Assembly (NCBI GenBank): GCA_033442325.1
Contig: JAWQFM010000014.1
Location: forward strand, 1,528,095 to 1,592,094
Source of the DNA: Salpingoeca rosetta
Lineage: Eukaryota; Protista; Choanoflagellata
DNA length: 64,000 nt
Direction: 5' to 3'
In this document: piece by piece, positions 1 through 64,000 of the stretch
Numbering within the stretch: the first letter of the stretch is position 1
Layout of the letters: each line of letters begins with the position of its first letter
The notes under the pieces: model-generated
Told to the model about the DNA's origin: nothing
The model's input: only the letters and a program-made list of their open reading frames with translations
Database searches by the model: none
Translations under genes and position numbers: made by a program

Positions 1-288
1 GTATGAGAGGCGGTGTAAATGAAACGAAACACGCACGGCAAACGCATGAGTGGAATGTAGCGAATGTTGAACCGATGGGCTGGTAGGTCACGTAAGCAAC
101 ACGAAGACATGAAGGTGACACTGCAAAGACGAAGGGGAGGGGGTGACAATGGCAATAACTGTAGAACGCGGTCGAGCGTGTGGACGCCCGGAAACGTTGA
201 GGAGAGGCGGTGGGAACTCGAGAAATGAGAAGCAGTGAAGGCGGGCTCATCGTGCTTGAGATGACCTGGAAGAAGCGAGAGGGGCGCT

Positions 289-337
<49 letters not shown>

Positions 338-513
338 ACCCACACGCACCCACACACACACACACACACACGCACACACACACACACACATGCACACACA
401 AATCACATCACATCACACACACACACACAAATCATCATCACATCACACACACACACACAAATCACATCACATCACACACACACGCACACACACACAAGCA
501 CACGACATTGCGG

Positions 514-5815
<5,302 letters not shown>

Positions 5816-6211
5816 TATTGTTTGTTTCCGTCACAGGGAGGGAGAGAGAGAGACAGACAGAGGGGTGAGCGAGGGCAAGGAGAGTTGACGGAAGCTCCAA
5901 CAAACAACAAACAAACAACAACAACAACAGCAAACCAACAGAACCAAACACACTGCACACAAGGCACACGATATCGCCAAACGCACATCCATCCTTTGTT
6001 TGCGTTTGGGCAGTCGTCCTCTCTCTTGGGAAATAATTGCACCATCTAGTCAGCCACTATCGCGTGCAAGGAAGTGCACACAAGACAATAGAAGAAGGAA
6101 AACAAGCAGGAACGCAGAGCAGGCAGCGAGCAGCAGCAGCTTGGACCGACATCAGGTCCGCAAACACTCGGTGCAGCAGGTACTGTTGACACAGGCACAC
6201 ACGCAGCGGAA

Positions 6212-7887
<1,676 letters not shown>

Positions 7888-7895
7888 TATAGTGC

Positions 7896-7993
<98 letters not shown>

Positions 7994-8192
7994 CCTTGAT
8001 ATGCTATGACGATGCTCTCTTCTGTATTGCTCGCTGAACGTGGCGAACATGTACCAGTACAAACGCCAAAGCTGGTGCTCGCGCTTACAGCTGCCAATCC
8101 ATGTGGGCCGGGCACAGTACATCTGTACCACCACGCGCCACACACACAGACACACACAGACACACAGACACACAGACACACACACACACACA

Positions 8193-8244
<52 letters not shown>

Positions 8245-8280
8245 CACACACACACACACGCACACACATACAAGGCTAAG

Positions 8281-8445
8281 CTAGCTGCTGTGGTTGAGGA
8301 AGTTGACAAAGAGGGCGCCGATGGCTTTGGTGTCGGATACGGGATGGCTCTTCGTGTATGTGATGAACTGTGAACACCATGGAAGAGATGCGTCAGCCGG
8401 CATGTGAGCCATCGTGTGGGGTGAACGGCACATGCAAGCATACAC

Positions 8446-8488
<43 letters not shown>

Positions 8489-9276
8489 GCACGCACACAC
8501 ACATACACACACGCACGCACGCACGCACACACACAACAGCTTACTGCTTGTCTGCTGCGTCGCAACTCGGACATGGTAAACTTGCGCTTGACATGGACCT
8601 TTGCGTCCGTCTCGGGAACAGCAAGATCATCGCCAACCACGGCCGTGCGCATCTCCTTCAGGATGGCGGCGACAATCGCCTGCGTGATGCGATCCAGCTC
8701 GTACAGGAAGTTGGTGGCGGATATGGGCTGGGATTGCGTCGCTTGATGTGCCTTGACCACCTTCTCGGGCTCGAACAGGCACTTGTAGATGTCATCCAAG
8801 GGCAGCGTCTCCTCATGCGTGACGGCGAACGTGGGGCGGTCCCACCGCTGGTGGTCGTTGGGCGCCTCGAACCGCTGGATCAGCTTTGCCGCGTTGCCCT
8901 CCCCATATGGCGAGCCCAGCTCCTCGTGCCTGGCAATGCACTCCGCGTCCCTTGCCAGCGTGTGCACGATGCAGTGCGGCGTCTGCAGGGCGCGGGCGAG
9001 GCAGTACAGCTCGTACCGGTAGCCCTTGATGTAGTTGAGCGAGTCCACGATGACGACGACGTCCTTGGCGAGGGCGCGGTCCACGGCCGACTTGATCACG
9101 CCGCGTGTCGTCTTCTCCACCTTTGGCGTCTCGTATGCCCGCGCCAAGTCGATGCCCTCGCTCTCGTCACCCACAATCACGGACCGCACCCCTCGCTCCT
9201 GCATGTACGCGTGCACCTCCTTTGCCCGCCGCGTCTTGCCCGAGCACGGGAACCCGCACAGCACCACAAGCGGCAT
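8281..9276 (-). CDS. KTI12: KTI12 Elongator-associated P-loop protein, 2 exons
   Basis: MPLVVLCGFPCSGKT P-loop; VIVDSLNYIKGYRYELYC; RFEAPNDHQRWDRP; NFLYELDRITQAIV; spliced C-terminus RQAFITYTKSHP..LFVNFLN. Confidence 0.95.
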
Positions 9277-9824
9277 CGTCGAGGCTGGTGTTATGTACTC
9301 AGGCTGTTGTTGTTTGTGTTGGTCAGTGTGCACGTGGACGTGGTGGCAGCTTGTTGTTGTTGGCTTTGTTGTGTTTGGCTGCTTGCTTGACGAAGTTGTG
9401 TTTCATTGTAACAGTTGAGACCAAGGCAAGTTGTGGTCGGTAACAAAGGGGCACACTCTCTGTGCTGGCAAGGTAACATAACGGAGCAAGCAAGAAGGCA
9501 AGACAACGAGCACACGAACAGTAGGGTGGACAAGGGGGTCATCACAGACCAACAAACCCAGGCTGGAGGGAACAAGGATTAGGCACACTTGCTAACGAAC
9601 TATGTAAACACACACGAACGCACACACACATGAACGCACACACACACGCACACGCACGCATGTGCGTTCACGACCACCGTCTGTTCGCATCACATCACAT
9701 CACATCACATCACATCGCATCACATCGCATCGCGTGACATATCTACTCACGCACTGGAACTCCACATGAGCAGCACAATGCAAAACCATCTGCTACAACA
9801 CCGCTCCCTGTTCTCGTCCACACG

Positions 9825-14767
<4,943 letters not shown>

Positions 14768-15766
14768 CTGGCAAGCCAATGCACAACGGAGTGAAGGAAG
14801 CAGGCAAGCGAGGAGGAGGAGAAGGAGCGCTCGTTCGTTTTGTTCTGGGTATGAGACGTGGAGTGGAGCAATGTGCGGCGATTGATATGCAGCGAGCGTG
14901 TTCAGTCCAACAAAACATGGGAGACAAAGCCAAAGACGAGGCAAAAGGCAAAACAAAACAAGCAAGGAGAAAACAACAGCGGGTGCAACTTGCACCACAA
15001 CGCGGGCAAACGTTTGGTGTTGGCTTTGTTTGTCTTGCCACGTGTGTGTGTGTGTGTGTGTGTGATAGTGACAGAGAGAGAGAGAAGGAAGGGTGAAAGG
15101 GAACGGACAACAAGCAAGCAACAAAGACAAGTAGACAAAGCGACAAAGGACAGCGGCTTCGCTAGCTTGCTTGTTTGCTAGGTTGATTGAGCGAGCGAGT
15201 GGCTTGCGGGCTTGTTTTGCGGATGGCGTCGTCGCAACCCACAACCACACACACGACGAAGAAAGGAAGAAGACCAAGCAAGCCGACACAACAAAAGGCA
15301 AAGCCCATCGATGTGGGGAGTGGTGGGTCACGCCCGTCCCACGGGAAGTGGCCGAAGGTGAACGATTGGGAAGAGAACAAAGAGACACGGCACATGCATG
15401 GAAGTGGACATAGGCTCAGTGTCACGTCAGTGACTGACATGTTGTTGTTGTTTTTGCATCGCTCATCTTCTTCTTCCACGCCAAGGCAAGGCAATCGCAT
15501 CTGTTCGAGGGGGGGGGTTTGCCTTCGCTCCCCATCGCCACACCCTTCGCCACGGCGCACTTCCCTCCGTCCAGTCATTGCAGAAAATTGTACAGAATTT
15601 TACACAAATCATCTACAACGGGCCAAAACAGAGACAGGTGGTAAGCGTGTGGGAAGTGGTGCTGGGTGGCGAATGCGATGTGAGCTGGATGTGAGCTGAG
15701 GCATGGGCGCACACACGTGAGCACCCAGCATCACAGTCATCAAATCATCATTGGTTGGCGTGTGGA

Positions 15767-15872
15767 TCAGGCGTAGAAGCTGTCGATGAGCTCCTCGTAC
15801 TGCTTCACGACAATGGGGCGACGCAGCTTGAGCGTGGGGCCAAGCTCGCCACCAGGCACGCTAAGTTTGTTT

Positions 15873-15913
<41 letters not shown>

Positions 15914-16299
15914 TGTGCGAGTGTGCGTGAATACAACATTGCATATGTATGAATGCAACGGCATCACCACACCCGTTACCACGACCACTGCCACAATCAC
16001 CGCAAACACGACCACCCAAGGCGCCCCCCTCCCCCCACCTCTCTCTCTCTCTCTGATTTGTTGCTACGGTCTGACCTAAAGTCGCGTGGGAGGATCTTGA
16101 ACTTCTGCACCTTCTGGGCGCGGGAGACGGCGTGCTTGTTGGCCTCATCAATGCCGGCCTGAATGTACTTGAGAACGTGCTCGTCGTCCATCGCCTCCGT
16201 CACAGTCTTGGCCTTGGAGCCTTGCCTGCGGTTGGTGGTGGGAAATGGTGCGTGCGTGCGCGTGTGTGTGCGTGTGTGTGTGTGTGTGTGTGGTGTGTG

Positions 16300-16364
<65 letters not shown>

Positions 16365-16440
16365 TTGGTTGAAGCGGAGTGGCGAACAAAGGTGGTGCCA
16401 TGTGATGAATGGTTACGTGATGCTCACACTCCAACGACAT

Positions 16441-16476
<36 letters not shown>

Positions 16477-16897
16477 ACACAAGGTGGTCACAGCACACCA
16501 TTCCATCCATCAACCTCCCCCTCACCAGCGCAACTCCCACCACCACTGCAATGCAACGCACGCTTCGAGGATCTCGATGGTCTGGGGGGTGAGCTCGTCC
16601 AGGGGGGCGGTTGTCTCCGGGTCAACCTCGGACTTGAGGCAGACGAGCAGCGACAGGAACTTGCGGCGGTCCCCAATCAGCATGCAGTTGCTGATGATCG
16701 GGCAGTTCTCCTTCACCAGCTGCAGAGAGAAGGAGAGAGAGAGGAGGATGGGAGGATGGGAGGGGATGGGAAGAGAAGGTGGTGGTTTGGGTGGGTCAGT
16801 GAGTGTAGCGCAGAGGGGGTGGACAGGAAGGAGGGGATGGGAAGAGGGTCGCAGCATCAACACACGCATATGCACACACACACACACACACGCACAC

Positions 16898-16966
<69 letters not shown>

Positions 16967-17630
16967 ACAACAACAACCGCAAGCAAGCACACAACGCACG
17001 TTCTCGATGGGGACGGGCGCAACGTTTTCGCCGCCGGCGGTGATGATGATCTCCTTGATGCGGCCCGTGATGTAGAGGTACCCGTCCTCGTCCACCCGCC
17101 CAATGTCGCCAGAGTGCAGCCAGCCCTCGGCATCAATCGACTCCCGTGTCTTCTCCTCGTTGTACATGTACCTGCACACCCGGCGTCAAGATAAAGTGTG
17201 TGGTGGGGGGGGGGCGGGGGTGAGGTGAGGTGAAGGGAAATGAGTGGGCGGGGGGAGTTGTGAGAGATGACAACACGAACAAACGACGGCAGAGATGACA
17301 ACACGCAGGAGCATGGGCAGAACACAAACCGCATGAAGTTTGACATGCGAGCCTGCGACACAACCACACACACGAACACGAACAACACTAAAATACACAC
17401 GTGAAACAACGATGCCCCCCCCCCCACTTTCGAGACACTGCGCACAATACGCACCCCTTGCAGATGTGCCTTCCCCTGAAGCAGATCTCGCCGTTGCCGT
17501 CCTGGTCTGGCTCGTGGATCTTGAGCTCCGTGCCGGCGAGCGGCAGGCCGACCGAGCCCGTTCGGTGCTTCCCGGGAATGTTCAGCGACTGCGGGCCCGT
17601 GTTCTCGGACATGCCATACACCTCCATGAC

Positions 17631-17662
<32 letters not shown>

Positions 17663-19547
17663 CGTGTTGTGTGTTGTGTGTTGTGTGTTGTGTGTTGTGT
17701 GTTGTGTGTTGTGTGTGTGAAATTACACTGCGAGATACTGTGAAGGTGGTTTGAGGAAAAGCATCCACAATAATCACCCTCGCAACACGCAACCCCCCCC
17801 CCCCGGGGGAAAGAAGCTCTTTGCATGGCCTCACTTGGGATGTTGATGGAGAGGAAGTACTCGAGCGTGTCCTTTGAGATTGGGGCGGCGGCGGTGGCAA
17901 AGAACTTGCACCGGTCAAGCCCAAGCGCCTTGCGCACCTTCGAAAACACAAGCCTGTTTGGGGTGGGGGGTGGTAGTAGTTGCAGGGTGGGGATGAGCGG
18001 TGTGCAGGGGGGGGGGTGGTGAAAGCGTCAAGGGGCTTGAGGCATCGAGAGCTCACAACGACAGCAGATGCACACACAAACGCACATGCACACGCACGCA
18101 CACAGACAAGTGCACACACACAAACACACAGACAGACAAGCACACACACACACAGACAAGCACACAAACACACAGACAAGCATGCACACGCACACACACA
18201 CACATCGCACACCATACACACTATGCTCACTTCTTTGCGACGCCCCAGCCGCTAGGCACGGGCCGCCCCTGCTGGATGGCGTATGCGCCATCGAGACCCT
18301 TGCGCTTGGCCCACGTGCCAATCTTCTTCTTCAGGCCCGTCGTCTCGCTGCCAACAGCCCGCATCTTCTCCTCAATCTTCTCCCACACGCGCGGGACGCC
18401 AAGGAACACCGTTGGGCGCACCTCCTGCAGCGTCTGCACCAGCGTTCCCTTGAGCGCAGTCGGCTGACGATGGCGACAGTGGTGGTGGTGGTGATGATGA
18501 TGGTGGTGGTGGTGGTGGTGGTGTTAGTGATGTGGTGCGTGGGGAAGCAGACAGGAAGGCGTGCACAAGCAGAGGAAACTCTCATAAAATGACAAACAGA
18601 GCAACCACAACAACAACGCACACACACACACACACACAACTGCATGCACACATGCACACACATGTACACACGCGCGTACATATGCATGCACACATGCACA
18701 CACATGCGCACACACGCGTACATATCACACAACCGCACGCACATTACTGCACCACACACGCACAAGTACAACCACCACGCTTCATCGCACCTGAGCAAAC
18801 CAGACGGTTGCGCCAAGGATCATGGGCGCGTGCATGTCCAGAATCTGCGCAGCAATGTGCGACAGCGGGAGGTAGCTGACAATGTGCTCCTTGCCAAACG
18901 TCATGTTGGGCAGAGAGGCGGCAAGCGTGGCGGACGTCCACGTGACGTTGTCGTGCGTGATCATGACGCCTTTGGGGTTACCCGTCGTGCCAGACGTGTA
19001 GATGAGCATGCAGCACTGCCCGGGCTTCTGCACACTCATGCGGTGGCCAAGTTCAAAGTCCGGCACGTCTGGTGCAACAAACAAAAGGCGTGCGGTGGGA
19101 GGAGTGGCGAGGTGGTTGTGGTGGTGGTATTGGTGGAGGAGAGAGAGTGGTGGTGATGAATGACTGCATGCAATCGGTTGTCTGTATGACATTTCAACAA
19201 CATGTCGTGGCAAGGAGATGCATGTGCACAGGTGTAGCAGCAACAACAGCAAACACGCAACAACAATGGGAACCACACCTGCGCCGTGGCGCATGAACTC
19301 GTCCCAGTCCAGGATGGGGACGGTGCACTCCACATCAGGCACCGTGTCGTTGTACAGCACAATCGCCTTGAGATGCTCAAAGTTCTGGTGCACCTGTTGC
19401 CGCGCGCATTGGCATCGGCGAAGGCGGAGCAGGGGGGGGGGGACGGACGCAGGGGGCATGGTTGAGCAGGGACGAAGAAAGAAAGAAGGGGGAGTTTGTG
19501 TGAGTGAGTGTGTGTGAGTGAGTGTGAGTGAATGAGTGTGTGAGTGA

Positions 19548-19582
<35 letters not shown>

Positions 19583-19835
19583 GGGTTGATGGGGCGAACA
19601 ACGTTGATCCAGCGGCTGCATATCGTCGACCAACACACAGGGAACAGCACGGCAAGGGCACGTGCGCGCCCTCCTCCAGTCGCAATGACAACACCAGCGC
19701 ACCTGCAGGATCTTATCCAGCTGCTTCTTGTCTTCGGCAACAATGATCTGGGTCTTGGAGTGGTTCACCACATACTCAATCGCCTCCGGCCCGTTGGTCG
19801 TGTCTGTGGTGCAGAGAGAAAGAGAGAGAGTGTGT

Positions 19836-19894
<59 letters not shown>

Positions 19895-19907
19895 TGTGTG
19901 TGTGTGT

Positions 19908-19949
<42 letters not shown>

Positions 19950-20427
19950 CTCTCCCTCTGTGTGTGCGTGTCTCTCCCTCTGTGTGTGCGGGGGTGTCTG
20001 TGTCGATGTGGGTGTCTGCAACTCTGTCCATCCACCCTTCAGCCTGTCCGTGACGACTACTACAAGCGTGGTGTTGGACGTACAGATGCCCGTGGCAAAG
20101 CCGCCGGCGAAGATGGCGCCAAGGTCGGCGATAAACCACTCGGGGCTGTTGAAGCCGATGATGCCGACGGCGTGGTGCGCGTCGAGGCCAAGCTTGATGA
20201 AGGCGCGGCCGGCCATCTTGACGTCCTCGTAGAAGTCGCGCCACGTCCACTGCTGCCACGCGCCATCCCGGCTCACGCACAGCGCGGGGCGGTCGCCGAC
20301 TTTCTGTTGGGTGTTTTGGAAAGGGGGGGGGGGAGTGTGCAAGCGAGTGAAGGGCAGGGGGGGGGCGGTGAGGGAGTGATTATGTGGGTGAGGTAAGGGA
20401 GGAGTGCGCGACCGAATAAACAACCAC

Positions 20428-20463
<36 letters not shown>

Positions 20464-20473
20464 CCACACACAC

Positions 20474-20530
<57 letters not shown>

Positions 20531-20863
20531 CGCACACACACACACACTACCTCGACGGTCTCCTTGAAGCGCTGCATGACAGTGATGGGCTCCGCGGAGG
20601 CGGCGCCATCCGGCGTGATCTTGAGATCGACCTGTCATGTCATGTCATCATCATGGCAACAATTTGCCATTGTAAACGTGTGTTTGTGATATAGTCAGGC
20701 AAGAGTGAGGGCGTGTTTCAAGGCCAAAAGGACAGCAGTGACAACGCGACAAGCAAGGAAAATCATATCATCACACTCCTTTCTCTTGCAAACAAACGAG
20801 AATCAAACACACACACACACACACCTCGCCATCGGCGGTCACATCAAAGTGCTTGAGGCTCAT
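15767..20863 (-). CDS. ACSBG: Long-chain fatty-acid-CoA ligase, bubblegum (ACSBG) family, multi-exon
   Basis: [21 protein letters not shown]; [20 protein letters not shown]; [11 protein letters not shown]; EVYGMSE; [32 protein letters not shown]; [18 protein letters not shown] stop. Confidence 0.93.
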
Positions 20864-20871
20864 CGCGCGGG

Positions 20872-20910
<39 letters not shown>

Positions 20911-21400
20911 GAGACAGGAAGAGGGATTGAAGAGGGTGCAATCGATCGATCAATGACGATGGTGGGCGTGGAGGCACGGAAAATAAAGTGGAGCGCTGCC
21001 ACAACAAAACACCCACAAACACAGGCCTTGAGCAAGACTGAAAGCCTGAATTCAGTCGACTGCTTTCTGTGTTGTCACGTCAAACGCAAACCAAAGACGC
21101 TCTTGCTTGCCTGCGCGCTTGTTCACTTCACACATCACTTCACTGCATTGCTGCTAACCAAGCCAAGCCAAGCCGAGCCAAATCGAAAAGACACAGACCG
21201 AGGGGGGGGGGGGCAGAAAAGACCACACACACAGAAAGCTCAAACCAATGCCTGCAGGCAACACAACACACACACGCACACAAGCACATGGCAACAAGAT
21301 CTTACACACACACACGCACACACACGCACACACACAGAGCAAGTACAACACTACATCGTACTGCATGCACACATGCACATACATGCACACACACATCAAA

Positions 21401-23126
21401 TCAGTGCTGCCTGGCGTTGAGGATGGTGCTGGCCCAGCGGTGCGCGTCTGCAAACGCCAGCGTCTTCTGCTTCCACTCTGGCGGAATGAATGCAAGCGCA
21501 ACGCTGCCCAGGTGGCGGTCCAGGGCGTCCTCCTCATCGCCGCCACCCACTTCACTGTCCAGCCCATCCCCATCGCCACCGCCGCCGCTGCCGCCGTCAA
21601 AACTGCTCCCGCTGCTGGTATCCGCTGCCGCTGATGCAAGCACCCCAGCCAGGTAGCCGCCGAGCAGGGCGCCAATCACGCCGCACCGGCTCGCACAGCA
21701 CCCGCCCTGGCGCATGGCCTCCCGCATGCACTCCACATACACACGCCTACACTCCGCGACCAACTCGTCCATGGTCACACGCTCCTGTCCAGTGGCGCCG
21801 CCGCCTCCACGACTGCCATCACCACCTTCTCCTCCACCAGAACGACCCTCGCCATTCAGGTCATTGCCATTCAGCTTTTCACCACCTCCAACACCACCAT
21901 CACCTCCAACACCACCATCACCACCGCTATCGCAGCTGCCGTGGCTGCCTCGCTGCTGGAGCGCGGGCGCCTGGGCCAGGTGGTGCAGCACGGCGTGCAC
22001 GGGGGTCTGGTAGCTGTTGGGGGTGTGGCAGTTCCTGCCCAGCTCATCCACGGCCTCGCGCACGTCCGCCCACACGCTCCACCGCAGCGGCTGGTACATG
22101 TGACCCGCCACCAGGTACAGCTCGTCGGCCGCAACCTCCTCCCGCGCCGTGCCAGCGCGTGCCACCCGCTCCTCCACGCGCTGCAGCGCGCCTTGCACGG
22201 CGTCGTGCGGATGCGTGCCGCGCGCAAGCACAGGGTCGAGCACGTATGCGCCCAGCGTCGCCCACGCCACGGCCTCGGGCATGTTCTGCGTGACGCGCGT
22301 CGTCTGCTCCACCACCGCGTGCAAGGTACCGGTGTCCGCGCCGCTGAAGGCGCACAGGAGCGGGGCGAGCCGGGTGATGCAGTTGATCTGCTTGTCGCGC
22401 GCGCCGCTCTCTGGCGGGCGTTTGCCAAGCGCCCAGTTGCGCAGAAACCCCTTGCATGACGCGTCCCGGTAGCCGTTGCAGCGCACGTGCCAGTTCCCGC
22501 CAAACGCAGCGGCAAACCGCCGCGCATACAGGAACGTGTCCAGCTTGCCGTCCTTGGCCAGGGCCTCCAGCAGCACCAGCGCCTGCTCGCCGTAAGGCGA
22601 GTTGCGGCCCACCTCGTACGTGAAGTGCTCGTTGGCAGGCGGATCCATAAACTCGAGGCCGGCGTGGCCGTGACGTCGCACCTGCTGCGCCTCAAACCGC
22701 CGCAGCTTCTCCGGCGAATACACCCACTGCACGCCGTTGGCCGAAGCGTCTCCGACAACGGCGCCCAACACGGCCCCAAGGCAGCGGCACCGCGCTAGCC
22801 GCCGCTCGCGAGCACACGCACCAGGCAGCGCAGGAAACAGCGCGCTGAACCGGTACCCGCTTGCCATTGCCTCGCTGTCATCGCTGTCATCGCTGTCGTC
22901 ACTGCTGGACACGGAGAGGGTGTCGTCATCACCGTCGTCATTGTCATCGTCGTCGTCGTCAGCAAAATCATCGTTGGTTGTGGTGGCAGTGCTCTCGCCA
23001 TTGCTGTTGGCGCGCATGCCGGCAAGGAGAGAGGGTGCAGGGTCAGGGGCACTGTCCATCTCTGCAAATGGCGTTGCCAATGAATTGATATCCTCAATCA
23101 TCACAGTTGGCAGGAACGGGTGATTT

Positions 23127-23177
<51 letters not shown>

Positions 23178-23779
23178 TGCTTGGCCTGTTGGCTCTGTGG
23201 CTGTACCTTTGCCTGTGGCTGCTGCTGCTGCTGCTGTGGCTGTGTTTGTGTTTGTGGCTGGAAGGGTGCAGTGGGTATTGCGGCCAAGTTGAACCTGCTT
23301 TTCGTCTTTGCGCCTGCCGTTACTGCTGTTGCTGCTGAAGGTGTGGCGTTGTTGTTGGTCATGGAAGTGACAGTGGCAGTGGCAGCAGGGGGACCTTTGC
23401 TGCTGCCGGTGTTTGTGCTAGCGCAACTGCTTTCTGGCGGCGTGTCCTTCATGGTCATCATCTTGGCTGCTTTGGCGGGACGATCCCCTTCCTTGTCACA
23501 TGCTTGCTGCTGCTGTTGTTGTTGTTGCTGCTGTTGTTGTTGCTGTAGTTGTTGTTTGCGTCTGCGTCGTTGGCGCTTCCTGAGCTTTGCGATGCGCAGA
23601 GCCAGCTCGATGGCGTCGTCGTCCCGCTGCCGATACTGCCGATACACGAGCACGGCCTCATCGTAGCTTGCTTGCTTGTTCAGCTCCTGCGCCTGCACGT
23701 GTAGCTCCTCAGCCTCCTCCTCCGCCTTGCGCATCCGCGCCAGCAACGCTGCCTCCCTCTTCCTCTCTCCCGTCATCAT
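21401..23779 (-). CDS. ADP-ribosylglycohydrolase-fold protein, selenoprotein J / crystallin J1 type (Cys form), with N-terminal coiled-coil/polyQ extension; intronless
   Basis: GAVLGAVVGDASANGVQWVY, GRNSPYGEQALVLLEAL, YRDASCKGFL, DKQINCITRLAPL, GRNCHTPNSYQ and GGCCASRCGVIGALLGG are motifs typical of the SelJ/J1-crystallin clade. Confidence 0.8.
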
Positions 23780-24069
23780 GAGCCCTCGTTGTCGTCCTTG
23801 TTGTTGCTCGCTGCTTGCTTGCTTGCTCCGCTGTTGTGAATGTGCTGACTCAGCAGAAATGTGCGATGGTGCATTATGTATTTTTTTTTCTGGCTGTGCT
23901 GTGCTGTGCTGTGCTCGGAACAAGAGACAGAAGAGACGGGAAAGACGACCACCACCCCCCTCCTCTGCCCATATCCAAACACAGACACCCACAAGGACAA
24001 CAGACACCCACAAGGACAACACTCACACACGCACACAACACTCACACACGCACGCACACGTGTTTCAGC

Positions 24070-24998
24070 ATGGGAGACTTGGACGCAATTCACAAGAATG
24101 CGTTTGGGGAAGCCGGCCCTGCGCCCGTGTGGTTTCATGGGCGCGTGGACCGCGCAGATGTGGAGGCGCGGCTGACGGGCATGCCGGACGGCACGTTCCT
24201 CATCCGCGACTCGACGTCCAGCGTGGGCGACTTTGTCATGTCCGTGAGCGAGCTCGGGCGCACCAGCCACTACAAGATTGCGCGGCTCGGCAACAACCAG
24301 TACACGGTGGGCGACCAGACGTTCATGAACCTGCCGGCGATCATCGAGTACTACCAGCGGCACTTGCTGGAGCAGACGACGCTGTCTGCACCGCTGCCGC
24401 TCGACTCGGCCTTCCAGAACGGCCGCCTGGTGGACAACTTCTTGTTTGAGGCGCGCGCCCTGTACAACTTCAACGCGCGCGACCCAGAGGACCTCAGCTT
24501 CCGCAAGGGGGAGGTGCTCAACATCCTGCAGAAGCACGAGGAGCAGTGGTGGAAGGCGCAGTCGCAGAAGACGCTGCAGATTGGCTGCATCCCCTCCAAC
24601 TACGTGCAGCCGCTCAACCAGCCCGAGCCAACAAACACAGCCCCGCCAGGTGGCAGCAACTTTGCCCGCACAGACAGCGTGATGCGGCCCGGTGCGTCGG
24701 ACCAGCCCATCTACGCCAACGACGACGACGACGACCTCGCGGCCATCGACGTCACACCCGTGCAGCCGCCACCCACGCAGCAGCAGCAGGCGCCGCCGTC
24801 TTCCCTCCGCGTGTCGACTGAGCAAGCGCAGGCGGCCATGACCGAGTTCCTGCCCCGCATCACATCCCACGAGATTCCAACAGAGCGGCCCAAGTTCCTC
24901 ATTGCGCGCGCGCTCATGGACCGCGGCTCCAACGCCTGGGATCCAACCTCCCTCGCCTTCAAGGTGTGCTTGTGTGTGTGTGTGTGTGTGTTTCTGTG

Positions 24999-25030
<32 letters not shown>

Positions 25031-25447
25031 ATTGTGCGTGTGTGTGTGTGTGTTTCTGTGTGTGTGTTTCTGTGTGTGCGTTTTGTGTGTGCGTGCACCC
25101 CATGTGCATCTGGCTTACTCGTGTGTGGCTGGTCATGGACGGTGCAGGAGAACGACATCATTCAAATCACAAAGCAAAACGCCAATGGCCTCTGGGAAGG
25201 AAAGATCATGGACCAAGACGGCAACGTGTGTTTTGCGCGCTTTCTGTGTGTGTTTGCGTGTGTGCGTGTATTCTGGTGTGTACGTGTGTGTCTGTGTATG
25301 CGTGTGTGTACGTGTGTGTCTGTGTATGCGTGTGTGTACGTGTTTGTCAGTGTCTGTCTGTCTATGACGGCCTGGCTGGAGTCGGCCCTGCGTCGTGCAT
25401 CCTTGCAGTTTTCACGCAACTCACAACCCAATCTTTCACCCCCCCCC

Positions 25448-25509
<62 letters not shown>

Positions 25510-25731
25510 TCACTCACTCACTCACTCACTCACTCACTCACTCACTCACTCACTCACTCACTCACTCACTCACTCACTCACTCACTCACTCACTCACTCA
25601 CTCATCGGCAGGTTGGGCACTTTCCGTTTGTGATGGTTGAGCTGCTTGACTCTGGCGCGTACGACTCTGAGCTGCAGGCGGCGGAGGTGAAGTTCAACAC
25701 CATCATGGAGGACATTTACGGAAACATTTGA
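24070..25731 (+). CDS. CRK: Crk-family adaptor (SH2-SH3-SH3), 3 exons
   Basis: Exons 24070-24963, 25148-25225, 25612-25731. SH2 WFHGRVDR..GTFLIRDSTSSVGDFVMSVSE; SH3 ARALYNFNARDPEDLSFRKGE..EEQWWKA..GCIPSNYV; Crk-type C-SH3 ARALMDRGSNAWDPTSLAF..NANGLWEG..GHFPFVMVE. Confidence 0.92.
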
Positions 25732-26291
25732 TGATGATGACGATGATGATGATGATGATGAAGATGATGATGAAGATGGATAGATTGTGTGGTGTACAAC
25801 TTGGAAGCACGTGCATGTGCATGTGTGTCTGTCGTGGAGATTTGGCTCAGCACACTGTTGCGATGATTTGTTTGTGTTTGCGTATGTCTCTTCTTGCGTT
25901 GCTTTTGTTTTTGTTCTTTTGTTCTTCTTTGGCCCGTTATCACAGACCTTATCCCGGTTCCCCAATACACACGACCAAGGCAGCACTGCAACACTTGCAA
26001 CAACTGTTCCGCGTGCGGCTTCGTGTGCGTGTGTGTGTGCATCTTGTCCCATGCGACTGCGTTGCATTTTGCACACGCACACACACACACACACGCACAC
26101 ACACACACGTACACACACACACGCACACGCACACACACGCACACACACGCACACACACATGCACGCACACACACACACACACACACACTTCATGACGAGA
26201 AGGATTCGAGAAGAAATGGCAGCTACTTTACTCAAATGAGAATACGAGACACAAGGCGCTGGCCAGCAGCGCCCACCAAATGTGGCATGGC

Positions 26292-26423
<132 letters not shown>

Positions 26424-26460
26424 ACGGAAGGGGAGGAGTGAAACAGCCGTTGGGTGAGTG

Positions 26461-27113
26461 TTACAAGTCCCACCACTCGCACATGCCAAGGCCATCAAGG
26501 TCCGCTTTCGCCTGTGAATGTGAACGAGTGGTCGCAACAACAACAAGGGCGTGAGGTTGCTTATCCATGCAGCAACAAATGCAGCAACAGTCGGCACACA
26601 CACGCACATATTGCACAAAATACACACACACACACACACGACACTACACATACATCACACACGCACACACACACGCATACACTACACGACACTACACATA
26701 CACTACACGACCTTGATGAGGTATGGGACTTGTTGCGCTGCGGTTTCCTCGGCCGCCTTCTTCGACTCCAAGCCTGATCGCCGTGATGGACAGAGAAAGG
26801 GATCATGCAACACGTTTAAGCGGCGGGTGGGAGGCAAAGGGGAGAACAGGGGTGGGGGCAACGAACTGGGCAGGGGCGTGCGTGCGTGCGTTCGTGCAGA
26901 GAGTAAAGAAACACGCACGCGCAGAAGGAACCCCGTGAACGTACGCGTGCGTGGCGGGATGTCGGTGAAGATTTCTTCGTCCACCATAAAGTAAATCTCC
27001 TATCACAATGGCACATTGGCGGGTGTGCGCGGGTGTGCGCGGATGTGAACCGAAACAGGATACACACGATCATCGCTGCTGACACAGACACAGACAGATG
27101 CAGGCACACAAAA

Positions 27114-27144
<31 letters not shown>

Positions 27145-27201
27145 CACACACACGCAAACACACAAACACAGACACAGACACAGACACAAACAAACACACA
27201 C

Positions 27202-27238
<37 letters not shown>

Positions 27239-27427
27239 AACACACGCACACACAAGCACACAAAGTGTCGCACGTCTTCCAGGGAGTATTCGAGGTCGTG
27301 GACGGCGTCGTCTGCAGAGTAGCGCCAGATCCACGTCTGCTTCGCTTCGTCAAAGAAACTCCCCGGCCGCAGCTTGTCTGGCGGAATCACAACGTCGTCG
27401 AAGAACGTGCCCAGGGACACTGCCGTT

Positions 27428-27469
<42 letters not shown>

Positions 27470-28169
27470 TTGGTGAGGTTGACGAAGCCTGAGGCCAAAC
27501 AACCAAGTACATACACCCACACATCCACACACATCCACACACGCGCTCACACGCTCACACGCTCACACACACGTGCACACACACACACACACATACACAC
27601 ACTCACCGCGAATGCCGCTGTCACGCGAGCAGCTGCGAATCGTGCCCTTGAGGACCTCGCCCACGAATGGGCGAAACATGAGTAGGCGGAAGGTCACGTG
27701 CACATGTGCAGCACCGTCGCTCGGGTGGATTTCTCCGTCGCCAATGTCCAACAAATCAAACAAGCAGATGCCCAGCCCTCGCTGTCGCAACCAAGCTCAC
27801 GTGTGAGTGTAGTATGGCAGCGCGACCGAGGTGGCAGAAGCATGCAGCACACAGGCTCAGAAAGCATACATCTACATGCACGCACACAAACACGCACACA
27901 CAAATACACAACGCACCACAACACACACACACACACACAACGCACACACACACAACACACAAACACACACACAACACACACACACACACACACAAATACA
28001 CACACAAAACACACACAAAGCACAGACACACACACACAACACACACCTTGTGGATGACTTTGTTGGTGAACATCTTGTTGATTTCAAAGGCAAGGGCCTC
28101 GTTGCGGTCCGTGGCAAACCGCTTCGGCTTGAGCCGTATCACATCCTTAATCTCAATTACACAGAACAT
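26461..28169 (-). CDS. POLR3H: RNA polymerase III subunit RPC8/RPC25, multi-exon
   Basis: [27 protein letters not shown]; [45 protein letters not shown]; [13 protein letters not shown]; [10 protein letters not shown]; [11 protein letters not shown] stop. Confidence 0.93.
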
Positions 28170-28384
28170 GCTTCTTGGCGTGTGTTCTCTTTCTGTCTGT
28201 GTGCCTTGTGCCGCTTGTAGAAATTTGGCAACATTTCACGGTCATTTTCGTCTCGGCACACATTTCCTGTGGGTTTCTCTCCTCCACGCCTTTTTCCAAC
28301 CACTTGACCAGTCGCTCGCTTCATTCTTCTCTTGCATTCAGGCTTTCAAGCAGCATTCACTGTCACTTCACAACTTCAACCGAC

Positions 28385-33447
<5,063 letters not shown>

Positions 33448-33884
33448 ACACCGTCGTGTGGTGTTGATGTTGGTGTTGGTGTTAGGGTGTTGAGTACGGG
33501 TGCTGTTGAAGTTGTTCAAGTTGTTGGAGTTCGTATCGATGTTCCTGCGTTGATGTTGTGAGATGCTATTTCTGTGGCTGTGGCGACCAGAAGCACTTTT
33601 GTCACTTCCTTGGTCCTAAGCTTCACGCATGTGTGCTGGTCTGCTGTTGAGTTATGTGACATTATTTTACGTTTCGACCATTCATTCACTTACAAGAATC
33701 TGACATGAAACGGGACAAAGAGTGCTCTGCACACAGATGGAAACACGTAACCAACAAAGTTGCACAAAGAGGAATATAAACACACGCAGACAGACAGACA
33801 GACAGACAGACACAGACAGACACAGACACACACGCACACACACACACGCACACACGCACGCACACACACATTTCATACACACAC

Positions 33885-33930
<46 letters not shown>

Positions 33931-33932
<2 letters not shown>

Positions 33933-35265
33933 ATGCGGTTTCCATTGCCATTGCGGCGTCGATGCTGGTGAGGATATCGAAGGCCTTCCCCCTGATGACC
34001 ACGTGTTGCCCCGGCCACTGCACGCTCGGGTCCTGCACATCGCGACCCGGGTTGATGCGGATCACGTGCGTGCGCTGTTGTCGTGCCAGCCGCGACGCCA
34101 CCACCCGCTCCACCTCCAGCCGCACCGTCGGTACGAGGTTTCCCGCGCCAACCTCCAATATCGCCAGTGTGCTGTCGTCGGGGAGCGCGTCGAGCCACGC
34201 GCCGTATCGGCCTCGGTGCGCTGTCGCCGCCGTCCCCTCCCACGCCGTGTCCTTGAACAGGAGGATGTTTGGTCGCGCGTGTCGCTGGCAGCCAAACGTG
34301 CGGCAGCGCGGGACCTCCACGCCAGCAGCCAGCGTGCACGGGTCCTGTGGATCCACGCTGAGCTTGCGGAAAGCGGCGTCGCTCTTCCAGATGCCGTGCT
34401 TGCCACTTGTACACTGCAGCCGGGCCATGGACCCGTGGCACTCGACCACGCTTGAGCGCGGGAAGCCGGCACGCTGGAAGAAGCCGTCGACGTTGCTGGT
34501 GAAGACGCGGTAGCCATCCCGCGCACCATCGCACCATCGCTTGAGGACGGCGTACCCGGCGTGCGGCTGTGCGGCCTGGTACGTGTCGTAGCGGTGCTTG
34601 TACCACGCCCAGACCACGCGCGGGCTGTCGTCGAAGTGCGCTGCCTTGGCCATGTCCTCGTATCGGAGTTGCCGCGCAGCCAGTTCCGGGAACGCCGCGG
34701 TCCACTCTGCTGGGCTCCTGTAGTCCGGCAGCCCGGAATCGAGGCTCATGCCAGCGCCCGCGGCAACCACGATGGCTGTGCTCGTTCCCAGCAGCTGTGC
34801 AGCCAGTTTGACGCCGACGTCAGTTGCGTCTGCTGGCGCTGGTGCTGGCGGGGGTGCTGGTAGTGGCGCATCTGGCCCTTGTTGGTTGTGCTGTTCGTGT
34901 ATTCGTTGTTGGTTTGCCGTTTGACTTGTCTGCTTCTTCTGTATTTGCGGCGTGTCTTCGTCTTCTTGCGCGGGCGCGCTTTCTGGCTCTTGCTGTTGTT
35001 GATGTTGTGGTGGTGGTGGTGGTGGTGGTGGTGGTGGGTGTTGTTTTGGGTGGGGATGCAGCGTGTCCTTGGTAATGTTTACAGTTTGGTGGTGGCCACT
35101 GTGTTCTCTGTCTTGGGTTGCCCTCTGTGCTGCTGATTCATTCATAGCGGCGACGCACCCCGCCCCCAACTTTGGTCTCTTTGAGGCCTCGTCGTCACTG
35201 CGTGTTGGTGTCGCCTGCGCCCCTTGGTTGTTGTGTGTCAGTGTTGCTTCCATCATCGTCGCCAT
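33931..35265 (-). CDS. Sir2-family NAD-dependent enzyme of bacterial type; intronless
   Basis: VAAGAGMSLDSGLPDYRS; FTSNVDGFFQRAGF; VECHGS..LQC; RPNILLFKD; ILEVGAGNLVPTVR; VIRINP. The first ATG is at 35265 (the ORF-track start at 35316 is TTG). Confidence 0.88.
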
Positions 35266-35340
35266 CGCTGTTTCCCGCCATCCAAAGTTGGGAAAAGTTG
35301 CCGCATCATTCGCCAATTTTCAGCACCCACATGGTCCAGG

Positions 35341-36050
35341 ATGGGCAAGCGCAACAACAAGACAGCCAAGCGCGAGCAGAGGACAGCCCAGCTCATCCAA
35401 CGTGCGTGTGTTGGTGTGTATGCGTGTGTGTGTCTGTGTTTGCTTGTTTGTTTGCTTGCTTGTTTGCTTGCTTGCTTGTTTGTTTGTTTGCTAATGTGTG
35501 TGTGTGTGTGTTTGTGTTTGCTTGCTTCTTGCTTGTTTGTTTGTAAATTTGTTTGTGTCTGTGTGTGTGTGTGTGTTTGTGGTTATTCAGACGCGTACTT
35601 GAGCACTTTTATGCATGCATGTGCTCACGCGCACCAAGCCGCACATCATCCAAAACCATGACACCACGTGTACGACAGGGCTGACGGCTCGGCGGGATGA
35701 AGCGACGGCGCTGCGAAAGAAGAGCAGCAAGGCGGCTACGCCCGTGAAGGCAAGCAACAGCAGTAGCAACAGCAACAGCAGCGATGCAGCTGTGATGGCA
35801 GCCGCCTCCGCAACGGCGGCGTCACGGAAGATGGCAAAGGCGATGGACATTGACTTGGACGAGGCAACCGCAGCCAGGCTGCACACCCTGACGAAGAAAG
35901 GCAAGAAAGGTGCCAAGAAACAGCAGCAACGGAGCAAGAGGAGAGGAAAGAAGAACAAGCAACCCAGTGAACCCACAGCTGGCGTCGCATCATCACAGCG
36001 CATCGTTCGCAGAAAAGCCAGGCAAACGGCGCTGTGAGTACAAGAGTGCG

Positions 36051-36081
<31 letters not shown>

Positions 36082-36360
36082 AGCTTGTGTTTGAGTGATG
36101 TGTTTGAGTGATATGTGTGTGTTGCATGGTGTGTGTGTGTGTGTGTCATGCGAGTTTGCCAGCGAGTGTTTCAATCGGCACCTTTCCAACCATGGACTTA
36201 CTTCATTGCTCACTCCTTCTTTTCGCGTGCACTCCATTGCAGGGCAACCGAGATGGTACAGATGCAGAATGTGCTGTCCAACTCGACGTTCAGGTCCAAT
36301 CCCCTGGCGGCGCTCCAGGAACACATTGCACACAACCTCGCCGCCCACACCAAGCAATGA
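35341..36360 (+). CDS. SLX9: SLX9/FAM207A-like ribosome biogenesis protein, about 3 exons
   Basis: Basic Lys/Arg-rich small protein MGKRNNKTAKRE...; C-terminal EMVQMQNVLSNSTFRSNPLAALQEHIAHNL matches the SLX9 C-terminal motif. Confidence 0.7.
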
Positions 36361-36624
36361 CACTGAGGGCGAGGGGACGGATGGTGTGTGTGTGTGTGTG
36401 TGTGTTGCGTTGTGTTGTGTTGTGCTGTGTGTGACGTGATGTGATGTATATGTGCGTGTGTGTGTGTTGCGTGTGTTTGCATGATTGTGGTGCTTTGAAG
36501 CAAGCTGTTCTTGCTCTCTATCCCTAATGGGTGTGACTGGTGTATTGAGGAGCATCAAAATCAATTCATTGGCGTGCTGGCCTGCTCACAATCACCATCC
36601 CTCGAGCTAAGTCCCCGAAAAAAT

Positions 36625-37134
36625 TTATTCCTCGTCTGCATCAGCGTGTGCATCTCCGATGTTTGACACGACCTGCGTCACGTTCTCGCACTCCTCCAAC
36701 CGGCCAAGCAGCGTCCGCACCGTCGCCTCTTCTTTCTTCCTGCACTCGTGCATGTGTGTGCATGTGTGTTTGTGTGCAAGTGTGTGCACGTGTGTGCATG
36801 TATGTATGTATGTGTGCATGTGAGTGAGTGCGTGTATGTATGTATGTATGTATGTATGTATGTGTGTATGTATGTATGTATGTATGTATGTATGTATGTA
36901 TGTATGTATGTATGTATGTATGTATGTATGTATGTATGTATGTATGTATGTGTGCGTGTGTGTATTTGCGAATGGCATGAACACATTTCCGCTTCAAGGA
37001 ACAAAACGCCAGAAGTCGAGCGCATGTGCCAGGTACGTACGATGGCGTGGCCATATTGGTTGGGATGTACTCGACCTCCGCCGCCTCCACTTCAACGCCG
37101 CGCTCCTGTTGGTGAGGGGTGGTATAAGTGGTGT

Positions 37135-37212
<78 letters not shown>

Positions 37213-37317
37213 GNNNNNNNNNNNNNNNNNNNNNNNNNNNNNNNNNNNNNNNNNNNNNNNNNNNNNNNNNNNNNNNNNNNNNNNNNNNNNNNNNNNNNNN
37301 NNNNNNNNNNNNNGTAG

Positions 37318-37394
<77 letters not shown>

Positions 37395-37639
37395 TGTGTT
37401 TGGACTTGACCCGTGCAGGGGTATTGCTGGTACTGCTGCCTCAAACAAACACACACACATCACACACATCACACACACAAACATACATGCAAACACAAAC
37501 ATACATGCAAACACATGAGCACACACCTTGAGTGCTTGGGATATGCGGCCAAGATCGGTTGGCTGACAGATGATCTGATGACGTTGGAAGCGGGTCAGTG
37601 TGAGGCGTACAGTGAGTCACGCATCACAACGCAGCTGCA

Positions 37640-37700
<61 letters not shown>

Positions 37701-38501
37701 ACACAAATGCCGGTGTGCGTACCCTCACTGGTGCTTCATCATCATCATCATCATCGTCATCATCATCATCGTCTTGGTCGTGCGGCAGTTCGACGTCCTC
37801 TGCGTCGATATCAATGGCAAGCTCCTCCACATCCATCGCATCCATTACAGACGCAGGCACACTCACCACCCTGGCAAGTGGTTGGTTGGTTGGGTTGGGG
37901 CGTGTGTGCGTGCGTGCGTGTGTTTGAGCGAGGAAGACACTGTACGTATGCGGGTGCAGGCAGCTTGCTTCGACGACACATGCATCACTGCGTGCACATT
38001 CATGGACGGGTGTGCATGTGTGCATGTGTATGTGTACAATACCCCTGGTGCTTGAAGGCCCACATGGAGCTGCCGTCCTTGCCAATCGTTCCGCCGTGCT
38101 TGTTTGTCACACGCCTGGGGTTATCCAAGCCACCGCAGGGACACATCATGAGGCACGGCAGCGGAGGAGATCGAGGATGGGATGGAGTTGGGAGCAGAGG
38201 AGAGAAGGGGGCGGTGCATACCTGATATCAGGCACGACGTGATCGCGCTTCTGCGCCTCTGCAAAGACAAGGAACTGGCTGCCGCCTGCGGTGGTCGTGA
38301 AGGGGGGGAGGGTAGCGACGGAGACTGTGAGATGATGAACGGAACCGAGGACGCGCTGGGCAGGCAGAGAGGGGGACAGAGCGGGACAGAGGGGAGGTGG
38401 AGGGGGAGGGGAGAGGGAGGGGAGAGGGAGGGGAGAGGGGGGGGGGGAGAGGCAGGTAGTCAAGCAAGCAGACAGACGGAAGACACAGACACGCACACAG
38501 A

Positions 38502-38550
<49 letters not shown>

Positions 38551-38571
38551 ACACACACACACAACACACAC

Positions 38572-38613
<42 letters not shown>

Positions 38614-39002
38614 NNNNNNNNNNNNNNNNNNNNNNNNNNNNNNNNNNNNNNNNNNNNNNNNNNNNNNNNNNNNNNNNNNNNNNNNNNNNNNNNNNNNNNN
38701 NNNNNNNNNNNNNNNNNNNNNNNNNNNNNNNNNNNNNNNNNNNNNNNNNNNNNNNNNNNNNNNNNNNNNNNNNNNNNNNNNNNNNNNNNNNNNNNNNNNN
38801 NNNNNNNNNNNNNNNNNNNNNNNNNNNNNNNNNNNNNNNNNNNNNNNNNNNNNNNNNNNNNNNNNNNNNNNNNNNNNNNNNNNNNNNNNNNNNNNNNNNN
38901 NNNNNNNNNNNNNNNNNNNNNNNNNNNNNNNNNNNNNNNNNNNNNNNNNNNNNNNNNNNNNNNNNNNNNNNNNNNNNNNNNNNNNNNNNNNNNNNNNNNN
39001 NN

Positions 39003-39033
<31 letters not shown>

Positions 39034-39462
39034 CACACACACACTCTTGCATCTGGTGCGCACGCCCATGCTTCCCTTCCTTTGCACTGACCACTTCACC
39101 CTCGTCACCCCCCCCCAAACCTTTCCGCTTGTGGTCCAAAGCTAGGTCTCTTAGGCGCACCTGGACAGCTTCTGAAAGAGCTGTGCTCGCTTGCGGTCTG
39201 CAAGGCCCTTCTTGTGCTTGATATTGGCCCATTTGCTGTGACCTGCCATGCCTCGCCGCATCACTGCAGCTACAGTGGCTCCTGCTGGTCGCAAGCCCGT
39301 CCGATGACCAGCCCTGCTCAGTGTTACACCTACGGGCGTTGCCACCGCTGTCGTTCCTATCGCTGCCACTGCTGCACTCGCCCTCCGCGCCGCCCCTGCC
39401 ATCGCTGACGGGCGCGCACGCACAGAGGCGAACAGCCGAGCAACACTCAACGTCTTGTTCAT
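36625..39462 (-). CDS. TACO1: YebC/PmpR family, mitochondrial TACO1-like; interrupted by assembly gaps
   Basis: Targeting-like N-terminus then MAGHSKWANIKHKKGLAD; GGSQFLV..PDIR; NKHGG..WAFKHQG; ELAIDIDAEDVE; EVEYIP; LLGRLEECENVTQVVSNI. Confidence 0.88.
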
Positions 39463-39483
39463 CTCGAGTGTGGTTTGTGTGTT

Positions 39484-39527
<44 letters not shown>

Positions 39528-39865
39528 GCGAATGGGGATGTGATGGTGTGATCAACGGAAAGTGTGTTTGGGGCATGTGCTGGCACTGCACTGCAAGTCA
39601 ACTCCACTCCACCCTCGCTCGCTGCATGGATTGAGGGGCGGCGGATGGATGGATGATGTGAACTAACGCAAGGAAAGGCAGGGGCAGGGGCATCGGAAGC
39701 GCAACAACAACACGAACGCGCCATGCAGGCAATGGGTGGACACGCAAGGCAGCAACAGCAACGACACACAGGGGAGAGAAGGGCAAGATGGGTAGCATGG
39801 CACGGTGGCAACAGAGGGAACAGAGCAACCGAGACAAGCAACAACCGCACGCACACACACACGTG

Positions 39866-40035
<170 letters not shown>

Positions 40036-40094
40036 AAGGAGAAGGCAGGGGCAGGAGTAAGAACAGGGTATTGTGATGTGTTTGTGTGATGTGT

Positions 40095-42849
40095 TTAGAT
40101 GACGTGGAGTTTCTTGAGGAGAACAACGACGAGGATGAGGATGAGGATGGCAATCGTCGCAACCATAATCATCTTGTGCGTCATGATCCTGTTGCAGGCC
40201 GTGTGTGTGTGTGTGTGTGCGTGTGTGTGCGTGAGTGCGTGCGTGCGTGCGTGCGTGCGTGAGTGAGTGCGTGAGTGAGTGAGTGAGTGAGTGAGTGAGT
40301 GAGTGAGTGAGTGAGTGAGTGAGTGAGTGAGTGAGTGACTGAGTGAGGGAGTGAGAGAATGAATGATTGAGTGATTTACCCAGGGTCTGAGGTAGTGTGG
40401 TTTCCAAGGACTATCTATTTTTTTATTAATGGTTTGTTGTGATTTATTGTGCTTTGTGGTGCTGCAAAGTGGTGTATGTCGATCCCCCCCCCCGGTCCCC
40501 TGCAGTCATCGCTCTCCCCGCTCCCCTCTGCATGTTTACCATCACAAGTGACTAGACCCAGGAATTGACAATTGTCAAACTAAAAGGTGCATGCTGAGGA
40601 TCAGCTGTGAGCACATGGTATATGGAGAGTCGTATAGACTAATTCACTATCATATATAGCGACGTACTGCGCATACTCTCCGCTAGCGAAGAGCTCTCAC
40701 TACCACGACTAGCTGCACCGCTGGGTGTAGAGGTCTGTCGTATGCGTAGTTGAGAGAGAAAGAGGAAATGAGCTAGAGTCTGCGGNNNNNNNNNNNNNNN
40801 NNNNNNNNNNNNNNNNNNNNNNNNNNNNNNNNNNNNNNNNNNNNNNNNNNNNNNNNNNNNNNNNNNNNNNNNNNNNNNNNNNNNNAGTGAGTGAGTGAGT
40901 GAGTGAGTGAGTGAGTGAGTGAGTGAGTGAGTGAGTGAGTGAGTGAGTGAGTGAGGGAGTGAGTGAGTGAGTGAGTGAGTGAGTGAGTGAGGGAGTGAGG
41001 GAGTGAGGGAGTGTATGAGTGAGTGAGTGAATGTGTGTGTGAAGGGTGTGAGTGCGTGAGTGCGTGAGTGAGTGAGTGAGTATGCGCAGCCGCCACTTGA
41101 AGTGCGAGGACACCTCCCAGTGCATCAGAACAAGCCGTGTGTAATGTGCATCACGGCGCATTCCAGCAAACAGTGTGCGTGCGTGTGTGAAAAAGCACCT
41201 GCGCGTCATGGAGTTGAGGATGCGGTTTGCCTTTGACAGGTTGGCGTCCGTGCCTTGGACCTGGGCGATGGTCAAGTGGGGAGGAGGGGGATGAGTGGCG
41301 TGTCAAAACGTGAGGATCGACTCGAAGAGCGAGGGCAACACCAACACCAAGCAATCAAAGCATGCAGGCAGACGAGCAAGTGCAAGCGTGATACACAAAA
41401 CCTCACCCCCACCCCCCAACACACACACACACACACGACACAATAACGAAAACGACAACATCCGACCACCACGACCACCACGACCACCACGACCACCAAC
41501 AACAACAGGAGCAGCAGCAGCCTTGCGTACCCTGCCGCCGATGCGGACGATGGTGTCGCGCTGGTCGCTGAGGTCGGTCATAATCTGCTCGCCCGTCTGT
41601 CGACTCGACTCGCCAAGTCGCTCAATCTGCACCAGGCGGTCGCTCGTCGCATTCATCGTCTGCCGGTTCGCAAGAATCTGGTCCCGCGTCGTCACCGCGC
41701 CCTTTGTGATGGTGGTGGTGACGATGATTGTGATGGTGGTGGATGGCGGTGGCGGTGATTGAGAAAATGGTTTGCGTGAGGTGGCATTGAGAGGTGTTTG
41801 CGTGCTTGTGCTGGCGCGTGGACTGTGCATGCAGGCAGGGAGCGCTCCACATGAGTCCTACTCGAGTCTCACACCCCAACCCAATCAATCACCACTCACA
41901 TCACCACTCACGTCACCACCACCACCACCACCGCACGAGCGCGTGTGTCGCACCTGGTCCTGGCTGCCGCCTGCGCCGAGGAGGGCTGAGCGCTCGCCCG
42001 TGGCCTTCTGGTGCCGGCCGAGACAAAGAGCACGCGCAGTGGGCCACAGTGAGCAGAGGGCAAAAGGATGAAGGGTAAAAGGGAAGGGAGAAGAGCAGGG
42101 ATACAGGAAGAGTCGCATTTGCATTCACACACACACACACACACGAACTCAACGCGGCCGTGCGTGAGGAAACGTACGAGCTTCTGCTTGATGGACTTGA
42201 GCTTCTGTCGGTGGGAGGTGAGGCGGTTGTTGAGCGTTGCACGTTCCCTTGGCGGCGCAAGCCGCGCCTCAGACTCCATCGTGTACAGCTGCAAGAGATT
42301 GCATATTGTTGGGTGGGTGAGGGTGGTGGTGGTGAGGATCCGGACGGACAAAGGCTGTTTCACACAACCGCAAGCAAACACACATATCATATCATACACT
42401 CATACACACACACGCACACACACAGCTACAAGCAAACACGCCCACACACACGCTCACACACACACACGCACCAAGTCTTCGGCTTTGTCAACTCTGCTTT
42501 GTGCATCCTCAATCTGTCGTCTGCGTTGTTCTGCCAAACATTTCAGCATTGTACAAACAAACAAAGCGCGGTGAGAACGAGATCATCTCCATCGCGCAAC
42601 TGCACTATAGCTTGAGCAAGCCGGCGTTGATTGTATCCATGCAGATAGAGCTGGGAAGCGAGCAAAAGGACAGACACAATCACGAAATACAATTTGCGCA
42701 GACACACACACACACAATGACAATGCAGACAGGCACACATGCAAAGACACACCTCCCGACATGTTGGCGAGCGATTGAACCATGCTGGAGAGCTCGGAGA
42801 GCACGTCCTCCAGATCATACTCGGCATCCTCAAAGCCTTGCGAGGACAT
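40095..42849 (-). CDS. VTI1: Vti1-like Qb-SNARE, multi-exon
   Basis: Habc helices (FEDAEYDL..; LYTMESEARLAPP); SNARE motif GEQIMTDLSDQRDTI..TDANLSKANRILNSMTRR; last exon 40189-40095 gives the C-terminal TM IMVATIAILILILVVVLLKK. Confidence 0.88.
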
Positions 42850-43191
42850 GGTGACGGGTGATCGGCGTCGAAGTTGTTGTTGACGACAAGAACCAGATGC
42901 GGGTGTGGACCGCTCGTTTCGGAGACACGAGAGCCTTCGAGGGGCAAAGAAGAGCACGACTTTTGCTTGGTTGGCTGCGCTTATTCGCTTGGACGCAGTC
43001 TCAGTCACACAATAATGCCAGACGTCACGCCAAGGCCCAAGAGAAGAAGACACACACAAACAAAGATGAGCAGCACCAACAACAACGACAGCTGTCTCGC
43101 TTCTGCTTGGATTGGATTGCTTTCGTATCCTCTGGTGCGGGGGAAAGTGGAATTTTATACGGCATTATTCATGATATTCGACAACGATGAC

Positions 43192-44249
43192 TCACCACGC
43201 ATCCACAACATGCTTTGGGTTGATGGTGGTGGTGGTGGTGGTTGTGGATGGTGGTCGTGCACCCTGTGTGGTGTGCTGTGACGAAGACGAAGACGAGGAT
43301 GATGATGATGACGGTGCTGTTGCTGTCGTTGGATCCGTGATGGAGTCATCTGCACGCAGTCGCTCCTGAGCAAAGTGAAGGAGGAAAAAAGAGGGGGGGG
43401 GGGCGGCGGGTTTGAAGACTGGGGTGAGGCAGTGAGGAGGGGAAGGGTAGACAGGGGAGGAGGAGAAGGGTAGACAGGGGAGGACAGGGGAGGCATCGAC
43501 GTAAACACACAGAGATCCACACACAGACACAGAGATCTACACAGAGACACACCTCGTGTCGCTTCTTGCCGACAGCCAGCTTTGGGCGACCTTTGTTGAG
43601 ACCTTCCAGCAGCACGCACGCCTTGCACAGGTCAGAGCTGGTCATATACCCGCACCGGATGCACGTGCCTGCAGCAGATGGCGGTGTGTGTGTGTGTGTG
43701 TGTGTGAGTGAGCAGTGGTGACCATGAAGCGTGCGAAATCATGACATCTAGCATCCAGTTCGCACACACGCACAATGCATCGTCATCGCTCGTGATCACC
43801 TTGGGGTGGCAGCGTAACTTCCTCTTTGACGTGCAGTGCCTCTCCACTGTGAATAATGTCTTGATGGCGCACGAATCGAGGAAAAGCGAGGGAGGGAATT
43901 GGACGACGTGTGAGAACGTCGACAAATAGGACGGGTGACCAACTTTGTGGCAGACATATGTACGGTACACAAGCACATGTACAGTACACACGCACACGCA
44001 CACGCACACACACACACACACGCACACACACACACACACATGCACACATGCACAAACACACACAAACACACACACACACACACCGATAATGGAGCTTGGT
44101 TTGATGGTCTCGAGGTCCTTGAGAAACGTGCGTGCAAAGCCGCTGTAGAGACAAAGCAGGCGGAAATGCAACACGTGAGCTGGAGGAGTGCGGTTTAAGT
44201 TTTGCTGCACCTGCTAACTCACACAACACACACACACACACGCACACGC

Positions 44250-44320
<71 letters not shown>

Positions 44321-44741
44321 CAAAGCATGCGGACCGGTATGCGTTGGGCGAGTAGGTGCACTCTGTGCTGAAGTAATCGAGCTTCTTGAAGTACGCGTAC
44401 ATGACAATCTCCTTCTCATATGTGTACTTGAACGGCTTTGATCGCGGCAGGTCCCCGCCCTCACCCGTCGTGATGGCTGCAATGCAGGAGAGGAGAGAGG
44501 GTCAAACCACAAAGTGGCACACACGCACGTGGAGAAAACGCACGAGCAAGCATAAATGTGGGCATGAGTGAGTGTCTTTGCCACGAAGGAATGGCAGCAA
44601 CACTAAGCGCGTGTGCACACAGATTCAAGTGCACAAGTACAAGATACGCAAGCACACACACAAGCACACGAGTGCACAAGCACACGAGTGCACAAGTACA
44701 CGAGTGCACAAGCACACAGGCACACACACACAGACACACAG

Positions 44742-44824
<83 letters not shown>

Positions 44825-45331
44825 NNNNNNNNNNNNNNNNNNNNNNNNNNNNNNNNNNNNNNNNNNNNNNNNNNNNNNNNNNNNNNNNNNNNNNNNNNNN
44901 NNNNNNNNNNNNNNNNNNNNNNNNNNNNNNNNNNNNNNNNNNNNNNNNNNNNNNNNNNNNNNNNNNNNNNNNNNNNNNNNNNNNNNNNNNNNNNNNNNNN
45001 NNNNNNNNNNNNNNNNATACATACAGACATACATACATACATACATACATTCATACACACACACAAGGTAATACACACACACATACACACACACAAATGC
45101 ACACAAGCACAATGCATTCATTCACACACAATGCACACACGAACACACACCTTTGCCGCCAGACGCGCCAATGGCGACAACGTCGCCCGGTGTAAACAGG
45201 TTCTCGGAAACAATGGTCTCATGGACTTCCTCCTCAAACGCAGCATAGAAGCACTCCCGGCACAGCGCAGCGCCCGTCTTGGGCCGGCGCATCGCCGCCC
45301 GGCTCGTCTCGCACCGCGCACACAACTTCAT
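43192..45331 (-). CDS. CTU1: Cytoplasmic tRNA 2-thiolation protein 1 (Ncs6); central exons missing in gap
   Basis: [36 protein letters not shown]; [40 protein letters not shown]; [25 protein letters not shown]. Confidence 0.95.
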
Positions 45332-45682
45332 CGTCCTCGTCGTCGCCCGCTGCCTGTGTGTTATGATGAAGGAAGGACAAGAGGCAGCGTGGTGCTGACG
45401 ACTGAAATCAGGGGGAATGTGGGCGGCTTGAGGAATAGCGAAAGTCTTCATATATTTTTCGGCTGTGAAGCTTGCAAGCAACCGCACACGATCGGCCCGC
45501 CCACCATCAGCACAACAACCAAAACCCAGACAACCCGACAAACCACCGAAGGCGACAGACGCACACGAAGTGCTGCGGCCGGACATCTCACCCTGCAGGA
45601 CGCGAAGAGAACGACCCAAGCACAGAAGAACAAGTCAAATAGACACGCCACTAGACTGCTTCAGCTTCAAGAACGTGTCATC

Positions 45683-46628
45683 ATGAGCGAACAATACAAC
45701 TCCTTGAAGGAGGCCAGGCTTGCTGCCGAGAAGGAGATCAAGCAACGCATGGCCAGGAGGACACACGCGCGGAAGCGGGAGGAGGAACGGCAGGATGAGC
45801 TTGACGAAGATGAGCCGCCAAACGCGAACAACACAGTCACCGTCATCACCGTCCTTGGCGCTTCCGGGGACCTCGCAAAGAACAAAGTCTACCCCGCGCT
45901 CTGGTACGTTTGACCTGTGTGACCCGTGGCTGTGTTTTCTTCGCTCGTTGAGTGACGTGCAGCAGGGTTGTTCCGCATCATCGTGTGTCCTGCAAGCAAA
46001 ACACACACACACACACAACACACACACACAACACGTGCAGAGCACAACATGCACACTTACCAGTGTTTCATCATGCCTTTGTGTGTGTACATGTACATGT
46101 ACGTGTATGTGTTTGTGCATGTGCACGTGTATGTGTTTGTGTATGTGTATGTGTATGTGTATGCCTGTACGGTTACATGCACCTGCACGTTCAACTGCAC
46201 GTACGCGTTGGATGTTGTGTCCCAGGACCATGTATCGCAAGAGCCTGATCCCGCGGTCGTCGGTGTTTGTCGGCTATGCGCGGAGCAAGTTCACCAGCGA
46301 GGAGTTTATGGGCCGCCTTCGCCCGCATCTCGAGGTCGGATGACCGCACGTGCACGTGCACATGCATTGGAAAGGGGTGGGGGTGGGAGTTGGCTGGCCT
46401 TTGGCATTTGCTGTGCGAAGTGTCATGGATGCAGGTGGCCTGATGCGGGCGGGTGGGTGTGCTAGGGTTTTGCGTGATGGTTCTTGTTGTAATGGTGTCG
46501 TGCGTCGTGCGTGTTCTGTGGCTGAAATNNNNNNNNNNNNNNNNNNNNNNNNNNNNNNNNNNNNNNNNNNNNNNNNNNNNNNNNNNNNNNNNNNNNNNNN
46601 NNNNNNNNNNNNNNNNNNNNNNNNNNNN

Positions 46629-46718
<90 letters not shown>

Positions 46719-47630
46719 TACTACGTCTGCCTGCTCCTCTCGGTCCTTGCATATTTTCATTCACACACATGCTCACTCACTCACATGCTTGCACTAACTC
46801 ACTCACTCACTCACTCACATGCACGCACTCACTCACTCACTCGCTCACATGCACGCACACATGCACACACACACACATGCACGCACATTTTAGAAGTCGT
46901 TCCGGAAGCTGAACGAATACATTGCCCTTCGTGTTGCTGCCAAGGGCAAACTGGTATGGGCAATAGCCAGCGTGATACCACTCACCCACCCAGGCGTGCA
47001 TCCGTCCATCTGTCTATCCACCCACCAATGCATCCATTCGTGGAGCACCTGCACACCTCACATTCTGTTTCGCTCCTGTGCCCTTTGTCCCCTACAGTAC
47101 AGCAATCGTATATTCTACCTTGCCCTTCCCGCCCTTCCCATCATCGAGACCGTCACGGAACATCTCAGCAAACACTGCCAGACACAGGTCGCAAACACAA
47201 GCGCAAGGCTATAGTTGTTGGCACAATATGCTTTGTCATGGCCATGAGTGCATGTACACTTGTTAACATGGATGTGTCTGACCGATTGCACGTGCACACG
47301 TGCTTGCATGTATGTCAAGAAAATTCGCCTATTCTCTTCACTCACGTGGTGGTGCGTCTTTGACAACAGTTTGGGCGGACGCAAGTCGTGGCGAACAAGT
47401 CCCTCAGCTCGGTGAGTCGTGGTGTGTTGCCAACTTCAAGTTTGCATGATGCAAAAATCTTGGAATTGTTGTCAGAAACAGGTATGGGTTGTCAGTCTCC
47501 GTACTCTTACGCACATACCTGATGCGCTCTTCTGTATCGCCCTGTCCGCCACACAGGATTTGTTGCGCGGCTTCGAGGAGGAGCAGATTTGCCGCATGGA
47601 TCATTCTCGCCCAAAAGAGATGGCACAGAA
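45683..47630 (+). other. Glucose-6-phosphate dehydrogenase N-terminal (Rossmann) domain-derived segment, with no G6PD C-terminal domain
   Basis: VLGASGDLAKNKVYPALW, FVGYARS, SFRKLNEYI, NRIFYLALP, GRTQVVANKS (canonical W.RvvvEKPFG) and FEEEQICRMDHSRPKEMAQN (canonical F.EeQIYRIDHYLGKEMVQN) occur in G6PD order. Confidence 0.85.
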
Positions 47631-50600
47631 CTGGCAGCTCGTGCTTGAAAGGCTTAGCAGCAAGCAGGACAGTGCAAGGAAAGACAAGAAGGAAGGGGTG
47701 GCACCTACACTCGCTCGGCTGGAAAGGTTTCTTGCACAGACTGAGTTGGCTGACAAGGTGAAGGACAGAGTCAGGGCCATCGCCAACAGCACTTGTGGGA
47801 AGAAAGTGAGGTGAGTGTGAACGAAGTCTCACTTTGCATGCGTTGAACCTGCAGAAAATGGTCCCTTGACCATATCTTGTCTTTTGCGCGTGCGTGTGAC
47901 TTTGCTCTATTTGCTCCCTTGCGTATGTGCGTGAAATTGCACGACTCTGACGCAACGAAATGTTTTGCTGTTGCTCAATTACTTGTCCTTGTGTGGCTTT
48001 CTTTCTTCTTTCTGTGGAACGCGATGGAATACAGCTTTGCTCAAGATCACATGGGCGACAATGGCGTGCGCGTGGTAGCCGAGGCTCTCCGAAGCAACAC
48101 GTGCATCGAGTGGCTTGAGTGCGTGATATTGCACAGCCGCCATGCACTGGATTACCTCCTTGTTGCAGGAAAGGGGTATGTCGTCCTCTCCTCCGTTCGT
48201 CTGGGTAATGCTCACGCCCTCTGGTATCCCCTGCATGTTCACTTTTCGTGCAAACAGGTTGGACAGCAATCGCATCAGCGACGACGGCGCAGTGGCGTTG
48301 GCGGAAGTGCTAAAGCGCAACGCAACCATCATGACACTTGAGTGAGTGTGGAGTTATCCTTGGTGGCGTGGGCCCAATACACACCGCGTATGGCCCGGTG
48401 GAAGTGGCTGTGAACTTGCGTATATCTCGAGTTGGTTTGCTGTGGCGTTAGCGATTGCGCTGTCCTCTGTTACTCCGTCTAATTCGGTGACGTCTCACCG
48501 TGTTTCACCACTGGCTGATTGTTTTTCTTGGGGGGGGGGGGTCTTCTTCACAGTCTGAACAACAACCGCATCCGTAATGATGGCGCTGTGGCATTGGCGC
48601 AGATGCTGAAGCATAACACAACCATCACGACGCTAAAGTGGGATGCACAGGCGGTTCGGAGCGTGTACATGAACGAACTGGAAGAAGACGTGGACCGTGA
48701 TAGTGTTGCATTAGCACACTCTGTTTTGTAACTGTGTACAACTGCACATTAACTCATGTGTTTCTTTGCACGTGTACTATCATGTGCATCCTCCTCTGGC
48801 AGGTTGGGTTTCAACTCTATCAGCGACGATGGTGCTGTGGCATTGGCAGGAGCACTAGTGCACAACACAACACTTCATGAACTCAGGTGAGTATGGGCTC
48901 CCATCCACATATCCTTGGCACAGGATGGTCGTGCCCTGACAACACGCATCTACGCAGTGACTTGAGTGGTGGTGTGAACGATGCCTGTACTGCTACGTTA
49001 CCCGCGTGGTGTGTGCTTCACTTCTTCCTTGTGTACCGATCAACTGGCGCACGTGAGCATGTTGCATGACATGAAAATTGCCTACTCACCTGGATTGACA
49101 CGCGTTTTATCTTTGTTCTCTTGCATTACTAACATGTGCACGTTCGCGTGTCAGTCTTTGGCGCAATTATATCGCCCCTGCTGGCGGTGCAGCGCTGGCA
49201 GCTGCTCTGAATCAGAATCGCACCCTCAATCAACTCTCGTACGTTGATTGGCCCAGCCCTCCTTGGTCAACTGCTTCTCTTGTGAACTTGCAGTGTAGCC
49301 TCAGCGCACCTGCTCAAACTCACGTCACACCATTCCTGCCCTCCAAACCTCAGCCTGGAGAAAAACTCGGCCGCAACTGCCAGCGCTTTTGGGGCCGCGT
49401 TGCCCGTGGACCGCGAACTTAACGCAGGAGACTGGTCAGCATGACTGGCATGATTCGTCTTCCTGTGTGCCGTGCCTTGTCATGTATCATTCCCAGCCTG
49501 TCAGATATCCTTTCACTGTTGTGCCACAATGCTTGCGTCATGCACAGGGTTCTGGATAATGAGGGGGAATCAGCCTTCAATGAAGCACGCAAGGAGAAGA
49601 TGCAGCAGCACGTGAACCTGTTTCTCGTCTGCAAGAGTGGCGATACCAAAGCGTTGATCTCCCTCATCAATCAAGACCATGCACCCGTCAACCAACAAGA
49701 CGAACAGGTGCGTATGCGTGTATTATGATTGTCCTCTGCTTGCTCCTTCATGTTTCGTGTTCACCGTGAATGAATTGTTCTCACCTCTCTTTTCTCACCA
49801 CTTATGTACTCAACGCAGGGCGACGCCCCGCTGCACGTCGCCTGCAGGCACAAACACCTCGCCATTGTGAAGCTGCTGCTAGACAAGGGCGCAGACACTT
49901 CCGTCAAGAATGCGAAAGTGGGATTTGTTTCGGGCTGATTCCTGAAGTGCAACCGTTGTCTTGCCTTGCGCTGGCCACTTCTGTCTGCCTGCTTCCCTTC
50001 TCGCCTCACCCCATGCTACTCTATCTACATCCTAACATACGCAGGGAGAGACGCCCTACGATGTGGCGACAGCTAGCGGCCACGTTGCCATCATTAGCAT
50101 TGAAGCCCTCAAGCCAGACAGCAAGCCTCAGCAGCAGCAAAAGGAGAAAGGCCCACCTGCGCCAGCCCCTTTCGCCAAATCAAAACGAGGCGGAGAGGCA
50201 GCGCAAGGCGTGAGTGAGGCAGAAAACTTGCATACTTGAAAGCAACGTGGGTGTTTGTGCGCATCTCCTCGCTTACCTCTTTCATGGCTTTCATACTCTG
50301 TTCCCCAGCACAATGTCTCACACCACCGCATCACCATGCCTTGCTCTGCCTGCACCAGCCCGAGAAGGCGCGCAGGGAGCGTCTCCAGCAGCGCATGCGG
50401 GAGGTCGTTGCGCGCTTCAACGCCACCATGGCGGGCAGGGCCAAGCTCATCTTCATTGGCCAGGGGCGCGCCGGCAAGACCAGCACGTTCCACTCACTCA
50501 TGGGCCACACCTTCAACAAGCATGAGCACTCCACGCCTGGCGCCGCGACCGCCGACCTCGCCGTCATTGTCGAGTCCATGGACATCCATGACTGGCAGGT

Positions 50601-51498
50601 GCGTCAGCTAAGCTTATGCGTTTCTGTGAAATGTGCGACGCATGCGTGAAGGGAAGTGTCGTGAGTGACTCGTGATTTGCAATGCGCAGCACAGCGCAAA
50701 CACACACACACACACACACAACCTTGCTTCTCCTCCTCACCTTTGCAGGAGCTGGATGCGGAGATCTCGGAGCTGATGCGCAGTCTCTGCGGCACGGCGC
50801 TGGCGCAGGACTCCGGCGTGAACTTGCAGATGAAGCAGGCGATGATGAAGGCGAAAGCCGACCTGGAGAGCCGAATCGTTCGGTACCAGCAGCAACAGAA
50901 GCAGAGCGAAGCACTGAAGACCAGGCCAAGGGCAAGGACTACCAATCTGAAGCAGAAGGCAACCCCGAAGGAAACACAGTCACAGCAACCATTCCATGAG
51001 TCACCAACGATCGTCCCCGAGCCCACCAAGGCGTCTCATGCCCCAGCATCTGCATCCAAGCAGCAGGTCACAATCGGTCCTTCCAGCAAAGGTGATACTG
51101 CTTCCCACGACAACGAAGAACACGGCAGCCGCGCCACCGCAACCGGCATGTCTACGGAGGAGATGGAGAAGGCGATCAAAGAGCTTAACGTGGATGCCGT
51201 CATGGGCGAGGGCAAAGCACGGGTCACTTTCAAGGTGTTTGACTTGGGCGGCCAGTCCACCTTCTACATCTTCCACCCTTTCTTCCTCACAGAGTGAGTG
51301 CGGCAGTGCGTGTGTACGTGTGTGTGTGCGCGTGTGTCTGTGTGTTTGAGTGTGTGTGCGTGTGTGTGCGTGCATTGTGTGTCTGTGTATCTGTATGTAT
51401 GTATGTATGTGTGCGTGTATGTGTGTGTGTGTGTGTGCGTGTTTGCCTGCTTGCAGTCCCTCCACCACCTCTCCTCCATTCACCTCTCCCTTCATCAC

Positions 51499-51536
<38 letters not shown>

Positions 51537-52103
51537 GCAAGGACTACCAATCTGAAGCAGAAGGCAACCCCGAAGGAAACACAGTCACAGCAACCATTCC
51601 ATGAGTCACCAACGATCGTCCCCGAGCCCACCAAGGCGTCTCATGCCCCAGCATCTGCATCCAAGCAGCAGGTCACAATCGGTCCTTCCAGCAAAGGTGA
51701 TACTGCTTCCCACGACAACGAAGAACACGGCAGCCGCGCCACCGCAACCGGCATGTCTACGGAGGAGATGGAGAAGGCGATCAAAGAGCTTAACGTGGAT
51801 GCCGTCATGGGCGAGGGCAAAGCACGGGTCACTTTCAAGGTGTTTGACTTGGGCGGCCAGTCCACCTTCTACATCTTCCACCCTTTCTTCCTCACAGAGT
51901 GAGTGCGGCAGTGCGTGTGTACGTGTGTGTGTGCGCGTGTGTCTGTGTGTTTGAGTGTGTGTGCGTGTGTGTGCGTGCATTGTGTGTCTGTGTATCTGTA
52001 TGTATGTATGTATGTGTGCGTGTATGTGTGTGTGTGTGTGTGCGTGTTTGCCTGCTTGCAGTCCCTCCACCACCTCTCCTCCATTCACCTCTCCCTTCAT
52101 CAC

Positions 52104-52143
<40 letters not shown>

Positions 52144-55012
52144 AGGTACGCGGTGTACCTGCTGGTGTTCTCCATGAAGGACCTGCTGCACCAAGATGAG
52201 AGCAAGCGAGCTGAATCGTGGGAGTTTATGGAGCACTGGCTCTCCTCTCTCCACCTCCACGCCAAGGGCGCACCCGTCCTCATCGTCGGCACGTTTGCTG
52301 ACAAGATTATCGAGCGGAAGCAGCACGAGGCCATCTCACGCGACATCTACAGCCGCTTGCGCCACAACCCCGCTTTCCCTGGCGTCATTCACAACGACAA
52401 ACACGGCCTGTGGTTCTGGCCCGTCGACAACACCAAGTCTATCAACGACACCATGATCCAGGACCTGCGCCAGACCATCTCCTCCACAGCACTGGCGCAG
52501 GAGTACGTGAGCCAGGAAGTGGCCGTCCCTTACCTCCACCTCTTCGACAAACTCCACGCCATCGCCCGCGACGAGAAGCGACCTCTGCTTACGTTTGACG
52601 AGGTGGTGGACATTGCGCGCACGTGTGGGCTGCGCACGCGTGACGAGACGAGAGCCTGCCTGCAGTTCCTGCACCTGTACTCAATGGTGCTGTGCTATGA
52701 CCACGTGCCAGGCATGGAGGACTATGTGATCCTGAGTCCGCAGTGGGCGGTGGACACGATGGCCCGCGTCATCCGCAACTTTGATCTGCACCGCGATGTG
52801 CGCGATGGCGAGGCGAGGGCCGTTGGCGCACAGCTGTGGGACGACCTGGTTGACCGTGGCATCCTGCATCGCCGCCTGCTGGATGTGCTGTGGAACGACG
52901 TGGACAGCAACTTGGTACTGCCATTCCTGTGCTTGATGATGCAGTACGGGCTGTGTGTTGAGTACTCTCCACCCAAGCTGGTGGACAGTCGCAGAGCACT
53001 CGCACGCACCAACTCTGGCCACGGTGACAACGCTACAGCCAAGGGCAGCAAGGGCAGCAGTCCCGGGCACCAGCAGTACCTGGTCCCTGCCATCCTGCCG
53101 ATGACGATTCGCCACAACAACAGCGAGATGGCATCCGTGTCACTTAGCACGACGGCAGCACAGCAGGTCAACCCATACGTTGGTTATGAAGAGAAGACAG
53201 CCTACGTCACCTTCAGCCTGAAGCAGTTCAAGCGAAGTGCGAGCGTGCGAGTTGAAGATGTGCAACAAGCGTCATTCCTGCCAGAGGGGTTGTTCACCGT
53301 TGTGCTGGCCCATGTGATGATGCATGCACAGCACGGTGCATCACAGGAGCCCAAGCTGAGCCGCACCCACGCCGTGTGCTTCATGGAGTCCACCAAGCTG
53401 GAGCTGCAGCTTGTGCCGGCTGTTGGCGGCATCAAGATGAAGATCACGAGTGCACAGCCACGTGCTGTGCTGCACATGCTGCACAGCATGATCAGCGAGG
53501 CCGCCAGAGAGCGCTACCCCGAGCTGAAGAGCAGCCTGCTGCTGCCGTTCGACGACAAGACGCTGCTGTTCTTCGAGGACATGCTGCACCACCACAAGCG
53601 CAAGCAGGACATGTGGGTGGACGAACAGCTGCTGTCACCCGATGACCTGGTCACCAAATACGGCCCTCTTCTGCCCGTCCTTGGCCTGCAGGACAAGTAC
53701 GACGTCTTCATCAGCTACAGGTGAGACGTGTGTGTGTGTGTGTGTACGTGTGTGTGTGTGTGCGTGTGTGTGTGTCTGCCTGCCTGTCTGTCTGTCTGTC
53801 TGTCACTTCCATCCACCACCACTGCTGCTCCACACCACTCCACCTCACATCCCCCTTCTCCCGCCGCCACCATCACCACCTCAGGCAACGCGCCAGCAGT
53901 GGGCTGGTGATGGCGCTGCACCCGCGCTTGGAGCAGCGCAACCTGGTTGCGTTCCTGGACGCCAACAACCTGGAGACGGGCCTCAACTTCAAGTTGTCGT
54001 TCATGACGGCGATTGGGCTGAGTCTGGTGGCCTGCCCCATCGTCTCTGCTGCCACCATCATGCAGATGAGGCAGCTGCAGCACAGCGACTACTGCGACAA
54101 CGTGCTGCTGGAGTGGATGACGATGCTGGCGCTGCGCGAGTACCAACGGGCGCACGAAGAAGATGAGGAGCAACATGCCAAGATTCGCCTTCACCGCGTC
54201 GTGCCTGTCATTGTTGGCAGCGCATGGCACAATGTGAACGACAGCAGCATGAGCAAGGCCGAGGTGAGCGAGTACGACTCGTTTGACCGCCTGAAGCGGC
54301 TGACAACGAAGCTGCCGGATGTTGTCAGCAAGGAGACGGCAGCAGCCCTGGACCAGTACTTTTCGCAGGTGCTGCACTTACCACCACCACAGCAGCACAA
54401 GAGCGTGCGCGAGACTGTGCTGTCGCTGTTTGACATTGACGCCGTGGTTGTATTGGACGCCACTGAGGACCGCACGTCGCAGCTGCGCGACATTGCAGAG
54501 AAGGTGCGCCAAGTTGTCGTCTCTGCCAGGAGTGACGAGCAGGCAGGGAATGGAGCAGCAACTGCACGTCGTTCCACGCAGGTATGCGTGCTGTGCTGTG
54601 CCCTTTGCACATGTGTTTGCATACATGCACGCATGCTCAATCTCTTCCTCTTCCACCACTTGGCGCTCACGCTGTGCTTCACGCACCCGCTTGGTAGCCT
54701 ATCCTGCAATCGTCCTTGTCATACTCCACCACTGCCACAACTCCTGCTCCACCACCACCTGCCACCCCATTGGCCTCTTCCTCCTCCTCGCCATTTGAGC
54801 CCGAACTGGCGGCATGGCTCACACAACACTCGCTGCTGCCACACGTAAAGCAAGCGCTGGTGGAGCACTGCATCGACTCCCTGGAGGTGCTGGTGGGGGT
54901 CGTGCGTGAGGGCTTACTCACCACACAGGCACTTGTTGCAAGCGGCGTGCCGATGGGTGCTGCGTTTAAGCTGGTGCAAAAAGCGAAACGTAGTGCGGAT
55001 GGCAATGCATAG
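45683..55012 (+). CDS. Chimeric Roco protein: degenerate G6PD NADP-binding domain - RI-type LRRs - ankyrin - Roc GTPase - COR - TIR - SAM-like
   Basis: Phase-compatible exons 45683-45903, 46226-46334, [gap], 46894-46953, 47098-47187, 47370-47411, 47557-47810, five 84-nt LRR exons (48035-49238), 49354-49434, 49548-49707, 49819-49917, 50045-50209, 50359-50598, 50749-51293, 52146-53720, 53885-54581, 54698-55012. Roc GQGRAGKTS / FDLGGQ / VGTFAD; COR VILSPQW; TIR YDVFISYR..AFLD..NVLLEW. Confidence 0.8.
50931..52140 (+). repeat. 605-bp direct tandem duplication inside the Roc-coding region (partial exon plus intron)
   Basis: 50931-51535 recurs at 51536-52140; the ORF track shows identical translations offset by 605 nt. 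Confidence 0.92.
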
Positions 55013-55245
55013 GGTCAAACACGCGTTCCCACTTCTATTTTGGCTTGTTCTGTTCGTGCGTACTTGAGTTCTTGTTCCCGCTTCCTCCTGAATTCACGTT
55101 CACATGTTGACGTTGTGTTCATACACAGCCATGTTGATTTCTTTGAACTCTTGCGGTTGGATTCCATTTCTCTTGCTTCTTGCCTTCTCGATTTTGCTTT
55201 GACATGAAGAAACTGACAGCAGACACCCTTACGAAAAAGCACAAG

Positions 55246-55326
<81 letters not shown>

Positions 55327-55341
55327 CATGACGAAGGAGCG

Positions 55342-57120
55342 TCATCGATTGCTCTTTCGTTTTCCAGCCAACAAGACACGTATCATTGTATGATGTGATC
55401 GCTTTGAAAGTGCGACATCTGGCCAGAGCCACTGCCTGTTGGAGCTAGCACAGTTGCGGAGGACGAGGCAGCCGATGTTTGGCAGACTGTCCAATGTGTC
55501 GAAGGTGCAATTCTTCAACACGAGGGTATGCACGCCTTGGAAGAATGCAAAATCCGTAATCTCGCACTCACGCAGCTTGCACTTGAAGACATCGTGACAA
55601 TTGGTGATGGACAGGTTGTTGTCGCTGCCGCGAGTATCACCGTCGTCTGCGCAGCATGAGGATGGAGGCCCGGTTGTCAAGGCTACGCGCTCAATCTGGA
55701 GGGTATTGATAGAAGTGAGAGCCAAAGCTCCACAGCACGCGTACAGGTGCAAGTTCTGGCAGTTTGACAGCTGGCCGAACAGCGGACAGTACATGATGCG
55801 AAGGTATTTCCGACCCGAAAGCAGGTGAACGTCGTGTAGGGGTCGAACGCCGGTGCCATGCAAGGTCAGCCACTGCAGAGCAGACCCAAGCCACGCGCAG
55901 CGCAGCTCCCCTTCCACCCGGGCGTGCAGCTTTCGCACACACCCAGGCACGGGCCCGTCCACGCTGGCTCGCTCCACGCACACGTGGACGCTGTCAGGAA
56001 CAACACAAAGGTCGGTGACGCCTCGCACGCAGTAGCAGAGAATCAGCCTGTCAGCGCGACGGCCAACGTCTGCAAGGAACGAGCGTGGCAGCGTTGTCTG
56101 TGGAAGGCGGAGCACCACCACGTCTGCGTGCTCAAAGTCCAGCAGCCGGGGCAGGGCGTTGGGCGTTGCATCACCAATTACAAGTCGCTTGACGTGAGAC
56201 GGAGAAGTGAACCGCGACACCTTTGATTCCATGTCGAGGACGATGTGCGTGGCGTTGGGGAGGTGCAGCACGTCAGGGACGGCCACCATGCTCGACAGCT
56301 TGACGTGCGTGGCGCTCAGAGTGGTGGTTCTCAGCTGTATGTTCTGGAGATCGACGATACGCGCTGTTTCAATGGGCGCCTCACTGTTTATCACGTGGCC
56401 CCCGTTGATGGCGAGCGCCTGCACGGTTTGCAGTGGTGCCAGGTCAACGCGATTGCTGTTGCAACAAGAGAGAGTGATCGCTGATACTCTCGCCAGCGCA
56501 CCCACGTCCATAACAGAGGTGTTGTTGCCGAGCTCCACCAAGTGCACATTGTCGAGATGCCCGCGAATGGTGCGCTGCTGCTTTGTGTACCAAATAACGT
56601 GGTGCACGTCATGCAGCGTGACGTGACCAATCTCAGCATGGCGCGCAAGAATCTTGAGATTGGTGATGCGCGTTGCGGTGAGGGCAGACAGCGAATTCCG
56701 GATGGTCAGACGCACAGTCTGTGCACAAACGTGGCCCAAGTGCACGCTGCACAGGTCATGCATTCGATCAGCCTCGGCTTGAGTCGACAAGCACGCCGAA
56801 AGCGAGTACAGCGCCGGCGAAGGTGCGCACAAGGATACTTGACTCACTTGCCGCTGCGCTGGTTGTGGTTGTTGCGGTTGTCCGTCAGGCTCCGCGCGAG
56901 GCCTTGCTCTGTGTTGCCGTGACGGCTGTTCCATCACATGGACGGGTTCACTCGAAAGGCAGCCGTCGTTGGTGGAACGTGTGTGCCATCTTGCACCGCC
57001 AGCCAACGCCACTCCCCATGAGCTAAGGTCGTCGAGAGAAGCAAAGGACATCCGTCCACAGTGCCCAAACTCGCGCCAGAAATCTCCTTGTCTTCTTCTT
57101 CTTGAAGTTGAAGCCAGCAT
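55342..57120 (-). CDS. Divergent LRR-like solenoid protein, possibly with an F-box-like N-terminus
   Basis: Long ORF with LxxVxxLxLxxC-type repeats (FQGVHTLVLKNC, LPNIGCLVLRNC, LDNVHLVELGN). Probable intron about 56850-56720. The start codon (57120 or 57051) is uncertain. Confidence 0.5.
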   Translation of the reverse strand: MLASTSRRRRQGDFWREFGHCGRMSFASLDDLSSWGVALAGGARWHTRSTNDGCLSSEPVHVMEQPSRQHRARPRAEPDGQPQQPQPAQRQVSQVSLCAPSPALYSLSACLSTQAEADRMHDLCSVHLGHVCAQTVRLTIRNSLSALTATRITNLKILARHAEIGHVTLHDVHHVIWYTKQQRTIRGHLDNVHLVELGNNTSVMDVGALARVSAITLSCCNSNRVDLAPLQTVQALAINGGHVINSEAPIETARIVDLQNIQLRTTTLSATHVKLSSMVAVPDVLHLPNATHIVLDMESKVSRFTSPSHVKRLVIGDATPNALPRLLDFEHADVVVLRLPQTTLPRSFLADVGRRADRLILCYCVRGVTDLCVVPDSVHVCVERASVDGPVPGCVRKLHARVEGELRCAWLGSALQWLTLHGTGVRPLHDVHLLSGRKYLRIMYCPLFGQLSNCQNLHLYACCGALALTSINTLQIERVALTTGPPSSCCADDGDTRGSDNNLSITNCHDVFKCKLRECEITDFAFFQGVHTLVLKNCTFDTLDSLPNIGCLVLRNCASSNRQWLWPDVALSKRSHHTMIRVLLAGKRKSNR

Positions 57121-57319
57121 GCGGTGAAGGAAACTGCACCTGCTGTCCCACGTTGCTCCCAGCCAGCAGTACACCAGAGCACCAGAAAGCGATTTTCTAG
57201 CCACGCGGCATGCTCGACACCAGGGTCGTCATTATATCTCCGGTGTAATGAGGTGTCGCTTGTCGTTCGTGACATTGCGGTGTGAAACGCCGTTGCCGTT
57301 GCCGCTGTTGTGATAGTGG

Positions 57320-57992
57320 TTGTGGTTGTGGGTGCCGTTGCTCTCTGGACGAGGCACTGGCTGCACTTAAGTCGGCGCAGGGTGTGCTGGTGGCGGCGGT
57401 GGGGCCGGCACACCCCGAGGCGGCGGCGGTGGCGAAGGAGATGCGGAGGATCAGGGCACTGCAGCAGGATGGGGTGGGGGAGGGTGTGGTGGTGGGGGAT
57501 GTGGTGGGGGATGGCAAAGCGGAGAAGGAAGGGGAGGTGGTGATGCATGAAGAGGAGCTCGATGCGGAACATGGGGAGGAGACGAGGGATGGGGACAAGC
57601 CGCGAGAGGAAGAGAAGCAGCAAGAAGAAGAGGAGGAGGAGGTGGTGATGCAGGTGAAGGAAGGGGACAACGAAGAAGAGGGGAAAAAGGAAGAGGAGGA
57701 CACGGAAATGCACGCCATGATGAAGGCTGCGACCAATGGGGATGAGGATGACAACAAGGATGAGGAGGAGCACAAAGAAAAGAAGTCAGAGGAATCAAAG
57801 GGCGACAAATTGGAGCCACAGCAGCAGCAACAGTCACAACAGCACGTGTCCGGTGGAGTGTTGCAGCTTGAGGGCCACGACAATGTCGCGGACACCAGCA
57901 CTGACGATGTCACGCCAACGTCAAGCGCAGGAACACGGGGCAGCTGGAGACGCGCAAGTCACGCGATGCAGTCATGTTGTGTCCTCATGTGA
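57320..57992 (+). pseudogene. Orphan 3' coding fragment: TPR-like helix pair, acidic region, C-terminal CaaX (CCVLM)
   Basis: LDEALAALKSAQGVLVAAVGPAHPEAAAVAKEM resembles kinesin-light-chain-type TPR ends (..G..HP); the ORF ends QSCCVLM-stop; no convincing start exon was found. Confidence 0.4.
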
Positions 57993-58315
57993 CATTGTCG
58001 TTTTGGATGTGAATGAGCGTAGAGGTAGGCGTGTGTGTGAGTGTGTGTGATTGTGTGTTTGTGATTGTAAGCGACTCGGAGCACTTGATTGTGTGATTGT
58101 GATTGTGCTTGTAAGCGACTCGGAGCACTTGATTGCATGTGCCTGGCCGGGTTAAACGTTGTTGTGAACCATTTACATTGTTGATTGATTGATTGAAAGT
58201 TAGAAGAAGAGAAGTATAGAACGTTGCTTTTAGAGAACAACAGCAAGAACAAGAAGGTGAGACGTTTGCGTTTATCGCTCGTATCATACATACACACACG
58301 CCACAAATGAGCGTG

Positions 58316-63217
<4,902 letters not shown>

Positions 63218-63297
63218 CGCAGAGTGTTCGGCGGGGTTGTCTGCTGTGTGCTGCGATGGGCACTGGCAGCACGACACGACAAAAACAAACAGAGGCC

Positions 63298-63390
63298 ATG
63301 ATGGAGGACAGCGCTCCCCTGACTGTTGTGGAGACACTGCGCTCACTGGCGCAGCAACATGGCTTGGACGTTAAGGGCGGCAAGGTGTGC

Positions 63391-63434
<44 letters not shown>

Positions 63435-63454
63435 GTGTGTGCAGTGTGTTTGGG

Positions 63455-63540
<86 letters not shown>

Positions 63541-63936
63541 TGGAACTGCCCTTGTGATGTGCTGTTGCATTACTGACTGACAGCGGGCATACATGCGGTG
63601 AACGATTGCTGCATTGCAGATCCGCCGCACATCGTCGCGGTTCTGTTTCGGTGTCGAACATGGCGACTACAATGGAACAGAGCTCTTTGGCGTCGGGACA
63701 GGTGAGTGACCTGCTTGACCACATATGCGCGTGTGTGTTTGGATTCTTGTGTGTGTATGTGCGCGTGTACGTGCTGCGTGTACACCTGTCATGGCGCACG
63801 CTCATGCTTCATCTTTGGTGCGGATGCGAAGATCGTTTCATTTGGATGGCATACAAAAGCAACGACAGCAACACGCTGCGACTCGTGAGCCACAACTTCA
63901 TCGACGATGGCCTCATCTCCGTTGACCTGGGCAAGG
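63298..63936 (+). CDS. 5' part of a galactokinase-like GHMP kinase (continues beyond the window)
   Basis: Exons 63298-63384, 63620-63701, 63832-63936 give SSRFCFGVEHGDYNGTELFGVGTDRFIWMAY, resembling the GalK signature GRVNLIGEHxDYN. Confidence 0.65.
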
Positions 63937-63958
63937 TTGGGCGTGTGTGTGTGTGTGC

Positions 63959-64000
<42 letters not shown>

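Follow-up and report, generated by a model that had tools for sequence, protein, structure and literature searches.

A G6PD-derived N-terminal module joined in frame to a Roco-TIR gene in Salpingoeca rosetta

PTSG_05418 of Salpingoeca rosetta is a real chimeric gene. The best overall explanation of the locus, which we consider probable, is that exons 1–7 of a glucose-6-phosphate dehydrogenase (G6PD) gene were copied as DNA and joined in frame to a Roco-TIR gene.

Results

Structure of the chimeric gene

In the window (the whole 64,000-nt stretch of DNA analysed), the gene model contains 20 exons on the forward strand and encodes 1690 aa. All 19 introns up to the stop codon at 55012 are GT-AG and phase-compatible, and the conceptual product is identical to the public hypothetical protein PTSG_05418 (P0154). 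This bears out the claim of the first-pass annotation that the G6PD-like exons run into the Roco gene in frame and without a break. On the spliced protein, Pfam detects G6PD_N (72.3 bits, E 1e-19), LRR_6, Ank, Roc, and COR-A (56.6 bits), while TIR_2 (E 1.5e-4, 22.7 bits) falls under its 28-bit cut-off. The LRR-ANK-Roc-COR-TIR-SAM architecture proposed earlier is thus recovered by Pfam as far as COR, but TIR is sub-threshold and SAM is seen only by fold (Z ~7). The same annotation knew of no described protein with this architecture; the literature searched contains no mention of PTSG_05418, yet its database entry already carries a precomputed PF00479.

Exon A (45683–45903) is present as first described, except that it ends at 45903 and not at 45905. 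It contains the start codon, ~39 locus-specific codons, and, from 45799, homology to G6PD exon 1 with the GASGDLA motif, and is itself matched by Pfam G6PD_N. Exon B (46226–46334), the homologue of G6PD exon 2, contains GYARS and differs from the parent gene at four bases. Exon C (46894–46953; 93% identity to the parent), exon D (47098–47187; NRIFYLALP), and exon E (47370–47411) are homologous to G6PD exons 4, 5, and 6, respectively. Exon E is 30 nt shorter than its counterpart; it remains in frame, and EKPFG is gone. Exon F (47557–47810) is the fusion exon.

Origin of the G6PD exons

The intact G6PD paralogue sought elsewhere in the genome was found at full length on another scaffold (C1). 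The G6PD part of PTSG_05418 is a partial copy of this gene at the DNA level and covers its first seven exons together with the introns. Specifically, window positions 45799–46527 correspond to 3763–4406 of the parent locus (L013), and 46683–47189 to L013 4544–5063. Identity to the parent is 92–98% before the assembly gap and 81–88% after it, and the last two introns show none. These exons occur at only two loci in the genome, no further copy being found. The parent is an atypical paralogue, and the canonical G6PD sits on scaffold C3.

DNA similarity to the parent ends at 47639, after the start of G6PD exon 7 (RMDHSRPKE). Similarity to exon 1 of the Roco paralogues begins at ~47690–47718, and the remainder of exon F, from ~47686, is the conserved exon with which the coding sequence of Roco family members starts; ~20 paralogues are preceded by this second half of exon F. 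The switch from G6PD to other sequence therefore lies within exon F, as the first-pass annotation had placed it. Roco paralogues begin MSGGEKRAREEVE..., and their Met1 aligns to K218 of PTSG_05418, so that the family ATG position reads AAG. Because the Roco gene's own start codon is gone, translation must begin in G6PD-derived sequence. We read the origin as a copying of the first seven G6PD exons from C1 as genomic DNA, with insertion of the copy between one member of the Roco family and the promoter of a CTU1-like gene; the breakpoint lies within what is now exon F.

The assembly gap

The gap at 46529–46628 coincides exactly with parent exon 3 (L013 4412–4489, 78 nt, 26 codons, phase 0 to 0), and both of its flanks are colinear with the parent gene. 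Because the end of exon B and the start of exon C are both in phase 0, the reading frame is preserved whether or not a gap exon is included; the annotated protein probably lacks its ~26 residues. One DNA contig, possibly a chimera with the parent, extends into the gap and shows an acceptor site and then exon-3-like sequence, and RNA contig 11 carries ~71 unplaced letters upstream of 46894. We infer the linkage of exons A and B through the gap exon to exon C.

The 1.5-kb contig at 45017–46528 has a gap on either side and matches the parent at 98% identity over its last 190 nt, and the sole contig of DNA run X1 there has the parent's intron letters beside the window's exon letters. All this could reflect a scaffolding error, in which the contig is misplaced or collapsed with the parent and exons A and B do not lie upstream of this Roco gene. 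We regard such an error as very improbable, since both ends are anchored: on the left the minus-strand CTU1-like gene continues across the gap at 44825–45016, and on the right the order of G6PD exons is kept, with the gap exactly at exon 3. Moreover, the G6PD exons are confined to two genomic loci, and those after the gap require a 5' partner.

Transcription and splicing

Exons C-D-E-F are spliced in one 519-nt RNA-like contig, which includes the C-D, D-E, and E-F junctions, and exons F-G-...-P in one 985-nt contig. Reads on exons C–F have the same strand sense as reads on the Roco exons. These splices, from C through F and from F to G, contradict transcripts starting downstream of 47630, a prospect that the first-pass annotation had raised. 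A probable 5' leader occupies 45467–45682 on the forward strand. An RNA-like contig of run X4 covers 45467–45859 at depth 16 with zero differences, and 45520–45829 is present at 0.90–1.00 in four RNA-like runs of one study (P2) and at 1.00 in one run of another. There is no ATG in 45418–45682, which leaves the leader free of upstream ATG for at least 265 nt. The leader falls within a bidirectional promoter region common to the chimeric gene and the minus-strand CTU1-like gene.

The 5' exons are seen less clearly. In raw RNA runs, each of the 11 reads on exon B shows the parent's base at all four variant positions; in the DNA contig of run X1 the letters there are those of the window. Depth in these runs is nil on the locus-specific part of exon A and ~3x on exons C–F in X15, which is weak evidence (P about 0.05–0.1) that exons A and B are under-represented in RNA. 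Run X4 shows both splicing and retention of the F-G intron (depth 10.9 and 17.4, respectively), and ~60% of its exon-F signal keeps the intron, which places a stop codon directly after exon F. Among the RNA and DNA reads and contigs, none connects either of the two pre-gap exons with the gap exon or exon C, and the protein collection contains no transcript-derived open reading frame of the 5' part. The start of some annotated paralogues falls within the LRRs. Exons A and B, possibly along with the gap exon, might accordingly belong to a short transcript of their own or to an untranslated leader. The Roco protein would then start in exon F (M188 or M196) or at M265 and retain at most ~30 G6PD residues. 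We consider this rather unlikely, because C-D-E-F is spliced in frame in a contig that extends ~71 nt into an unseen upstream exon and not into intron, because all four P2 RNA-like runs contain the unique 5' region at a depth like that of exons C–F, and because the first AUG would be at 45683, in frame throughout and behind a clean leader. On our preferred reading, of one gene from exon A to the stop codon, the fusion protein would be produced from this AUG.

The Roco-TIR body

Downstream of exon F, six RNI-type LRR exons (48035–49434; five of 84 nt and one of 81 nt, all phase 2) encode one repeat each, as detected by Pfam LRR_6, with all splices present in the RNA-like contig. Three exons (49548–50209) encode ankyrin repeats (Pfam Ank_2 and related, aa 443–529) and a linker, with splices also seen. 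Two Roc GTPase exons (50359–51293; Pfam Roc) contain the P-loop GQGRAGKT, a long low-complexity insert, and DLGGQ. A large exon (52146–53720) completes Roc and contains COR-A (59.6 bits when the exon is searched by itself), a weak COR-B, and the first strand of TIR (YDVFISY), and has ~40 paralogous copies elsewhere in the genome at 70–92% identity. It is preceded, inside an annotated intron, by copy 2 (51534–52139) of a perfect 606-nt tandem repeat (copy 1, 50929–51534; 100% identity). This second copy is probably an assembly artefact; DNA depth is 7.6 on the unique part of copy 1 versus 13.2 on flanking single-copy sequence.

The TIR exon (53885–54581) contains the catalytic Glu in NVLLEW. 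The TIR of a paralogue, PTSG_12359 (F2UB80 1034–1255, catalytic Glu1118), makes cADPR in E. coli (bioRxiv 10.64898/2026.04.20.719644, main text, Table S4). Because the PTSG_05418 TIR is 65% identical to it and keeps the same Glu, an enzymatic output is plausible. The last exon (54698–55012) encodes a Pro/Ser-rich linker and, in the last 79 aa, a SAM-like five-helix bundle (AF2 pLDDT 88), followed by the stop codon. The top seven structural matches to the predicted bundle are all SAM domains (Z 6.4–7.2); Pfam finds no SAM match on the last exon or on the whole protein, so it is only the fold that suggests a SAM domain.

S. rosetta has ~40 genes of this Roco family, with the order LRR, ankyrin, Roc, COR, TIR, and SAM-like module. 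By analogy with this family, the N-terminal modules, LRRs, and ankyrin repeats would keep the Roc-COR GTPase switch inactive. On activation, and with clustering helped by SAM, the TIR domains would come together and cleave NAD+ to cADPR.

The G6PD module

The module comprises ~215 aa as annotated and ~240 aa with the gap exon. Conserved G6PD columns are kept from aa 59 to 149, and nearly all of the strongly conserved ones on the coenzyme side are retained (GASGDLA, K68, P71, GYARSK, R134, and FYLALP), including the invariant Asp of GASGDLA, which is Tyr in the parent. EKPFG, whose Lys and Pro in G6PD contact coenzyme and substrate, now reads NKSLS; RIDHYLGKE and the entire C-terminal catalytic and dimerisation domain (G6PD_C) are also lost. 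Judged by these losses, the module is a catalytically dead Rossmann domain and not a dehydrogenase, and coenzyme binding is the only function of G6PD that it could still have. The AF2 model of aa 45–262 (pLDDT 82.5) is Rossmann-like, with G6PD as its best structural match (E 5e-9). Pairwise dN/dS against the parent is 0.15–0.37 per exon and 0.15–0.31 for exons A–D. The open frame and splice sites of exons A–D may have been kept by gene conversion from the working parent, with which the identity gradient is consistent; only exons E–F and the unique 5' codons then speak for constraint on this copy itself.

Discussion

The most likely role of the module, to which we give roughly even chances, is that of an N-terminal passenger which is tolerated and whose main contribution is the promoter, start codon, and leader.

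It could instead be a sensor, as the first-pass annotation proposed: binding of NADP+ or NADPH would gate Roc-COR and the TIR NADase by allostery, comparable to the response of the SARM1 ARM domain to NMN and NAD+. The nearly intact coenzyme-side columns, the Asp absent from the parent, the low dN/dS of exons A–D, and the predicted fold are consistent with such a role, and Volvox, Chrysochromulina, and Pelagomonas have TIR proteins with NAD(P)-Rossmann domains of other kinds (bioRxiv 10.64898/2026.04.20.719644, Table S2). We nevertheless consider it unlikely: EKPFG is degenerate, the beta+alpha domain that buttresses the Rossmann domain is wholly absent, conservation of exons A–D is explicable by gene conversion, and only one gene in one species shows the fusion, 5.8 billion proteins yielding neither an orthologue nor another instance.

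Less likely still, and in our view improbable, is an integrated decoy, which the first-pass annotation also raised: with the dead fragment resembling the cell's own G6PD, an effector aimed at G6PD, from a pathogen or from prey, would trip the Roco-TIR receptor. The gene does belong to an NLR-like family that is large, expanding fast, and built with swappable end modules (G6PD_N here, PNP_UDP_1 in PTSG_02681), its paralogues lack the G6PD domain, and loss of catalytic motifs with retention of the surface fold is usual in decoys. However, the fragment derives from the atypical C1 paralogue and not from the canonical G6PD, and we know of no G6PD-targeting effector in choanoflagellate-microbe interactions and of no demonstrated immune role for the Roco-TIR family. 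As in plant NLR-IDs, one member of an expanded receptor-like family has gained an inactive fragment of an unrelated host protein; in PTSG_05418, the switch is Roc-COR rather than NB-ARC, and no pathogen, effector, or immune phenotype is known.

SARM1 (ARM-SAM-SAM-TIR) likewise combines a TIR NADase, a SAM-type oligomerisation module, and an N-terminal pyridine-nucleotide-binding domain, all putative in PTSG_05418. Here TIR precedes SAM, a Roc-COR switch and LRR/ANK repeats lie in between, and the putative sensor is a Rossmann domain and not ARM repeats.

Compared with G6PD itself (the C1 parent; human 1QKI and 2BH9), the module is homologous exon by exon and intron by intron to parent exons 1–7, and its model matches the Rossmann domain, but without G6PD_C it has no catalytic His. 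The S. rosetta paralogues such as PTSG_12359 have the same body, including the C-terminal five-helix module; only PTSG_05418 has a G6PD-derived N-terminus, and it has lost the family start codon.

Brown-algal LRR-ROCO proteins are candidate immune receptors with one LRR per exon, of 72 nt in Ectocarpus (PMC3341825, PMC11378527). They too form a large, lineage-specific, kinase-less family whose symmetrical exon phases permit exon shuffling, the S. rosetta exons being 84 nt and phase 2. In contrast, the S. rosetta LRRs are RNI-like and 28 aa long, the family has ankyrin repeats along with TIR and SAM-like outputs, and the expansion is independent, in a relative of animals.

PTSG_05418 is a chimera of G6PD-derived and Roco sequence

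PTSG_05418 is a genuine, expressed chimera, namely a member of the Roco-TIR family into which a catalytically dead enzyme domain has been integrated. The gene model was assembled manually from GT-AG splice sites and continuity of the reading frame. The model contains 20 exons on the plus strand, opening with the ATG at 45683 and closing with the stop at 55012, with canonical and phase-compatible junctions throughout. Its conceptual product of 1690 aa matches the public hypothetical protein PTSG_05418 (P0154) at every residue. The exon ends proposed in the first-pass annotation are correct to within two bases, and the phase-compatible reading frame that it traced from G6PD into Roco holds.

Pfam recovers most of the domains that had been proposed. 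Specifically, G6PD_N is matched in two stretches with 72.3 bits (E 1e-19; cut-off 22.1 bits), followed by LRR_6, several ankyrin families, Roc (59.6 bits), and COR-A (56.6 bits), the last two both over cut-off. COR-B is matched weakly (E 0.17), TIR_2 scores 22.7 bits (E 1.5e-4), under its 28-bit cut-off, and the proposed SAM domain has no match. COR directly follows the Roc GTPase, which contains the P-loop GQGRAGKT and a DLGGQ motif. The LRRs are encoded by six exons, each 84 nt long save one of 81 nt, all in phase 2 and with one repeat per exon. This layout recalls that of Ectocarpus ROCO genes, in which 72-nt exons encode a single LRR apiece (PMC3341825).

A stretch of 606 nt is repeated in tandem with 100% identity (50929-51534 and 51534-52139), reaching from within the Roc insert past the end of the exon into the intron. 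Were the second copy real, its AG acceptor at 51534-35 would allow it to splice in-frame as an additional 363-nt exon. DNA depth in run X1 is 7.6 on the unique part of copy 1 versus 13.2 on the flanks, which points to an assembly artefact.

The G6PD-derived part originates from a second G6PD gene

The genome searched comprises 55.4 Mb in 68 scaffolds, with the window at G000:C14:1528095-1592094. S. rosetta has a canonical G6PD gene on scaffold C3 (GASGDLAKKK, EKPFG, RIDHYLGKE), an H6PD-like gene on C3, and a second full-length G6PD gene on C1 (locus L013, G000:C1:2236000-2245999), which is the intact paralogue sought by the first-pass annotation. The fusion copy derives from the C1 gene, hereinafter designated the parent, at the DNA level and with its introns. 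Window positions 45799-46527, 46683-47189, and 47572-47639 match L013 3763-4406, 4544-5063, and 5478-5545, respectively. The genome search found no further copies of the G6PD-like exons beyond the parent locus, for example upstream of other Roco paralogues.

Identity to the parent is uneven along the copy. The shared part of exon A (45683-45903) is 83% identical when aligned end-free; from 45830 on, 6 of its 74 nt differ (92% identity). Identity is 92% in intron A-B, 96% in exon B (46226-46334), and 98% in intron B up to the assembly gap. After the gap, the values are 81% for the adjoining stretch, 93% for exon C (46894-46953), 87.5% for intron C-D, and 85% for exon D (47098-47187). Introns D-E and E-F are not alignable with the parent, exon E (47370-47411) lacks 30 nt relative to its parent counterpart, and the start of exon F (47557-47810) is ~78% identical. 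Synonymous divergence from the parent is 0.15 in exons A-C and climbs to >1 in exon F. A recent single duplication was rejected because identity declines in steps over the length of the copy, from 98% to none that could be detected. The stepped identity and the synonymous divergence are instead read as the probable outcome of an old partial duplication, the 5' part of which was later converted by the parent gene.

The leader and the first 39 codons of PTSG_05418 are locus-specific. Within the first codons, 50 nt (45687-45736) are 88% identical to positions 2628-2677 of L026 (G000:C10:566500-571500), which belong to an exon on scaffold C10 with an ORF for a charged coiled coil. The locus-specific N-terminus could have come from this exon, or the likeness could be due to chance.

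The parent itself reads GASGYLA (~3822-3842 of L013), with a Tyr (TAT) in place of the Asp that is present in 48/48 aligned G6PDs, in the canonical C3 gene, and in the window copy. The parent is expressed, as its variants are seen in RNA reads, and may be a functionally shifted G6PD.

The fusion point lies within one exon

The Roco paralogues of PTSG_05418 start MSGGEKRAREEVEALLAQTK..., and in ten of these, residue 12 is aligned with PTSG_05418 residue 229. Paralogue Met1 thus corresponds to K218 (AAG, 47686-47688). The second half of exon F, including the donor site, is the first coding exon of the Roco family and is present upstream of ~20 paralogues. Because parent homology ends at 47639 and the family exon runs from ~47686, the breakpoint lies between these positions, which bears out the earlier placement of the switch from G6PD inside the exon 47557-47810. 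PTSG_05418 has lost the ancestral Roco start codon. The only in-frame Met residues before the LRRs are M1, M188, and M196, the latter two within G6PD-derived sequence. Read in this way, PTSG_05418 illustrates a gain of a module by partial segmental duplication of a housekeeping-type gene, in-frame in the first coding exon and later part-homogenised by gene conversion.

A probable hidden exon in the assembly gap

The assembly gap at 46529-46628 sits exactly at the place of parent exon 3 (78 nt, 26 codons, phase 0 to 0). Since exon B ends and exon C starts in phase 0, the reading frame is kept with or without a gap exon. The RNA-like contig that joins exons C-D-E-F is 519 nt long, of which ~448 nt lie on the window, and its alignment stops at the acceptor 46893/4 without entering the intron. 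From its ~71 unaligned letters, we infer an upstream exon. Human G6PD residues 83-109 are the stretch left unaligned against PTSG_05418. The public model is nearly right but probably short by this one exon, and the public protein probably lacks 26 residues that include a core beta strand in G6PD. PTSG_05418 is thus a warning of a public model that probably skips an exon in an assembly gap.

A contig of the DNA run X1 extends 167 nt into the gap and contains an acceptor site followed by exon-3-like letters. It was downgraded as proof of the gap exon because it combines the exon-B letters of the window with the intron letters of the parent, and may be a chimeric graph path through shared 31-mers that possibly mixes the two loci.

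The 1.5-kb contig preceding the gap has an anchor at its opposite end as well, where a CTU1/NCS6-like gene on the minus strand runs across the gap at 44825-45016. This gene (43349-45335, minus strand), predicted to encode a cytoplasmic tRNA 2-thiolation protein, starts at ~45335, continues through 44217-44501, 43635-44213, and 43349-43738, and is divergent from PTSG_05418, with a common 350-nt promoter region.

PTSG_05418 is expressed

Reads and contigs were placed on 45301-51300. In the RNA-like run X4, every splice from exon C through exon P was seen. Exons C-D-E-F are joined in one contig (depth 22), and 28 nt of exon F are joined to exon G and onward to exon P in another (depth 10.9). Of the two junction regions singled out in the first-pass annotation, RNA thus supports the downstream one by the exon F-G splice; no read or contig joins exon A or B to the rest. 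Reads of the raw stranded RNA run X15 on exons C, D, and F have the same orientation as those on the Roco exons, opposite to the CTU1-like gene.

The F-G intron (47811-48034) is retained in an X4 contig at a depth of 17.4, versus 10.9 for the spliced form, with a stop codon directly after exon F. The retention is not DNA contamination, as other introns are nearly absent from X4. The retained transcript would encode a stand-alone G6PD_N-like protein of ~260-285 aa.

The locus-specific 5' stretch is covered in X4 at 45467-45859 with a depth of 16, and is present at 0.90-1.00 in all four RNA-like runs of the X4 study and at 1.00 in one run of another study. ATG is absent throughout 45418-45682. 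In raw reads, depth is zero on the unique part of exon A and ~3x on exons C-F in X15. Exon-B reads (11/11 in each raw run) have the four variant bases of the parent and run on into parent exon 3. With such low counts, the shortfall on exons A and B is only a weak signal against the full model. A transcript-derived ORF of the 5' part, including the gap exon, was not found in a collection of 5.8 billion proteins, in which only distant G6PD fragments (≤45% identity) were matched. Depth on the Roc exons (50301-51300) is uninformative for expression of PTSG_05418, because paralogues dominate there, among raw RNA reads and assembled contigs alike, as shown by numerous fixed differences and by unaligned ends of foreign sequence.

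The coenzyme side of the G6PD module is conserved and other motifs are degenerate

GASGDLA and GYARSK of PTSG_05418, on the coenzyme side of G6PD, are identical to columns invariant in 48 homologues, and the copy retains the invariant Asp that the parent has lost. In the same alignment, just three of the columns with ≥80% conservation are changed across aa 59-149. GASGDLA, K68, P71, GYARSK, R134, and FYLALP are all kept. Other G6PD motifs are degenerate: NKSLS stands at the position of EKPFG, in the exon that is 30 nt short, and RMDHSRPKE at the position of RIDHYLGKE (RMDHYLGKE in the parent). G6PD_C (PF02781), the beta+alpha domain with the catalytic His, is absent from PTSG_05418: parent homology ends at 47639, and Pfam gives no match. 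An AF2 model of aa 45-262 (pLDDT 82.5) shows a Rossmann-type sheet, with G6PD structures as best matches (E 5e-9). A long helix replaces one strand of the sheet, owing to the missing gap exon.

In pairwise comparison with the parent, dN/dS ranges over 0.15-0.37 among individual exons, with an overall value of 0.27, lower than would be expected if the fusion copy had drifted freely. For exons A-D the argument is weakened by gene conversion from a working gene. The canonical C3 G6PD, at 35-80% per exon, is too distant an outgroup for lineage-specific dN/dS, and substitutions were polarised at conserved positions only.

The single likeliest reading of the module is a tolerated passenger at the N-terminus, which supplied a substitute for the lost start codon. 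The first-pass annotation had proposed a sensor or a decoy, ideas that would draw all their support from the conserved coenzyme fingerprint. For a SARM1-like allosteric NADase, in which nucleotide bound by the N-terminal domain would control the TIR, the sequence shows the conserved binding fingerprint. Like integrated-decoy receptors (NLR-ID), PTSG_05418 has a host-derived extra domain that is not found in its paralogues. Nevertheless, we consider it unlikely that the module couples TIR signalling to the redox or pentose-phosphate state, or to an attack on it. If the module does bind NADP(H), it would be a natural case in which the fold of a metabolic enzyme has been redeployed as the gate of a TIR NADase; genetic tools exist for S. 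rosetta. Should the module not bind, the locus is nonetheless a clean, datable example of chimeric gene birth.

The TIR domain, the C-terminal module, and the Roco family

The TIR domain of PTSG_05418 is 65% identical over 244 aa to that of its paralogue PTSG_12359 (P0160, F2UB80), which is recognised as a TIR, and the Glu of NVLLEW aligns with the catalytic Glu1118 of F2UB80. F2UB80 (1352 aa; TIR, residues 1034-1255; Glu1118) is the S. rosetta protein whose TIR is reported in a 2026 preprint to make cADPR in E. coli (Table S4, bioRxiv 10.64898/2026.04.20.719644), and the assay covered the TIR of this paralogue in that host. TIR proteins with NAD(P)-Rossmann domains are reported from Volvox, Chrysochromulina, and Pelagomonas (Table S2, bioRxiv 10.64898/2026.04.20.719644), so that in principle the combination of these two domain types has precedents.

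A word-index search of 5.8 billion proteins found G6PD_N together with Roc or TIR in no long protein besides PTSG_05418, only G6PD fusions with metabolic partners. A literature search found no paper mentioning PTSG_05418 and, among the papers listed, none on choanoflagellate Roco families. The earlier statement that no protein of this architecture had been described thus stands for the combination, within the limits of a word index, and for the literature; the protein was already public as a hypothetical one.

Neither SAM_1 nor SAM_2 is matched on PTSG_05418 by Pfam up to E = 1, and a PDB sequence search was likewise empty. An AF2 model of the C-terminal 79 aa, based on an alignment of 20 paralogues, has five helices (pLDDT 88). 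Its best seven matches among solved structures are all SAM domains (Z 6.4-7.2, rmsd 2.2-4.5, 63-71 aa), of which five have rmsd of 2.2-2.8 over 63-68 residues, with Foldseek E-values that are not significant. Values of Z < 8 can come from a common helical arrangement. Because the structural matches are all SAM and the Foldseek E-values are not significant, we designate the predicted module SAM-like.

A genome search with the Roc-COR exon gave 48 matches, of which ~37 cover its full length (70-92% identity). Most annotated members are LRR-ANK-Roc-COR-TIR proteins and share the C-terminal helical module. S. rosetta belongs to the choanoflagellates, the animal sister group, and its ~40 Roco-TIR genes with swappable end modules resemble a repertoire of innate-immune receptors in which a GTPase switch stands in for NACHT or NB-ARC.

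UniRef names PTSG_05418 and its paralogues "non-specific serine/threonine protein kinase". A Pfam kinase domain is absent from the four members scanned, and the name was seemingly inherited from Roco proteins of the LRRK type. One member, PTSG_02681 (P0002), has no TIR by Pfam and has PNP_UDP_1, of the nucleoside phosphorylase superfamily, downstream of COR (aa 1270-1492). Judged by its sequence match, PNP_UDP_1 in PTSG_02681 is predicted to be another swapped effector-type module of the Roco family.

Follow-up and report, generated by a model that had tools for sequence, protein, structure and literature searches.

A partial G6PD duplicate forms the 5' end of a ROCO-family gene in Salpingoeca rosetta

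In the genome of the choanoflagellate Salpingoeca rosetta, a series of short exons resembles part of glucose-6-phosphate dehydrogenase (G6PD), with some of the motifs of the enzyme intact and others altered or absent. A preliminary description read this contrast as selective decay of the substrate motifs in a pseudo-enzyme that may have been kept for nucleotide binding, and the question raised by the locus is whether site-specific selection or history accounts for the pattern. The window analyzed here is a stretch of 64,000 nucleotides of contig C14 (JAWQFM010000014.1, positions 1,528,095 to 1,592,094) in an intron-rich genome of 55.4 Mb. From 45683 to about 47645 on the plus strand, it contains short exons with GT..AG borders whose translations are collinear with the N-terminal coenzyme domain of G6PD. 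They are listed here with their identity to a G6PD gene on contig C1; RNA-like contigs are those of the RNA-like run (X4).

45683–45903, plus strand: exon 1 as a whole, ending ...TVTVITVLGASGDLAKNKVYPALW
45683–45829, plus strand: locus-specific 5' part of exon 1, with the ATG; charged, coiled-coil-like (MSEQYNSLKEARLAAEKE...), not G6PD-derived
45830–45903, plus strand: G6PD-derived part of exon 1 (NTVTVITVLGASGDLAKNKVYPALW), with a GT donor at 45904; 91.9% identical to C1
46226–46334, plus strand: exon 2 (TMYRKSLIPRSSVFVGYARSKFTSEEFMGRLRPHLE), with the equivalents of Ala71, Arg72, and Ser73; 96.3% identical to C1
46529–46628: run of 100 Ns adjoining an expanded (CT)n repeat; expected site of exon 3
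46894–46953, plus strand: exon 4 (KSFRKLNEYIALRVAAKGKL); 93.3% identical to C1; GT..AG joint to exon 5 in RNA-like contigs
47098–47187, plus strand: exon 5 (YSNRIFYLALPALPIIETVTEHLSKHCQTQ); 85.1% identical to C1 plus a 3-nt insertion; joints in RNA-like contigs
47370–47411, plus strand: exon 6 (FGRTQVVANKSLSS); 42 nt, 30 nt shorter than the C1 exon; joints on both sides
47557–47645, plus strand: G6PD-derived 5' part of exon 7 (DLLRGFEEEQICRMDHSRPKEMAQNWQLVL); 70.8% of nucleotides and 17 of 30 amino acids identical to C1

Single exons queried against Pfam gave collinear G6PD_N matches of 18.3, 15.0, and 13.8 bits, each below the cut-off of 22.1 bits. By PDB alignment, the G6PD part of exon 1 corresponds to human residues 33–51 (G6PD_N profile positions 2–18), exon 2 to residues 55–84 (positions 21–54), exon 5 to residues 134–161, and exon 7 to residues 191–213 (positions 161–183); the whole of exon 7 retrieved no G6PD match in the PDB search, and its first 33 residues alone gave a weak one. 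The homology to G6PD is established by a DNA identity of 85–98% with the C1 gene. The genome contains three other G6PD-type loci, with matches to PF02781 on C1 and C3 only, and across the whole genome a DNA-level match that includes the introns was found to a single other locus, C1:2239762-2241544. This lies in a full G6PD paralog with both domains (PF00479 and PF02781; G000:C1, ~2239.7–2243.2 kb) that has the same exon/intron structure as the window copy. Because the match is collinear and runs through the introns, the G6PD-like exons are a partial segmental duplicate of the C1 paralog, made at the DNA level with introns included.

The homology to C1 begins inside exon 1, at 45830, and stops inside exon 7 near 47645, almost exactly at the border between the Pfam G6PD_N and G6PD_C domains. 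No G6PD_C sequence was found 3' of 47645, where the spliced continuation consists of a linker and leucine-rich-repeat (LRR) exons. At the other end, the first 50 nt after the ATG (45687–45736) are 88% identical to the end of an exon in an unrelated coiled-coil gene (G000:C10:569127-569176), so the 5' end of the chimeric gene is a patchwork of at least three sources. Exon 3, which in C1 reads ASEEDATLLDKFLHRCEYQVGTYDEE and contains the equivalent of Tyr112, is not present in the sequence of the window. The segment 46390–46434 (LAGLWHLLCEVSWMQ) was considered for this role and ruled out: it falls within intron 2, whose identity to the corresponding C1 intron is 98%, and the true C1 exon 3 sits further 3', where the window has Ns. 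A DNA-run contig that covers exon 2 and intron 2 and runs into the gap was rejected as a source of exon 3 because it is a mosaic of window-type and C1-type variants.

The parent gene has peculiarities of its own. In the stretch G000:C1:2238500-2244700 (exon 1 at about 1295–1368 of that stretch), it reads GASGYLA, with Tyr for a near-invariant Asp of the dinucleotide fingerprint, and it has KGLNENK at a position where human G6PD has KALNERK. Raw RNA reads carry its variants, showing that it is expressed, and it may itself be a diverged G6PD. The best-scoring G6PD locus is the one on C3 (G000:C3:501400-507400, reverse strand; about 1900–2230 of the reverse complement). There, exon 2 (..AGYARSKLSHDDLVGRIKPFLK) is followed by a (GT)n repeat and then directly by the exon with LEKPFGKDSESFAKLSD, so that equivalents of exons 3–5 (about 75 residues, including NRxFYLALP) are lacking in this assembly, either through collapse at the repeat or through a real deletion.

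Downstream of the G6PD remnant, the exons belong to a protein of a different kind.

47646–47810, plus strand: rest of exon 7; short linker, then ..LERFLAQTELADKVKDRVRAIANSTCGKKV, homologous to the first coding exon of a gene family
48035–49434, plus strand: six LRR exons of 81–84 nt, mostly with one RI-type leucine-rich repeat each, pattern read by eye
49548–50209, plus strand: ankyrin-repeat exons; Pfam Ank 37.2 bits; joints in RNA-like contigs
50359–51295, plus strand: Roc GTPase exons; P-loop GQGRAGKT and DLGGQ; Pfam Roc 28.7 bits (cut-off 27)
52147–53721, plus strand: large COR-A exon; Pfam COR-A 59.6 bits (cut-off 35.3); ends in DVFISYR, a TIR-like first strand
53895–54581, plus strand: TIR-like exon; weak, Pfam TIR_2 E = 0.017, 16 bits, below the cut-off of 28

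The Roc and COR domains, in that order, are both above their Pfam cut-offs. Several of the LRR exons encode about 28 residues with the pattern L..N.I.D.GA.ALA..L..N.TL..L, and two of them, queried singly, had no Pfam match. The ends of the COR-A exon are those expected from the frame and from splice-site-like bases (ag before 52146, gt after 53721), with no joint seen, and the TIR_2 score comes from the 53895–54581 exon alone, the first strand (DVFISYR) being in the exon before it. The same set of LRR-like, ankyrin, Roc, and COR-A segments is found in its usual order in ROCO proteins (LRRK-type, Dictyostelium, and prokaryotic Roco proteins); the chimeric gene differs from these in that no kinase domain was seen and in its weak TIR-like C-terminal exon.

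More than 25 loci have a first coding exon homologous to the 3' part of exon 7, and the donor is at the same position in the window as in the family. Nine family loci were read, and in all of them the exon ends at this donor position; eight start with MSGGEKRAREEVEALLAQTKL...IRAIANNTCG, and the ninth, on C2, lacks the MSGGEK... start. In these eight, the short first coding exon (MSGGEKRAREEVEALLAQTKLKDGVKDKIRAIANNTCG..) is near-identical and is preceded by a conserved 5' leader. The chimeric gene, alone in comparison with these eight, has an N-terminal G6PD remnant. The family ATG is missing from the corresponding place in the window, so that, if the full frame is used, translation must begin upstream and cross the remnant; the ATG at 45683 probably serves as the start.

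The preliminary description was right about several of the motifs. GASGDLA is intact in exon 1 (aligned to human residues 38–44), as is GYARS in exon 2 (VGYARS, human residues 68–73), with Arg72, the ligand of the 2'-phosphate of NADP, in place. RIDHYLGKE (human residues 198–206) has become RMDHSRPKE in exon 7, where Asp200, His201, Lys205, and Glu206 are kept and Tyr202, Leu203, and Gly204 are replaced by Ser, Arg, and Pro. The C-terminal β+α domain (PF02781), which contains the catalytic His263, is missing, as had been stated. Other features shared with full G6PD are GxxGDLx and NR(I/L)FYLALP, the latter followed by a one-codon insertion directly after ALP, in the coenzyme-contact loop (human residues 141–144).

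The supposed change of EKPFG to NKSLS, by contrast with these, is a misalignment. The corresponding C1 exon 6 is AGWTRIVLEKPFGTDLESFKSLSA (72 nt, human residues 163–184), and when the two exons are aligned, FGRTQVVA in the window pairs with AGWTRIVL in C1 and NKSLSS with FKSLSA, so that KSLS is matched by the KSLS of C1 itself. EKPFGTDLES (human residues 170–179) has been removed by one 30-nt in-frame deletion relative to C1 exon 6, and this deletion also explains the helix seen as shortened after EKPFG. EKPxG (human residues 170–174) is gone together with TDLES. This motif had been counted among those for the substrate; that role stands, but EKPxG also positions the coenzyme (PMC8499492, PMC11448927). 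Lys171 bonds the nicotinamide ribose (PMC8499492, PMC11448927), which Glu170, Lys171, and Pro172 together position (PMC11448927), and the loss of EKPxG therefore damages the coenzyme site as well as the substrate site. With Lys171 and Pro172 deleted, Tyr202, Leu203, and Gly204 changed, and the β+α domain with His263 absent, catalysis of the G6PD reaction would be impossible; the designation as a pseudo-enzyme holds, and by its sequence the remnant is certainly to be regarded as a catalytically dead G6PD. Most of the G6P site is lost in two single events, the breakpoint and the 30-nt deletion. The adenosine-2'-phosphate half-site (GASGDLA and Arg72) is intact, and Asp42, the canonical residue, has been retained in the window copy but is Tyr in C1.

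Whether the surviving motifs owe their survival to selection can be judged from the introns. These diverge from C1 in the same direction as the exons listed above, with divergence climbing from 5' to 3': intron 1 is 90.5 and 96.1% identical in its two alignable parts, intron 2 98.4%, intron 3 88.9%, and intron 4 87.5%, and introns 5 and 6 are at about 46%, which is random and unalignable. Exons are no better conserved than their flanking introns on either side of the gap (p = 0.51 pre-gap, p = 1.0 post-gap). Because the gradient is the same in introns and exons, it reflects the age of the tracts and not selection at the protein level. The preliminary description had itself counted an origin of the conserved pre-gap exons from a different gene copy against selective decay, and this is largely borne out in the form of a different copy history, intron divergence from C1 being 4.0% before the gap and 12.2% after it (p = 0.0005).

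Nei-Gojobori comparison with C1 gives dS, dN, and ω of 0.15, 0.03, and 0.21 for exons 1 + 2, of 0.35, 0.07, and 0.20 for exons 4 + 5, and of 1.06, 0.31, and 0.29 for exons 6 + 7. Constraint is thus about uniform over three tracts whose ages spread roughly 7-fold. The pairwise ω of 0.2–0.3 is below the value of about 0.5 expected if the copy were neutral and C1 constrained, with counts too small to reject neutrality. Contact residues, taken from the lists of Wei et al. 2022 (PMC9303983), tell the same for NADP and G6P. Of the NADP contacts, 10 of 14 assessable ones are kept (Ser40, Gly41, Asp42, Leu43, Ala71, Arg72, Ser73, Ala141, Leu142, and Pro143) and Pro144, Glu170, Lys171, and Pro172 are lost, Tyr112 being left out of the count since it falls in the N gap. 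Among G6P-site and catalytic residues within the retained span, three of five are kept (Asp200, His201, and Lys205), with Lys171 and Tyr202 lost; the proportions do not differ (Fisher p = 1). Selective decay is not upheld by these comparisons: the intact motifs lie in tracts that are 92–98% identical to C1, introns alike, the decayed ones lie beside saturated introns, and ω is about the same in all three. Nor is retention for nucleotide binding, as the contrast follows tract age and the deleted EKPxG is itself coenzyme-positioning. The contrast between intact and decayed motifs is most probably a matter of history, not of site-specific selection.

The best explanation, to which we give a probability of roughly two-thirds, is that a duplicate of the 5' third of the C1 gene was fused in frame to a ROCO-family gene and is catalytically dead, with the motif contrast a product of its history. 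The copied piece would extend from inside exon 1 to inside exon 7 of the C1 G6PD, introns included; 5' of it would lie a promoter and start region specific to the locus, and 3' of it, fused within exon 7, the first coding exon of an LRR-ANK-Roc-COR-family gene. The duplication and fusion would be old, and sequence exchange with C1 would have followed. (i) The 3' tract, with the deletion and the breakpoint, runs from intron 5 to exon 7 and would be old, with a dS of about 1 and unalignable introns. (ii) Exons 1–5 would be much younger (about 12% diverged), having been renewed by exchange with C1. (iii) Exon 2 and intron 2 would be the youngest (about 2.6% diverged), renewed more recently. The exchange was most likely gene conversion from the C1 paralog. 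The product is a young chimeric gene, unique in the genome, that carries the dead remnant of a G6PD coenzyme domain on an LRR-ANK-Roc-COR-(TIR-like) protein, and we infer that the protein now tolerates the remnant as an N-terminal extension and does not use it to sense a ligand.

Several observations count against this explanation. The breakpoint is on the G6PD_N/G6PD_C border, for which chance allows about 10 of 500 codons, and this could reflect the survival of a chimera with a complete coenzyme domain. The adenosine-2'-phosphate half-site, the splice sites, and the frame are intact, ω is 0.2–0.3, and splicing of exons 1-2-3-4 has not been seen for the window copy. As pointers to function, the border breakpoint, the half-site, the splice sites and frame, and an ω below 0.5 are none of them decisive; should the downstream protein rely on the upstream ATG, the frame would have to stay intact in any case.

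The same features can be read as signs that the truncated coenzyme domain was selected as an NADP(H) or nucleotide sensor on the LRR-ANK-Roc-COR-(TIR) protein while its substrate site decayed. Intact GASGDLA and Ala71/Arg72/Ser73, the 10 of 14 NADP contacts, the position of the breakpoint, the preserved frame and splice sites in a transcript that is spliced into the downstream exons, the low ω, and the weak TIR_2 match downstream would all fit such a protein, but conservation follows tract age in introns and exons alike, and the "coenzyme" exons do not have a lower ω than the "substrate" exons. Moreover, Glu170, Lys171, and Pro172 are deleted (PMC11448927), a residue is inserted next to Pro143, the Tyr112 region falls in the gap, and the genome has no second copy of the fusion. 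Exon 7 (84 aa), queried against a set of 1.84 billion protein representatives, gave 0 matches and no annotated self protein, which also counts against a selected sensor, although for one short exon this does not demonstrate absence. Selection of the domain as a sensor is unlikely on the balance of these points. That the remnant binds adenosine-2'-phosphate or another nucleotide and acts as a metabolic or redox sensor gating the signaling protein, as an integrated domain refreshed by conversion, appears distinctly unlikely.

Transcripts provide evidence on how much of the frame is used. In RNA-like contigs, GT..AG joints connect exons 4-5-6-7 with the LRR, then the ankyrin, and then the Roc exons, including the joint of 47810 to 48035 between exon 7 and the first LRR exon, and in the Roc-exon region one joint also occurs in raw RNA reads. 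Splicing extends in this way over exons 4 to 18, with the joined frame open over 719 codons. Read from the ATG at 45683, all exons seen keep an open frame, the 30-nt deletion and the 3-nt insertion both being in frame and the splice sites intact. Positions 45550–45859 are spanned by one DNA-run contig and one RNA-like contig, and the RNA-like contig over 45467–45859 has a depth of 16, similar to exon 7. A spliced RNA-like contig of 519 nt has about 73 nt 5' of exon 4 without a counterpart in the window, consistent with an exon 3 hidden in the N gap. Joints between exons 1, 2, 3, and 4 of the window copy were not seen in RNA reads or contigs. Raw RNA reads that cover exons 1 and 2 and the exon 2-to-3 run-on were set aside as support for the window copy, since those over exons 1 and 2 have four bases and a 5' flank that are specific to C1 and so are cross-mapped C1 transcripts. 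No window-type raw RNA reads were found on exon 2 or on the locus-specific part of exon 1, and exons 4–7 have depths of 0.5–2.5× (X15). Expression of the chimeric gene is low.

Intron 7 (47811–48034) is represented by an unspliced RNA-like contig (47781–48035) with a depth of 17.4, compared with 10.9 for the spliced form. Its retention would place a TGA directly after exon 7, and the protein would then stop after the G6PD remnant and linker.

It is conceivable, and in our judgment quite unlikely, that the G6PD exons are transcribed without being translated as a domain, as 5' UTR exons, as part of a mostly unproductive transcript, or as a decaying pseudogene, with translation from a later Met, for instance within RMDH of exon 7 or within the first LRR exon. 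The lack of window-type raw reads on exon 2 and the locus-specific part of exon 1, the depth of the unspliced intron 7 with its immediate stop codon, the low expression, and the lost family ATG are in line with such a fate; the depth of 16 over 45467–45859, a frame that has stayed open from the ATG at 45683 in all exons seen despite indels of 30 and 3 nt, and the exon 4–7 contig with its apparent exon 3 argue for a translated extension. An assembly artefact, in which near-identity to C1 caused exons 1 and 2 to be mis-scaffolded so that the intact and decayed motifs come from different genes, would account for the 100-N gap between the pieces, for the 4 and 12% divergence from C1 on its two sides, and for the mixed variants in the DNA-run contig over exon 2 and intron 2, but is very improbable given that order and orientation are collinear with C1 across the gap, that window-specific variants of exons 1 and 2 are present in the DNA run and the junction at 45830 is spanned, that the genome has no third copy to own the pre-gap piece, and that exon 1 and intron 1 are about 9–10% diverged from C1, near the post-gap value.

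As a partial G6PD duplicate fused to a ROCO-family gene, the locus has a known parallel. Drosophila jingwei is a young chimeric gene with an Adh-derived domain that arose by partial gene duplication and fusion. As in chimeras of that type, a fragment of a metabolic dehydrogenase is joined in frame to the exons of another gene and transcribed, the chimera is lineage-specific, and the parental copy remains in the genome. The S. rosetta gene differs in that its introns are kept, as in DNA-level duplication and not retroposition, in that the remnant supplies the N terminus, and in its mosaic of divergence ages, which suggests repeated gene conversion. Compared with full G6PD, it has the coenzyme domain only, without G6PD_C, the catalytic His, and EKPFGTDLES, with one residue added after ALP and with Tyr202, Leu203, and Gly204 replaced, and it is fused to unrelated domains. 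It illustrates clearly how a chimeric gene is born: a member of an expanded ROCO/NLR-like family acquired its new 5' end from a partial, intron-bearing duplicate of a metabolic gene, and subsequent exchange of sequence with the parent gene is recorded in the mosaic of divergence. For pseudo-enzymes in general, it is a caution that a pattern of kept and lost motifs may stem from tracts of different age, for which introns are a control.

SARM1-type proteins are nucleotide-regulated TIR proteins. The resemblance to them is one of idea only, that of an N-terminal domain for nucleotide binding preceding a TIR-like one; the chimeric protein has no ARM domain, its TIR match is below the cut-off, and its remnant, which lacks the nicotinamide-positioning loop, is a putative nucleotide binder. 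Binding of NADP(H) by the fragment, if real, would make it an unusual module for nucleotide sensing on a Roc-COR/TIR-like protein, and the sensor would be a newly born integrated domain derived from a housekeeping enzyme in a unicellular relative of animals.

Some further features of the assembly and its surroundings were noted. Between 37214 and 46628 the window has five N runs (100, 389, 100, 192, and 100 nt), across which gene models are incomplete; those at 44825–45016 and 46529–46628 are flanked by CA or CT microsatellites. Many of the matches to the ROCO family sit close to where their contig starts or ends. A stretch of about 400–700 bp is directly duplicated (window 50880–51300 and 51560–51900), including the 3' part of the Roc exon (..DLGGQSTFYIFHPFFLTE) and the start of the next intron; either this is a tandem duplicate or it arose in the assembly as an artefact, and paralogs are the source of many of the reads in this region. 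On the minus strand, at 45122–45388, a divergent gene starts about 300 bp upstream of the chimeric ATG. Its product, read by eye, looks like cytoplasmic tRNA 2-thiolation protein 1, and a bidirectional promoter common to this gene and the chimeric gene is possible.
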